Counted from the stretch's first letter, positions 1-64,000 are shown. The stretch: 64,000 nucleotides of DNA from Terriglobia bacterium (GCA_963666975.2 CAXVYR010000004.1:1376001-1440000); one strand, 5' to 3'. A program made the numbers and translations. Notes: generated from the sequence alone by a model not told the origin.

Positions 1-2029
<2,029 letters not shown>

Positions 2030-2045
2030 AATTTTCCCGATCATA

Positions 2046-2858
2046 ATGAGCACAACAATTCTGGAACAGAAGGCGGAACAATTGGCCGGAAACTTGGTCG
2101 GCCTCGGTTCCACGCTGGTGGCCTATTCTGGCGGAGTGGATTCGGCCTACCTGGCCTGGGCGGCGCGGCAGGCGCTGGGCGACAATATGCTGGCCGTGCT
2201 GGCCGATTCGCCCAGCCTGGCCGGGTTCCAGAAAAAAGACGCCATCGAGTTCGCACGCAGCTTTGGGATTCCCCTGGAGCTGGTCCGCACCGAGGAGTTT
2301 CGCAATCCCGACTACTCGGCCAACGCCCCGGACCGTTGCTTTCACTGCAAAGAAGAGTTGTTTGAAAAGCTCGCGCAAATCGCCGGGCAGCGCGGTTTTG
2401 ATTCGATTGTCTACGGGGTGAACGCGGACGATACCGGCGATTTCCGCCCCGGACATCGCGCGGCGGCAGGGCATGGCGTGCGCAGTCCGCTGCTCGAAGC
2501 GGGACTCACCAAGGCGGAGATTCGGGAGCTGGCGCGGCAAGCCGGCCTGCCGGTTTGGGACCGCCCGGCCTCGGCCTGCCTTTCTTCCCGGATTCCTTAC
2601 GGAACTCCGGTGACGATTCAGAATATCAAGATGGTTGAAAACGGCGAGGACGAAATTCGGGCGCTCGGCTTCCGTCAGTTCCGCGTGCGGCATCACGGAG
2701 ACTTGGTGCGGATCGAGATCGCACCGGAGGAGTTGTCCAAGGCCCTTGATCCTCAGATGGCGCAGAGGTTCCGGGAGATCTTCAAGCGGCTGGGGTATAA
2801 GTACGTGACGCTCGATCTCGAAGGCTACCGCACCGGCTCGCTGAACGAAGTGCTGTAG
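2046..2858 (+). CDS. larE: LarE-like ATP-dependent sulfur transferase (PP-loop)
   Basis: AYSGGVDS PP-loop, RCFHCK, DFRPG, ACLSSRIPYG, DLEGYRTGS. Confidence 0.9.
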   Translation: MSTTILEQKAEQLAGNLVGLGSTLVAYSGGVDSAYLAWAARQALGDNMLAVLADSPSLAGFQKKDAIEFARSFGIPLELVRTEEFRNPDYSANAPDRCFHCKEELFEKLAQIAGQRGFDSIVYGVNADDTGDFRPGHRAAAGHGVRSPLLEAGLTKAEIRELARQAGLPVWDRPASACLSSRIPYGTPVTIQNIKMVENGEDEIRALGFRQFRVRHHGDLVRIEIAPEELSKALDPQMAQRFREIFKRLGYKYVTLDLEGYRTGSLNEVL

Positions 2859-2881
2859 AAACGCAATCCCGTTAGCTGGTC

Positions 2882-3511
2882 ATGGCAAAGCAGACACCAA
2901 TTAGTGTGGCAGAAGTCATACACCGGTTGCGACTGTTCAATGAGAAAGCCGAGAAATTGAGCCGGTTGTCTTTCGCCAGCAAAGCTTTCTCTGAAGGTGC
3001 GGGCGCCACATTGCAATACATTTCTGAACATAGACGAGCGATGATCGAGAAGCGGGGTGCGGATAAGGAATCTACTGATGCCCTTGACCTGACTCTTCGT
3101 CTCTTTCTGCAACCACGAGATGGCATCCAGTTGGAACAAATCGAGAGCTTGTATCAACAGATGCCTTTGCCAGACGAAGACAAATACTGGGTTGCTGAGA
3201 ATCTAAAGGGTCTTCACGCTTTCCTAGAAAGCACAGGCACTCCTGAGATTCGTGTCGATGGCGAGAAGGTCACACATCGAGTGATTCTTGAGGCATTCCT
3301 GTACGGCGATCTAGCCCATGCAAACGAAGACAAAAGGAAGACCTGCGAAATTTGGAAGGCTTTACCAGCGGGTCTGCTCCTTGAGAGCACGTTTGAGTAT
3401 GTTGTTGGAGAATTGATGCGCTTCATGTTCTGGTTGGCAAGGATGAATGACGAAGCCATTCAATTTCTGGATCGCCTTTCAAATCCACAAAGTGCCCAAG
3501 AAGAAATGTGA
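2882..3511 (+). CDS. Hypothetical protein, 209 aa, accessory insert
   Basis: Long ORF with visibly AT-richer codon usage than its neighbours; contains FLYGDLAHAN; no family recognised with confidence. Confidence 0.7.
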   Translation: MAKQTPISVAEVIHRLRLFNEKAEKLSRLSFASKAFSEGAGATLQYISEHRRAMIEKRGADKESTDALDLTLRLFLQPRDGIQLEQIESLYQQMPLPDEDKYWVAENLKGLHAFLESTGTPEIRVDGEKVTHRVILEAFLYGDLAHANEDKRKTCEIWKALPAGLLLESTFEYVVGELMRFMFWLARMNDEAIQFLDRLSNPQSAQEEM

Positions 3512-3564
3512 AAAGTAAGGCCTGTTTCGCGTGCGGGTTGGAGATTCCTCCTTCCGGCGGCGGG

Positions 3565-3814
3565 CTATCCTCTATAGATATCCTTCCGGTGACCGACGGC
3601 CAAGACGACAATTGTGCTCTCGGTCAGATCAAAGACGATTCGATAGTCGCCTACACGAAACCGGTATTGGCCGATCGGAGGATCGAATAATTTCACAGCG
3701 TGCCGCAATGGATCACGGGCGTAGAGGCGGAGCTTTGCTTCCAGCCGGGTTTTGAATCTTCTGTGGGAGCTTCTTCCAGTCTCGCCATGCGGCCGGAGTA
3801 AAGGCGATTTCCAT
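3565..3814 (-). pseudogene. RelE/ParE-family toxin with +1 frameshift
   Basis: MEIAFTPAAWRDWKKLPQKIQ, then a shifted frame RLEAKLRLYARDP...QYRFRVGDYRIVFDL...VLAVGHRKDIYRG; 250 nt = 3n+1; extra base in CAAAACCC near 3746-3753. Confidence 0.85.
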
Positions 3815-3817
3815 CGG

Positions 3818-4021
3818 TTAGCGAAAAGGATGAATCAGCTTGCCGCTCGCTGCGTCCTTCCTTCCTTTCCGAACTTTACGCAGGAATTTCGGTGAGGCGA
3901 GGGCCTCTTGATCCTCAAGATAGTCCTCAAATTGCCGCCACAGCTTTAATGGCACCACCACGACCGGCTCTTTGCCGATGTGGAGAGTCGTTGATTTTTC
4001 GACGATGGTCACTCGGTTCAT
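3818..4021 (-). CDS. Probable type II antitoxin
   Basis: 67-aa ORF ending 3 nt before the relE start; EPVVVVP...EDYLED..LASPKFL pattern typical of RelE-associated antitoxins. Confidence 0.75.
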   Translation of the reverse strand: MNRVTIVEKSTTLHIGKEPVVVVPLKLWRQFEDYLEDQEALASPKFLRKVRKGRKDAASGKLIHPFR

Positions 4022-4068
4022 GGCACATCAATAATACCAGAATATTAGCAGACGCGAGAAATAGCCCT

Positions 4069-5001
4069 TTAGCTCGCGGCGGCCAGAACCTCCCGGCCTG
4101 CCTGTACAGTTCCCACATGTATAGCCACCGTATCGGCCACGCGCGCGGCGTAGCCCCCGGCGAGCGTCGCCGCCACGGGAATGTTCTTCTCGCGGGCCAT
4201 CTGAAAAACCATTCGGTCCCGCTCCCGCAGCCCTGCCAGAGTGAGCGAAAGCCCGCCCAACTGGTCCTCGCAGTAAGGGTCTGCTCCCGCCAGGTAGAAG
4301 ATCAACTCGGGTTGAAAATCCGATAGCGCGCGCTGGAGATTCTGCCGCAGCAGGCGGAGGTACTCCTCATCTCCGCATCCGTCGCGCAGCAGAGGTACTC
4401 CTCACATCGGAGAGACATGACTGCCCGGCGGTTTCTCGAACGGGTAGTTGCTCTCCTGGTGCATGGAGAAGGTGAAGACCGACTCGTCGCGCGTGAAGAT
4501 GGCGGCGGTGCCGTTGCCGTGGTGCACGTCGAGATCGACGGTCATTGCTTTCCCGATCGCTTCTTCAGCCTGGAGCTTGCGTATGGCGATGGCCACGTCG
4601 TGGATTACGCAGAAGCCTTCGCCGTGGCTCGGAAAGGCATGGTGGAAGCCGCCGCCGAGGTTCACCGCAATCCCGTCGGCTAACGCCTGCCGGCCCGCCA
4701 GCGTGGAACCTCCGGCGCAGAGCCACACGGCCCGGATCATCTCCGGCGAGTAGGGAATCTCCATGCGTGCGATCTCCAACTCCGAGAGCGTGCCGGTCTT
4801 CAGCTTGCGCACGTACTCCGCCGAGTGGACTAGCAGCACATCCCGGTCCTGGACCGCCTCCGGTTCCAGAAAATCCGCCTCGCTCGCCAGCTTTTTTTCG
4901 AGCAACGCTTGCCGGACCCGTTTATATTTAACGGCGGGGAAGATGTGCTGCCCCAGATTTAGATCGTATCGGTCCGAATAGATCAGTTTCAGTGGCGGCA
5001 T
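4069..5001 (-). pseudogene. Histone deacetylase-family protein interrupted by an in-frame TGA within a short insertion
   Basis: GGGFHHA, GFC, DLDVHHGNGT in the 5' part; YLAGADPY..D.LGGL and LAGGYA in the 3' part in the same frame; TGA at 4402-4404. Confidence 0.85.
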
Positions 5002-5087
5002 GGGGGAGCCGATTGTAGCATGTGTGATCTGGAGCTTTTCGTGATAGGAATGAGGCGAGGGGTTTGGTATCATAGGGCTTCCCTCCC

Positions 5088-5336
5088 ATGAAAGCCAACG
5101 TTTATGTCAGCCTGAAAAAGACGGTGTTCGACCCCCAGGGAGAAACCATCCGTTCCGCCCTGCGCAGTTTCGGCTTCACTGGCGTGGAAGCGGTGAGGCA
5201 GGGGAAGCATTTCCAGCTTCAACTGGCCGACGGCCTCAGCCCCGAACAGGCACGGGAGCAGGTGGAGCGCATCGCCAGGGAGGTCCTCACCAATCCGGTG
5301 ATCGAGGAGTTCAGCTACCGGCTGGAAGAAGAATAG
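5088..5336 (+). CDS. purS: Phosphoribosylformylglycinamidine synthase subunit PurS
   Basis: V.LK..V.DPQG, VRQGK, LTNPVIE. Confidence 0.95.
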   Translation: MKANVYVSLKKTVFDPQGETIRSALRSFGFTGVEAVRQGKHFQLQLADGLSPEQAREQVERIAREVLTNPVIEEFSYRLEEE

Positions 5337-5416
5337 GGGAGAAAACCCGGGCGGCAGGCCCTCCTGAATGAAAGCGCCGGAGGGCAGACTTACGGCAGAA
5401 GGGGTGAAGAAAAGAA

Positions 5417-7297
<1,881 letters not shown>

Positions 7298-7378
7298 GCA
7301 TTTCCGAGCAACGATCCTGCAAGCGGGGAGAGCAGGTAATGCTTGACGCCGTGGCTTTCCTCACTCAATACTGTAGCC

Positions 7379-7651
7379 ATGCCGATCCGCTACGTTCTCA
7401 GTGAATACTTAGAAAGGGCGATTGCCCAGGCGGACTTTGACAAGCTTGAGGACGGAACTTTCACCGGCCGCATTCCGGGGTGTAAGGGTGTGATTGCCTT
7501 CGGAACCACGCTGGGCGAATGCGCCAGCGAGTTGCGCTCCACACTGGAGGATTGGGTGATCGTCGGTTTGAAGCTCGGGCATCCCCTGCCGGTCATCGAG
7601 GGTATCGACCTCAACAAGGAACCCACGCATGAGCCGGTGGACTCCCTGTAA
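7379..7651 (+). CDS. HicB-family antitoxin
   Basis: DGTFTGRIPGCKGVIAFGTTLGECASELRSTLEDW...GHPLPVI. Confidence 0.88.
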   Translation: MPIRYVLSEYLERAIAQADFDKLEDGTFTGRIPGCKGVIAFGTTLGECASELRSTLEDWVIVGLKLGHPLPVIEGIDLNKEPTHEPVDSL

Positions 7652-7712
7652 GCGAGTGGAAGCCATCATTGATTCTGAGATCACGCTGGACTTTTGGAAC
7701 CGGCTGGCCTGA
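7629..7712 (+). pseudogene. HicA toxin remnant with in-frame internal deletion (27 aa)
   Basis: MSRWTPCKR joined directly to VEAIIDSEITLDFWNRLA; these resemble the N- and C-termini of a HicA family, and the core with the catalytic His is absent. Confidence 0.7.
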
Positions 7713-7715
7713 CCC

Positions 7716-7742
7716 CTGGCTAAGAGCGTAACGGTCGAGTAA
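7716..7742 (+). repeat. Second copy of the last 9 codons of glmS (LAKSVTVE-stop)
   Basis: CTGGCTAAGAGCGTAACGGTCGAGTAA vs CTGGCCAAGAGCGTCACCGTCGAGTAG at 7271-7297. Confidence 0.92.
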
Positions 7743-7760
7743 GTGTGTAGAATTGGCCGT

Positions 7761-7877
7761 TTCCGAGCCGCGACCGTGAGGGAGCGGTCAACCAAGCTTT
7801 ACTTGCTCACCCAGCGTTCGGAAACCGCTTGCTTACGCGCGCGGCTCTGACTATACAAGAACTGTGAAAGTACTCTA
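7761..7877. repeat. REP-like inverted pair, copy 1
   Basis: CCGAGCCGCGACCGTGAGGGAGCGG ... CCGCTTGCTTACGCGCGCGGCTCTGA; near-identical ends recur at 42661-42839. Confidence 0.85.
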
Positions 7878-7880
7878 AAA

Positions 7881-8471
7881 ATGCAAAACCGCGAACGTTT
7901 GAAGGAAATCCTCTGCCAAAAGTCGATCCGCAAAGGGGGTACTTTTACCCTCGCTTCTGGGAAGAAGAGCGACTACTACGCCGACGTCAAGCTGACGACG
8001 CTCGACCCGGAAGGCTCCCTTCTCGCGGGGATGGCGGTCTTGGAGGTCTGCAAAACGCTCGCTCCTTATCCGAAAGCGATCGGAGGATTGTCGATGGGGG
8101 CCGATCCCATCGTGCCCGTGGTGGCTGCGCTGAGCCACCAACAAGGCGGCCCGCCGGTGGCTGGTTTTCTGGTCCGCAAAGAGCCGAAGAAACACGGCAC
8201 ACGAAAATATCTGGAAGGCTACCAGGGTCAGGCGGGCGATCCGGTGGTGATTGTCGATGACGTCTGCACCACCGGCGGGTCAACGCTGAAGGCCATCGAG
8301 CAAGCGCGCGAGGCCGGCTTTCAGGTGATCGCGGCTGTTTGTATCGTGGACCGGGAAGAGGGAGGCAGAGAAAACATCGAGAAGCATTGTCCCTTTCATG
8401 CCCTCTTTACCGCCCGCGAGCTGTTGGCGACGCTGGAAATGGAACACTCCTCTGGCCGGATTATCCCTTGA
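7881..8471 (+). CDS. pyrE: Orotate phosphoribosyltransferase
   Basis: FTLASGKKSDYY, VRKEPKKHGT, PRPP-binding VIVDDVCTTGGS. Confidence 0.95.
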   Translation: MQNRERLKEILCQKSIRKGGTFTLASGKKSDYYADVKLTTLDPEGSLLAGMAVLEVCKTLAPYPKAIGGLSMGADPIVPVVAALSHQQGGPPVAGFLVRKEPKKHGTRKYLEGYQGQAGDPVVIVDDVCTTGGSTLKAIEQAREAGFQVIAAVCIVDREEGGRENIEKHCPFHALFTARELLATLEMEHSSGRIIP

Positions 8472-8508
8472 ATCTTCTCAGGAAGTGCTGAGAATAAAGT
8501 AGCTTCAT
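8461..8508 (-). pseudogene. 15-codon N-terminal stub of a toxin gene coupled to the AbrB antitoxin
   Basis: ATGA overlap with the antitoxin stop; MKLLYSQHFLRRFKG* resembles the start of a RelE/ParE toxin. Confidence 0.5.
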
Positions 8509-8792
8509 CGCCCGGCACGGTTCAATTTCTTTGCCCGGCGGAGCTTCTTCACGTTGCGGTGGAGTGAAGCAATCATCTCCTCGGCGGTGTCAAAAGGACC
8601 GTAAACACGGCCTTTCTTGTAGTCCTCCAGACTTTCAGCGATTCCTCGATCAATAATAGCCTTGGGTACGAAGGTCAGCTTCCCCCGCTCGACCTTGGCC
8701 TCCAGCAGATCGCCGACTTTGATTCCCGCCTGCTTGCGCACCTTGGCGGGGATGACAATCTGGTATTTGTTTTTGACCGAGACAAGAGGCAT
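8505..8792 (-). CDS. AbrB/MazE/SpoVT-family antitoxin
   Basis: VKNKYQIVIPAKVRKQAGIKVGDLL; C-terminal GRVYGPFDTAEEMIASL. Confidence 0.88.
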   Translation of the reverse strand: MPLVSVKNKYQIVIPAKVRKQAGIKVGDLLEAKVERGKLTFVPKAIIDRGIAESLEDYKKGRVYGPFDTAEEMIASLHRNVKKLRRAKKLNRAGR

Positions 8793-8910
8793 AAAGGTAT
8801 ACTCCCAGTTGGTTGGACAGATGAATAGTTCAACAGTTCATCTTTCTAACACAAGCTTACCGGGCTGTATGGGACCTGTCAAGCAGACTAGGCTTTGACG
8901 CTCTCCCCCC

Positions 8911-10302
8911 TCACGGCTTCTTCTCGACCAACCCCGGAATGGGCACGGGCAGCGTCTCGATGTTCTGCTCCATGGCCTGAATCAGCGCGGCCTTCACAAC
9001 AGGCCGGTGGCGAAGGAAGACCAGCGCGGCGGCGATGCAGACCGCGCCCCCCATCGCCACCGTGAACGGAGCCCCCATCTGATCGGCGAGCCATCCCGCC
9101 ATCAGGCTGCCGAACGGCGTCATCCCCATGAACATCATTCCGTAGAAGCCCACCACGCGGCCGCGCAGAGCGTCCGGCGCAATGGTTTGAAGCGTGGTAT
9201 TGGTCGCGGCCATCTGCACCGTCATGCCGAATCCCGCCGGCACCAGGAAAAGGGCGGAAAGATAGAAGTTCCGGGAGAAAGAAAACAGGATCAAGGCCAC
9301 GGCGTAGCTAAGCGTCGCGGCTGTAATCATGCGGCTGAGTCCCCGCATGCCCGGCCGGGCCGCCATGTAGATGGAACCCAGGATAGCGCCCACGCCCATG
9401 GAACTCATCAGAATGCCCAGCGCTCTGGGTCCTCCGTGCAGAACGCTTTCGGCGAACACCGGCATGAGGATCAGGATGGGATAGTTCATGATGCTCGCCA
9501 CTCCCAGCAGCAGCAGCAGCGCGCGCGAGGGGGCGTGATGGCGGATATAGTTCCAACCCTCTTGGAAGTGCTCAAACGGAGAGGGGTGCGGCTCGCTCGG
9601 CGGGGGCGGGGGCAGGCGCATCATCATCAGGCCGATAATCACGCTCAGAAACGTGAAGCCGTTCAGCAGAAAGCAATAGCCTTCGCCGATGGCGGCCAGC
9701 AGCACGCCGGCTACGGCCGGTCCCAGGATGCGTCCGCTGTTATAGACGCTGGAGTTCAGGCCGATGGCGTTCATCAGGTCCTCTTTGCCGACCATCTCCA
9801 CCAGGAAGGACTGCCGCGCGGTCATGTCAAAGACGCTGACCACGCCCAGGAGCAAAGCCAAACAGAAGATGTGCCAGACCTCCACCGCCCCGGCCAGGGT
9901 CAGTCCGGCCAGCAGGAAGGCCTGGAGCATCGCCAGGATCTGCGTCACGGTAATCAGCCGCCGACGGTTGACCCGGTCGGCCACCACGCCCGCCACGGGA
10001 GACAGCAGCAAGAAGGGAATCTGGTTGGCGAAACCTACCAGTCCCAGCATGACCGGGGAGCCGGAAAGCCGGTAGACCAGCCAGCTTTGCGTCACCATCT
10101 GTACCCATGTGCCGGTCAGGCTCAGCAACTGTCCGCCAATAAACAAGCGGAAATTGCGATGCCGCAGGGCGCGCGTGACCCCCCCCCATCTCGACGACAA
10201 AGGCTGCTTGGGCTTGCTGCCGGTTGTCTGTTGTGGAGCGTCCAAAAACTTGCTTCTCCGCTGTTTGGTTGTTCGGATGTCCGATCCGGACAATCGAATC
10301 AA
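8911..10302 (-). CDS. MFS transporter (start codon uncertain)
   Basis: ALRHRNFRLF, GVVADRVNRRRL motif A, about 12 hydrophobic segments. Confidence 0.92.
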   Translation of the reverse strand: MIRLSGSDIRTTKQRRSKFLDAPQQTTGSKPKQPLSSRWGGVTRALRHRNFRLFIGGQLLSLTGTWVQMVTQSWLVYRLSGSPVMLGLVGFANQIPFLLLSPVAGVVADRVNRRRLITVTQILAMLQAFLLAGLTLAGAVEVWHIFCLALLLGVVSVFDMTARQSFLVEMVGKEDLMNAIGLNSSVYNSGRILGPAVAGVLLAAIGEGYCFLLNGFTFLSVIIGLMMMRLPPPPPSEPHPSPFEHFQEGWNYIRHHAPSRALLLLLGVASIMNYPILILMPVFAESVLHGGPRALGILMSSMGVGAILGSIYMAARPGMRGLSRMITAATLSYAVALILFSFSRNFYLSALFLVPAGFGMTVQMAATNTTLQTIAPDALRGRVVGFYGMMFMGMTPFGSLMAGWLADQMGAPFTVAMGGAVCIAAALVFLRHRPVVKAALIQAMEQNIETLPVPIPGLVEKKP

Positions 10303-10426
10303 CCATTATAGCTGCCGAACCGAAGCTGGCTGCATACAGACTGCGCGAGCAACTCAAAACCGACTGCGCGGTGCTATGCTAAAGTGAAATTGCCAAGAAG
10401 AGAGAAGCGAAAGAGGTAGAAAACCG

Positions 10427-11956
10427 ATGCCAGTGCGCGTGCGCTTTGCTCCCAGCCCAACCGGAGAACTGCATGTGGGAAACGCCCGCACCGCTCTGTT
10501 CAACTGGCTGTTCGCGCGCCGGAACCGGGGCGTGTTCGTTTTGCGGATAGAGGACACGGATGTGGAGCGCTCCGAGGCGCGATACGAAGGGCAGTTGATG
10601 GAGGATCTGAAGTGGCTGGGCCTCGACTGGGAGGAGGGGCCGGATTGCGTCGGAGACTGCGGACCTTACCGGCAGTCGGAGCGGCTGGGGCTCTACCAGC
10701 ATTACGCTCAGGAACTGATCGCCGCCGGAAGCGCCTACTATTGTTTCTGTTCACCGGAGGATCTGAACAAAGAGCGCCTGGAGGCGCAGGCGGCGGGCAG
10801 CCAGCCGAAGTACTCCGGAAAGTGCCGGGTGATTCCTCCTGCTGAGGCAATCTCGCGAAAGAAAGCCGGCGAGACGGCCTCCGTGCGGCTGCGCATACCC
10901 GACGAGCCGCTTCGATTTGACGACTTGGTCGGCGGTATGGTGGAGTTTTCCCCGGATGTGATTGGCGATCCCATCCTGCTGCGCTCCAGCGGCACTGCCG
11001 CCTACAACTACGCCGTGGTGATTGATGACGGCCTGATGCAAATCTCTCATGTCATTCGGGGCGACGACCATATTTCCAACACGCCTCGCCAGGTGGCCGT
11101 CTACCAGGCCCTGGCCCGCCTGCCGTCGCCGGCCACCGACGGCTGCGACTGGCGGCTGCCACAGTTCGCTCATCTATCGACCATCCTGGGGCCGGACCAT
11201 ACGCGGCTCAGCAAACGGCACGGCGTCACCTCGCTGGCGCACTTCCGGGAGAGGGGAGTTCTTCCGGAAGCGCTGGCCAACTACCTGGCGCTGCTGGGAT
11301 GGGCGCCGAGCGGAGGGGACCGGGAGATCTTCAGCCTCCCGGAGCTGGTCGAGGCTTTCAGCCTGGAGCAAGTCTCGCGTAGCCCGGCGATCTTTGATTC
11401 CGTCAAGCTCCATTGGATGAACCGCCACTACCTGAAGCAGAGCGATCCCGAGCGGGTTCTCGATCTGGCGATCCCTATTTTCCGCGCCGTCGGGCAGATC
11501 GGCGAGTCACCCGGTGAAGACTTGCGGCAGTGGTTGCGGGAGGTGGTGGACCTGTTGCTGCCTGCTGTGGACGACCTCAGCCAGCTTCCCGAACAGGCTG
11601 GGGTAATATTTAACTATGACGCCGCAGCCAGTATCGCGAACGAGGAGAATCAGCAGGTGCTGGCGGAACCCAGCGCACGCCAGGTGATTGAGGGGTTTGC
11701 GAAGCTGGCGCAGCAGGACGGAGAACTCACCGTAGAGCGGTTCCGAGCCGTGCTCGACCAAGTGAAGAAAACAACCCGGCAGAAGGGGAAGAGCTTGTTC
11801 CACCCGGTTCGCATCGCGCTCACCGGCTCGCCCTCCGGCCGCCAACTGGACCGGCTGGTTCCGCTGCTCGAAGCGGGCAGCCGGCTGAAGTTGCCCACGC
11901 CGGTGAAGAGCTGCCGCCAGCGTCTGATGGAGTTCCAGCAGGCGTGGCAGAGATAG
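10427..11956 (+). CDS. gltX: Glutamate-tRNA ligase
   Basis: RFAPSPTG, HVGN, LRIEDTD, YRQSER, RGDDH, LSKR. Confidence 0.97.
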   Translation: MPVRVRFAPSPTGELHVGNARTALFNWLFARRNRGVFVLRIEDTDVERSEARYEGQLMEDLKWLGLDWEEGPDCVGDCGPYRQSERLGLYQHYAQELIAAGSAYYCFCSPEDLNKERLEAQAAGSQPKYSGKCRVIPPAEAISRKKAGETASVRLRIPDEPLRFDDLVGGMVEFSPDVIGDPILLRSSGTAAYNYAVVIDDGLMQISHVIRGDDHISNTPRQVAVYQALARLPSPATDGCDWRLPQFAHLSTILGPDHTRLSKRHGVTSLAHFRERGVLPEALANYLALLGWAPSGGDREIFSLPELVEAFSLEQVSRSPAIFDSVKLHWMNRHYLKQSDPERVLDLAIPIFRAVGQIGESPGEDLRQWLREVVDLLLPAVDDLSQLPEQAGVIFNYDAAASIANEENQQVLAEPSARQVIEGFAKLAQQDGELTVERFRAVLDQVKKTTRQKGKSLFHPVRIALTGSPSGRQLDRLVPLLEAGSRLKLPTPVKSCRQRLMEFQQAWQR

Positions 11957-12017
11957 CGCGCGCCGAGCCAAGACGAAAGCCGGGCGCCAATAGCGAATTA
12001 TTGATCGATAAATCATA

Positions 12018-12776
12018 ATGAATCAGTCATTGGATACCATCTGGGGCATCCACGCCGTCCGGGAAGCGATCCAGAGCCGGAAGCGGCCCATCGAGCACGT
12101 GCATTTTCAGGAAGGCTTGCGCAACTCGCGCTTGCTGGAATTAGTCCGGGACTGCCGCTCGCGCGGCATTTCTCTGCGGTTCGATCCTGTTCGCGCGCTC
12201 GACCGGCTGGCTCAAGGCGGGCGCCATCAAGGCGTGGTCGCCGTCGCGGGAGCCTACGGATACGTGAGTCTTGAGAGTCTTCTGGAGCCGGAGCCTTCGA
12301 ACGCGCTGCTGTTGCTGCTCGACGGCGTCGAAGACACGCACAACCTGGGGGCGCTGATCCGCACGGCCTGCGTCGCCGGGGCCGACGCCGTGGTGCTGCC
12401 GGAAAGGCGGTCGGCGGGCCTGACCCCGGCGGTGGCCCAGGCGGCGAGCGGAGCGGTCGAGCACGTGCCGGTCGCCCGGGTCGGCAATCTGTCGCGGGCA
12501 GTCGAGACCTTGAAGGAGCACTCCTTCTGGGTCTTTGGCCTGGATGAACGCGGCGATAAGAATTATCACCAAGTGGACTATCGCGGCAACTGCGCCCTGC
12601 TGGTGGGAGGCGAGGGGAAAGGTCTGCACCAGTTGCTGCAGAAGCAGTGCGACTTTCTGGTCCGCATCCCTGCCGAGGGGAAGATTTCCACGCTCAACGT
12701 CAGCGTCGCCGCCGGGATTGTGTTGTTCGAGGCCACACGGCAGCGGAGGAGTGCACATCGTGGAAAGGAATTGTAG
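12018..12776 (+). CDS. rlmB: 23S rRNA Gm2251 methyltransferase (SPOUT family)
   Basis: HQGVVA, LDGVEDTHNLGALIRTA, GGEGKG, LNVSVAAG. Confidence 0.93.
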   Translation: MNQSLDTIWGIHAVREAIQSRKRPIEHVHFQEGLRNSRLLELVRDCRSRGISLRFDPVRALDRLAQGGRHQGVVAVAGAYGYVSLESLLEPEPSNALLLLLDGVEDTHNLGALIRTACVAGADAVVLPERRSAGLTPAVAQAASGAVEHVPVARVGNLSRAVETLKEHSFWVFGLDERGDKNYHQVDYRGNCALLVGGEGKGLHQLLQKQCDFLVRIPAEGKISTLNVSVAAGIVLFEATRQRRSAHRGKEL

Positions 12777-12829
12777 TGCAAAGTTCAAAACGCGAGTTGA
12801 ACTGATGCTAGAATCAACACGGTTTTCCA

Positions 12830-13480
12830 ATGACGGTGCCCAACCCGACGCCGATCTATCGCCTCATCCATGTAGACAGTCTCCACATCTGTCTCAGGCG
12901 TAGTGGATTGCATGCACCGAATCATACGTCTGATGACGGATTAGTTTACAAAACGATCCATAATGTAGATATTCAGGCAGCGCGTCGGGTCACGTATATA
13001 CCATGTGGACCGCAGGGCGTTATCCATGATTATGTTTCTTTCTACTTTGGATACCTCTCCCCCATGCTTCTTCAGCTTAAAACGGAACGCGTGCCTGGCT
13101 ACAACGAAGGTCAGGAGCCTTTGATTTATCTGATTTCCACTGCGCAAGCGGTCCGTGACGCAGAGGTAAACTTCGTGTTCTCGGACGGACACGGCATCGC
13201 GGCCTTCACGGATTGGTATGACGACTTGGCGGATCTCGATAAAGTGGACTGGGACATGGTTTATCAACGATACTGGCCGGACACCGTGGACGACATGGAC
13301 CGCAAGCGCCGCAAGCAAGCTGAGTTCCTGGTGTACAGGTTCTGTGACTGGCGGGTGATCCATGAAATTGGAGTCTTGAATGATAGGATGAGGAGAGTCG
13401 TCGAAGATATCATGAGCCAGTTTTCAAGCGATTTACAACGGGTGGTCCGCGTAAAACCAGATTGGTATTATTATTCATAA
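12830..13480 (+). CDS. darT: DarT DNA ADP-ribosyltransferase toxin (DUF4433)
   Basis: IYRLIH, HDYVSFYF..LSPML, FSDGH, RKQAEFLV with catalytic Glu; upstream of a macrodomain gene. Confidence 0.92.
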   Translation: MTVPNPTPIYRLIHVDSLHICLRRSGLHAPNHTSDDGLVYKTIHNVDIQAARRVTYIPCGPQGVIHDYVSFYFGYLSPMLLQLKTERVPGYNEGQEPLIYLISTAQAVRDAEVNFVFSDGHGIAAFTDWYDDLADLDKVDWDMVYQRYWPDTVDDMDRKRRKQAEFLVYRFCDWRVIHEIGVLNDRMRRVVEDIMSQFSSDLQRVVRVKPDWYYYS

Positions 13481-13493
13481 GCGGAGATACTCC

Positions 13494-14537
13494 ATGATCA
13501 CAATTACGAAGGGCAACATCATCGAGGGCGATGCCGAAGCTTTGGTCAACACGGTTAATTGTGTGGGTTACATGGGAAAGGGGATTGCCTTGCAGTTCAA
13601 AAAGGCCTTTCCTGAGAATTTCAAAGCTTACGAGAAAGCCTGCCGAGGGAAAGAAGTCCAGCCGGGGAAAATGTTTGTTTTCGATACGAGTTCTTTGGTA
13701 AATCCGAGATATCTCATTAATTTCCCCACAAAACGCCATTGGCGAGGGAAATCGCGGGCAGAGGAAATAGAAGCCGGACTCAGAGCTCTGATTCAGGAAA
13801 TCCGAAAGCGAAACATCCGGTCAATTGCTGTGCCGCCTTTGGGATGTGGGCTTGGTGGATTGGAGTGGAATATTGTTCGTCCGATGATTGAAAGGGCTTT
13901 TTCGGAATTGCCGGATATCCAGGTTTTGCTCTACGAGCCTGTTGGGGCTCCTGAACCCAAGAGGATGCCCGTGCGCACACAACAGCCGAAGATGACGGTT
14001 GCCCGAGCTCTGCTAGTGAAGCTCATGCAACGATACTCCGAATTGGACTATCGGCTAACGCTTCTTGAGATTCAAAAACTTGCTTATTTCCTCCAGGAAG
14101 CTGGAGAGCCTTTACGGCTGAAATTCGAGGCCGGCCATTACGGGCCATATGCACATAATCTCAACAAGGTGTTGGAAACCCTGGAGGGCCATTTCATCCG
14201 GGGCTATGGCGACAGTCAGGCGCCGGATGTCGAAATTGAATTACTTCCTGGAGCTGTGGAAGCGGCAGATTCATACCTTGAGAACCATCGGGATTCTCGG
14301 AAACGCTTGGAAAAAGTTGCTAACCTGATCGAAGGGTTTGAAACACCATACGGAATGGAACTTCTGGCTACTGTACATTGGGTTTCTTTTCATTTGGAAT
14401 TTCCTCCCAAGAATGTTGAGGATGCAGTCCAGGCAGTTCAACGGTGGAGTGAACGCAAGCAGCGTATGTTTCGTCCCGGCCACATCCGGGTTGCCTGGGA
14501 GCGGCTCGTTGATACGAATGAGAAATTAGCCGTCTAA
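13494..14537 (+). CDS. darG: DarG macrodomain antitoxin
   Basis: ALVNTVNCVGYMGKGIALQFK, INFPTKRHWR, PPLGCGLGGL, C-terminal LEIQKLAYFLQ and GMELLATVHW. Confidence 0.94.
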   Translation: MITITKGNIIEGDAEALVNTVNCVGYMGKGIALQFKKAFPENFKAYEKACRGKEVQPGKMFVFDTSSLVNPRYLINFPTKRHWRGKSRAEEIEAGLRALIQEIRKRNIRSIAVPPLGCGLGGLEWNIVRPMIERAFSELPDIQVLLYEPVGAPEPKRMPVRTQQPKMTVARALLVKLMQRYSELDYRLTLLEIQKLAYFLQEAGEPLRLKFEAGHYGPYAHNLNKVLETLEGHFIRGYGDSQAPDVEIELLPGAVEAADSYLENHRDSRKRLEKVANLIEGFETPYGMELLATVHWVSFHLEFPPKNVEDAVQAVQRWSERKQRMFRPGHIRVAWERLVDTNEKLAV

Positions 14538-14559
14538 TCAACCGCGTGTCCCTGCTCTA

Positions 14560-15126
14560 TCATTTCGGTGAAAGCTGCTGGCGGAAGACCTCCAGCGCCG
14601 CCGGAACCGAGTCTGCCTGAAAGACCACTCCCTGGGATTTTGGGTCGGCGGTCTCGATCTGCTCCACCACCGGCCGCCAGAATTCTCCCAGGACAACCAG
14701 CGGCCTGCGGGGCAAAATGCGTTTGTGCATCATCTCCCAGGCAACCGCCAACTCCACCAGCGTTCCTGTCCCTCCTGGGCAGGCCACGTAGCCGTCGCCG
14801 ATCGCGATCAACCTCCGCAGCCGCTGCTCCCAGTTTTCAACCACAATTTCCTGCTGAACCCACCGGTTGGGTTTGCTGGAGAAGGAACTGGCCAGTACTC
14901 CGACCACGTGCCCTCCCGCTTCCGCCGCGCCGCGCGAGACGGCCTCCATCACGCCGCCATATCCGCCGCTGGCCACGGCGAACCCGGCTTGAGCCAGCGC
15001 TTCGCCCAATTGGCGGGCCAGCCGGTAGGGCTCACTCGATTCGGTGGAGCGAGAGCTTCCAAAGACGGTGATGATGGGGGAATCAGCGGAGGAGGAAAAA
15101 GCCGGCGAAGAAGGATGTGGAGACAC
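14560..15126 (-). CDS. LOG-family (Rossmann-fold) protein; probable GTG start at 15126
   Basis: ITVFGSSR, SGGYGGVMEAVSRGA, PGGTGTLVEL. Confidence 0.9.
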   Translation of the reverse strand: MSPHPSSPAFSSSADSPIITVFGSSRSTESSEPYRLARQLGEALAQAGFAVASGGYGGVMEAVSRGAAEAGGHVVGVLASSFSSKPNRWVQQEIVVENWEQRLRRLIAIGDGYVACPGGTGTLVELAVAWEMMHKRILPRRPLVVLGEFWRPVVEQIETADPKSQGVVFQADSVPAALEVFRQQLSPK

Positions 15127-15142
15127 GTTGAGGGAGGAGACG

Positions 15143-15667
15143 CTACCGCATTCGCGGAGACCACTTCTGATCCACGATGCGTTTAATCTGCCGGTTGGAG
15201 ACCCCCGTGTTGTGCTGTCGTTGCGCCTCCAGCGCAATCTGGCGGCAGAGCAGTCAGGTGGCGCCGTGGTTGTCCGTGAAGCAGTCCAGATTATTGCGGT
15301 GCCCGGAAGTGCCATAGCAGCCGCAATAGCAAGGCATGTGTTCCAGGACCTCCGGGATGTCCTTGGCTACTTGATAGGACCGCGACACCTCGGGATCGGA
15401 GAAGCCCTTCGGGCTCAGGCTAACGGGGCGCGGGGTTTTCGGCCCAGCGGGCAACACCAAGCGATTCCTCAGCGTGGAATCGGTTGCGGAAGAGGCGGTC
15501 TGAGCCGGTTCGCTGGACGTTTGCCCGGCCCCGGAAGACTCCTGGCTGACGCCAAAATAGGTGAAGACCACTCCTGCCAGCACGATCCCGGCTACAGCTC
15601 CATACCAAACCTTGGCGTTTTTGCGCCGCGAGCTGGAGGAGGTTTGAGCCTTTTTGTGTTTCGACAT
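15143..15667 (-). CDS. PCYCGC/CYCxC-family membrane-anchored protein, probable selenoprotein (174 aa, Sec at TGA 15254-15256)
   Basis: N-terminal TM, PCYCGC, HRNNLDCF, then HGAT-TGA-LLC; the frame stays open 36 codons to TAG; hairpin at 15221-15237. Confidence 0.85.
15215..15253 (-). promoter_or_regulatory. Candidate bacterial SECIS element
   Basis: UUGCGC-UGGAG-GCGCAA stem-loop beginning 16 nt 3' of the UGA, with G at the 5' side of the loop. Confidence 0.65.
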
Positions 15668-15913
15668 CTGTAAGCAAAATCTAACATACTCGTGCCGTGC
15701 TTTCCAGCTATTTTAACAAATATTGCCTGGTCAAGCTGGCCGGCCAGGTTTGGATGAGGCTGCTTTATAGTTCCGCCCCCGGTGTAGCAGGAAATAGTTC
15801 CGTCGGGGAATCAACGGAAATAAGAAATTGCTGCTAACAGCCACAGCCTTTTCATTTACAATATAAGGTCCCATTTATTTCGCCGCATCTTTGTCGGCTC
15901 CTAGATCCTGACG

Positions 15914-18445
15914 ATGGCCTCGATCAACAAACATATTGAAAAAGCCGAACGCCTCCTCCAGAAGGGAAAAGTGGACGCGGCCCTTGCGGAGTTCCTGATC
16001 GCCTGGAAAGAGGAGCCGGACAACGACACCCTCGTCCAGACGGTGGCCGAACTCTACCATCAACAGAAGAAACTGAAGGAATGCCGGCAGTGCTACGGGT
16101 ATCTGTTCGACAAGTACGCGGAAAGGCAGGAGGGAGCAAGGGCGGTCGATATCTTCCAGAAGATGAAGAAGCTGGGGCCGGTCGAGCCCAAGCGCTCGCT
16201 GGCTTGCGCCCAGTTTCTGGAAAAAAAGAACCCCAAAGAAGCGACCGGGCTGTACCGCCAAGTCCTGGACACGGCGGGCGGACAGAGTCCAGAGATTGCC
16301 ATAAAATGCCTGCAAGGATTGTCGAAACTGCAACCGGACTCTTTAGAGGTCCAGCAGCAGACTGCCGCTTTGGCCTCGCAGACGGGCGACACGGCCCTGG
16401 CATCCTCCGCCTACCAGAAGGTAGCGGAGATGCTGAGCCAGCAAGGAAAGGATGCCGAGGCAGTAGAGGCTCTGGAGAAGGTCTACCGGCTGTCGGGGAA
16501 CAATCCGGCTGCGCAGGTTTCCCTCGCCCAGGCCTACGCGAAGACGGGAAAGTTTGAGTCCATACTGGAGCTTTTGGGAAATGCAGAGGAAAAATCCGAT
16601 GACCCCGAATTGCTAAGAGTGCTGGCAGATGCCTGCCGCGCCGGGAAACAATTGGAGCGAGCGGAGGCCATTTACTGGAAACTGCTGAAAAAATCCCCCG
16701 CAACGATTGATCCTTTGCTTGAGATCGCGCTGGGGTACATCCACCAGGACAACATTCCCCCGGCGCTCCGATTGCTGAATAGCCTCAAGAAAGAACTCAC
16801 AGCCCGCGGACGGCAAAACGACCTGGTCGCCTTCGCCGATAAGTTGGGCCGTATTTCACACACCAATATTTCTTTCCTGGAGTTCTTATGCGGTTTGCTG
16901 GAAGAACTCCACTACGACAGCCCGCTGTCCAATGCATTGAACGGCCTCTTTGATCTCTACTTCGCAGCCGGGCAGTTCCCGAAGGCTATCAACGTGCTGC
17001 ACCGGCTGATCGATTTGGATTCCTACGATCCGCAGTGCGCCGCTAAACTCGACCGGCTGAAAGGAAAGGCGGATCCGGGAGCCTGGAACGATCTTGCGGC
17101 TCGATTGGGAAAGAGTCCCTCCTCCGCCGGGAGTTCTGCCACAGGCTCGGCGTCCGCTACAGGAGTTGCCACCGGCCAAACCGGAGGCGAGGACGGAGGG
17201 AATGTGCTGGACGACTTGATCCTCCAGGCGGAAATCTACGTGCAATATAAACTGGACGCCAAGGCCCGGGAGCGTCTGGAGCGCATTGCCAAGCTGTTTC
17301 CGCGCGAGGAAGAAAAAAACGAGCGGCTGCGGAGACTGTTCACGCAGGCCCGCTTCGCCCCCAAATATCCGGACCTGCCCGCGAAAGCGGCTCCAGCGGA
17401 GCCGGCGCGCCCTGGGGTTGATTTGAGCCGTGTGTCGGAGGTCAACCGCAATCTTTTCCGGCAAGGTACGGTGAAGAGCGTGCTCTTTGCCGCAGTGAAT
17501 GATGTGGGCCGGCTCTGGCAGGCAGACCGCTGTGTGGTCGGCTTAGGGGCTCCTGGCCGCCCCCCCAGCATGGCGCTGGAATACATCTCGCCATCCATTG
17601 AGCCCTCCGATCCCAGATCGCTGGGGAAGCTGGTGATGGGGCTGCAGCAGATCATCAAAGACCAGAGCGACCCCTTGGCTGCCGAGAACGCAGCGGAGGC
17701 TCCGCAACTCGCCGAGTTGAAGAGCTTGCTCGCCGCCTCGCAGGTGAAATCTCTGGCGGCGATTCCGTTGCGGGACGCCGACCAACTCATCGGCATCATG
17801 ATTCTTGAGCAATGCAGCAAGCCCCGTTCCTGGGGAGCGAACGACTTGGCCGGGTTGGAAGCCATCGCCGGGCAGGTTGTTCTCGCTCTCTCCAACGCGC
17901 GCCTCCGCAGTCTGATGAAAACCCTGGCCGTTACCGATGAGCGTTCCGGCCTGCTCCATCGCGACTCCTACCTGACCTGCTTGTTGTCGGAAGCCGAACG
18001 GATGTCGGCGCAGAAGACGGCGCTGACGGCGGCCCTGCTCCAGTTTTCCGCAGAGGGCCAGTTGTCGCGCCAGCAACGGGAGCAAATTCTGGACCAATTC
18101 ATGAAGGAATGCGCGGGCACGCTGGCCTCTCAGCTCCGGCAAAGCGACATTGCCGTGCAATACAGCAAAGACACCCTGGCGTTGATTATGCCCGGCACCA
18201 ACGGGAAGAACGCTGTCTCGGCGATAGAAAAGCTGAGGAAGACACTGTCAACCATTCATTTGCCCAACGCCAATGGTCCCCCGCAGATGCTTGCCGGCAT
18301 TGGACAAGCCGTGGATGCGGCGGAGATGGACGGCGCCGATATTGTGACCGAGTTGATTAACCGGCTGGAATGCGCCTTGGAAGATGCGAAACAGTCGGGC
18401 GACAATGGCAGCAAACTTCTGGAGCCGCCAGGGATTTCAAGCTAA
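15914..18445 (+). CDS. TPR-repeat + GAF + degenerate GGDEF-domain protein
   Basis: N-terminal TPR-like helical repeats; GAF (ADRC...LAAIPL); TDERSGLLHR and RQSDIAVQYSKDT in place of RxGGDEF. Confidence 0.85.
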   Translation: MASINKHIEKAERLLQKGKVDAALAEFLIAWKEEPDNDTLVQTVAELYHQQKKLKECRQCYGYLFDKYAERQEGARAVDIFQKMKKLGPVEPKRSLACAQFLEKKNPKEATGLYRQVLDTAGGQSPEIAIKCLQGLSKLQPDSLEVQQQTAALASQTGDTALASSAYQKVAEMLSQQGKDAEAVEALEKVYRLSGNNPAAQVSLAQAYAKTGKFESILELLGNAEEKSDDPELLRVLADACRAGKQLERAEAIYWKLLKKSPATIDPLLEIALGYIHQDNIPPALRLLNSLKKELTARGRQNDLVAFADKLGRISHTNISFLEFLCGLLEELHYDSPLSNALNGLFDLYFAAGQFPKAINVLHRLIDLDSYDPQCAAKLDRLKGKADPGAWNDLAARLGKSPSSAGSSATGSASATGVATGQTGGEDGGNVLDDLILQAEIYVQYKLDAKARERLERIAKLFPREEEKNERLRRLFTQARFAPKYPDLPAKAAPAEPARPGVDLSRVSEVNRNLFRQGTVKSVLFAAVNDVGRLWQADRCVVGLGAPGRPPSMALEYISPSIEPSDPRSLGKLVMGLQQIIKDQSDPLAAENAAEAPQLAELKSLLAASQVKSLAAIPLRDADQLIGIMILEQCSKPRSWGANDLAGLEAIAGQVVLALSNARLRSLMKTLAVTDERSGLLHRDSYLTCLLSEAERMSAQKTALTAALLQFSAEGQLSRQQREQILDQFMKECAGTLASQLRQSDIAVQYSKDTLALIMPGTNGKNAVSAIEKLRKTLSTIHLPNANGPPQMLAGIGQAVDAAEMDGADIVTELINRLECALEDAKQSGDNGSKLLEPPGISS

Positions 18446-18491
18446 ACAGACGGGGAAAATACGGGCGGGAGAATAAAGAGGCTAATTTGGA

Positions 18492-19385
18492 ATGGAAATC
18501 CGTCAAGTAGGTGTCGTGGGATGCGGGTTAATGGGCTCGGGAATTGCCCAGGTGGTTGCTACAGCAGGTTTTGAGACCATCGTGGTGGAAGCGAATCAGC
18601 AACTGTGCGACCGCGGAATCAGCAATATCGAAAAGGGGCTGGAGCGTCTGGTCCGCAAAGCCTCTCTTTCGGAGGAGCAAAAGACAGCGATTCGGGGGCG
18701 TCTGCGGGCCACAACCGATCCATCCCAGCTTTCAAAATGCGACTTGGTCATTGAGGCCATCATAGAAAACCTGGAGGAGAAAACCAAGTTGTGGCGGTCG
18801 CTCGACGGGATTCTCAAGCCGGAGGCGATTCTGGCCAGCAACACCTCCTCGCTTTCCGTCACGGAAATGATGATCGCCACCAGCCGCCCAGAGCGCTTCG
18901 TGGGCATGCACTTCTTTAATCCCGTCCCGGTGCTGGAGTTGGTGGAGGTGGTGAAGACCGTCGCCACCGACCCGCAGGTTTATGAAACGGCGATCGCTTT
19001 CACCCAGAAGCTGGGTAAAACGCCGGTGCGCACCTCGGACCGTGCCGGCTTTATTGTGAACCGGCTCTTGGTTCCTTACCTGCTGGATGCCATCCGGGCC
19101 CTGGAAGAAGGCGCAGGCTCCATCACCGACATCGACAAGTCGATGAAGCTCGGTTGCGCCCATCCGATGGGTCCGTTCGTGTTGCTGGACTTCGTGGGCC
19201 TGGATACAACCTATTACATCGCCAACATCCTCTTTGACGAGTTTCGCGAGCCGCGCTTTGCGCCTCCCGGCCTGCTGAAGCGGCTGGTGAAGGCGGGCTG
19301 GCACGGGCGCAAGACGGGGAAAGGCTTCTACGACTATTCCGACCCAAAGGCCCCGAAGCCCTTGGACCAGTTTCAGCCCCTGTAG
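18492..19385 (+). CDS. hbd: 3-hydroxybutyryl-CoA dehydrogenase
   Basis: GCGLMGSG, EAIIE, ASNTSS, GMHFFNP, GFIVNR, HPMGP. Confidence 0.93.
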   Translation: MEIRQVGVVGCGLMGSGIAQVVATAGFETIVVEANQQLCDRGISNIEKGLERLVRKASLSEEQKTAIRGRLRATTDPSQLSKCDLVIEAIIENLEEKTKLWRSLDGILKPEAILASNTSSLSVTEMMIATSRPERFVGMHFFNPVPVLELVEVVKTVATDPQVYETAIAFTQKLGKTPVRTSDRAGFIVNRLLVPYLLDAIRALEEGAGSITDIDKSMKLGCAHPMGPFVLLDFVGLDTTYYIANILFDEFREPRFAPPGLLKRLVKAGWHGRKTGKGFYDYSDPKAPKPLDQFQPL

Positions 19386-19515
19386 CGACGGGCGCTCCGG
19401 CCCGTCCATCGAGAAGTAAATCCTCAAACTCTGCCCCCTGTTTGTTGCCAGGGGCGGAAAATTTCCGGTGAATGGAGTGGCGGCTGTTGACCGGACCAGC
19501 AAAGGTGGACCCAAC

Positions 19516-20298
19516 ATGTCCTATGAAAACCTATTGGTCGAAACGTGCGAACACATCGCCACAGTAACCGTCAACCGGCCCAAGGTGCTGAATGCGCTGA
19601 ACCGGAAAACCGTGGAAGAGTTGGACGCTTGTTTCCGCTCTCTCCAGCAGGACGAAGACGTGAGGGCGGTGATTGTCACCGGCGCCGGTGAGAAGGCTTT
19701 CATCGCCGGAGCCGACATCAAAGAACTGGCAACCTATAGCCCCCAGGAAGCGAAGGAGTGTTCCATCCAGGGACAAGCCGTTCTGAACCGCATCGAGAAC
19801 CTGGGCAAGCCGTCCATCGCCGCCATCAACGGATACGCCCTCGGCGGCGGTTGCGAGCTGGCGCTGGCCTGCACGCTGCGCATCGCCAGCCAGGCGGCGC
19901 GGCTCGGGCAGCCGGAAGTCAAGTTGGGCATCACGCCCGGCTACGGAGGATCGCAACGGCTGCCGCGATTGATCGGCAAAGGGATGGCGCTGCAAATGAT
20001 CCTGAGTGGCGACCCCCTCTCGGCAGAGGAGTCCTTGCGATGGGGGCTGGTGAATCAGGTGGTGCCGCCGGAGGAGTTGCTGCCCGCCGCGGAAGGGATC
20101 GCCAGGAAAATCATTGCCAACTCGCCGCTGGCCGTCCAATATTGCATGGAGGCGGTCGAACAGGGGCTCAATATGTCCATCGATCAAGGGCTCTTTCTGG
20201 AAAGCACGCTGTTTGGAATCAGCTTTGCGACCGAGGACATGCGGGAGGGCACCCGCGCTTTCCTGGAAAAGCGCGCTCCCCGCTTCGCCGGGCGGTGA
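19516..20298 (+). CDS. crt: Enoyl-CoA hydratase (crotonase)
   Basis: NRPKVLNAL, AFIAGADI, GYALGGGCE, QPEVKLG. Confidence 0.92.
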   Translation: MSYENLLVETCEHIATVTVNRPKVLNALNRKTVEELDACFRSLQQDEDVRAVIVTGAGEKAFIAGADIKELATYSPQEAKECSIQGQAVLNRIENLGKPSIAAINGYALGGGCELALACTLRIASQAARLGQPEVKLGITPGYGGSQRLPRLIGKGMALQMILSGDPLSAEESLRWGLVNQVVPPEELLPAAEGIARKIIANSPLAVQYCMEAVEQGLNMSIDQGLFLESTLFGISFATEDMREGTRAFLEKRAPRFAGR

Positions 20299-20327
20299 AA
20301 TCCATTTCAGCACAGGCAGGGTGATGG

Positions 20328-20864
20328 GTGATGGGAAACGCTAAGGGTGAAAACAAAAAATACCGGGAGATTCAGGGCGAGCTGACCGCCGCCGGCTTGC
20401 GCTTTGCGCTGGTGGTCAGCCGCTTCAACGCCTTCATCACCGAGCGGCTGCTCGACGGGGCGTTGGACGCCTTGCACCGCGCCGGTGCGGCCGCCGGCGC
20501 CATCGACGTCGTCCGTGTGCCGGGAGCCTTTGAAATTCCCGTCACGGCCCGGCACCTGGCCGAGTCGGGCCGCTACAACGCCATCGTTTGCCTGGGCGCT
20601 GTCATACGCGGCGACACACCGCACTTTGAACACATCGCGACGGAAGCCTCCAAGGGAATCGCCGCCTCGGCGCTGACCTCGGGCATTCCCATGTCGTTCG
20701 GCGTTCTGACGGTCGAGAACCTGGAGCAGGCCGTGGACCGCGCCGGATTGAAGTCCGGCAACAAGGGGTTTGAAGCCGCCATGACGGCGGTGGAGATGGC
20801 CAACCTGCTGAAAAAAGTGAAAGGCTCTCCTTCCCGGCGAGCGGGCAAACGTTCCCGGAAGTAG
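20328..20864 (+). CDS. ribH: 6,7-dimethyl-8-ribityllumazine synthase
   Basis: [31 protein letters not shown]. Confidence 0.97.
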
Positions 20865-20909
20865 GGCTGTCGCCGACAGTTTTCTCCTCTGAGCGCCCGT
20901 GAGTCTCCT

Positions 20910-21485
20910 ATGGGTTCCCGAAGAAAAGCGCGCGAGTTCGCTCTGCAGATGCTCTACCAGTGGGACCTGGGAAAGGATTCCCCGGAAACAGTCGAGCAGT
21001 TGTTCTGGTTGAGCGCTGGGAAGCTCTCGGAGAAAGCTCCAGAGAAAAGTCCGAAAAAGACGGCTAGGAAGACCTCCAGCAAGAAGGCCTCCAAGATCAA
21101 CTTAAAGAAGACGCAGAAGAAAGCCTCCCCTCCGAACGAAGACGACCCGCAGCGCTCCTTTGCCGGTCAATTGTTCACCGGCACCGTGGATGACGTGGAG
21201 CAGATCGACCGCCTGATCCGCGATCATGCCGAGCACTGGCGACTGGAGCGCATGGCCGCAGTCGACCGGAATATTCTTCGGCTGGGATCACAGCGGCTGG
21301 GAATCTACGAGATCAGTCATCACAGCGAAACCCCGCCCGTGGTTGTCATCAACGAAGCCTTGGAGCTGGCCCGGAAATTCAGCGAAGAGGTCTCCGTACA
21401 GTTCATTAATGGGTTGCTGGACCATATCCGCAAGGAGATTGCCAGCGGCCAGCCTGCCGAAACAGCGCCCAATAAAACAGGTTGA
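20910..21485 (+). CDS. nusB: Transcription antitermination factor NusB with a Lys-rich insertion
   Basis: RRKAREFALQMLYQ, WRLERMAAVDRNILRL, VVINEALELA, FINGLLD; located after ribH. Confidence 0.93.
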   Translation: MGSRRKAREFALQMLYQWDLGKDSPETVEQLFWLSAGKLSEKAPEKSPKKTARKTSSKKASKINLKKTQKKASPPNEDDPQRSFAGQLFTGTVDDVEQIDRLIRDHAEHWRLERMAAVDRNILRLGSQRLGIYEISHHSETPPVVVINEALELARKFSEEVSVQFINGLLDHIRKEIASGQPAETAPNKTG

Positions 21486-21587
21486 AACAGATACGATTCC
21501 CGTAGAAAAAAGCATTTAGTGAGGTAAAATTTATATATACAGGCAGACCTGATAGAGTTCGGCAGCACGCCGGAAAAAGGAGGTCTC

Positions 21588-22064
21588 ATGTTTCCCATCA
21601 CCCGTCTGAAGGATTACCTGGAACAAGAAAAGGCTCCCTACCACCACCAGACGCACCGCACGGCATACACCTCTCAGGAAGTTGCAGCGGAAGAGCACAT
21701 TCCCGGCAAGATGGTAGCGAAGAGCGTGGTCATTAAAATAGATAACACTTTCGCTTTGGCTGTTCTGCCCGCCCCGTCGCGGGTGGACGTACCGGTGCTG
21801 AAAGTATCCCTCCGGGCCAGAGACCTGCGGCTGGCGACGGAGTTTGAGTTTGCGGGGCTGTTCACGGACTGCGAGGTCGGCGCCATGCCGCCCTTCGGCA
21901 ATCTCTACGGTTTGCCTGTATACGTGGAGCAGTCCCTCACCGAGGACGAGGAGATCATCTTCAACGCAGGAACGCATCAGGACACCATCCGCATGAAGTA
22001 TGCGGATTTTGCCCGCCTGGTTCGCCCCCAAGTCATCGGGTTCGCCAGGGGACACGCCGCCTGA
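21588..22064 (+). CDS. YbaK/ProX-family aminoacyl-tRNA deacylase
   Basis: VAKSV, DCEVGAMPPFG, FNAGTH. Confidence 0.9.
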   Translation: MFPITRLKDYLEQEKAPYHHQTHRTAYTSQEVAAEEHIPGKMVAKSVVIKIDNTFALAVLPAPSRVDVPVLKVSLRARDLRLATEFEFAGLFTDCEVGAMPPFGNLYGLPVYVEQSLTEDEEIIFNAGTHQDTIRMKYADFARLVRPQVIGFARGHAA

Positions 22065-22120
22065 GAGGGCAGCCGGTTCCTGGGTAACAAACAAAAGCGC
22101 CGCGAGACTGCTCACCGGAC

Positions 22121-22858
22121 TCAAAAAGGATCGTCATGCCTGGGGACGGCCCTGTCCGCAAGAAAAATACCCTTACGGGACAAAAGGGAAGGAATCTCCT
22201 GAATGGACTCCGCGTGCAGGAGCCGCGAGTGCGGCTCGACTTCCTGGTGTTCCAGCTCCCATGTGTTCGGGTGGGGAATGAAGATGGCCCAAAGCCCCGC
22301 TGCGAGAGCCGGCAGAACATCGGAGCGCGGGCTGTTGCCGACCATGCAGGTGGCGTCTTCGTGGAGCGAGTGGCGGAGCATCAATTCCCGGTAGGCTCCG
22401 GCATTTTTTTCTTCGACGACTGCCACAAGGTCAAAGCAGCTCTGCAAGCCGGAGCGGTTCAGTTTGCCTGATTGTTCCTCTGCGTCTCCCTTGGTGAACA
22501 GCATCAGCCGGTGGCAGCGCCGCAAAAGTTGCAGCGTGGGGAGAACGCCGGGCAGCAGGTCGATAGGATGATGCAGCAGCCGGTTCCCGATCCGCCGGAT
22601 GGCATCGAGATAAGCCACGCCGTCTTTCCCTTCATAGATCTGCCGGAAGGTTTCCTCCAGAGCGCCGATAAAATTCATGCTGCCGTAGCCTCGCCGGGGA
22701 ATGCTTTCTCTCTCAATTTCGTCGAGCAAGTTTCGGACCCGCAGGCGGTCCCGGGTGACGGGCTGCAGAAGAATTAGAAATTCCTCCAGGGCTTTCTCAA
22801 AGTAGATATTGTTTTCCCATAAGGTGTCATCCGCGTCGAAGAGCAGCCAGTTTTCCAT
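22121..22858 (-). CDS. HAD-family hydrolase
   Basis: FDADDTLW, TKGD, MVGNSPRSDV. Confidence 0.92.
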   Translation of the reverse strand: MENWLLFDADDTLWENNIYFEKALEEFLILLQPVTRDRLRVRNLLDEIERESIPRRGYGSMNFIGALEETFRQIYEGKDGVAYLDAIRRIGNRLLHHPIDLLPGVLPTLQLLRRCHRLMLFTKGDAEEQSGKLNRSGLQSCFDLVAVVEEKNAGAYRELMLRHSLHEDATCMVGNSPRSDVLPALAAGLWAIFIPHPNTWELEHQEVEPHSRLLHAESIQEIPSLLSRKGIFLADRAVPRHDDPF

Positions 22859-23022
22859 TCCGTGCGCCTTCTCTCTGCCGAATGGCTAAAACGAATTCAG
22901 AGCATTTGTCGATTCGTGCTAGATTCTATCAGCCTGTATCTTCTGTTCGGAACAAATGCTTTGGCGGAATTTTTAGCGGCATCCAGGACAATAGCTAGAC
23001 CGTTTTTACGAATTATGTATCC

Positions 23023-23189
23023 CGTCAGGGCACGGCTTCAGCCGTGCCGAAACGCTCTCCAGCCAAGTGCGCTTTAGCGCCTGAGGTGAGTCTTGAACTC
23101 TGCGTGTTTCAGCGATTTAATCCCGACCTCAGCGGCTGAAGCCGCTGGCGTGATCCGGATGGCGGCACGGTTAAAACCGTGCCCTGACG
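23023..23189. repeat. Palindromic REP/MITE-like element
   Basis: Perfect 13-bp terminal inverted repeat CGTCAGGGCACGG / CCGTGCCCTGACG, with internal hairpins GGCACGGCTTCAGCCGTGCC and CAGCGGCTGAAGCCGCTG. Confidence 0.85.
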
Positions 23190-23247
23190 AGAGCGCAATG
23201 ATGGATATACGAGCTGCAAAACAGGTCTAGGGTTACTCCGGGAGAGC

Positions 23248-24543
23248 ATGTTTTCATCTAAAAAAGCAAGCCGGCGGGAGCTTACGGGTTGGTGCATGTT
23301 TGATTTCGCCAACTCCGCGTTTGCCACCGTCATCGTCACGGTTGTCTACAGCGTCTACTTTGTGAATGTTGTGGCTGCGGGGAGGCCCGACGCGCCGTTC
23401 CTGTGGTCGATCGGCACTTTTATTTCCTACGGTTTTGTCTTCCTCGTCTCTCCGCTGCTCGGATCGATAGCGGACTACTCGGCAGGCAAGAAGCAGGTTC
23501 TATTTGCCTCCTACCTGGCCTGCGTGATCTTCACGGCGTTGCTGTTTTTTGTGGGACAGGGCGACATCCTGGCCGGGCTGGCCTTATTTATCCTGGCGAA
23601 TATCGCCTTTGCCATCGGCGAAAACTTCATCGCCAGTTTTCTGCCGGAGATCGCCGAGCCGGAGGAGATGGGGCGCATCTCCGGTTATGGCTGGGCCATC
23701 GGGTATTTCGGAGGGTTGTTCAGCCTGGTGCTTTGCTACCCGTTCATCAGCACGGGCCTCGACGCGGCGCACGCGGAGCGCATCCGGTGGGTTTACCCCA
23801 TCATTGCGGGCTTCTTTGCGCTGGCCGGAATTCCCACGTTCCTTTGGCTGCGCTCCTGCCAGAAGGCGCAATCGCTTTCGCCCGGCGACACCTACATCGG
23901 AATCGGGTTCCGGCGCATCCTCTCCACCTTGCGCCTGCTCAAACGGCACTCCGAGCTGGCCAAGTTCATGGTCGTTTTCCTGATCTTCAACTGCGGCACG
24001 GCTGCCGGCGTCGTATTCGCTGCGATTTACGCGCAACAAGAAGGAGGTCTCAGCTCCGCGCAACTGATGGGTTTCTTCATTGAGGCCCAACTCTCGGCGG
24101 CTGTGGGCGCTTTTTTGTTCGGCCACTTTCAGGACCGCTGGGGCACCCGCTGGACCCTGCAAGCGATCCTGCTGCTCTGGGTGTTGACGATTCTGGGGCT
24201 GTATTGGCTCCCGGGTTCGGGATGGTTTATTCTGCTCGGCAACCTGGTGGGGCTGGGGATGGGATCGATCCAGGCCGCCAGCCGCGCTCTGGTGGGGATG
24301 CTGTCTCCTTTGGAAAAGAGCGCCGAATTTTTCGGCTTTTGGGGACTTTTCTGGAAACTCTCCAACGCCCTCGGGCCGCTCAGTTTCGGCTGGATCGCTT
24401 ACCGTTCCGAGTCCCTCCGGTCGGCGCTTCTGGGAGTTCTCGTCTTTTTTGTCGCCGGGTTCCTGGGAATGTTCCTGGTGGACGAAAAACGAGGCCGCGA
24501 ACAGGCGCTGCTGGATCAGCCGGAAGACTCGCGCCTCGGTTGA
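23248..24543 (+). CDS. MFS transporter (UMF1/Atg22-like)
   Basis: WCMFDFANSAF, SFLPEIA, GRISGYGWAIGY, EFFGFWG. Confidence 0.9.
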   Translation: MFSSKKASRRELTGWCMFDFANSAFATVIVTVVYSVYFVNVVAAGRPDAPFLWSIGTFISYGFVFLVSPLLGSIADYSAGKKQVLFASYLACVIFTALLFFVGQGDILAGLALFILANIAFAIGENFIASFLPEIAEPEEMGRISGYGWAIGYFGGLFSLVLCYPFISTGLDAAHAERIRWVYPIIAGFFALAGIPTFLWLRSCQKAQSLSPGDTYIGIGFRRILSTLRLLKRHSELAKFMVVFLIFNCGTAAGVVFAAIYAQQEGGLSSAQLMGFFIEAQLSAAVGAFLFGHFQDRWGTRWTLQAILLLWVLTILGLYWLPGSGWFILLGNLVGLGMGSIQAASRALVGMLSPLEKSAEFFGFWGLFWKLSNALGPLSFGWIAYRSESLRSALLGVLVFFVAGFLGMFLVDEKRGREQALLDQPEDSRLG

Positions 24544-24971
24544 TTTACCTGCCTCGCTACTCGGTCACCCCATCCCGGCCCAATCAACCAGCCACTTGCT
24601 CCTAGGTCAAAAGTCCCATCGAGAAAGTTACCTTTGCGCTATTGGCGCGAAAGCGCGCATGCCTTATTGTGTGAAGTGTTCACGGGGTAAGACGGAACTG
24701 AGGAACGCCGGGGGGACGAACTTCAGTTTAGGCTTACCGGGGCTGGCGGCGGCGCCAGCCCTTTTTATTTTCACAGGTCGAAGAAATCATTGAGATGGTA
24801 GACCGGGCCACGACAAGGCCGGGACCGCGTGGACTGTACAAAAAGAAGAGTTTAGCTTGACGTGCCAATCCTGGAACTGTAATCGAACAGCAAATTGCGC
24901 TAAAATGATTGACAGGGGAAGCTTGGTAGCATATCGTTGCCGAACCAAAGCATTGCGGAGAGAGGTCAATT

Positions 24972-25181
24972 ATGGCAGATCGTAAACAATTTCTTGGCGT
25001 TGAAGCTCCAAATCCAAAACTGTTGGATATTTTGGCAGCTGCCAAGAACAAACCGGTCACAGAAGATGAATTGCGCGAGCAAAGAATCAGTTTCGCTTTT
25101 GGCAATGCCCCCGCAAACGCCAAGTTGATTACCAAAGATAGCGTGCGGTACGCATCAAAAAATATTCGTCTGCTTAAGTAA
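24972..25181 (+). CDS. Small protein upstream of Fic gene, possible antitoxin
   Basis: 69 aa, RBS GAGAGG, EQRISFAFGN motif; shares an AT-rich segment with fic. Confidence 0.65.
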   Translation: MADRKQFLGVEAPNPKLLDILAAAKNKPVTEDELREQRISFAFGNAPANAKLITKDSVRYASKNIRLLK

Positions 25182-25216
25182 TTCTAGCCTGCTGAAGTTT
25201 CGGCCTTCCACATTCC

Positions 25217-25810
25217 ATGTCTGTAAGAGAAAAAGATGATTCAGTCTTCTTTGCAAGGATTCAAGAGCAAAATCTTTTGCGCCAATACGACCTGCTGTCG
25301 AATTGCGTAGAAATTGGATTGAAGAAGGGGATTGAAGCTTTCGATAAGTACACATTGTGGTCCTTGAACTATGCAGCCGTATCTAACATCGCACAGTTTG
25401 GTGGACGCTACCGCGAAGAACCCATCTACATAGGAGATCATTACCCTCCGCACTTCAAAGAAGTTCCCAACGAAATGGATCGTTTCTTTTCAATGATCCA
25501 TGAGAACTGGGAGATTCACGACCATCCAACTCTTCTTCCGGCTTATGCGCTATGGAGGCTAAATTGGATTCATCCGTTTATTGAAGGCAACGGAAGGACA
25601 GCTAGGGCTGCGTGCTATTTGCTAATTTGCTTGAAACAAGGCAAGCTGCTGGGCGGAGAGAAAATCGTACCAGAACGCATCCGAGATAATAGAGATCCAT
25701 ACATTGCAGCCCTTAAATCGGCAGATAGGGCTTGGAACGAGGGTCACTTTAATGTCAACGAAATGGCGCAATATTTAGGAGACCTGCTCATCGGACAGCT
25801 ATCAGAGTAG
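25217..25810 (+). CDS. Fic-domain protein
   Basis: Canonical HPFIEGNGRTAR motif. Confidence 0.93.
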   Translation: MSVREKDDSVFFARIQEQNLLRQYDLLSNCVEIGLKKGIEAFDKYTLWSLNYAAVSNIAQFGGRYREEPIYIGDHYPPHFKEVPNEMDRFFSMIHENWEIHDHPTLLPAYALWRLNWIHPFIEGNGRTARAACYLLICLKQGKLLGGEKIVPERIRDNRDPYIAALKSADRAWNEGHFNVNEMAQYLGDLLIGQLSE

Positions 25811-25934
25811 AACCAACCCTTAAAATCCCCCCGCCGATTTCAAACTGAGACACTACCTGGATATAGCTCATCTTGACTGCCTCAGGGGCCTATGCTAATT
25901 TAGCTTTCCGATTTTCCCCGCCGGAGGTTCCTGG

Positions 25935-27053
25935 TTGGCGAATACCCCTGCGCAGAGCGCGGCGTCCCGCAAGACTGCCCTGAATTCGATGCATCGAAAG
26001 ATGGGCGCTCGCATGGTCGAGTTCGGGGGGTGGGACATGCCGCTCGAATATAGCGGGATCGTGCCGGAACACATGGCCGTGCGGACTCGCGCGGGCCTGT
26101 TCGACGTGAGCCACATGGGAGAAATCGAGGTGGAAGGAAAAGGGGCGCTCCCCCTGCTGCAGAAAATAACCTGCAATGACGCCTCCCGGTTGCAGGACAA
26201 TCAGGCGCAATATTCCGGGTTGATGAATTCGCAGGGCGGATTCGTGGACGATCTGCTGGTGCACAAGATCGCCGACCATCGCTATCTGCTCTGCGTCAAC
26301 GCCTCCCGCCGCGAAGCGGATTTCGGCTGGATCACAAAGCAAAACGATGCGGGAGCCCGCGTGCGAAATGTGAGCGATGACTACACCCAGTTGGCTGTCC
26401 AGGGTCCCCGCAGCAAGGATGTTCTGGAACGGCTGACGGCGGTGGACCTCGGCGCGCTGAAGTATTACTGGTTTACGCACGGCAAGGTTTGCGGAATCGA
26501 AAGCCTGGTGGCCCGCACCGGCTACACCGGCGAAGATGGTTTTGAAGTCTATCTGCCGCCGTCTGAGTCGGAGCGGGTTTGGAGCGAGATTTTGGAGGCC
26601 GGAAAAGAAGAAGGGATTCTCCCCTGCGGACTGGGCGCGCGGAACACGCTACGGCTGGAAGCAGGAATGCATCTGTACGGGCACGATATCGATGAGGAAA
26701 CGACGCCGCTCGAGGCGAATTTGAAGTGGATCTCAAAGCTGGAGAAGGGTCCCTTTCTGGGCAGCGAGGTTTTGGCGCGGCAGGCCCAGGAAGGCGTGAA
26801 AAGACGCTTGGTGGGCTTCCAGATGACCGACCGTGGCATCGCGCGCGATGAGGCTCCGGTGTGGGTAGAGGACCGGCAAGTGGGGAAGGTCACGAGCGGT
26901 TCCTACACTCCTTACCTGAAGCGAAGCATCGGATTGGCTTACCTGCCGAGCGAGTTCGCCAGCCCGGGGCAGCGGATACTGATTGAGATTCGCGGGAACC
27001 GGCCTGCCGCCGAGGTGGTGTCCACGCCGTTTTACCGCAAGCCGAAGAACTAA
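25935..27053 (+). CDS. gcvT: Glycine cleavage system aminomethyltransferase T
   Basis: FGGWDMP, FDVSHMG, RTGYTGEDGFE, GLGARNTLRLEAG. Confidence 0.97.
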   Translation: MANTPAQSAASRKTALNSMHRKMGARMVEFGGWDMPLEYSGIVPEHMAVRTRAGLFDVSHMGEIEVEGKGALPLLQKITCNDASRLQDNQAQYSGLMNSQGGFVDDLLVHKIADHRYLLCVNASRREADFGWITKQNDAGARVRNVSDDYTQLAVQGPRSKDVLERLTAVDLGALKYYWFTHGKVCGIESLVARTGYTGEDGFEVYLPPSESERVWSEILEAGKEEGILPCGLGARNTLRLEAGMHLYGHDIDEETTPLEANLKWISKLEKGPFLGSEVLARQAQEGVKRRLVGFQMTDRGIARDEAPVWVEDRQVGKVTSGSYTPYLKRSIGLAYLPSEFASPGQRILIEIRGNRPAAEVVSTPFYRKPKN

Positions 27054-27076
27054 AACCACCCTGGGGAGGGGCGCGA

Positions 27077-27466
27077 ATGTATCCTGCACAATTTCGTTAT
27101 TCCGAGGAACACGAATGGGTCCAGGCAGAGGATAACTCGGCCACGGTCGGCATCACCGATCATGCGCAGAAAGAACTCGGCGACGTCGTTTTTGTGGAGC
27201 TGCCCAAAGTGGGCGACAAGGTGGAGGCCGGCCAGGCCTGCGGCACGGTGGAATCGGTCAAGGCGGTTTCGGAAATCTATTCGCCTGTCTCCGGTGAAGT
27301 GAAGGAAGTCAACACCGCTTTGGCTGAAACTCCCGAGTGGATCAATCAGGACCCGCACGGCAAGGCTTGGATGATGAAGGTCTCCCTCAGCGCCCCCGCC
27401 CCGCTGGACCGGTTGATGACCGCCGAGCAATACGAAGAATATCTCCGGAAAGAGTCGGCAGAGTAA
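27077..27466 (+). CDS. gcvH: Glycine cleavage system H protein
   Basis: HEW, GITDHAQ, ESVKAVS lipoyl-Lys. Confidence 0.97.
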   Translation: MYPAQFRYSEEHEWVQAEDNSATVGITDHAQKELGDVVFVELPKVGDKVEAGQACGTVESVKAVSEIYSPVSGEVKEVNTALAETPEWINQDPHGKAWMMKVSLSAPAPLDRLMTAEQYEEYLRKESAE

Positions 27467-27516
27467 AGCCGCTCGAGCGGAGAAAAACAACACAGTGCGG
27501 AGAGAACTCCACCCCG

Positions 27517-28842
27517 ATGCGTTATCTTCCCAAGTCGCCCGAGGAGCGGCGGCAGATGCTCGCCGAGATCGGCTGCAACGCCGTCGAACAACTGTTCGCC
27601 GGCATCCCTTCCGAGGTGCGCCTCGGGCGCGGGCTGAAACTGGAACCGGGACAGTCCGAGCCGGAAATTATTCGATGCTTTGAGCAGTGGGCTGCGGAGA
27701 ATGCCCGCGGCTTCACCAGCTTCCTGGGGGCCGGAGTCTACGATCACTTCCAGCCCGTCATAGTGGATGCGCTCGTCTCCCGCAGTGAATTTTCCACCGC
27801 CTACACCCCCTACCAACCGGAGATCAGCCAGGGAACGTTGCAGGCGATCTTCGAGTATCAAAGCCTCATTTGCCAGTTGACCGGGATGGATGTGGCCAAC
27901 GCATCCCTCTACGACGGGTCCACCGCCCTGCCAGAAGCGGTGATGATGACGCTGCGGGCAAGCCGCCGAAAGCGGGTTTTGGTGGGGCGTTCGGTGCACC
28001 CGGAGTACAGGCAGGTGCTGAGCACATACTTGCAGCATCAAGGCCTGGGAATTGAGGAAGTTCCTTTTGCCGAGAGCGGAGAGTTGGACCGAGCCGCGCT
28101 GCCCGACCGCCTCGGAACCGACGTGGCTGCTGTAGTGGTGCAGTCTCCGAACTTTTTTGGAACGGTGGAGGATACCGCCTGGGCGGCGGCTCAAGCGCAG
28201 GCGGCGGGAGCGGCCTTGATTGTGATGATCGCCGAGCCGGTCTCGCTCGGCATCCTGCGTCCCCCGGCAGAGGCCGACATCGTCGCAGGAGAAGCGCAGT
28301 CTTTCGGAGTTCCCCTCAGCTACGGCGGTCCCTACGTCGGCTTTCTGGCCGCCCGGGAAAAATATCTCCGCAACATGCCGGGGCGGCTCGTCGGCCAAAC
28401 CACCGACGTGAGGGGAGAAAGAGGCTTCTGCCTGACCTTGGCGACGCGGGAGCAGCATATCCGCCGCGAGAAAGCGACCTCCAACATCTGCACGAATCAG
28501 GCTCTTTGCGCTCTGATGGCATCGATTTTCCTCTCTTCATACGGCAAGCAGGGGTTGCGCCAACTGGCTTTGCAGAACCTCTCCAAGGCGCACTATGCCG
28601 GAGAACGGTTCCAGGCGGCGGGCGCTTCTCTGCGTTTCCGCGGCCCCTATTTCAATGAACTGGTGGTAAGCGGCATCGGGAAGCGGCAGGGGGTAACAGA
28701 GCGGCTTCTGGAGGAGAAAATCATCGGGGGCCTCGATCTGGGGCGTTTCTACCCGGAGCTGGCAGGGGATGTGCTTTTTTGTTTTACGGAGAAGGCGAGC
28801 CGCGAAGCGATCGACAAACTGGTGGGCGTCAGCACGAAATAA
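27517..28842 (+). CDS. gcvPA: Glycine dehydrogenase subunit 1
   Basis: TAYTPYQPEISQG, NASLYDG, TREQHIRREKATSNICTN. Confidence 0.97.
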   Translation: MRYLPKSPEERRQMLAEIGCNAVEQLFAGIPSEVRLGRGLKLEPGQSEPEIIRCFEQWAAENARGFTSFLGAGVYDHFQPVIVDALVSRSEFSTAYTPYQPEISQGTLQAIFEYQSLICQLTGMDVANASLYDGSTALPEAVMMTLRASRRKRVLVGRSVHPEYRQVLSTYLQHQGLGIEEVPFAESGELDRAALPDRLGTDVAAVVVQSPNFFGTVEDTAWAAAQAQAAGAALIVMIAEPVSLGILRPPAEADIVAGEAQSFGVPLSYGGPYVGFLAAREKYLRNMPGRLVGQTTDVRGERGFCLTLATREQHIRREKATSNICTNQALCALMASIFLSSYGKQGLRQLALQNLSKAHYAGERFQAAGASLRFRGPYFNELVVSGIGKRQGVTERLLEEKIIGGLDLGRFYPELAGDVLFCFTEKASREAIDKLVGVSTK

Positions 28843-28908
28843 GCGCACGAAATAAGATGGAGACGGTCCGGCACGGAAGGCGGCTGCGGACGGAAAACGG
28901 AACCAATC

Positions 28909-30411
28909 ATGGCGGATAAAGATATAAAGAAAGCCAGAAGGCACCTCACGCAGAGGGAAGCTCTGATTTTTGAGCGCAGCTCGCCGGGCAAACCGTCCTT
29001 CGCGCTCCCTCCGCTTGATGTCCCGCCGGTTGATCCTGCCGCGGCCTTGGGCGCGCAACGGATTCGGGAGCAGATTGAAGGCTTTCCCGAGGTCAGCGAG
29101 ATCGAGGTAGTCCGCCATTTTACCCGGCTCTCCACGTGGAACTACGGCGTGGACACGGGAGCCTACCTGCTCGGTTCCTGCACCATGAAGTACAACCCGA
29201 AGGTCAACGAGGTGGTGGCCCGGCTGGACGGCATCGGCAACGCCCACCCCTACCAGCCCGAGGCGCTATCCCAGAGTTGCTTGAAGATTCAGAAGCTCCT
29301 TTCGGAAATGCTGCTGGAGATCGTCGGCATGGATGCAATTACCCTGCAACCAGCGGCCGGAGCGCACGGCGAGATGACGGGCCTGCTGCTGGTGCGCGCC
29401 TACCATGAGTCGAAGGGAAATCCCCGCCGGAAGGTTTTGATTCCGGATTCGGCGCACGGCACCAACCCGGCCTCGGCGGCGATTGCCGGCTATCAGGCGC
29501 AGAGCCTCGCGTCCAATCGGCAAGGCACGGTGGATCTCGAACAACTCGACCGCCTGATGAACGAAGAGGTGGCCGCGCTGATGCTGACCAATCCTAATAC
29601 GCTGGGCATCTTTGAAAATGAAATTGTCCAGATTGCCGAGATCGTCCACTCGCGCGGCGGGCTGATCTATATGGACGGGGCCAACATGAACGCCTTGATG
29701 GGAATCAGCCGCCCCGGCGATTTCGGCGTCGATGTGCTGCACCTCAACCTGCACAAAACCTTTTCCACCCCCCACGGAGGCGGCGGGCCCGGAGCAGGTC
29801 CGGTGGCGGTGAAGAAAATTTTGGAGCCCTTTCTGCCGGTCCCGGTGGTGGTGGAGAAGAAAGACGGCTCGCTGGCCTACAACTTCGACCGTCCGCGCTC
29901 CATTGGCCGTGTCCGCGCCTTTTACGGCAACTTCGGGATGCTGGTCCGGGCACTGGCTTACATTCTGGCCAACGGGGCTGAAGGGCTGCGGTTAACCACC
30001 GAGGACGCCGTGCTGAACTCTGTCTACCTGCGAAAAAAGCTGGAGGGAACTTATGAGCTGCCCTACTCCAGCCCTACTTTGCATGAATGCGTCTTTAGCG
30101 ATAAGAAGCAGGCGCAACGGGGAGTGCACACGGGCGACATCGCCAAGCGACTGATCGACTACGGCTTCCATCCCTACACGGTCAGCTTCCCGCTGGTGGT
30201 CTCCGGGGCGATGATGATTGAGCCTACTGAGAGCGAGAGCAAGCAGGAACTGGACGAGTTGGTGGATGCGCTCCAGGCCATCGCACGGGAAGCCGAGCAG
30301 GAACCGGAAACCGTCCTCGGCGCGCCTCATACCACGCACCTCGGCCGCCTCGATGAAGTCCAGGCGGCACGGAAGCCCGTGCTGCGCTGGAAACCGCCGG
30401 TGAAGGAATAG
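28909..30411 (+). CDS. gcvPB: Glycine dehydrogenase subunit 2
   Basis: LGSCTMKYNP, HLNLHKTFSTPHGGGGPG, IEPTESE. Confidence 0.97.
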   Translation: MADKDIKKARRHLTQREALIFERSSPGKPSFALPPLDVPPVDPAAALGAQRIREQIEGFPEVSEIEVVRHFTRLSTWNYGVDTGAYLLGSCTMKYNPKVNEVVARLDGIGNAHPYQPEALSQSCLKIQKLLSEMLLEIVGMDAITLQPAAGAHGEMTGLLLVRAYHESKGNPRRKVLIPDSAHGTNPASAAIAGYQAQSLASNRQGTVDLEQLDRLMNEEVAALMLTNPNTLGIFENEIVQIAEIVHSRGGLIYMDGANMNALMGISRPGDFGVDVLHLNLHKTFSTPHGGGGPGAGPVAVKKILEPFLPVPVVVEKKDGSLAYNFDRPRSIGRVRAFYGNFGMLVRALAYILANGAEGLRLTTEDAVLNSVYLRKKLEGTYELPYSSPTLHECVFSDKKQAQRGVHTGDIAKRLIDYGFHPYTVSFPLVVSGAMMIEPTESESKQELDELVDALQAIAREAEQEPETVLGAPHTTHLGRLDEVQAARKPVLRWKPPVKE

Positions 30412-30413
30412 CT

Positions 30414-30474
30414 CCGGATTTCTCACCAGCCCCGGCAGGGGCGGAAGAAATTAGCCCCGGACGTGAGCCCAGGG
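30414..30474. repeat. REP/MITE-like repeat (CCGGATTTCTCAC family), left copy
   Basis: CCGGATTTCTCAC recurs at 32931 (direct) and 33043-33056 (inverted); followed by GCCCC..GGGGC hairpins. Confidence 0.65.
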
Positions 30475-30617
30475 TACAGAGGCCAATGATGTTAGCCTAA
30501 GTTTGTCACGGCAGGGCGTTTTCTTGGCATTTTTCCCCGGCTGCGAAGCGGAAGCGGGAAACCCCAGGCGGTTTTCAGCCATGCAAGCGTTTTGCCAACT
30601 GGGACCTGCGAAATCCG

Positions 30618-32852
30618 TCAGCGAAAGTAACTTGAAATCCTGCGCAGCAAGAAATATTCATTGATGGGCCGATCATCCTGCATAGCCGGTACGTGGGGAG
30701 CCACGGCAGCCACGCTCTGTAGCGGCTGCTCCTTTTGCAGGACCTCCCTGAACATTGCTTCCGCGTTTTGATGGGGTCCCCATTCGACAAGGTCCGCGAC
30801 AGCCGTTGGGGGCAAGCGGTTTGCCAGCTCGCGTGCATCCCTCGAAGGAAGCGGCTCATCGCTTGCCAGAAAGTGCAATCCTATGCCATGAAGGGATTGA
30901 ATAACCCGAATGTGCGAGAAGGACTCCATCAGAGCCTTGGCAACCGCGGATTGGGTGCTCGGGTCCCATCCATCATCGCGAACGGCAAGCCAAACCTGAA
31001 GAATCCCTCCGGAGCGCAAACGCCTCTTCACAACCTCGTAAAATTCGCGAAAAAAAAGCAGGCTGGTGGTCGCAGTACTGATCGGCGGGGGAGGGTCCAG
31101 CGTGATCACATCGTAGGTTTCCGATGACCTTTCGAGGAAGCGGCGGCCATCGTCGATCCGGATGTTCGCCAAAGGCGATTTCATTAGCTCAGGTCCATCC
31201 GGATGGTAGTAGCCGAAGAGTTTCGGCACGCTGGGAACGAGTTCCACGGCAGTGCTTTGTATCCCCCACGAGAGGATCGAACGAAAGGTTGTGCCCATCC
31301 CGAAACAGATCACCAGACCACTCTGGGGTTGTCGGTCCAGGAAAGCCAGCGGCAGATGGGCCATGTACTTGGTTGCCGGGGTCAGGATCGTCATACCGGC
31401 TCCGTTGACCAGAAGGATTTTTTCGCTTCCGATCTGGGTCGCAATGACGGTGGCCATGTAGTCGCGGAGTTCTACACGGTCTGGAAAATATGTCTCGTAA
31501 CCCTTCGCGGTTGCCATCAAACCGATCGATAGCAGGATCACCACAAAATAAAGCGCCCTCCCCCCCCAAACGACTCGACCCACTGCGACATCCGGTGTTT
31601 TGCGAGCCACAGTCAGCAAACCGATCCCGAACAGGGGGATGGAGAGCGCCACCAAACCCCAATGATCGCCAAGCCACGGCAAAATCAAGAACCCGCCTAA
31701 CAGCGGGCCGATGATCGCGCCGATGATATTTACGGCATAGGCGCGCCCCGCTCGATTGGGGTCGCCCAGTGAGAAGTGGTCGACTAGAAGCGGCGTGAGA
31801 AACCCGAGTGCCCCGCTGATCGGCACGATTCCTGCCGCAGTTCGAAAAAGCGTCCAGGCCAAGCCTCTCGGAACGGGCAGAGAGGGATCGGCAAAGGCCA
31901 AGGGCAGCAGTGCCAGAAGGCCGAGAAAAAGCCATGCCCCTGCACTTTGCCGCGGATCATGGGAGCGAACCCAAAAACGGTAGAGGGATGAGCCGACACA
32001 GGTTGCGCCAAGATACAGAGCCAAGATTACGGCAAAAGAATATACGACATTTCCCAGGTAAACCGTGTACTGACGAATCCAAACAATTTCCATCGCCATG
32101 GTGCAAAGGCCGGTGAGGAACAGGAGCCACAATGTGTTTCCCTCAGAGAAGTCATAGAGCTTCCTGGGGGCCCTCGCTTCGGCAATCGGAGTTGCCGCTT
32201 CTGCCCCGGCGGATGAAAACCGCCCCCAACTGAGAGCAAAAACTGTAGCTGCCAGAACGCCATTCAGGGAACTGGCAACCCGCAGAGTTCCCTGAAATCC
32301 CAACAGCTCAATCAGAAAAAAGGCTGGAATGACGGTGCCCAGAATGGCTCCCAGAACGTTCGCGAGATAGAGATAGCTGAACGATTGTTGGGATTTCCCG
32401 TTACCGGATTTCCGAATTGCGGCCATGGCGAGCGGGAAAGTTGCGCCCATGCAGATGCACCAGGGAAGCAGCGAAAGAGCGACACAACCGCCTGACATGA
32501 AATAATAGAACGAAGAGTCCCAGGCCATCTCACTCCCACCACCCTGCAGGAACTCGTAACCGAGGTGAAGCAGACGCGGAACCAGCAGGCCGGACACACC
32601 GATGAACACCTCAATCAGGCCATAAAGACGCAGAGGAGTTTTTGCCCCACGGTGTTCGAGCCGTCTGGCAAGCGCTCCGCCGCCCCAGGAACCCAGTGCC
32701 AAGCCGGCCATGAAGACGGAGAGCACGATCGAAACCATCGGCGTGGTCACGCCGAATTTCGCCATAGCGAGCCGGAGCCAGACGATCTCGTACACCAGGC
32801 CGCAAAAACCCGACACCAGAAAGAACCCGAAGTACCAGAATACTTTCACCAC
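30618..32852 (-). CDS. Fused membrane domain / spermidine synthase-like methyltransferase
   Basis: SGFCGLVYEIVW, FMAGLALGS, MGATFP; C-terminal ICFGMGTT, VELVP, DDGRRFL, DVITLDPPP. Confidence 0.9.
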   Translation of the reverse strand: MVKVFWYFGFFLVSGFCGLVYEIVWLRLAMAKFGVTTPMVSIVLSVFMAGLALGSWGGGALARRLEHRGAKTPLRLYGLIEVFIGVSGLLVPRLLHLGYEFLQGGGSEMAWDSSFYYFMSGGCVALSLLPWCICMGATFPLAMAAIRKSGNGKSQQSFSYLYLANVLGAILGTVIPAFFLIELLGFQGTLRVASSLNGVLAATVFALSWGRFSSAGAEAATPIAEARAPRKLYDFSEGNTLWLLFLTGLCTMAMEIVWIRQYTVYLGNVVYSFAVILALYLGATCVGSSLYRFWVRSHDPRQSAGAWLFLGLLALLPLAFADPSLPVPRGLAWTLFRTAAGIVPISGALGFLTPLLVDHFSLGDPNRAGRAYAVNIIGAIIGPLLGGFLILPWLGDHWGLVALSIPLFGIGLLTVARKTPDVAVGRVVWGGRALYFVVILLSIGLMATAKGYETYFPDRVELRDYMATVIATQIGSEKILLVNGAGMTILTPATKYMAHLPLAFLDRQPQSGLVICFGMGTTFRSILSWGIQSTAVELVPSVPKLFGYYHPDGPELMKSPLANIRIDDGRRFLERSSETYDVITLDPPPPISTATTSLLFFREFYEVVKRRLRSGGILQVWLAVRDDGWDPSTQSAVAKALMESFSHIRVIQSLHGIGLHFLASDEPLPSRDARELANRLPPTAVADLVEWGPHQNAEAMFREVLQKEQPLQSVAAVAPHVPAMQDDRPINEYFLLRRISSYFR

Positions 32853-32930
32853 CCCTCCCGACTCTGCCGTTCCACCAAAGCGTTGTATCCTCCTTGCCCG
32901 AGCGCTTGCCAGCAGACCGCTGCCGTTAGC

Positions 32931-33059
32931 CCGGATTTCTCACGAGCCCCGCCGGGGCTACACTCTCAACGCCCCCTCCGGGGCTCGGAATCGCCCACAA
33001 CGCTCAGATCGCCACGTCCTTCTGGACGATCCATCAGGAGGCCTGGTGAGAAATCCAGG
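32931..33059. repeat. MITE-like element with 11-bp inverted ends
   Basis: GGATTTCTCAC ... GTGAGAAATCC enclosing GCCCC-GGGGC hairpins. Confidence 0.65.
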
Positions 33060-33348
33060 GTAGCGGTCCGGATGATTTGCATCCGGAAAAGTGGCAAAGA
33101 CCACCGCTCCGGCGTACGGTTCCCCTCAGGCGGCCGGGAAACCGGCAGAGGAGGTCATCTGTATTTTGCCGCGGATGGAAGGATAAGTTTAGGGATGCTC
33201 ACGAGCAAGAACGAGCAAGTCGGGCGGGGCTGGCAGGGAAACTACCGCGGGCGGCAACACGTCATGGAGCTTTCTGATGCTGATGAATTGACGCCGCTCA
33301 TTCCAGAAGGGCTGCTGAACTCCGTTCGCTGAAGGCTCTTGGGGAGTT

Positions 33349-33543
33349 CTATTCTCCTTCTTCCTCTTCCCCTTCTGCGCTGGCCGTTCGCAACTGCTCA
33401 AAGCAGGCGTGTGTCCTCTTGGCAGCCTCAATGGTCGCGTGCTGCGCGTCTTCCGCGACTTCCTGCCAACCTTTGGCTGCTACTTGGCCCCATATCAGCA
33501 TGCCCGCCAGTACGGTCATGGCAAGGTAATAAACAGTTCGCAT
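33349..33543 (-). CDS. Small secreted/membrane protein with acidic tail
   Basis: RBS GAGGAG, signal-peptide-like N-terminus, EGEEEEGE end. Confidence 0.55.
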   Translation of the reverse strand: MRTVYYLAMTVLAGMLIWGQVAAKGWQEVAEDAQHATIEAAKRTHACFEQLRTASAEGEEEEGE

Positions 33544-33846
33544 AGTGCTCCTCTCATCGAACTCTTAGTTCCGTACGCAGAATTTTTTGCCGGGTTCTGT
33601 ATCTGTTCCCTCATCCGAAAGCTCCTGCCGCCGTCCTGGTATCCGCTCCGCAGGATGCTTTCCTGCGATGGTAACAGAAATTCCTGGGATGTAGACTGCG
33701 TGAGCCTTTTCCTGCACGTTTGACGGGCGGAAGGCAAACACGGATTTTTGGGCCTGGCTCCGGGGCGATGCCGGAAGGTGGTACATTGGGATACCGTTTG
33801 TGGTTCCCCAGCGGTCGCCAGGCAGGATTGAATCGAGTGAGTGCCT

Positions 33847-35733
33847 ATGCTGGATTTACTCATCGTATCCGCGTTTATCCTCTACAGCATCAGCAACGGG
33901 TTTCGGAACCGGTCGAAAGCATCACGGAATCTTGAAGAATATTTTCTTGCAGGCCGCTCCATTCGGGGATGGCGCGCCGGCTTCAGCCTGGCAGCCACGC
34001 AGTTTGCCGCCGACACACCGCTGTTAGTTACGGGGCTGATCGCGACCGGCGGTATTTTTATGCTGTGGCGGCTGTGGATCTACGGCCTGGGATTCTTGAT
34101 GATCGGGTTTCTCCTCGGGCGGGGATGGCGCCGGGCCCGCGTGCTCACCGATGCGGAGCTTACCGAGCTTCGTTACAGCGGCCGGGGCGTCTTGATGTTA
34201 CGCGGGCTCAAGGCCATTTATTACGGCACGGTCATGAATTGCACCATCATGGCCATGGTGCTGGTGGCCGCCACCCGCATCTGCGAAGTTTTCCTGCCCT
34301 GGCATGAGTGGTTACCCGGCGCGTTCTACCGATGGATGTACAACCTGGTGGAGTGGGTTGGCGTTCCGCTGTCCTCCGGCGCCACGGGGCTGGAACCGTT
34401 TGTGGCGACGACGAACAACCTATTCAGCATTCTGCTCATTATTGCCTTCACCGCCCTCTATTCCACCACAGGCGGACTGCGGTCCGTCATTGCCACCGAC
34501 ACCGTCCAGTTCACGGTCGCCATGCTAGGCACGCTGCTCTACGCTGTGTTTGTTGTCATCCAGTCCGGAGGCATCGGTCAGATTGTGAACAGCCTCGTCG
34601 AGCATTACGGGGCAGCCCAGGCGAGCCGGTTCCTTTCCTTCACCCCGAATACATGGGAAGCATTCATGCCGTTTTTGGTGGTGATCAGCCTGCAATGGTT
34701 TTTCGAGCGCAACAGCGACGGCACCGGATACTTCGCCCAGCGAATGATGTCCTGCCGAAGCGACCGCGATGCAAGAATGGCGGCATTTATTTTTACGTGG
34801 CTGCAAATTTTGCTGCGAAGCCTCTTCTGGCTCGTGATCGGGGTCGGCTTGTTGGTCATCTATCCCTTCGATCCCGCTTCTGCCGGAGGGGAAACTTTTG
34901 TGGCCGGCAGGGAACTTTTGTTCGCAACGGGAATCCGGGATCTTCTTCCGGCAGGTGTAAGAGGCATTATGCTGACCGGATTGCTGGCCGCGCTGGCCTC
35001 GACCATCGATACTCACTTGACATGGGGAGCTAGTTACTGGAGCAACGACTTATACCTGCGGATTATCAATCGAGAATGGCTGCAACGGGAGCCCTCCACG
35101 CGAGAACAGGTAATGGTCGCCCGGCTGTCGAATGTTGTGATCCTCGTTACGGCCCTGGTCATCATGGCGAACCTGCAATCCATTCAGACGGCGTGGTACA
35201 TCACCCTCTTATTCGGAGCCGGAACGGGCGCCGTACTGGTGCTCCGATGGCTTTGGGAACGGATTAACCTCTACTCGGAAATCGCTGCGATCGGCGTGTC
35301 GGTCATCCTGGCGCCGGTCATTCTTTTCACCGTAGAGGCCGAATGGCTGCGGCTGTTGCTGATGTCATCCATTTCAACAGTGGTCGTGGTCACGGTAACC
35401 CTGCTGACGCGGCCCACGGAGGAAGCCGTTCTGGTGGAATTTTACAAACGCGTTGATCCGCCTGGTTTCTGGAAACGAACCGCCGCAAAGGCAGGCGCTG
35501 ATGCGCGGCGTCCGATGCAGGCATTCCGGTCGGGAGCCTATCTCACCGTCACCGTGAGTTTGTCAGTCTATCTATTGTTGGTTGGATTCGGGAAGCTCAT
35601 CCTGCCGAACCCCTCCAGCGCAATGGCCTATTCATGGCTTTACATATTGCTAGGCGTTGCCAGTGTGGCGTTGTGGTGGCAAAAATTGTTTCCATCGAGA
35701 ACTGCTGCAAATTCGGATACGGAACAAAGTTAA
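33847..35733 (+). CDS. Sodium:solute symporter family protein
   Basis: EYFLAGR, ATQFAADTPL, GGLRSVIATD, AALASTIDTHL. Confidence 0.93.
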   Translation: MLDLLIVSAFILYSISNGFRNRSKASRNLEEYFLAGRSIRGWRAGFSLAATQFAADTPLLVTGLIATGGIFMLWRLWIYGLGFLMIGFLLGRGWRRARVLTDAELTELRYSGRGVLMLRGLKAIYYGTVMNCTIMAMVLVAATRICEVFLPWHEWLPGAFYRWMYNLVEWVGVPLSSGATGLEPFVATTNNLFSILLIIAFTALYSTTGGLRSVIATDTVQFTVAMLGTLLYAVFVVIQSGGIGQIVNSLVEHYGAAQASRFLSFTPNTWEAFMPFLVVISLQWFFERNSDGTGYFAQRMMSCRSDRDARMAAFIFTWLQILLRSLFWLVIGVGLLVIYPFDPASAGGETFVAGRELLFATGIRDLLPAGVRGIMLTGLLAALASTIDTHLTWGASYWSNDLYLRIINREWLQREPSTREQVMVARLSNVVILVTALVIMANLQSIQTAWYITLLFGAGTGAVLVLRWLWERINLYSEIAAIGVSVILAPVILFTVEAEWLRLLLMSSISTVVVVTVTLLTRPTEEAVLVEFYKRVDPPGFWKRTAAKAGADARRPMQAFRSGAYLTVTVSLSVYLLLVGFGKLILPNPSSAMAYSWLYILLGVASVALWWQKLFPSRTAANSDTEQS

Positions 35734-36004
35734 AAGTCACCTTAGCTTTCTAAAGCTCGTTTCGCTTTGGCAGAACCGGCATGAAAACCGCCTTCCACAT
35801 CCAGCATTCACAAAACGGGCACGTCGCCAGTTTGGTATGGCAATTCCCGCAATGAAATCGTAAAATTAAATGGAAGGCACTTGCCAGGGACCATATGAAA
35901 ACCCATCGGGCGTGAATGACGCCCGGCGAAGTCATATAGGTTTTTGGTTCCCGTCCCGACCCTCACCATAACCACGCTCTCCCAGAGGTGCCTATTGAGG
36001 TTTA

Positions 36005-36083
36005 CATAATATAGTGACACTTAGATTCGCTGGGCGGCCTTCTATAGGGCTTTTGAAGCCTGTGGAAATGTCACTATATTATG
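36005..36083. repeat. Perfect 15-bp inverted repeat
   Basis: CATAATATAGTGACA (36005-36019) / TGTCACTATATTATG (36069-36083), 49-nt spacer. Confidence 0.9.
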
Positions 36084-36383
36084 AAATGTTCAATAATTAA
36101 AAAGCCGCTTTCCTGAAAGCGACCGGGTATCGGTGCGCTGACTACAGAACGACTATTAAAGGTCGTCATGTTGACCGATAAGGCGTTAGAGACGATGGAG
36201 AGCGAGTATCAAAGGTGAGTAGGTCCCATGTCTGTTAGCTGAATTTCAACGGTTGATCGCGCACAGTTCATGCGCCGCCGCAGGGATGCATAGCTTCTGA
36301 GCATTGTTTGCGTTTCCCTGCAGCGTCCGGCAAGCACCTGGCTTGCTGGAAAAATTCCTCCCGAGCCGGGAGGCGGACGTACC

Positions 36384-39300
36384 ATGAGCACCCTCAGGCA
36401 AATCCAAGAGTTCGTATCGAAAAGACTCGCGTTTTTTGTCGCCATCGGTGTCGCATCCTTCTCCGTGGTCTTATGGCAGGCGCTGATCGCGCAGGAACAT
36501 GCTCAGATCAAACGGGCAGTCGAGCATCAAGCTTTCGTGCTGCAATCTCAGATCATCGAGCGGATTGAACCGAAGATCTTGGCGCTGGAACGCATGGCCA
36601 GGCGCTGGGAAATTCGGGGAGGAACGCCCCGCGAAGAGTGGGAAGCCGACGGAACGCGATTTATAGCAGATCAGACCGGTCAGCGAGTAATCATTTGGGT
36701 GGATTCTTCATACATTGTGCGGTGGGTTATTCCGTCGAGGGGAAGAAGCCCTTACACCGGCCGGAACCTTGCGAGGGAAGAGCGGCAACGGGTAGCACTC
36801 GAGGCAGCGCGGGAAACGCGAGAGGTCAAGGTGACGCTTGCCGACGATCCGTTCTCGGACGATCGGGGAATGCTAGTTTTCGTGCCGCTGTTCGTGGGTG
36901 AGCGTTTCGACGGGACTTTACAGGGTGTCTTTCACATTGCGGAATTGCTCGATCCGCTGTTGTCTGAACACGCTTCTCTTGGTTTCTCGATTTCCGTCGC
37001 AGATGACGAGAAGGATATTGCCAGCCGTACGACTAGCGACAGGCAGGAGTATCTGCAATGGCTCCAGGAGACCGAAGTTGAGATTCGCAACGTAACTTGG
37101 CACATTCAAGTCTGGCCGGGGCCGAAACTGGTCGCCGACATGCAATCTTCGCTTCCGGAAGTGGCCTTGGTGTCGGGGCTCCTGCTGGCTTTGCTGATGT
37201 CGCTCACGGTCCGCCTGGCTCGAACGGCAAGGATTCATGCGCAGGGGGTTGAAGAAACCAACCAGGAACTAGAGGGACAAATCACCGAGCGCAAACGGGC
37301 GGAGGAGGCACTGCGGAAGCTTCAAGCGCGGCTGCATCATCTGCTTTCCGCCAGTCCGGCGGTCATTCATAGCTGCAAACCCTCGGGCGATTTCGACACT
37401 ACTTTCATCAGCGAAAACGTCACTGCGCAGATGGGCTACCCGGCTCGGGCGTTCATTGAAGATTCGAGGTTCTGGGCTGACAGGATCCATCCGGAAGACG
37501 CGCCGCGTATATTCGGGAATATACCATCTCTATTTGAGCAGGGTCATCTTAGCCATGAGTACCGCTTTCGATGTCCAGACGGGACCTATCGGTGGATGAG
37601 TGACCAAATGATGCTAATCCGGGATGCCCTCGGCAAACCGTTAGAAATTGTCGGTTGCTGGATGGACATCACCGAGCACAAGCGGGCGGAGGAGACGTTG
37701 CGGGAGAGCCAAGCCAACCTTGCCGAGGCCCAGCGAATCGCCCGCGTGGGCAGTTGGAAGTGGGATATCCAGAATGATAAAGCTTCTTGCTCCGAAGAGT
37801 TCTACCGGATCTTTGGGCTCCGAAGAGTTCTACCGGATCTTTGGGCTCCCTCAGGAAGAATTTATCAACTATGAGCAATACATGCGCTGTGTCCATCTAG
37901 ACGATCGGGAAGCTTTGGGGAGAGATGTAGAAGCAGCCCTATCCAGCGGCGAACCCTTCGATAGACTCTATCGGATCGTTTTGCCCGATGGATCCGAACG
38001 GGTGATTCATTCCCGATCTGAGGTCACTCTGGATGAAACTGGAAAACCAATCCGTATGATCGGAACAGCGCAGGATATCTCCGCGCGTAGACGGGCCGAG
38101 GAGGCGTTGCAGTTTACGCAATTCGTCTCTGACCACAGCCCCGTCGCTGTTTACTGGATGGATTCGGAGGCACGGATTACCTACGTAAATGACGCGGCTA
38201 CCCGTGCAACGGGTTACTCCCGCGAGGAACTGCTTTCCATGTCAGTCCCCGACCTCAATCCGGACTATTCGCCGGAAACTTGGCCGGAGGTGTGGAAGAA
38301 GAGAAAGGAGCACGGTTCCCAAACTTTTGAAACCCACCACCGCGCCAAGGACGGAAGGATAGTTCCTGTAGAAGTCACCGCGTATTATCTGGAATTTCAA
38401 GGGAAGGAGTATAACTGTTCCTTGGTCCAGGACATCACCGAGCGAAAGCGGGCCGAGGAGGCGCTGCGGCAAAAAGAGGAGCAACTCCGCGAGACGCAGA
38501 AGCTGGAGGCTGTCGGCACTTTGGCGGGCGGGGTGGCGCACGAATTCAACAACTTGCTTACAGGCATCATTGGCTACAGCGAACTTCTGCTGAAGAAGAG
38601 CAAACGAGACCCTCTCCTCAGCAAACGGGTTGAGGAAATCAAAAAAGCGGGAGAAAAGGCCGCTTCCCTCACCAGCCAGCTGCTGGCCTTCAGCCGGAAG
38701 CAGGTTCTGCAACCTCAGGTCCTCGACCTGAACGAAATTGTGACTGAACTGAACGAGACGCTACGCGGCCTGATGGGCGAGGACATCGTGATGATGACCT
38801 CGCTCAGCCCGGGACTGGGCAGAACGAAAGCAGACGCAGACCAGATGAGGCAGATTATCCTGAGCCTGGCGAGCAACGCCCGTTCCGCCATGCCTCGGGG
38901 AGGCAAGTTCATCCTGGCGACGGAGAACGCGGAACTGAGCGAGGACGATGAGAGCGGTATCGCGGGCGCGCATGCTGTCCGCCACGTGCTGCTTACCGTG
39001 AGCGACACCGGCTCCGGGATGAATGCGGAAACTCTGTCCCACGTCTTTGAGCCCTTCTTCACCACTAAGGAGGTGGGCGCGGGAACCGGACTGGGATTGG
39101 CCAGCGTGTACGGGATTGTGCAGCAAAGCGGAGGCCGTATCCAGGTTTCCAGCGAACCGGGCCGCGGCACAAAATTCCAGATCTACATGCCGCGGGTCGA
39201 CAAGCCGGCTTCCCCGCCGAAACGAGCTGCCGCCCGCAAGCAGCGGTCCGGCGGTGCAAAAACCGTATTGCTGGTGGAAGACACAATCCAGGTGCGACAA

Positions 39301-39666
39301 ATGGTCCGCCTGTTCCTCCAACGGGCAGGATACACTGTCCTGGAAGCGTCCAATGGCTTCGAGGCCTTGCAGGTAGCAAAGCAAAGCAAACAGCCGATTC
39401 ACATGCTTTTGACGGATGTGATCATGCCGGAGATGAACGGGCCGGACCTGGCCGCGAGACTTGCGGAGGACCGCAAGAACCTCAAGGTGCTCTATATGTC
39501 TGGGTATTCCAATCACCCCGTGGTCCAAGAAAGCGTTTTGAAGTCGGGAGCTTCTTTTATTGCGAAGCCCTTCGCTCCAGAGGCCCTGCTGCAAAAAGTG
39601 CGCGAGGTGTTCGACACGCCGGCAAAGGTTGGTTCGCAACGGAAACCCCACAGGGTGCGAACCTGA
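36384..39666 (+). pseudogene. Hybrid sensor kinase (CHASE-PAS x3-HisKA-HATPase-REC) frameshifted by a 28-bp tandem duplication
   Basis: Two overlapping ORFs; H-box GGVAHEFNN, PFFTTK, GTGLGL, TDVIMP; removing one repeat copy at 37789-37844 gives 3255 nt = 1084 aa. Confidence 0.92.
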
Positions 39667-39938
39667 GGGCCACAAACCGGAGCCAGCAGGAAACGGAAAA
39701 CAAAGACAAAGACATTAGGGCCACTGTTACCCCGGAATTTTCCTCCTTGCTTTTTACCGCTCGGAATTCCTCCCGCTGAACCGAATCCAATTTCGCAGCC
39801 CTCGGCTGTGATGTAGACTCTTTATTCGCATGGGTGCGAATCCCATGCCGGCTGCCGGTTCGTGTGCGCTCCCAAGGGAAAACTGACCGGAACACAAGGA
39901 GAACGAAGGCGAACGGGAGAAGGCCGGGAGAAGGATGG

Positions 39939-41345
39939 ATGAGTTCAGGGCAGAGCTATGACGTGCTGGTCGCAGGCAGTGGGAATGCCGCGCTCTGTGC
40001 AGCCATCAGCGCCCGTCGCGGCGGGGCAAGCGTGCTGGTGTTGGAAGCCGCCCCAAAACATTTTCGAGGCGGCAACAGCAGGCATACGCGGAATCTGCGC
40101 TGCATGCATGAAGGCCCGTCCGGCGTGCTGACCGAATCCTACCCGGAATCCGAGTTCTGGGACGACCTCCTCCAGGTGACCGAAGGCCAGACGAACGAGC
40201 AACTGGCCCGCATGACGATCCGCCGGTCCGCCACCTGCCGGGAGTGGATGGCCGGGCACGGGGTCCGCTTCCAGCCGTCGCTCGGCGGCACGCTGCATCT
40301 TTCCCGCACGAACGCCTTCTTTCTCGGCGGCGGCAAGGCGCTGGTCAACGCCTACAGCCGCACGGCCGAGAGGCTGGGCGTGGAGATCGAATACGACGCG
40401 GAGGTGCGCGAGTTGAACATCCAAAACGGAAGTTTCACCTCCGCGGTGGTCGCGCGCAAGGGCGACTCCCCTGAGGTTCTAGCAGATGTTCATGCGAAGA
40501 CGCTCGTCGCTGCTGCGGGCGGCTTCCAGGCGAATATTGCATGGCTGAAGGAGGCTTGGGGCGAGGCCGCCGGCAACTTCCTGATTCGCGGCACTCCCTA
40601 TGACACCGGCACGATTCTGCGCCAACTAATCGTCCAGGGGGCAAAAACCGTGAGCAGCCCGTCCCAGTGCCATGCCGTGGCGATCGATGCGCGGTCGCCC
40701 CGGTTCGACGGCGGCATCGTCACCCGCGTGGACAGCGTTTCCCTCGGCATCGTAGTCAACAAACACGCGGCGCGCTTCTACGACGAGGGGGAAGACTTCT
40801 GGCCGAAGCGCTATGCGATCTGGGGCAGGCTCGTGGCGCAGCAGCCGGACCAGATTGCCTTCTCCATTTTTGACGCTCAATCGATCGGCGGGTTTGTGCC
40901 GCCGTTTTTCCCGCCGTTTCAGGCGAATTCGATCCGGGAGCTTGCCGTCGCGCTGGAGCTGGACCCATCCACTCTCGAAAGCACCGTCGCGGAGTTTAAT
41001 TCCTCCGTGCGGCCGGGCACGTTTAACCACGGAGTGCTCGACGATTGTGCAACGGAGAATCTGAAGATTCCCAAGACGCACTGGGCGCGCCGCCTGGATT
41101 CTCCGCCTTTTTACGCCTACCCGCTTCGTCCCGGAATCACGTTCACCTACCTTGGCGTTGCCGTAAACGAGCGGGCGCAGGTCATCTTGCAGGACGACAA
41201 ACCGGCGGAGAACATCTACGCGGCAGGAGAAATCATGGCGGGCAACATCCTGGGCAAAGGCTACCTGGCCGGGCTCGGGATGACCATAGGAACCATCTTC
41301 GGGCGAATCGCCGGCGAGGAGGCTGCGCGTTATGCCGTCCGCTAA
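39939..41345 (+). CDS. tcuA: FAD-dependent tricarballylate dehydrogenase
   Basis: GSGNAALCAA, RGGNSRHTRN, LSRTNAFF, FYDEGEDFWPKRYAIWG. Confidence 0.93.
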   Translation: MSSGQSYDVLVAGSGNAALCAAISARRGGASVLVLEAAPKHFRGGNSRHTRNLRCMHEGPSGVLTESYPESEFWDDLLQVTEGQTNEQLARMTIRRSATCREWMAGHGVRFQPSLGGTLHLSRTNAFFLGGGKALVNAYSRTAERLGVEIEYDAEVRELNIQNGSFTSAVVARKGDSPEVLADVHAKTLVAAAGGFQANIAWLKEAWGEAAGNFLIRGTPYDTGTILRQLIVQGAKTVSSPSQCHAVAIDARSPRFDGGIVTRVDSVSLGIVVNKHAARFYDEGEDFWPKRYAIWGRLVAQQPDQIAFSIFDAQSIGGFVPPFFPPFQANSIRELAVALELDPSTLESTVAEFNSSVRPGTFNHGVLDDCATENLKIPKTHWARRLDSPPFYAYPLRPGITFTYLGVAVNERAQVILQDDKPAENIYAAGEIMAGNILGKGYLAGLGMTIGTIFGRIAGEEAARYAVR

Positions 41346-42450
41346 AGCGCTTCCACCATCCATTCCATTGAAGCTGCTGCAAGAGGGCGAGCGGGCCATG
41401 CGGCTTTGCAACGCCTGCCGTTACTGCGAAGGGTTTTGCGCGGTCTTCCCCGCCATGGAGCGGCGGCTCGCGTTTGCCGAGCAAGACCTGAACTACTTGG
41501 CCAACCTTTGCCACGATTGCGGCGAGTGCTACTCCTCCTGCCAGTATGCGCCACCCCACGAGTTTGCGCTGAACCTTCCGCGCACGCTGGCCGAAATCAG
41601 GGCGGAAAGCTACCAGAAGTATGCATGGCCCGGTTTCCTCGCCGGCCTGTTCCGCCGGGGTGGCGTGGTGGTCAGCCTTTGCGCGGTAGCAGGCCCTCTC
41701 CTGTTTATTATCGCGATGCTTTTGTTTACCGAGCCATCCGTATTGTTCGCGCCCCACACCGTCGCCGAGGGTTCTTTCTACCGTGTGATGTCGCACAACG
41801 TCATGTCGCTGAGCTTCGGCGTCGTCGGCCTGTACGTCCTCGTAGCCCTTGGGATGGGATTCGCTGGCTTTTGGCGCGAGACGGGCGAGCGGTGGAGCGC
41901 GTTCCTAAGCCCTCGCGCCCTGGGACAGGCGGTTGCGGACACGTTGCGTCTACGCTATCTCGACGGGGGCGGCGAGGGCTGCGCCTATCCGGACGAGCTA
42001 CCCTCCCATGCACGGCGGTGGTTTCACCATCTGACGTTTTACGGGTTCTTGCTGTGCTTCGCGGCGACCACCGTCGCTGCCGTCTACCATAACTTTTTCG
42101 GCTGGGAAGCTCCTTACCCGTTGCTGAGCGCTCCGGTTGTTCTGGGATCGGCTGGCGGGGTGGGGTTGCTGATTGGGCCGGTGGGATTGCTCTGGCTCAA
42201 GGGCGCCCGCGATCCAAGCTTGAGCGACCGGCGGCAGACCGTTATGGATGTCGCCTTCCTGGCGCTTCTGTTTTTGACAAGTCTGACCGGCTTTTGGTTG
42301 CTGGCCTTGCGCGAGACGGCGGCTATGGGCGTAATGCTGGCGGTGCACCTGGGCATTGTGATGGCGCTGTTTCTTACGCTGCCCTACGGCAAGTTCGTGC
42401 ACGCCGTCTATCGCTTTGCCGCGCTGGTCCGAAACGCGCTGGAAAAGTGA
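41332..42450 (+). CDS. tcuB: Tricarballylate utilisation 4Fe-4S membrane protein
   Basis: CNACRYCEGFCAVFP, LANLCHDCGEC...CQYAPPHEF, PYGKFVH. Confidence 0.94.
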   Translation: MPSAKALPPSIPLKLLQEGERAMRLCNACRYCEGFCAVFPAMERRLAFAEQDLNYLANLCHDCGECYSSCQYAPPHEFALNLPRTLAEIRAESYQKYAWPGFLAGLFRRGGVVVSLCAVAGPLLFIIAMLLFTEPSVLFAPHTVAEGSFYRVMSHNVMSLSFGVVGLYVLVALGMGFAGFWRETGERWSAFLSPRALGQAVADTLRLRYLDGGGEGCAYPDELPSHARRWFHHLTFYGFLLCFAATTVAAVYHNFFGWEAPYPLLSAPVVLGSAGGVGLLIGPVGLLWLKGARDPSLSDRRQTVMDVAFLALLFLTSLTGFWLLALRETAAMGVMLAVHLGIVMALFLTLPYGKFVHAVYRFAALVRNALEK

Positions 42451-42660
42451 GCAGCGGGTAGCCAGGGCGAGCGTTGTTTTTCGCCGCGGGCTTTTCCCGA
42501 TTTCACGAACCCACGGCAAATTGGAACTGTCAATTGGGGGTGGCTGCCCACTTCAACAATCAAGCGCTCCGAAGCATCTTGTCGTTCAGCTATAATTCTC
42601 ACTGTCGTTGCTGCTAGACCAGTTTCAGGGTTGATGTACAGCACGTTGTTGGCGAATCCA

Positions 42661-42839
42661 TCCGAGCCGCGACCGTGAGGGAGCGGACCAAAGACAGTGG
42701 TTAGTGGTAAGTGATGAGCAATCAATGAACCTGACGCCAGTATTCTTTTCACTTGTCATTTAATCACTTAATCACTGCTTTTCTGTCCGCTTGCTGACGC
42801 GCGCGGCTCTGACTATACACGAACTGTGATAGTGCTCTA
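42661..42839. repeat. REP-like inverted pair, copy 2
   Basis: Same ends as 7761-7877 with a different spacer. Confidence 0.85.
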
Positions 42840-42855
42840 CTGAAAGGAATCCTCG

Positions 42856-43413
42856 ATGGGCAAGGTATACGCCGAGATCGATGACAGGCTGAGAACATTC
42901 ATAGAAGCCCAGTAGATGTTTTTCGTGGCTACCGCGCCGTCGGGCTCGGAGGGACACGTCAACCTCTCACCCAAAGGCCTGGAATCCTTGCGGATACTCG
43001 GACCCAGGACGATAGCCTACGCGGATTTTGCGGGGAGCGGTATCGAGACCGCTGCTCATCTCCGCCAGAACGGCCGGATCGTCATCATGCTGTGTGCCTT
43101 CGCCGGTCCTCCCAACATCATTCGACTGCATGGACGCGGTGAAGTCGCCGAGCCGCAGGACGCGGCTTTCGGCTCCCTGCTGGCTCACTTTACCCCTGCT
43201 CTGGGAATCCGTGCCATCATCCGGGTCGAGGTGGACAGGATCAGCGATTCTTGCGGGTACGGCGTGCCGCTGTACCGGCACGAAGGCCAGCGACCTCAAA
43301 TCGCCGCCTGGGCGGAGCGGAAAGGCGAAGCCGGTCTTATCGATTACCAGCGTGAAAACAACTCGCGCAGCATAGACGGCCTGCCTGGCTTGCGCTGGGC
43401 GGGAAAGCAGTAG
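42856..43413 (+). pseudogene. Pyridoxamine 5'-phosphate oxidase-family protein with in-frame TAG at codon 20
   Basis: MGKVYAEIDDRLRTFIEAQ*MFFVATAP..GHVNLSPKG...SCGYGVP; RBS AAGGA before 42856. Confidence 0.85.
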
Positions 43414-43490
43414 CTACGGCGAGCCGGGCTGCGGGCTTTTCCCGAATTTACGACCCTACGGCGATTTGAGAGGAGAACTCCAAGAGCGCA

Positions 43491-43785
43491 ATGGTCGAAA
43501 TCACTTTCACCCCGAAAGCCGTCGAGGATCTGCGCTGGTTCAAAAAGGTGGAACGAAAAAAAGATCCTGGCGAAACTGGTATCGCAGTTAAGCTACGAGC
43601 CCGCAACCGAGACTCGGAATCGAAAACGTCTGCGCCCGAACAAACTCGCGTAGTGGGAACTGTGCCTGGACCGGTTTCGGGTGTTTTTTGTCATTGATCC
43701 AGAGAACCGGTTGATTCGGGTGGAGGCGGTCGGTTATAAAAGAGGGAGTCGCCTGTTCATTCACGGCAAGGAATACGAGTTATGA
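43491..43785 (+). pseudogene. RelE/ParE-family toxin with frameshift and premature TAG
   Basis: MVEITFTPKAVEDL...; extra A in the A7 run near 43556; the shifted frame reads TRNRKRLRPNKLA*WELCLDRFRVF. Confidence 0.85.
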
Positions 43786-44030
43786 AAACCATCAAAGTTT
43801 CCAAACAATCCAAAACGTTGAACGCTCTACTGAAGCGCGCCCGCAACGGAAATGTTATCCTTCGGTCTGCCGAAGGCGAGGAATTCATCCTTGCGGAAAT
43901 TGATGATTTCAATCGCGAGATCGAATTAACACGGCAGAACAAGCAGCTCATGAAGCTGCTGGAGTCTCGTGCCAGGCAGAAAGAGACCCTTTCGTTGGAA
44001 GAAACTAAACGGCTATTGGACCTTGGCTAG
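43782..44030 (+). CDS. Cognate antitoxin (Phd/YefM-like)
   Basis: ATGA overlap with toxin; LLKRARNGNVILRSAEGEEFIL, ETLSLEETKRLL. Confidence 0.8.
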   Translation: MKTIKVSKQSKTLNALLKRARNGNVILRSAEGEEFILAEIDDFNREIELTRQNKQLMKLLESRARQKETLSLEETKRLLDLG

Positions 44031-44223
44031 AAGGGTTCCTAACACGGCGTTGCAGGCGAGGCGTTTCGGGTTGCTGATGCATTTCTTCGCGCTCTCTCGC
44101 CCGGGATGAATGCTCGTTCCGCGTGGCCCAACGTCTGAATCGTCGGGCGGAATCCTCGCGGTGATCCCATAGGCGGCACGAAATCCCGTCTCGAAACAAA
44201 GTCAAACAGAAAGGAGGACAAGA

Positions 44224-45999
44224 ATGATCAGAACTTTATTTTTTGTGATGTCCCTTGTTTGCGGAGTCATCGTTTTCGGAGTGATCCCGCCGGCGGCCGT
44301 AGCGCAGGTGGAAAACTTTGTGCCCGTGACGCGAGAAATGCTGCTCGACCCCAGCCCCGACGACTGGCTAATGTTCAGCCGAACCTACGACGCGCAACGC
44401 TTCAGCCCGCTCGATCAGATCAACCGGGAGAACGTAGGCCAACTGCGCATGGTGTGGGCGCGAGGAATGGCGCCCGGCACTCAGGAAACCATTCCTGTCG
44501 TCTACCGGGGCGTCATCTATACCGTCATCCCCGGATCGGTCGTCCAGGCGCTGGATGCCGTCAACGGCGACTTGATTTGGGAGTACCAGCGGAAGATGCC
44601 CGACGATGTGAGAGATGTTATTGGCATCGGCGCAAGAACCAAAGCTCTAGCCATTTATGAAGACCTCATCCTGTACACCGCTCACGACGGCTATCTGGTT
44701 GGGCTGGACGCCCGCACCGGCGAGGTTCGGTGGGAAACCATGGCCCACGACTACAAGACAAACACCATGCACACCTCCGCCCCCATCGTCTTCGATGGAA
44801 AGGTCCTCGCGGGCCGGTCCTGCCGCGAGTCGCGAACCGGCTGCTTCGTTTCGGCGCACGACGCCCGGACGGGAAAGGAATTGTGGAAGTTTTACACCAC
44901 GGCCGCGCCGGGCGAGCCGGGAGGCGACTCCTGGGGGAAGGTGCCCTTGGAAAAAAGGCTCGCCTCGCCTTGGGGATTGCCGGGTTCCTACGACCCGGTG
45001 CGCAGGCTGGTTTACTGGGGAATCGCCAATCCCACTCCCTACACGCGGCTGAAACGCCATGGCAGCGCCGACGGCACGTCGCGGTCCGCGCCCGCCGATG
45101 CTTACAGCAACTCTACAGTGGCACTCGATATCGACACCGGCAAACTGGCATGGTATTACCAGCATTTGCCGGGCGACGACTGGGACGAGGATCACACCCA
45201 CGAAAGAATTCTCCTCCGAACGGCTCTCAATCCGGACCCCAGCGCGGTCAAGTGGATCAATCCCAGAATCACTCGCGGCGAGCAGCGGGACGTCTCGGTC
45301 TCGGTAGCAGAGGCGGGAGGCCTCTGGGTGCTCGACCGCGCCACGGGTGAATTTCTTTGGGCCATGCCTTTCCCTTACGACGGGCCGGAATTCAATATTT
45401 CCCACATTGACGTCGAAACCGGCAAGACGTACATCAATTGGGACCTGGTCTTCCAGAAGGACGGAGACAGACGCCTCATTTGCTCTTTCAATACCAAAGG
45501 TTACTGGCCCATGACGTACCATCCGGGCAACAACTCCCTGTACGTTCCCTTCCACGACGCCTGTCTGGATATGACCGCGAATATGAGCCGCGAGTCGGGG
45601 TTCGGGCCTCGGTTCGGCCTTCCCCGTCCCGGTTCCGATCCCAATGCGTTCGCCGGGATCGCCAAGATAAACATGGAGACCGGACAACTCCAGCGGATTT
45701 ACTCGGCCCGGATTCCCGGCAACGGAGCCATGCTGGCCACGGCCGGAGACCTGATTTTTTGGGGAGATTTGAATCGAAGGTTCCGGGCGTTTGATGCCGA
45801 TACCGGAAACATCCTTTGGGAAACGATTCTCGGAGGGCCCATTCAGATGAGCACGGTCACTTACGCGGTCAACGGAAAACAGTATGTTGCAGTCATGACG
45901 GGGGAGGGCCAGTCGGCCACGGCGGCGCTTCTCGGCCAGATTCCCGAAATCAATTTTCCGAGAGGCCACAACGCGATTTACGTTTTTGCTTTGCCGTAA
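44224..45999 (+). CDS. PQQ-dependent dehydrogenase-family beta-propeller protein
   Basis: Signal peptide, DWLMFSRTYDAQRFSPLDQIN, repeated ALDA.TG...W motifs, TYAVNGKQYVAV. Confidence 0.92.
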   Translation: MIRTLFFVMSLVCGVIVFGVIPPAAVAQVENFVPVTREMLLDPSPDDWLMFSRTYDAQRFSPLDQINRENVGQLRMVWARGMAPGTQETIPVVYRGVIYTVIPGSVVQALDAVNGDLIWEYQRKMPDDVRDVIGIGARTKALAIYEDLILYTAHDGYLVGLDARTGEVRWETMAHDYKTNTMHTSAPIVFDGKVLAGRSCRESRTGCFVSAHDARTGKELWKFYTTAAPGEPGGDSWGKVPLEKRLASPWGLPGSYDPVRRLVYWGIANPTPYTRLKRHGSADGTSRSAPADAYSNSTVALDIDTGKLAWYYQHLPGDDWDEDHTHERILLRTALNPDPSAVKWINPRITRGEQRDVSVSVAEAGGLWVLDRATGEFLWAMPFPYDGPEFNISHIDVETGKTYINWDLVFQKDGDRRLICSFNTKGYWPMTYHPGNNSLYVPFHDACLDMTANMSRESGFGPRFGLPRPGSDPNAFAGIAKINMETGQLQRIYSARIPGNGAMLATAGDLIFWGDLNRRFRAFDADTGNILWETILGGPIQMSTVTYAVNGKQYVAVMTGEGQSATAALLGQIPEINFPRGHNAIYVFALP

Positions 46000-46151
46000 C
46001 TTTGCTTTGCAGTAACAGCGATCAATACGACCGCCCGATGCTGCGGTTCCTGGGGGCGTCGCGTGGCTCGCAGGCTCGATGAATCCGTTGCTGCCTGATC
46101 GGCCTTGAAGCGGCGGGGCGGACATCGCGGAGACGGTAGGCGGCGTTGGCC

Positions 46152-47090
46152 TTATTGTGCGGCTTCTTCGTTAGCTAGCGGGCTGGCCAGCGGGTTGGAG
46201 GTGTCGAGCACCGCGTGGGGCGGCATCACCATGCGCGATTCATCAAACGGCTCGCGGAATGACCAGTCCTTCACATTCCGTGTCCCATAAAGTGACCGGT
46301 CCTGTTTCCAATACAGAGTGGCCTTCGTCGGAACCCTCAGCCCGTCTACTGTAGCGTATTCTTCGTACAGAATGATTCTCGCCGGGTCCGGCTCTCGGCG
46401 GGCGAAAGTAACGATAAATTCAGCCGCCTTCAGGAGGTAGCTTGCGGGATCGATATACAGAATGTAATAGTCGTCCGGCGAGTCGCCCACACCGTGTTCA
46501 AAGGTCATCTTCACAGTGATGTAATCCGTCGGGTCGTCCCAGAGTTTTCCGGTTCCCGGTTCGCCCAGTATCACGCCGGGGTCCGCCGCAACCCAAGGCA
46601 GATTCATAAAGTAGTAGTTCACTCGCGCAGAAAACCGGGCGGAGCGATCCACCTTTGCGTTCTCGGTCCATGCCTTCTCTCCATCCCAGGACATCCGGGA
46701 ACCTTCTTGCAGATAATCGTGGTAGGCGCGGCGTGATCCCTGCTCCACTGTCTCCCGGACAATTCGCCCCGGCCTTTTTGCCGGCATGACGGCGATTTCA
46801 AAACTCACCGTCGGCGCGGACTCCCATTTCTCCAGGCCGCCGTGCGCAGCGATCATTCGTTCGACGACTTCTCGTCCAGGTTCTCTTTCAGGGTTTCTTT
46901 CAGAGCCCGGCGGCGCAGCCTCAGGGCCGGAGGAGGAGCATCCCAATAAGATCAACGGCGCAAGCAAGAGAAACAACACTGGACAGCGCTTGGAGAATGA
47001 GTTGTTCCCGGCACCTGGGGCATTTTCTGATTCTGCCGAATGCCGGGTCCTATGTATGCCACAACGAGTTGCAGGCCATTCCCTGTGCAT
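46152..47090 (-). CDS. Hypothetical lipoprotein (true start probably near 46980)
   Basis: Lipobox LLGC, MIAAHGGLEKW, GDSPDDYYILYIDP. Confidence 0.7.
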   Translation of the reverse strand: MHREWPATRCGIHRTRHSAESENAPGAGNNSFSKRCPVLFLLLAPLILLGCSSSGPEAAPPGSERNPEREPGREVVERMIAAHGGLEKWESAPTVSFEIAVMPAKRPGRIVRETVEQGSRRAYHDYLQEGSRMSWDGEKAWTENAKVDRSARFSARVNYYFMNLPWVAADPGVILGEPGTGKLWDDPTDYITVKMTFEHGVGDSPDDYYILYIDPASYLLKAAEFIVTFARREPDPARIILYEEYATVDGLRVPTKATLYWKQDRSLYGTRNVKDWSFREPFDESRMVMPPHAVLDTSNPLASPLANEEAAQ

Positions 47091-47413
47091 TGTTTTCCCC
47101 TGCCTGATTAAGAACTGGTGGTGAGAGATTACACGAGATAAAACGGCAAATCAATCGCCGCCGCGGTCTGAGGTTGCGCCATCCCGCGTTCCTATTCCTT
47201 CTTGACGATGAAGTAGATGTTCTGGATGTCGTGAGGATGTCGGTTGACCTCGACGCTCGCAAACCCGGCCTCCCCATCCTATCCACACGCAGGGGGCGCC
47301 CGCAGCTGGCTATACGCCGCAACCGGAAAATACCAGCATTTTGCGGCAGATTCAATTTGTGGTAAATCTTGCTTGTTTCCGGGTAATCGAAAGGGAAGGG
47401 GGGACTGCATAAA

Positions 47414-48397
47414 ATGAAAATCTCTTATTTAGCAATAGGTCTTTTCGGAATCCTCCTAGTAATTGCGGCAGGAGCAGGCTGCGGGTCGGAGACGCCAAGG
47501 GGCGGGGGCACTCTCAGCGGCATGATCCAATCTTCCGACGGGGAGCTTTTGGCTGGAATTCCCGTCCGGGCCCGCCTTCCGGGCACGAACGTTGCCGTCA
47601 CGGTATACAGCAATCAGGAGGGCGGGTACGCTTATCGAGATTTGCCGCCCGGGTCCTACACGGTGAGTGTTGCAGCGGCGGGGTTTGAGCCGGTTCAGAT
47701 GGAAGCTGTGGATATTGTCCCGCAAGGGATTGTGCAACTGGAAATTGCTTTGCAGTCCCGGACACCGGTGCTCGATGAGTTGACGACCTCGGAGGTTTTA
47801 TTGGCTCTTCCGGGCGGGGAGGAGCAAAAAGCGGAAGCCGCCCGGTGCTCCAACTGCCATCCCCTGCAGTTCGCCATGCAGCAGAGACGGGACAGGGCGG
47901 GCTGGCTGGCCACAATAGAGAAGATGCGCGGGATCATCCCGTCCGGAGCCATGCAGACTGAGGAAGCAGTTCAGGCGATTCTTCGGCGGACCCGCGATGC
48001 TAACCACAAACTGGCTGACTTTTTCGCCTCGGTTCGGGGGCCCGATTCTCCCGATCTTCCCTTCAAGGTGTCCGGCGCTTTGGAGCGCGCTCGGGAAATG
48101 GATGGCCAATGTTTCCCGGTTCTCGATGGTGAAGCGCTGGCCGGCATGGTGACAACGGAGATTCTGGAAAAGGCTTGGGGCGACGGCGACCCGGAGCGGC
48201 GCTTGGATTCGTTGCCTCTTTGGAACGATCCCGCTGTCCACGTCCACCCCGATAGCCCGTTGGAAGACGCCCTGGATCTGCTCAGCCAGACCCCGGGAGC
48301 GCTGCCGGTCACCAACCGCAGCGACACGAGGCGGTTAATGGGCGTGATTACGCTGGACAGCATCCTGAAGGGCTTGCACGCCTCCCGGCGCTTCTAA
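47414..48397 (+). CDS. Apparent chimera: lipoprotein with carboxypeptidase-regulatory-like domain and c-type heme motif, fused to a CBS pair
   Basis: AGAGC lipobox, G.Y...DLPPGSYTV, CSNCH; after about 48067 FPVLD...GMVT and HVHPDSPLEDAL..LPVT...GVITL. Confidence 0.7.
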   Translation: MKISYLAIGLFGILLVIAAGAGCGSETPRGGGTLSGMIQSSDGELLAGIPVRARLPGTNVAVTVYSNQEGGYAYRDLPPGSYTVSVAAAGFEPVQMEAVDIVPQGIVQLEIALQSRTPVLDELTTSEVLLALPGGEEQKAEAARCSNCHPLQFAMQQRRDRAGWLATIEKMRGIIPSGAMQTEEAVQAILRRTRDANHKLADFFASVRGPDSPDLPFKVSGALERAREMDGQCFPVLDGEALAGMVTTEILEKAWGDGDPERRLDSLPLWNDPAVHVHPDSPLEDALDLLSQTPGALPVTNRSDTRRLMGVITLDSILKGLHASRRF

Positions 48398-48473
48398 CCT
48401 GCGCCGCCGAAAGCGACCACAGTTATGAGGTGATGAAAAACCGCAAGTACGCACAATTCGGCCAGTGCCCAGA

Positions 48474-48501
48474 TTGACATCCGCCCGGCAGTCGATACAA
48501 T
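48474..48501 (+). promoter_or_regulatory. Sigma70-type promoter for the cupin-cupin-AAA operon
   Basis: TTGACA-16nt-TACAAT, 31 nt upstream of the ATG with RBS AGGAG. Confidence 0.7.
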
Positions 48502-48532
48502 ATGTGCCCCGGCGGAGAATAGGAGAACACTT

Positions 48533-49060
48533 ATGGCAGAGAGAGAACGGGAAAGAGTAAGAGAGCGCGGCCCCCGGGAGGAATCGCCGTACGAGAAGCT
48601 ATACTCGTCCCGGGAAGAATTTCATGAACGGCAGCGAACCGGCAAGGTCGTGGTCCGGCAGAGCGACAGGGAATACGAGCTGAACCGCCAGGGACGCATC
48701 CTGTGGTTCTTGAATCCCATGTCCTACAACGACACTTGCCTCAACGACTGGCTTTTGTTCATTCATGACATCCGGACACACTCCGGGCGGCACCGGCATC
48801 AGGGAGGGCTTGCCTTGTTCGTCATCGAGGGCAAAGGCTACACGGTCGTCGACGGAGTGCGCTACGACTGGGAAGAGGGCGACCTCATTTTGCTGCCGTT
48901 CAAGGAAAACGGAGTCGAGCATCAGCACTTTAACCGCGAGCCGGGCAAGAGTTGCAAGTGGCTGGCATTTATTAACGTTCCGATCTGGGAGTGGGGCGCC
49001 GCTGAAATGACGCAGACCGAGTTGTCCCCCGAGTGGATCGCCCAGCAGGGAACCCAGTAG
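48533..49060 (+). CDS. Cupin-domain protein with intact His ligands
   Basis: SGRHRHQGG...VIEGKGYT...DWEEGD...EHQHFN. Confidence 0.9.
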   Translation: MAERERERVRERGPREESPYEKLYSSREEFHERQRTGKVVVRQSDREYELNRQGRILWFLNPMSYNDTCLNDWLLFIHDIRTHSGRHRHQGGLALFVIEGKGYTVVDGVRYDWEEGDLILLPFKENGVEHQHFNREPGKSCKWLAFINVPIWEWGAAEMTQTELSPEWIAQQGTQ

Positions 49061-49105
49061 GGAACCCCGTGGGGAATAGTTAAGCCGCGAAAGGAGAAAA
49101 ACACC

Positions 49106-49597
49106 ATGGCTCAAAAATCGGAATCCAGCCAAAAGAATCTGTTTGAGGATCTGATCCAGTTACGGGACCAGTATCGCCAGCGAGCCCAGGACGCGGTAGT
49201 CGTCATCAAGGCCAAGGATGTGCAGTTTGAGAAAAACCGCCTCGGCCACATCGGCTGGTACCTGCACCCTTCCCTCACCAACACGGCCATTCGCACCATG
49301 ATGACTTACGTGCAGGAGATTCCCCCCGGCGGGCGCAGCGGACGGCTGCACTTCCAGGGCGGGCAGGTCATCTACGTATGGGAAGGAAAAGGCCATACGA
49401 TGCTCGACGGCGTGCGGCATGAGTGGCAGCAGGGCGACTCGATGAACCTGCCGCTCCGCCGCGACGGGATCACGGTGCAACATTTCAACGACGACCCCAG
49501 CGGGCGCGTCCGGCTGATTGCCTCCGAGCCGAACGTTGTCGATCTGTTCGGCATGGACCGGGGAACCCGGTATGAGGTGCTGGAGGAAGCCCCGTGA
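49106..49597 (+). CDS. Paralogous cupin-domain protein with degenerate metal site
   Basis: QEIPPGGRSGRLHFQGG..VWEGKGHT...WQQGD...VQHFN. Confidence 0.9.
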   Translation: MAQKSESSQKNLFEDLIQLRDQYRQRAQDAVVVIKAKDVQFEKNRLGHIGWYLHPSLTNTAIRTMMTYVQEIPPGGRSGRLHFQGGQVIYVWEGKGHTMLDGVRHEWQQGDSMNLPLRRDGITVQHFNDDPSGRVRLIASEPNVVDLFGMDRGTRYEVLEEAP

Positions 49598-49643
49598 GAT
49601 TTTGAGCCGCCGGGGACTTCATAGCGGAGAGGAAATTGAGCGG

Positions 49644-51785
49644 ATGAGCACATTGCAGGTGGACCGCGCAACGGTTGACTCCGGGGTCAATTCCAGGGCC
49701 CTGGCGCAGGTGTCGGCCGAAACGGCCCGCGCCTTGGGAGCGGCGGCCGGCCAGGCGGTGCGGCTGCTGAGCGAGCGCGCCTGCAGCACGGTGGCGCGGC
49801 TGGAAGTAAAGGAGGGCCTTCAGGGAAACGGAATTCATCTTGACCGCCATATCCGCCGCGCATTGAAAGCGCACTTGAATGATCCCGTGCAGGTCGAACC
49901 GGTGGAACTGAATACGCTGTCGATGCTGGAGCTGACTCCGGCCGTGGACGTCTCGACCGCGCACGATCTGATCCCCCATATCCGCGCGACGCTGCAGGAA
50001 TCACAGGTTCCGCTGGCCAAAGGCTCCGTAGTCTATCTGACATTTCCGCACTCCGGCGGGGGCACCACCTACGTGGTGCACAAACTGGATGAAGCGCCGG
50101 GCATGGTCGGCCCCGATACAAAAATCCATCTGCACTTCGCCGACTCCCACACGCCGGAGGGCGCCTTCGAGGTGACCTTTGAAGACATCGGCGGCCTGGA
50201 CCGCGAGATTCGGCTGGTGCGGGAGCTGGTGCAACTGCCGCTGCAATTTCCCCATTCCTACCGCCAGTTGGGAATTCAGGCTCCTCGGGGAATTCTCTTC
50301 CACGGCCCGGCCGGAAGCGGCAAGACTCACCTGGCGCGCGCATTGGCGAACGAGATCAATGCCCGCTTCTACTACATCAACGGTCCGGATATCCTGGGCG
50401 CTTACGCCGGGGAGACCGAGGCCAACCTGAAACGGATGTTTGCCGAGGCCGCCCACCATGCCCCCTCCATCATCTTCATCGACGAGGTGGACGCCATCAC
50501 GCCCCGGCGCGGCCAGACCGGCGCGCACTCCGACACGCGGATGGTGGGCCTGATGCTCACCCTGATGGACGGACTGACGAAGGTGGACAGTGTGGTGGTC
50601 ATCGGCACGACCAATCGCGTGGACTCGGTGGACCCGGCGTTGCGCAGGCCGGGGCGCTTTGACCGCGAGCTGTTCTTCGTCCCGCCCAGCGAACAGGGAC
50701 GCCGCCAGATTCTGGAGATCCATACACGAGAGATGCCGCTCGAAGAGAGCGCCGAGCAATCGCTCGACTCGCTGAGCCAGCGGACGGCGGGCTTCGTCGG
50801 CGCTGATCTGATGGAGCTGTGCCGCGAAGCCGGGCTGAACGCCCTGCGGCGCAACGCCGTCGGCATCCGGGACGTTTTGGGCGCGGTGTATCTGCCGGAC
50901 GACAGAATCACGGTGAACGGCAGCGACTTTGAAAAAGCCCTGGAGTGGATCAAGCCTTCCGCCATGCGGGAGACTCTGCTGAGCGCGCCCTCGGGCAACT
51001 GGAACCAGATAGCGGGCCTCGAACCGGTCAAGGCGCGTCTCAAACGGCTGGTGGGGGAAGCTCTCTCGGAGAACAAGACCGGCCTGGGCATTCTGCTATG
51101 GGGACCATCAGGAACCGGAAAAACCATGCTGGCCAGAGCGCTGGCCCGGGAGTTCTCCGCCAATTTCATCCCGATTGAAGGTCCGGAACTATTCACCCAA
51201 TGGGTGGGAGAGTCGGAAGAAGCGGTACGGCACGTCTTCCGCATCGCGCGCCAGGTTGCTCCGGCCATCGTTTTCTTTGACCATCTCGACGCCATCGCTC
51301 CGGTCCGCGGCAACCAGCCGCAAGGCACCTACACCACCGAGCGAGTGGTGAATCAGCTTCTGGCGGAGATGGACGGGATCGAACCGCGCCGCCGGGTGGT
51401 TGTGCTGGGGGCCACGGACCGCCGCGACCTGATCGATCCTTCGCTGTTGCGGCCCGGAAGGCTGGGCACGCACATCCACGTGCCGTTGCCCGACGCAGCC
51501 GCCAGGAAAGCCTTGGTTCAAATGTGCATGGGAACTGAATCGCCCGATGCGGGTCGCCATGCAAACGAAATCGCCACGAAGGCGGCCCGCAAGACGGATG
51601 GATTCTCCGGCGCTGATATTGTCCAGCTCTGCCATGAGGCTAAGATTTTGGCCGAGGAAGAAGCCGATGCCTCCGGCAGGCGGCAAGTCATCTGGAAGCA
51701 CTTCCAGGCTGCGCTCGCCGCACGAACCGCGCAGATCATCCTTGGCGCCGGAAGTAGGCGCCAAAAGAGACCGGCTGCTAAGTAG
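49644..51785 (+). CDS. Cdc48/p97/VAT-like double AAA+ ATPase
   Basis: N-domain; VTFEDIGGL, GPAGSGKT, FIDEVD, RRPGRFDRE; second ring GPSGTGKT, FFDHLD, LRPGRL. Confidence 0.92.
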   Translation: MSTLQVDRATVDSGVNSRALAQVSAETARALGAAAGQAVRLLSERACSTVARLEVKEGLQGNGIHLDRHIRRALKAHLNDPVQVEPVELNTLSMLELTPAVDVSTAHDLIPHIRATLQESQVPLAKGSVVYLTFPHSGGGTTYVVHKLDEAPGMVGPDTKIHLHFADSHTPEGAFEVTFEDIGGLDREIRLVRELVQLPLQFPHSYRQLGIQAPRGILFHGPAGSGKTHLARALANEINARFYYINGPDILGAYAGETEANLKRMFAEAAHHAPSIIFIDEVDAITPRRGQTGAHSDTRMVGLMLTLMDGLTKVDSVVVIGTTNRVDSVDPALRRPGRFDRELFFVPPSEQGRRQILEIHTREMPLEESAEQSLDSLSQRTAGFVGADLMELCREAGLNALRRNAVGIRDVLGAVYLPDDRITVNGSDFEKALEWIKPSAMRETLLSAPSGNWNQIAGLEPVKARLKRLVGEALSENKTGLGILLWGPSGTGKTMLARALAREFSANFIPIEGPELFTQWVGESEEAVRHVFRIARQVAPAIVFFDHLDAIAPVRGNQPQGTYTTERVVNQLLAEMDGIEPRRRVVVLGATDRRDLIDPSLLRPGRLGTHIHVPLPDAAARKALVQMCMGTESPDAGRHANEIATKAARKTDGFSGADIVQLCHEAKILAEEEADASGRRQVIWKHFQAALAARTAQIILGAGSRRQKRPAAK

Positions 51786-51917
51786 CTTCTGTTATTGCAG
51801 TCCAATATCCAGCCCGCCCCCCCCGCGAAATGAAAGAGGCTGGGTCTTCACCTTGCCTCCGCGATGCTTTTGAGCGCATACTTTTCCCAGCTATTTGATC
51901 CAACAGGTGGGCTGAAA

Positions 51918-54611
51918 ATGGAACACGACTCTAAGCCGCGCGAAGAACCCACGCCGGGTAAACTGAAGAACGGCGAGCCGGAGGAAACCAGCGAGTGGCT
52001 GGAATCTCTGGAAGGATTGATGGACACCGCGGGGCCGAAAGGGACTGAGTTCCTGTTGAAACGGGTCCTGGAGCGAGCCCATCATCACGGCATGTCGCTT
52101 CAGTTTGCGGCGAGCACTCCGTACGTCAACACGATTTCGCAAAAACGACAGCCGAAATATCCAGGAGACGGCCGGATCGAGTGGCGCATCCGGAGCCTCA
52201 TCCGATGGAACGCCTTAGCCATGGTGGTGCGGATCAACCGGGAAGAGCCCGGCATCGGCGGCCACATCTCGACCTACGCGTCGCTGGCGACCCTGCTCGA
52301 AGTGGGATTCAACCATTTCTTCCATGCCAAAAAAGAAGGCCACTGCGGAGACATTGTCTATTTCCAGGGACACGCAGCTCCCGGAATCTACGCCCGCGCC
52401 TACCTGGAAGGCCGTCTGGAGCCCGGCCATTTGAAACGCTTCCGCCGGGAACTCGGCGACCGGCCGGGTCTCAGCTCCTATCCGCACCCCTGGCTGATGC
52501 CCGGCTTCTGGGAATTCCCCACCGTCTCGATGGGACTCGGTCCGATCTCTGCCATCTATCAAGCACGGTTCAACCGGTATCTGGAAAACAGAGGTCTGCA
52601 CTCCTGCGGGAACAGAAAAGTCTGCGCCTTCCTCGGCGACGGAGAAACCGACGAGCCGGAGACCCTCGGCGCTTTGACGCTCGCCTCCCGCGAAAAGCTG
52701 GACAACCTGGTTTTCATCATCAACTGCAATCTGCAACGGCTGGACGGCCCGGTGCGCGGCAACGGAAAAATTATCCAGGAACTGGAGGCGGCTTTTCGCG
52801 GCGCCGGCTGGCACGTCATCAAAGTGATCTGGGGGAACGACTGGGACCCGCTGCTGGAAACGGACACCAATGGATTGCTGGTTCAGCGGATGGAGGAGGC
52901 CGTGGACGGCGACTATCAGAACTACGCCGTGCGGTCCGGCGCATGGACGCGGGAACATTTCTTCGGCAAGTATCCCGAACTTCTTCAAATGGTGGAAGGG
53001 CTGAGCGATGACGATCTCAAGAAACTGCGCCGGGGCGGCCACGACCCAGAGAAGGTCTACGCCGCTTACAAAGACGCCTGGGAGCACAAGGGTTCTCCTA
53101 CGGTGATCCTGGCCAAGACTATCAAAGGCTACGGCCTGGGAGAGTCCGGCGAAGGCCGCAACGTCGCCCACCAGCAGAAGAAGCTGAACGAGCAGGAACT
53201 GAGAGATTTCCGCGACCGCTTTCAGATTCCGATTCCGGAGGAGAAGATCAACGATTACCCCTTCTATCGCCCTCCGGAGGAGAGCGAGGAGATTCAATAT
53301 CTGCTGGAGAGGAGAAAAAAGCTGGGAGGATTTCTGCCGGAGCGCAAGGTCCGCGCGGCACCGCTGGAAGCTCCCCCGCTCGAACAGTTCGCCGAGTTTT
53401 TCCAAGGCTCCGGGAACCGCGAGGTCTCGACCACCATGGCCTTTGTGCGGCTGCTTACTCTTCTGCTGAAAAACCCCCGCATCGGCAAGCTGATTGTCCC
53501 CATCGTTCCGGATGAAGCCCGGACCTTTGGAATGGAGTCGCTGTTCCGCCAGTTCGGCATCTACGCCAGCCAGGGGCAGCTTTACGAGCCGGTGGATTCG
53601 GATGTGTTTCTCTACTACAGGGAAGCCAAGGACGGGCAGATTCTGGAAGAAGGGATCACCGAGGCCGGCGCCATTGCATCGTTCATCGCGGCGGGCACCG
53701 CTTACGCCACGCATGGGATCAACACGATTCCCTTTTTCAGCTATTACTCGATGTTCGGCTTTCAACGGATCGGAGATTTGATCTGGGCCTTTGCCGACAT
53801 GCGAGGAAAGGGTTTTCTGATGGGCGGCACGGCCGGCAGGACGACGCTGGCCGGAGAAGGCTTGCAGCACCAGGACGGCCACAGCCACCTGCTGGCCAGC
53901 ACCATTCCCACGCTCGCCTGCTACGATCCTGCCTTCGCCTATGAGACCGTGGTGATCGTCCAGGACGGTATCCGCCGCATGTACCAGGAACAGGAAGACC
54001 TCTTCTATTACATCACGATGTACAACGAAAACTATGCCATGCCCGCCATGCCGGAGGGCGAGGCAGAAGGAATACTGAAGGGGATCTACCGTCTGCGCCG
54101 TGCAGAGAAGGGCAAAATGGCGGTGCAATTGTTCGGCAGCGGAGCCATCCTGCGGGAGGCGCTGCGGGCGCAGAAAATTCTTTCCGAGCAGTTTGACGTG
54201 GCCGCAGACGTCTGGAGCGTGACCAGCTACAACCAACTCCGCCGGGATGCGCTGAACGTGGACCGCTGGAACCGGCTGCATCCCCAAGAACCGCCTCGCC
54301 GCTGTTATCTGGAAACCGCCCTCGGCAAGGCGGAAGGCCCCATCGTCGCCGTCACCGACTACTTGAAGATGCTGCCGGACCAGATCGCGCCCTGGCTGCC
54401 CGGCCGGTTTCTCTCGCTTGGCACGGACGGTTTCGGCAGGAGCGACAACCGTTCCCGGCTGCGGCGCTTCTTTGAGGTCGATGCCGAGTCGATCGCCGTT
54501 GCCGCTCTCTATCAGCTATCGCAGCAAGGAAAGATTCCCGCCGAGAAAGTTTCCCAGGCCATCCAACAGCTGGAGATCGATCCGGAGAAAGCAAACCCGA
54601 TGACGTCCTGA
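51918..54611 (+). CDS. aceE: Pyruvate dehydrogenase E1, homodimeric type
   Basis: GGHISTYAS, FQGHAAPG, SYPHPWLMP, GDGETDEPE, NCNLQRLDGPVRG, GEGLQHQDG. Confidence 0.97.
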   Translation: MEHDSKPREEPTPGKLKNGEPEETSEWLESLEGLMDTAGPKGTEFLLKRVLERAHHHGMSLQFAASTPYVNTISQKRQPKYPGDGRIEWRIRSLIRWNALAMVVRINREEPGIGGHISTYASLATLLEVGFNHFFHAKKEGHCGDIVYFQGHAAPGIYARAYLEGRLEPGHLKRFRRELGDRPGLSSYPHPWLMPGFWEFPTVSMGLGPISAIYQARFNRYLENRGLHSCGNRKVCAFLGDGETDEPETLGALTLASREKLDNLVFIINCNLQRLDGPVRGNGKIIQELEAAFRGAGWHVIKVIWGNDWDPLLETDTNGLLVQRMEEAVDGDYQNYAVRSGAWTREHFFGKYPELLQMVEGLSDDDLKKLRRGGHDPEKVYAAYKDAWEHKGSPTVILAKTIKGYGLGESGEGRNVAHQQKKLNEQELRDFRDRFQIPIPEEKINDYPFYRPPEESEEIQYLLERRKKLGGFLPERKVRAAPLEAPPLEQFAEFFQGSGNREVSTTMAFVRLLTLLLKNPRIGKLIVPIVPDEARTFGMESLFRQFGIYASQGQLYEPVDSDVFLYYREAKDGQILEEGITEAGAIASFIAAGTAYATHGINTIPFFSYYSMFGFQRIGDLIWAFADMRGKGFLMGGTAGRTTLAGEGLQHQDGHSHLLASTIPTLACYDPAFAYETVVIVQDGIRRMYQEQEDLFYYITMYNENYAMPAMPEGEAEGILKGIYRLRRAEKGKMAVQLFGSGAILREALRAQKILSEQFDVAADVWSVTSYNQLRRDALNVDRWNRLHPQEPPRRCYLETALGKAEGPIVAVTDYLKMLPDQIAPWLPGRFLSLGTDGFGRSDNRSRLRRFFEVDAESIAVAALYQLSQQGKIPAEKVSQAIQQLEIDPEKANPMTS

Positions 54612-54656
54612 CTAGGGCTTCGGAATCCAGGCTTACTTTCGGGCACATCCGCCCAC

Positions 54657-55394
54657 TTACCGTAGCAGGCTTGCCGAACGCGGAAACTTCTGATCCGAGG
54701 AACTGGAAAGGCTCCGCAAGGCGGGTTTCTTCAGGAAACGAACCAGCGGCATCCCTTTTTCAAAACAATCCAGAATGGTGGGCAACAAGCGGGAACTGAG
54801 CGCGAGGCGCGGAGGGAATACTTTGGCAAATAGAAATTGTTTGTACTTCAGGTACTCTGCGGCAGGATGATTGCCGGAAAAACCCTTCGGCATCGATTGC
54901 AACGCTTCGCCTTCCAACTCGCCGAAAGCCGACCGAAAGCGCCCTTCCTGCAGGATAGAAAGAAACCGGCGCGGAGAGGCTGCGATCTCGTCCCGAACGG
55001 CGCGCAAGGTTTTCGGTTCGGGCATGTAGATGCCGCCGCCGATTAAAACCTCTTCCGTTGAAAAGTGGAAATACAGCCCCGGGCCAGCATGCTTGTGCAA
55101 CCCGCGCACGGGAAAAACGGCGGCCACTTGTGTCTTGTACGGAGTCTTGTCCCGGCTGAAGCGCGTGTCCCGATAGATGCGGTAAAGCGAACTCCGGGGG
55201 TCGGCCACCATCTCCGGCGCAAAGCGGCGAAGGGCTTCGCCGACCAGCAAAATCATCTCGACCATCGGCTCCTTGACAGCTTTCTCGTAGATGTCTTTGC
55301 GCGCCTGAAACCAGGGCCGGTTGTTGTGCCGCTTGAGATCGGCGAGAAACTGGAGCGCTGGCGGAGGGAACCCCTTAAATTTTTCCCGCTTCAT
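54657..55394 (-). CDS. DUF2461 family protein
   Basis: NNRPWFQ, RIYRDTRFSRDKTPYKT, PKGFS..HP. Confidence 0.9.
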   Translation of the reverse strand: MKREKFKGFPPPALQFLADLKRHNNRPWFQARKDIYEKAVKEPMVEMILLVGEALRRFAPEMVADPRSSLYRIYRDTRFSRDKTPYKTQVAAVFPVRGLHKHAGPGLYFHFSTEEVLIGGGIYMPEPKTLRAVRDEIAASPRRFLSILQEGRFRSAFGELEGEALQSMPKGFSGNHPAAEYLKYKQFLFAKVFPPRLALSSRLLPTILDCFEKGMPLVRFLKKPALRSLSSSSDQKFPRSASLLR

Positions 55395-55722
55395 TATTTC
55401 TGTTTCCCCGTTCTCCCATCATCTTATTATTATTAATTTATCAATTTCTCACTCTGCCTGCTCTTCAATCTGCGGAAGCAAACAGCAGGCAACGCATATA
55501 GGAAACGGCCTGTCTGCCCCATTTAATTCAAATGGTTTTTTGAACGAGGGGGAGACTCTATTAGAGAATAATTCTATAGGAACGCGGTAATAGAAATACC
55601 CTTACAAACACTGGAAAGAATGCCGCGAAAAAATCCCGCAGCAGGCTTTCCTGATCACCCATAGTCACCCATGATGGATGATGGATGATGAATGGTGAAT
55701 GGTGAATACTGAGCCCCAATGA

Positions 55723-55941
55723 TTAACCCTTGGAAGCTCGTCTAGCCGCCCAGCGCTTCTTGGCAGCTTCTGAAATACGCTGCCGCGCCTTGGCAGACAG
55801 GCGTCTCCGAGGGCGCTTTCCGCCTCCTTTTGCAACAGAACGTTGCGCCTGAAGCTTTCGGAGCGTCGAAATAATTTCCTGTATTTTTTTCCCTTCTTGC
55901 TCTAACTCCCGAATAGCACTTTCTACTCCAGATGGTTGCAT
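55723..55941 (-). CDS. Small basic protein, putative nucleoid-associated
   Basis: RBS AAGGAG; N-terminal coiled coil and RRRLSAKARQRISEAAKKRWA. Confidence 0.75.
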   Translation of the reverse strand: MQPSGVESAIRELEQEGKKIQEIISTLRKLQAQRSVAKGGGKRPRRRLSAKARQRISEAAKKRWAARRASKG

Positions 55942-56145
55942 GCTTTCTCCTTTGGGATAAGTTCTAACTATACGATATGTATCCGGCCTATTGCAGGTTC
56001 CAACTCTATTGTGCGAACCGGAGTAAGCTATCGCAAGGAGGGCATACTATAGACAAACGGATGATGTGTCAACAATTTCTCCGTTGAAGAATATCTTAGA
56101 AAGGGCTGGATAAGACTTGTTTACAGAGGAAAGCGAGACTCTCGC

Positions 56146-56679
56146 TTACCAGTTGACCTCTTCGGTTTCGAAGACGATATCCGGACCCGGAGTTGCTGCA
56201 TCACCCCGGGTTTCCGCAGTGATAAAAAGGATGAAGCTGCGCAGTGGAGTCAGTGTTGTAATATCCGCCGTATTGTTCTCGTCCACGCGAAGCTGGCCCG
56301 CGTTGACAACACGCTGCCGGTCGGGCGTAGCAACCCAAAGGACGTAGCGGGTGAATGTGTCCTTTAGGGTTGCCGGGTCCGGCACCTTCGACAGTTCCAC
56401 CTCAATAGTGTTATTCCGGTTGTAGGTCAGATCAATCCGCGCGCTGGCCTCTCCTGCTCTGGCCAGGGGAGAGGGAGTAAACCGAATCTTTTTTACGCAA
56501 GCTGTCCCCAACAAGCACAGGACCAGCAGAGCGGCGATCAACCATTTTGGCGTCGTATGTGTTGCGGTAAAAATCTTTCCGGCCTCCCGGTCTGGATGCA
56601 AGCCAGTATAGCGCAGAGATAAGTCCACTGCCAATCCGCGCGGAGGGAAAGAGGGAATCCGGATTCCGTTTGATTTCAT
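56146..56679 (-). CDS. Hypothetical lipoprotein (start uncertain)
   Basis: Lipobox LGTAC, YVLWV..P...NAGQL, FITAE. Confidence 0.7.
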   Translation of the reverse strand: MKSNGIRIPSFPPRGLAVDLSLRYTGLHPDREAGKIFTATHTTPKWLIAALLVLCLLGTACVKKIRFTPSPLARAGEASARIDLTYNRNNTIEVELSKVPDPATLKDTFTRYVLWVATPDRQRVVNAGQLRVDENNTADITTLTPLRSFILFITAETRGDAATPGPDIVFETEEVNW

Positions 56680-56952
56680 CGAGTTTTATTCGCTCCCGCC
56701 GCGGGTCCGCCGTCTCCGGCGGCATGGTCCAAAAGGTGGGCGTGACCAGCAATCTTTTCGCCCACAAACAGGGCAAAAAGACATACAATGATAGCGTCCC
56801 GCAGACGCTGGCACGTTTACCAAAGAGTCGCGGGCATCCCGGAGTGTCACCACAAAGCCATGCATACGGAGAGCGACAAGAACAATAGCTCCTGGTATGA
56901 ACTTCCTCAGCCTTTCCTTCCCAGCTTAGGCACACGCCTGCGAAAAGGGCAT

Positions 56953-58332
56953 ATGAACCTCCGCATGCTGCTCCTGGCGGGGTTCGGAGCCATGTTAGTG
57001 CTGATCCTGATCTCCGGGGTGGTCGCCGTGCGCATCGCGGAAGAGATTCGGAGCCAGGAAACCGAGCACTATGACGACTTCCAAGAAACCCAAGCCATCC
57101 TGAGCAGAATCGAAGTCAACCTGCTGAAGGCTCAAATCGGGACCAATGACTTCCTACAAAACCGCGCGCGCGATATGGACGATTTCTATGAGCGGCAGCT
57201 CTGGGGCATTCAGCAAGAGCTGGAGAACGCCCACTCCATGCAGGAGATTTTATCTCTCACCCCCCAGCAGAAAGAGACATGGAACCTGCTGCAGGCCGAG
57301 GTGGACGAGTTCTGGAAGATGCTGGCGCCGATCTTTGAATGGACTCCCCGCCAGAAAGCGGTCCGATCCGGGCGATTTCTGCGCGAACAGGTGTTTCCCC
57401 GCAGGTCAGCCATCCTGGAAATTGCGGACCAGTTCAGCACGCTGAACCGCCAGCTTCTGCAGGAGAACCGGAGGGCGGTAGTTGCGGACGCTTCCCGGCA
57501 GTTTCGCAGATGGATGATGATTATGGGCGCCCTTTCCTTTTTGATTGCTTTGGTGGTGGCGCTGTGGACCACGCGCTACGCGGGGCGGCTGGAAGGAAGC
57601 CTGCAAGCACAGTATGAGGAAAGCAATACCGCCAAAACCAACCTGCAACGTCTCTCGGCCAAGCTGGTTCATGCCCAGGAGGACGAACGCCGCGCCATCG
57701 CCCGCGAGTTGCATGACCAAATCGGGCAGGCCCTGACCGCCATCAAGGTAAACCTGGGCATGCTGGAGCAAAAAACGGGAACCGTTGCGCCGGAGATTCG
57801 CGATCGCATTCATGAATCGAAGGTGCTGGCCGAGCAGATGGTTCAGGAAGTCCGGGAACTCTCGCGTCTTTTGCGGCCGGCGATGCTGGATGACCTGGGA
57901 CTGGTGCCAGCTTTGGAGTGGTACGTCCGGAGTTTTTCCCGGCGCTTCGGAATACCGGTGAACTTGAATACCGACCGCATGCTGGGCCGTCTTCCGGAAG
58001 AATGGGAAACCTGCATTTACCGCAGCGTCCAGGAAACCCTGACCAACACGATTCGCCACTCGGAGGCCACCGAGGTATTCATCCAGATGGAGCAAACTCC
58101 GGAGTCTTTGACCCTTACGGTGGAGGATAATGGACAGGGATTTGAGTTGAGCTCGCCCGCGGGCGGACTGGGTCTCATCGGCATGAGAGAAAGAGCCCAT
58201 GGATTGGGAGGAACCTTGTCGGTGGAATCCAATCAGCAGAGCGGGACCCGAATTCGGATCGTGTTGCCGGCGCCTCCGCCCGTCGCCACCGCGGACCAAC
58301 CAACCGAAACCGCTTCTGAAATTTACTCATGA
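56953..58332 (+). CDS. Membrane sensor histidine kinase, HisKA_3 (NarX/UhpB type)
   Basis: Two TMs, QEDERRAIARELHD, LRPAMLDDLGL, EDNGQGF, GLGLIGMRER. Confidence 0.94.
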   Translation: MNLRMLLLAGFGAMLVLILISGVVAVRIAEEIRSQETEHYDDFQETQAILSRIEVNLLKAQIGTNDFLQNRARDMDDFYERQLWGIQQELENAHSMQEILSLTPQQKETWNLLQAEVDEFWKMLAPIFEWTPRQKAVRSGRFLREQVFPRRSAILEIADQFSTLNRQLLQENRRAVVADASRQFRRWMMIMGALSFLIALVVALWTTRYAGRLEGSLQAQYEESNTAKTNLQRLSAKLVHAQEDERRAIARELHDQIGQALTAIKVNLGMLEQKTGTVAPEIRDRIHESKVLAEQMVQEVRELSRLLRPAMLDDLGLVPALEWYVRSFSRRFGIPVNLNTDRMLGRLPEEWETCIYRSVQETLTNTIRHSEATEVFIQMEQTPESLTLTVEDNGQGFELSSPAGGLGLIGMRERAHGLGGTLSVESNQQSGTRIRIVLPAPPPVATADQPTETASEIYS

Positions 58333-58982
58333 CCCTCCCGATCCGCATTCTGTTGGCCGACGACCACCGCATCGTGCGTCAAGGGTTGCGCCGCATTCTG
58401 GAGGAAAACTCCCGGATGGAAGTGGCCGGCGAGGCCAGCGACGGCAGAGAAGCCGTCCAGATGGCTTTGGATAAAGTGCCCGACGTCATCATCATGGACG
58501 TTGCCATGCCTCACCTGGGGGGGATGGAGGCGATCCGCCAGATTTCCAAGCGGCTCCCGGCAGCCAAAGTCTTGGTGCTGAGCATGTACTCGGATGAAAG
58601 CTACGTGGTTCAGATGCTGGAAGCCGGAGCCAAAGGATATTTGCTGAAGGACTCCGCCGATACGGACTTGGTGGAGGCGGTGCTGGCGGTCAGCAACGGC
58701 AAATCTTTTTTTAGTCCGCTGATTTCCAAGATTCTGCTGGACGAATACGTCAGACAGCTCCAGGAGAAGGGAATCTCAGATCGCTATGAGCTGCTTACCG
58801 AGAGAGAGCGGGAAATTTTGCAGCTGATTGCCGAAGGCCAGACGAGCCGCGAAATCGCAGAGTTGCTGAACCTCAGCACCAGCACGGTGGATACGCACCG
58901 CGGCCACATCATGGAAAAACTGGACCTGCATAATCCTTACGAAGTTGTTCTCTACGCCGTCCGCAAGGGTTTGATCTCTTAA
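58329..58982 (+). CDS. NarL/LuxR-family response regulator
   Basis: LADDH, MDVAMP, GYLLK, LTEREREIL HTH. Confidence 0.95.
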   Translation: MTLPIRILLADDHRIVRQGLRRILEENSRMEVAGEASDGREAVQMALDKVPDVIIMDVAMPHLGGMEAIRQISKRLPAAKVLVLSMYSDESYVVQMLEAGAKGYLLKDSADTDLVEAVLAVSNGKSFFSPLISKILLDEYVRQLQEKGISDRYELLTEREREILQLIAEGQTSREIAELLNLSTSTVDTHRGHIMEKLDLHNPYEVVLYAVRKGLIS

Positions 58983-59136
58983 TCTCCCAAATTCTGCGAA
59001 TGCGAACCCTTCCGGTTTGATTGGAGAGCCTCCAAGGTGGAAATGGCACCCTTTAGCTTCCAAAATACTCTCCTTCCAGTATGGTGCCGCTCTTGGTTGG
59101 TTCGCTACGCTTAAGGGATAGGATCAGGAGTGGACT

Positions 59137-60654
59137 GTGCCCAACCAAGATAGAATACAGGGGTTTATTCGCTCTAGCCTCTCCAAGACTCTTTTTGTCG
59201 TCGTTTCCAACCGGGAACCATACGTTCATAGCTTTAACAAAGCAGGCGAAATCCAGTGCAGCAAGCCTACCAGCGGAATGGCGTCTGCCTTGGACCCGGT
59301 TCTGCAAGCCGGAAGAGGCATCTGGATCGCCCACGGAAGCGGGGAGGCTGACGCTGCCGCAGTGGACGGCAGAGGTTATGTGCCGGTTCCGCCGGATAAC
59401 CCGAAATATCTGCTGCAGCGCGTTTGGTTGAGCCCCCAACAGCAGGAAGGTTACTACCAGGGCTTTTCCAATCAGGCATTGTGGCCTTTATGTCACAACT
59501 CCTACGTTCGTCCCCACTTTGACTGGAACCATTGGAAAGTTTACCGGGAAGTCAACGAGCTGTTTGCAGAGCAAGTGCATCGCTCGGTGGGTGATGCCCG
59601 GGCGTTGGTATTCGTGCAGGATTATCACTTAGCCCTGTTGCCCTACTTGGTGAAACAAAAGTGTCCGCGGGCCGTGGTAGCCCACTTTTGGCATATTCCC
59701 TGGCCGAGCCCGGAAATTTTGCGGATCTGTCCCTGGCAACGCGAGATCATAAAAGGTCTGCTGGGCAGTGACCTGCTCGGCTTCCACCTGCCGCAGTATT
59801 GCCGCGATTTTCTGGCTGCGGCGCGGGCTCTGTTCCCGCAACCGCGCCAGGGACGGCGAAACACCGTAACCCACGAGGGCCGCGCCACCCGGGTCCGTCC
59901 TTTCCCGATTGGCATCGACTTTGATGAATTCGACCGCCTCGCCGGGTCCCCCGAGGTATCCCAAAGGATGGAAGACATCCGCCGGCGCTATCCTCTGCCT
60001 CGCTGGCTGGGAGTGGGAGTGGACCGGATGGATTACATCAAGGGCATTCCGGAGCGGATGGAGGCGGTAGGCCGGCTTTTTGAGATGTACCCGCAATATC
60101 TGGAGCAGTTTTCTTTTGTGCAAGTGGCCGTTCCCAGCCGTACGGAACTTGCTCCCTATCAACAACTGGCCAGAACGGTGCATCGCCTGGTAGACCAGAT
60201 CAACGAACGGTTCGGCACCGATGCATGGAAACCGATCCATCTGTTGGCAGAGAATCTTCCATCGCCGGACGTAACCGCATGGTACCGGCTGGCCGATTTT
60301 TGCCTGGTCAGCTCCCTGCACGACGGCATGAACCTGGTGGCGAAAGAATTCGTCGCCTCCAAGCGGGAAGCAGACGGTGTGCTGCTGCTAAGCCAGTTTG
60401 CGGGGACGGCGGAAACCCTGCACGATGCGCTGCTCGTCAATCCGTACGATATCGACGGAATGGCTCGTCAAATGGACCGGGCATTGCACCTGGACCCCGC
60501 CGAGGCGCGGCAACGCATGCGGAGAATGCGGACCACGCTGCGCCGCCGCAACATCTATCGATGGGCGGTGGATATACTCGCCGCCGCCGCAGAGTGCGGG
60601 CAGAGTTCCCTGGGAACGGAGGAAGAACCACTGGCCGCAGTGACAAACTTTTAG
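59137..60654 (+). CDS. otsA: Trehalose-6-phosphate synthase (GT20)
   Basis: VSNREP, LWPLCH, QDYHL, FWHIPWP, GVDRMDYIKG, DGMNLVAKE. Confidence 0.92.
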   Translation: MPNQDRIQGFIRSSLSKTLFVVVSNREPYVHSFNKAGEIQCSKPTSGMASALDPVLQAGRGIWIAHGSGEADAAAVDGRGYVPVPPDNPKYLLQRVWLSPQQQEGYYQGFSNQALWPLCHNSYVRPHFDWNHWKVYREVNELFAEQVHRSVGDARALVFVQDYHLALLPYLVKQKCPRAVVAHFWHIPWPSPEILRICPWQREIIKGLLGSDLLGFHLPQYCRDFLAAARALFPQPRQGRRNTVTHEGRATRVRPFPIGIDFDEFDRLAGSPEVSQRMEDIRRRYPLPRWLGVGVDRMDYIKGIPERMEAVGRLFEMYPQYLEQFSFVQVAVPSRTELAPYQQLARTVHRLVDQINERFGTDAWKPIHLLAENLPSPDVTAWYRLADFCLVSSLHDGMNLVAKEFVASKREADGVLLLSQFAGTAETLHDALLVNPYDIDGMARQMDRALHLDPAEARQRMRRMRTTLRRRNIYRWAVDILAAAAECGQSSLGTEEEPLAAVTNF

Positions 60655-60777
60655 TCTCGTCCCGGCCCTGTTCCCGAGCAACGAATTCTATCCATGGCAG
60701 CCTCATCCTGAGAAAGCCCTTGCCAGCCTATGGGCCCTATGCTAGTGTGGATTTGACCTCCCTGGTGAGGAAAAAGT

Positions 60778-61566
60778 TTGAGTTCCCTTCCACTTGCAGC
60801 CCTGCGAAATTGTGAGGATCGCGATGCGGATTTGCTCTCGCAGATCGACATCGACAGGATTCCTCGCCATGTTGCCGTCATCATGGACGGGAACGGTCGC
60901 TGGGCTCGCCGCCGCCGCCTGCCTCGCATAGCCGGGCACAGGGCCGGCGCCCAGGCCGTGCGCAAAACGGTGGAAATCTGTTCCCAGTTGGGCATGCGCG
61001 TTCTCACCCTGTATGCCTTTTCGGCGGAAAACTGGAAACGGCCGCAACGGGAAATCAACGTACTGATGGACCTGTTGCGGGAGTACCTCCGCAGGGAGAT
61101 GGGTGAAATCCACAAAAACAACATCCGCCTGCAAATCCTGGGGCGCTACGAGCAACTCCCGCAAAAAGTGCAAGAGGACCTGGAAGACGGTCTCCGGCTG
61201 ACGGCGAAAAACACCGGCATGGTGCTGAACGTGGCCCTCAACTACGGGGCGCGGGCCGAATTGGTGGATGCCTTCAACGCCATCCTGAAAGCAATGCTGG
61301 ACCGCGGGGTTCGGGAGCCGGAAGTAACCGAGGGGATGATCGCCGAGCACCTCTACACGCGCGGCCTGCCCGACCCGGACCTGCTGATTCGCACCAGCGG
61401 GGAGATGCGTGTGAGCAATTTTCTCCTGTGGCAGATCGCTTACGCTGAAATTTGGGTTACAGACACTTGCTGGCCGGATTTCACCCGCAGGCATCTGTTG
61501 CAAGCCGTGATCGATTTTCAAAAACGCGAGCGCCGCTACGGGGGGCTCGGCCGCAATGGCTCCTGA
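60778..61566 (+). CDS. uppS: Undecaprenyl diphosphate synthase
   Basis: HVAVIMDGNGRWA, YAFSAENWKRP, RTSGEMRVSNF. Confidence 0.97.
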   Translation: MSSLPLAALRNCEDRDADLLSQIDIDRIPRHVAVIMDGNGRWARRRRLPRIAGHRAGAQAVRKTVEICSQLGMRVLTLYAFSAENWKRPQREINVLMDLLREYLRREMGEIHKNNIRLQILGRYEQLPQKVQEDLEDGLRLTAKNTGMVLNVALNYGARAELVDAFNAILKAMLDRGVREPEVTEGMIAEHLYTRGLPDPDLLIRTSGEMRVSNFLLWQIAYAEIWVTDTCWPDFTRRHLLQAVIDFQKRERRYGGLGRNGS

Positions 61567-61587
61567 GTCCCGTACCTGAGTCCCGTA
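61562..61587 (+). repeat. 13-bp tandem duplication
   Basis: CCTGAGTCCCGTA x2 between uppS and cdsA. Confidence 0.9.
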
Positions 61588-61588
61588 A

Positions 61589-62386
61589 ATGAGGCGCTTT
61601 CTTACCGCTGCTCTCTTGATTCCCCTGGTGATCGCCCTGGTTCTGTGGGGCCCCCCAACCCTGCTTGGGTCGGTGGTGGTTGCGCTGACAGCCGTTGCCT
61701 TGTGGGAGTACTTCCGGCTGGCCGAAGCCGCTGGAATGAAGGTGCTGTCTGTTCCGGGATACGCCTTTGCCTTGGCTGTGGTGCTGTTGCTCCTGACAGA
61801 CTCTTCTCCTGTCTCAATCCTGGCAGCAGTCGTTTTCTTTCTCATGCTGTTGTGGGTGGCTGCGATGTCGCCCAGCCGTCCGCTGGCGGCCTGTCTGGGC
61901 TCGGTCTCCGCCACCTTTCTGGGTGTTGTTTATGTAGCCGTGCCGCTCGGCTTGCTGGCATGGATCTGCCTGCGCCGCGACGGTCCTTTCCTGATTCTAT
62001 TTATGTTGGTGGTGATTTGGGCGGGGGACGCGGCAGGTTTCTATGTCGGAAGCGCGTGGGGCCGCCACAAGTCCTCGCCGCGCATCAGCCCGGGCAAGTC
62101 CTGGGAAGGCACGGCGGGATCGCTGGCGGCAGCGTTGCTTATCGGATTTCTGTTCGTACGCTTCTTTTGGGGAGCCGATACGTATTGGGAGACTGTCCTG
62201 CTGGCGGCGGCGCTGAATGGCGCTGGGCAGTTGGGCGACTTGGCGGAGTCGGCATTGAAAAGGGCTGCGGGCATGAAGGATTCCTCGCAACTTGTACCCG
62301 GCCACGGTGGAGTGCTGGACCGCATCGACGCCTTACTTTTTGCCGTCCCGGTTCTATGGTATTATTGGTTGTGGAAAGCGTTTTGA
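61589..62386 (+). CDS. cdsA: Phosphatidate cytidylyltransferase
   Basis: SPGKSWEG, GDLAESALKR...KDS...PGHGGVLDRID. Confidence 0.97.
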   Translation: MRRFLTAALLIPLVIALVLWGPPTLLGSVVVALTAVALWEYFRLAEAAGMKVLSVPGYAFALAVVLLLLTDSSPVSILAAVVFFLMLLWVAAMSPSRPLAACLGSVSATFLGVVYVAVPLGLLAWICLRRDGPFLILFMLVVIWAGDAAGFYVGSAWGRHKSSPRISPGKSWEGTAGSLAAALLIGFLFVRFFWGADTYWETVLLAAALNGAGQLGDLAESALKRAAGMKDSSQLVPGHGGVLDRIDALLFAVPVLWYYWLWKAF

Positions 62387-62408
62387 GCTTCATCCCCGGT
62401 CTATCCAT

Positions 62409-63581
62409 ATGAAAAGATTAGGTATTCTTGGTTCGACGGGTTCCATTGGCCGCAATTGCTTGAGTGTCATTGAGGAGTTGCCGGAGCAGTTCCGGGTGGT
62501 GAGTCTCACGGCCGGTGAGAACGTCAACCTGATGGCAGAGCAGGTGATGGCGGTGCGTCCGGACTTCGTCTCCATGGCGCACGAGAAGGCGGCCAACTGT
62601 CTGCGAAAGCGGCTCAAGCAGGCGGCCTGCCACCCTCTTCCCGAGATCGCCCATGGCCCGGAGGGAATGAAGCAAGCAAGCACTCTGGCCGAAGTCGACT
62701 TGGTGATCTCCTCCACGGTAGGAGTCTTCGGTTTGCCGGCCACCTATGCTGCTTTGCTATCGGGCAAGCAGGTAGCCCTGGCGAATAAGGAAGTGCTGGT
62801 GTCGGCCGGCAAGTTGGTTACCTCCGCAGCCAAGGAACGTAATTTAGAGTTGCTGCCCGTGGACAGCGAGCACAACGGGGTTCATCAGTGTTTGCGTGCC
62901 GGACGAAGAGAAGAGGCGTGCCGGTTGGTTCTCACGGCCTCCGGCGGACCGTTCCTCCATACCCCGCTCGAACAATTGCCGGCCATGAGCGTGGAAAGGG
63001 CGCTCGATCACCCTACTTGGAAGATGGGAAACCGGATCACGATCGACTCGGCCACTATGATGAATAAAGGTTTTGAGGTGATCGAGGCTTGCTGGCTGTT
63101 CGGCTTTTCCCCGCAGCAGGTGCAGGTGAAAATCCATCCGCAATCGACCGTACATTCCTTGGTGGAGTTTGTCGACGGGTCCATCCTGGCGCAGCTTTCC
63201 TCAACCGATATGAAGATTCCCATACAATATGCGTTATCCTATCCGAAGCGAGTTGCATCCAATCACCATGCTTTTGATTGGGGGAGTTTGAGCGTGCTGC
63301 AGTTTTCCGAGCCCGACACGAAACGGTTTCCCTGCCTGCGGCTGGCTTATCAGGCGATGGAACAGGGCGATTCCTATCCGTGCGCGCTGAATGCTGCAGA
63401 CGAAGTGGCGGTAGCAGCCTTTCTGGAGCGACAGATTCCCTTTGGAGCGATCTCCCGCATTGTCGGGGACGTGCTGCAAACCGTCGCTCCCCGGCAATTC
63501 TCCGGCATCGAGGATGTGCTGGACCATGACCAACTTTCCCGGGCACGCGCCCGGGAGATGCTTTCCCGTTACAGGAATTAG
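62409..63581 (+). CDS. dxr: 1-deoxy-D-xylulose-5-phosphate reductoisomerase
   Basis: LGSTGSIG, ANKE, PVDSEH, WKMG.RITIDSATMMNK. Confidence 0.97.
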   Translation: MKRLGILGSTGSIGRNCLSVIEELPEQFRVVSLTAGENVNLMAEQVMAVRPDFVSMAHEKAANCLRKRLKQAACHPLPEIAHGPEGMKQASTLAEVDLVISSTVGVFGLPATYAALLSGKQVALANKEVLVSAGKLVTSAAKERNLELLPVDSEHNGVHQCLRAGRREEACRLVLTASGGPFLHTPLEQLPAMSVERALDHPTWKMGNRITIDSATMMNKGFEVIEACWLFGFSPQQVQVKIHPQSTVHSLVEFVDGSILAQLSSTDMKIPIQYALSYPKRVASNHHAFDWGSLSVLQFSEPDTKRFPCLRLAYQAMEQGDSYPCALNAADEVAVAAFLERQIPFGAISRIVGDVLQTVAPRQFSGIEDVLDHDQLSRARAREMLSRYRN

Positions 63582-63595
63582 GAGTTTTTGATTTT

Positions 63596-64000
63596 ATGCT
63601 GTACGTAGCTATCACCAACGTGCTGGCCGTGATCTTGGTTCTGGGCGTCATGATCCTGATTCACGAGTTGGGCCACTTTCTGGCGGCCAAGTATTTTGGC
63701 ATTCGCGTGCATGTGTTTTCTTTCGGGTTCGGGCCGCGTCTGTTCGGCATTAAATACGGAGACACCGATTACCGTGTCTGCCTCCTGCCGCTGGGGGGGT
63801 ATGTAAAAATGGCCGGGGAAAACGTCGGCGACACGGTCAGCGGAGATGTTGACGAGTTTCTCTCTAAGCCCCGCTGGCAACGCTTTATAGTGGCCGTGAT
63901 GGGGCCCGCCATGAACATCTTTCTGGCCATCTTCCTATTGACGGGCCTGTTCATGTACCGCTATCAGATCCCCGCTTACCAGGAGGGCCCTGCGATCATT
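63596..64000 (+). CDS. rseP: RIP metalloprotease RseP (3'-truncated, absent from ORF track)
   Basis: IHELGHF, FSFGFGP, PLGGYVKMAGE, GPAMN; follows dxr. Confidence 0.95.
   Translation, partial: MLYVAITNVLAVILVLGVMILIHELGHFLAAKYFGIRVHVFSFGFGPRLFGIKYGDTDYRVCLLPLGGYVKMAGENVGDTVSGDVDEFLSKPRWQRFIVAVMGPAMNIFLAIFLLTGLFMYRYQIPAYQEGPAII

Follow-up and report, generated by a model that had tools for sequence, protein, structure and literature searches.

The closest described system is a family of small proteins listed in review tables as 'Hypothetical protein OS_HP4' or 'CYCXC family protein', with a UxxC motif and one selenocysteine (Sec) (PMC9312934, PMC13188914). Both reviews credit it to Zhang & Gladyshev 2007 (PMC1976440), the Olavius paper; the name 'OS_HP4' is absent from the main text of that paper and from that of the 2008 GOS paper, and the original description may sit in supplements. 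A lipoproteome survey calls the PCYCGC family one of unknown function (PMC13068155), and full-text literature searches for PCYCGC and CYCXC returned neither an experimental study nor a demonstration of selenium in any family member. Curation already records the family as a UxxC selenoprotein (NCBIfam NF041379, 'OS_HP4_CYCXC, CYCXC family (seleno)protein'), so what we report adds little that is new at this level: judged from its sequence, the apparent stop studied here is a selenocysteine codon in a small membrane-anchored CYCXC protein, a case already known in kind. An earlier reading of the DNA alone (hereafter the sequence-only reading) had proposed that this TGA encodes Sec; the family score, the Sec/Cys column, the SECIS element and the decoding machinery described below all favour that proposal. 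It had also mentioned a 'CYCXC (seleno)protein' family name, correctly, as this is the name of NF041379.

The window, by which we mean the whole 64,000-nucleotide stretch of a Terriglobia bacterium that was analysed (GCA_963666975.2, CAXVYR010000004.1:1376001-1440000), carries the gene on its minus strand. The ORF (15254..15667, minus strand) has 137 aa and terminates in NHGAT followed by TGA at 15254-15256. Past this codon the frame remains open for 36 more codons, LLCRQIALEAQRQHNTGVSNRQIKRIVDQKWSPRMR, up to a TAG at 15143-15145, giving a tail that begins L-L-C-R-Q-I-A-L-E-A-Q and closes with S-P-R-M-R. The sequence-only reading had placed the end of the ORF and the continuation at these same positions, and all of its coordinates hold. 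The full selenoprotein gene accordingly spans 15143..15667 (minus strand), from ATG 15667-15665 through the internal Sec codon to the true stop TAG 15145-15143, and has 174 aa; the in-frame TGA (15254..15256, minus strand) corresponds to U138, the first residue of U-L-L-C. We conclude that gene 15143-15667 very probably encodes a 174-residue CYCXC/PCYCGC member in which UGA 15254-15256 is decoded as selenocysteine.

Downstream on the same strand lies a LOG/SLOG-cluster-4 gene (14560..15126, minus strand; PF18306 89.6 bits, PF03641 64.1 bits), which stops at a TGA. Its start is provisional: the earliest in-frame GTG beyond the TAG is 15126-15124, 16 nt from the end of the CYCXC gene. Given this 16-nt distance, the CYCXC tail therefore occupies the gap between the two genes, as had been suggested from the sequence alone. 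The two genes are probably co-transcribed. The annotation of the CYCXC gene should accordingly run to 174 residues instead of 137 and show Sec as residue 138, and any LOG gene start upstream of 15143 should be discarded.

The read-through protein scored 112.4 bits against NF041379, an equivalog model with a cut-off of 90 bits, over model positions 2-89 of 90 (protein residues 81-169), and 65.6 bits against Pfam PF13798 (PCYCGC; cut-off 25). The ORF ending at the TGA reached 75.5 bits, below the NF041379 cut-off, and matched model positions 2-57 only; the tail thus contributes 37 bits to the score. The CYCXC/PCYCGC domain (15161..15427, minus strand; residues 81-169) contains the C-Y-C-G-C motif (15317..15331, minus strand; residues 113-117) and the invariant residues C113, Y114, C115, C117, H123, C129, H134, U138 and C141. 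The protein carries both C113-Y-C-G-C117 and H134-G-A-T-U138-L-L-C141, all invariant in 29 sequences. In the alignment of these sequences (A2), the invariant set comprises Y98, A101, C113, Y114, C115, C117, H123, C129, H134, U/C138, C141 and I161. The source genome holds one CYCXC gene copy, and searching it with the A2 profile at E up to 10 gave no match besides the gene itself.

To what extent Sec and Cys share the UGA position can be read from the relatives. NF041379 was searched in 61 genomes, the source and 60 relatives, and matched in 31 of them, 27 above cut-off; the 33 match rows divide into 17 with one in-frame TGA and 16 without. At the codon aligned to the TGA, the 29 loci that could be classed out of 30 (own included) had TGA in 16 cases and TGC or TGT in 13; L049 fell outside the classing pattern and has Cys, by eye, at the aligned position. 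The tail is conserved in both forms (L-C-R-x-I-A..., Q-I-K). Two checks had been proposed along with the sequence-only reading, namely whether Cys or Sec aligns to the TGA and whether the 36-aa tail is conserved, and the answer to each is yes: homologues carry Cys at that column (TGC/TGT in 13/29), and the tail persists in Sec and Cys forms alike.

The family extends well beyond these genomes. In a sample of the phylum, 71 of 301 genomes matched, both with and without a TGA, in a tally that includes an unpublished genome (G083). A scan of genome records with a closer alignment (A4) turned up 338 relatives and retained 80 of them. Among the 36 of these that were classed, 33 had TGA and 3 had TGC, with L052-L064 partly the same assemblies as the first set of loci; their labels were Acidobacteria/Terriglobia, Methylomirabilota, Desulfobacterales, 'Deltaproteobacteria', Nitrospinaceae and Tectomicrobia. 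The 44 remaining kept records were one truncated locus (L077) and 43 from Bacillota, whose spacing lies outside the classing pattern. The four Bacillota records inspected encode lipoproteins and have Cys in the column of the TGA.

Sec and Cys forms have replaced each other repeatedly, even inside one genus. We inferred a quick maximum-likelihood tree from 58 distinct domain sequences (39 Sec and 19 Cys), omitting duplicate rows, L049 and L077, as well as 39 of the 43 loci from Bacillota. The tree calls for 8 switches between Sec and Cys, of which well-supported branches force at least 4. The Sec form L026 and the Cys form L035, from one genus, are sisters at 95% support. The selA gene was above cut-off in 52/61 relatives, including 14 of the 16 Sec-form genomes and 12 of the 14 Cys-form genomes; in the two Sec-form genomes where a selA search found none, completeness was 95% (G001) and 78% (G007). 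With selA present in 12/14 Cys-form genomes, the Cys forms therefore do not stem simply from loss of the machinery.

Bacterial SECIS elements obey a set of rules given in PMC13188914: an apical loop of 3-9 nt, an upper stem of 4-16 bp, a G in the first two loop positions with the pattern N-G-[G/U]-N-N and pairing outer N's, a UGA-to-loop distance of 16-37 nt, and a minimum free energy (MFE) of -7.5 kcal/mol or lower. The hairpin in the window (15220..15239, minus strand) has a 6-bp stem, UUGCGC 15237-15232 with GCGCAA 15226-15221, around the apical loop UGGAG 15231-15227, and an outer G-C pair 15239/15220 that a bulged A (15238) separates from this stem. Counted from the UGA, the 6-bp stem begins after 16 nt and the loop after 22 nt. 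The 26-nt hairpin stretch folds at -8.4 kcal/mol, a value equalled by 9 of 200 shuffles, and a second measurement gave -7.9 kcal/mol. These values agree with all of the rules: a 5-nt loop UGGAG (or GGA closed by U-G), a stem of 6-7 bp, a spacing of 22 nt and -7.9 to -8.4 kcal/mol. The hairpin UUGCGC-UGGAG-GCGCAA that the sequence-only reading saw 16 nt past the UGA is thus confirmed at 15237-15221, and its interpretation as a SECIS agrees both with the published bacterial constraints and with covariation across the Sec forms.

A hairpin of -7.5 kcal/mol or lower lies within the allowed window in 16/16 Sec forms and in 0/13 Cys forms, where the best reaches -3.7 kcal/mol and four lack any 4-bp stem; the rank test on this difference (p = 1.2e-6) is overstated because the genomes are kin. 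The most important control is the Cys form L037, which has the same I-A-L-E-A-Q in different codons and no such hairpin. An alignment of 15 Sec forms (A1) has 98.1% of its cells paired and compensatory changes in three pairs. Adding 21 more distinct Sec forms, drawn from other phyla, extended A1 to 36 rows (A5). In A5 the loop U-G-G-A is invariant, three pairs are altered on both sides, and the share of paired cells is 90.5%, whereas sliding the partners leaves at most 58.3%. Pair 28-40 is A-U in 18 rows, G-C in 15 and U-A in 3, and pair 27-41 is U-A in 31 and C-G in 5, neither of them unpaired in any row; the outer pair 24-43 is C-G in 16, G-C in 12, U-A in 1, U-G in 1 and unpaired in 6, and pair 26-42 is broken in 18/36 rows.

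In 19 of the 33 Sec forms from genome records the energy of the contiguous stem is just -4.5 to -5.2 kcal/mol, which falls short of the -7.5 threshold if bulged extensions are disregarded, and in the Sec form L045 a hairpin of another sequence stands at a similar distance, 11 nt. Part of the conservation is due to the protein, because the hairpin lies inside conserved coding sequence. The MFE fold of 73 nt around the UGA is no better than shuffles (z = +1.09; 173/200 shuffles fold as well), so that the local hairpin alone is informative and the wider fold is not. An Rfam scan of 15100-15320 gave four matches, all far below gathering scores and on the opposite strand, and no SECIS family. Taken as a set, the loci offer an unusually clean comparative view of a bacterial SECIS in minimal form: its UGGAN loop never varies, three of its pairs covary, and the element is lost in Cys forms even where the amino acids stay the same. 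As a side point, the SECIS stem would also determine which amino acids go together at the codons that contain pair 28-40: Ala with Gln or Arg, Ser with Arg, and Thr with Tyr.

The source genome (4.23 Mb, 98.9% complete) encodes the machinery for Sec insertion. Its tRNA-Sec (72.8 bits) was called SeC by ARAGORN, with anticodon tca (UCA); selA scored 563.5 bits, selB 371.8 bits and selD 349.5 bits, and all four genes are above their cut-offs. The selD gene lies about 15 kb before the window and itself has one in-frame TGA. The sequence-only reading had advised looking for selA, selB, selC and selD, and the complete set is there. Within the window, TGA closes 14 of the 37 open frames of at least 300 codons and also ends the neighbouring LOG gene; therefore there is no general reassignment of TGA. 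The codon itself is unchanged in further contigs: those of runs X3, X7 and X9, from three studies, cover 14900-15900 and differ only at 15021, 15859 and 15864, with no differences within 15143-15667, X3 and X7 possibly being the source itself. A TGC or TGT at this codon had been named as a finding against Sec, and the contigs from these three other studies all keep TGA. An RNA run (X15) yielded one 351-nt contig, 15264-15614, which ends 8 nt short of the UGA, may reflect DNA carry-over and so does not bear on read-through.

Two other accounts of the TGA must be set beside Sec decoding. The codon could be a genuine stop, with a 137-residue product and the 36 codons behind it a non-coding spacer or decayed remnant; translation table 11 does read TGA as stop, TGA is a common stop in the window, and even without its tail the ORF retains a family match of 75.5 bits. 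Yet truncation would cost the protein the invariant C141 and two predicted helices and drop its score under the curated cut-off, the tail is kept at protein level by Sec and Cys forms alike, from Acidobacteriota to Methylomirabilota, and the TGA recurs in 16 first-set and 33 genome-record loci, always with a hairpin (L052-L064 being partly repeats). We regard termination here as highly improbable. Equally remote is a TGA that is read through as another residue (Trp, Cys or Gly, by near-cognate or reassigned decoding) or that is an assembly error for TGC or TGT. Such an account draws on the Cys of the homologues, since the protein should function with Cys inserted, or if TGA stood in error for TGY, but it conflicts with the contigs of three further studies, which agree on TGA (two may be the source itself), with the TGAs that end other genes in the window and speak against a global reassignment, and with the dedicated tRNA-Sec, SelA, SelB and SelD; plain read-through also leaves the covarying SECIS unexplained. 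Under the preferred reading, Sec decoding, established SelB biology suggests that the hairpin with its UGGAG loop, 16 nt past the UGA, would act as a bacterial SECIS: SelB carrying Sec-tRNA(UCA) would bind the hairpin and bring Sec to the ribosome, and translation would proceed 36 codons past the UGA to the TAG.

The protein has a predicted N-terminal membrane anchor (15545..15601, minus strand; residues 23-41; Kyte-Doolittle mean 1.89 over 19 residues), followed by a low-complexity linker that leads to the domain of about 90 residues. Residues 1-19 contain seven K/R and no D/E, and the 20 residues after the anchor contain no K/R and two D/E; from this charge bias and the positive-inside rule we infer that the domain faces outward (N-in, C-out), most likely into the periplasm. 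An extracytoplasmic location is probable on these sequence features, and fits both the N-terminal anchor and the lipoprotein Cys forms of Bacillota. An AlphaFold2 model built on alignment A2 (pLDDT 93.0, pTM 0.84) is all-helical and places U138 directly ahead of a long helix, residues 139-153 (domain residues 63-77). Searching the PDB sequences with the family profile gave no matches at E up to 1. Foldseek against the PDB returned 97 matches at E up to 10, all with E of at least 1.5 and none at E up to 0.001; the highest TM-scores of that list belong to the CcmH periplasmic domains 2hl7 and 2kw0 (TMq 0.45, TMt 0.53-0.54, E 4.2-5.2). In the ESM Atlas, a natural Cys-form relative (L029) retrieved PF13798 clusters only.

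CcmH was chosen as a target for profile comparison after this fold list was known. PF03918 (CcmH) is present in 31/31 genomes searched, the source's own and 30 relatives, and 11 of 12 aligned CcmH proteins show C-Q/L/R-C-G/S-C and then a Cys 12 residues on, often within N-H-L-D-C. Comparing the family with the relatives' CcmH, hhalign gave a probability of 22-28% and P values of 6e-4 to 9e-4. The alignment pairs C-Y-C-G-C...N-N-L-D-C with C-Q-C-G-C...N-H-L-D-C, extends over the last two helices, and leaves H134...U138 as an insertion. The observed score of 24.1 lay above all 300 column shuffles (shuffle mean 11.4, SD 2.5, maximum 22.3), and for the part after the motif alone the score of 16.4 was reached by 1 of 200 shuffles. 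Searches of sequences with HMMs did not connect the families: PF03918 had no match to the window protein at E up to 1 and one match, at E = 0.13, among 29 family members, PF13798 matched 0/12 CcmH proteins, and the A2 profile recovered the CYCXC gene alone from the source genome at E up to 10. The colinear profile similarity to CcmH-type thiol-disulfide oxidoreductases appears to us a new lead, and a weak one.

If the lead is followed, U138-x-x-C141, positioned just before helix 139-153, would form a redox-active selenylsulfide, and U138/C141 could cooperate with the invariant C-Y-C-G-C, C129 and H123/H134 in thiol-disulfide exchange of the CcmH kind. On this basis we infer a role as thiol/selenol-disulfide oxidoreductase in the manner of CcmH, a call that we hold tentatively and a little short of even. 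The evolutionary version, in which CYCXC/PCYCGC is a divergent CcmH-type relative that kept the C-x-C-G-C...N-x-L-D-C core and gained a second centre, H-x-x-x-U-x-x-C, on an inserted segment, seems to us doubtful. Were it true, the family would constitute a branch of extracytoplasmic reductive protein maturation that depends on Sec and has gone unrecognised, with cytochrome c or some comparable protein as its client; its members occur in Acidobacteriota, Methylomirabilota, Nitrospinota and Thermodesulfobacteriota-like lineages and, as Cys forms, in Bacillota. In either version the weak CcmH link provides a concrete hypothesis on the function of a widespread extracytoplasmic Cys/His-rich domain.

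Sec decoding would stand equally well if the Cys/Sec/His cluster were a metal site (Cu(I), Hg, Zn or similar) in an extracytoplasmic metal-binding or chaperone protein, with Sec strengthening the binding of soft metals. Eight invariant potential ligands are available (C113, C115, C117, H123, C129, H134, U138 and C141), and this set, six Cys/Sec plus two His, would suit a metal site and a redox centre equally well; the protein has a C-x-C-x-C run, and such runs are typical of metal-thiolate sites. The predicted UxxC selenoproteins in review tables include several homologues of metal-handling proteins, namely a cation ATPase, a CobW-like protein and a putative mercuric reductase (PMC9312934, PMC13188914), and PMC13068155 reports a Bacillota PCYCGC lipoprotein beside an Fe3+ binding protein. 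Against this, no metal-transport or resistance gene recurs among 113 flank ORFs at 29 loci or among 82 flank ORFs at 42 Bacillota loci, no solved metal-binding protein is similar by sequence (none at E up to 1) or by fold, and the sole similarity found above shuffles is to a redox protein, CcmH. We consider a metal site a real possibility, if not a probable one.

Gene neighbourhoods give no further indication of function. The 113 flank ORFs of the 29 loci contain no recurrent partner, the top families being T2SSE (4), Ysc84 (4), MshEN (4), DAP epimerase (3) and LOG (3), in a scan by longest ORF that misses some true genes in G+C-rich DNA. By tblastn, at 29 other relatives' loci, the LOG gene lies downstream in 6/29 and the TPR-GGDEF gene upstream in 1/29. 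Among the 82 flank ORFs of the 42 Bacillota loci an ABC-2 permease occurs in 20, which is synteny rather than independent evidence because all are close Lysinibacillus-type kin. No partner gene recurs across lineages in the flanks of the 29 relatives' and 42 Bacillota loci.

Compared with the curated family NF041379/OS_HP4, the window protein is a plain member with no distinguishing feature: it scores above the equivalog cut-off over the whole model, has C-Y-C-x-C, carries Sec at the U of UxxC, and has homologues in Cys form. Its SECIS differs from the bacterial consensus in a very short stem (6-7 bp) and in having no long lower helix from the UGA, whereas in E. coli fdhF a long lower helix begins at the UGA. 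In other respects it resembles the consensus (bSECISearch model, as given in PMC13188914), being a hairpin in coding sequence just 3' of the UGA, with an N-G-G-N-N loop, a 22-nt spacing and an energy that reaches the threshold.

The Bacillota PF13798 proteins (Lysinibacillus, Sporosarcina, Bacillus and others) have P-C-Y-C-G-C, N-L-x-C, H-G-x-x-C-x-x-C and a helical tail in common with the window protein, and are extracytoplasmic, as is probable for the window protein, according to the loci inspected here and PMC13068155. They differ in having Cys for Sec (4 inspected of 43 loci), in a lipobox lipoprotein anchor where the window protein has an N-terminal membrane helix, and in an insertion of about 10 residues ahead of H-G.

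Compared with CcmH/NrfF/CycL (PF03918; 2hl7, 2kw0), the anchor is N-terminal in the window protein and C-terminal in CcmH, and the segment H134...U138-x-x-C141 is an insertion relative to CcmH, its UxxC lying in a stretch of 9 residues absent from CcmH. The canonical CcmH motif, L-R-C-x-x-C, is absent from the window protein. The apparent likeness is that each has a small helical domain with a Cys motif, anchored in the membrane and periplasmic, in the window protein by prediction: C-Q-C-G-C-x11-C and N-H-L-D-C of the relatives' CcmH are colinear with C-Y-C-G-C-x11-C and N-N-L-D-C of the window protein, and both share a G-x-S-x-x-x-I helix.

The hairpin that follows the in-frame TGA of the CYCXC family (seleno)protein gene has left its mark on the protein. 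SECIS base pair 28–40, numbered by columns of the alignment of 36 Sec forms (positions 15235 and 15223 of the window), occupies first codon positions, and the residues encoded there covary across the alignment: Ala occurs with Gln or Arg, Ser with Arg (encoded by AGA), and Thr with Tyr. We conclude that this amino-acid covariation is the visible trace of an RNA-structure constraint. A Sec form of the other subfamily, of the C-Y-C-Y-C type (L045:1552-1585, minus strand, in relative G027), carries a different hairpin, which starts 11 nt past the UGA and has a 7-bp stem (CAAGGAG/CUCCUUG), a GUU loop and a folding energy of −9.3 kcal/mol. It may represent an independent SECIS solution, or the locus itself may be an independent gain of Sec.

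TGA also serves as the true stop of the CYCXC gene in some relatives, among them L033:655-951 (genome G010) and the Cys form L037. At L033, the TGA stop lies directly after the tail, ahead of the frame of the LOG gene; UGA in one gene therefore encodes Sec and then, 36 codons on, termination.

In the window's own genome, selD (G000:C4:1360322-1361257; TIGR00476, 349.5 bits) is located approximately 15 kb ahead of the window start. Because this gene contains one in-frame TGA within the TIGR00476 match, SelD is probably itself a selenoprotein. We did not find selA in G001, a genome of the same genus that is 95% complete, although the Sec form and its SECIS are present there; the gene probably falls in a gap of the assembly.

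Upstream of the CYCXC gene, a divergently transcribed gene (15914-18445, plus strand) encodes a putative diguanylate cyclase of 843 residues with TPR-GAF-GGDEF architecture and is kept at this position only in the closest relative, L027. On the other side, a DarT gene (12830-13480, plus strand; PF14487, 187.7 bits) is paired with a macro-domain DarG-like gene (13494-14537, plus strand). The two form a DarTG toxin-antitoxin/anti-phage module, immediately downstream of the LOG gene and convergent to it.

CcmH (PF03918), the periplasmic thiol-disulfide oxidoreductase to which the CYCXC domain was weakly likened, usually carries two cysteines in an L-R-C-x-x-C motif. In contrast, 11 of the 12 CcmH proteins of the class aligned here (relatives' genes L133-L143 and the genome's own copy, G000:C3:632546-632902) have in its place a five-Cys pattern, C-x-C-x-C...C-N-H-x-x-C.
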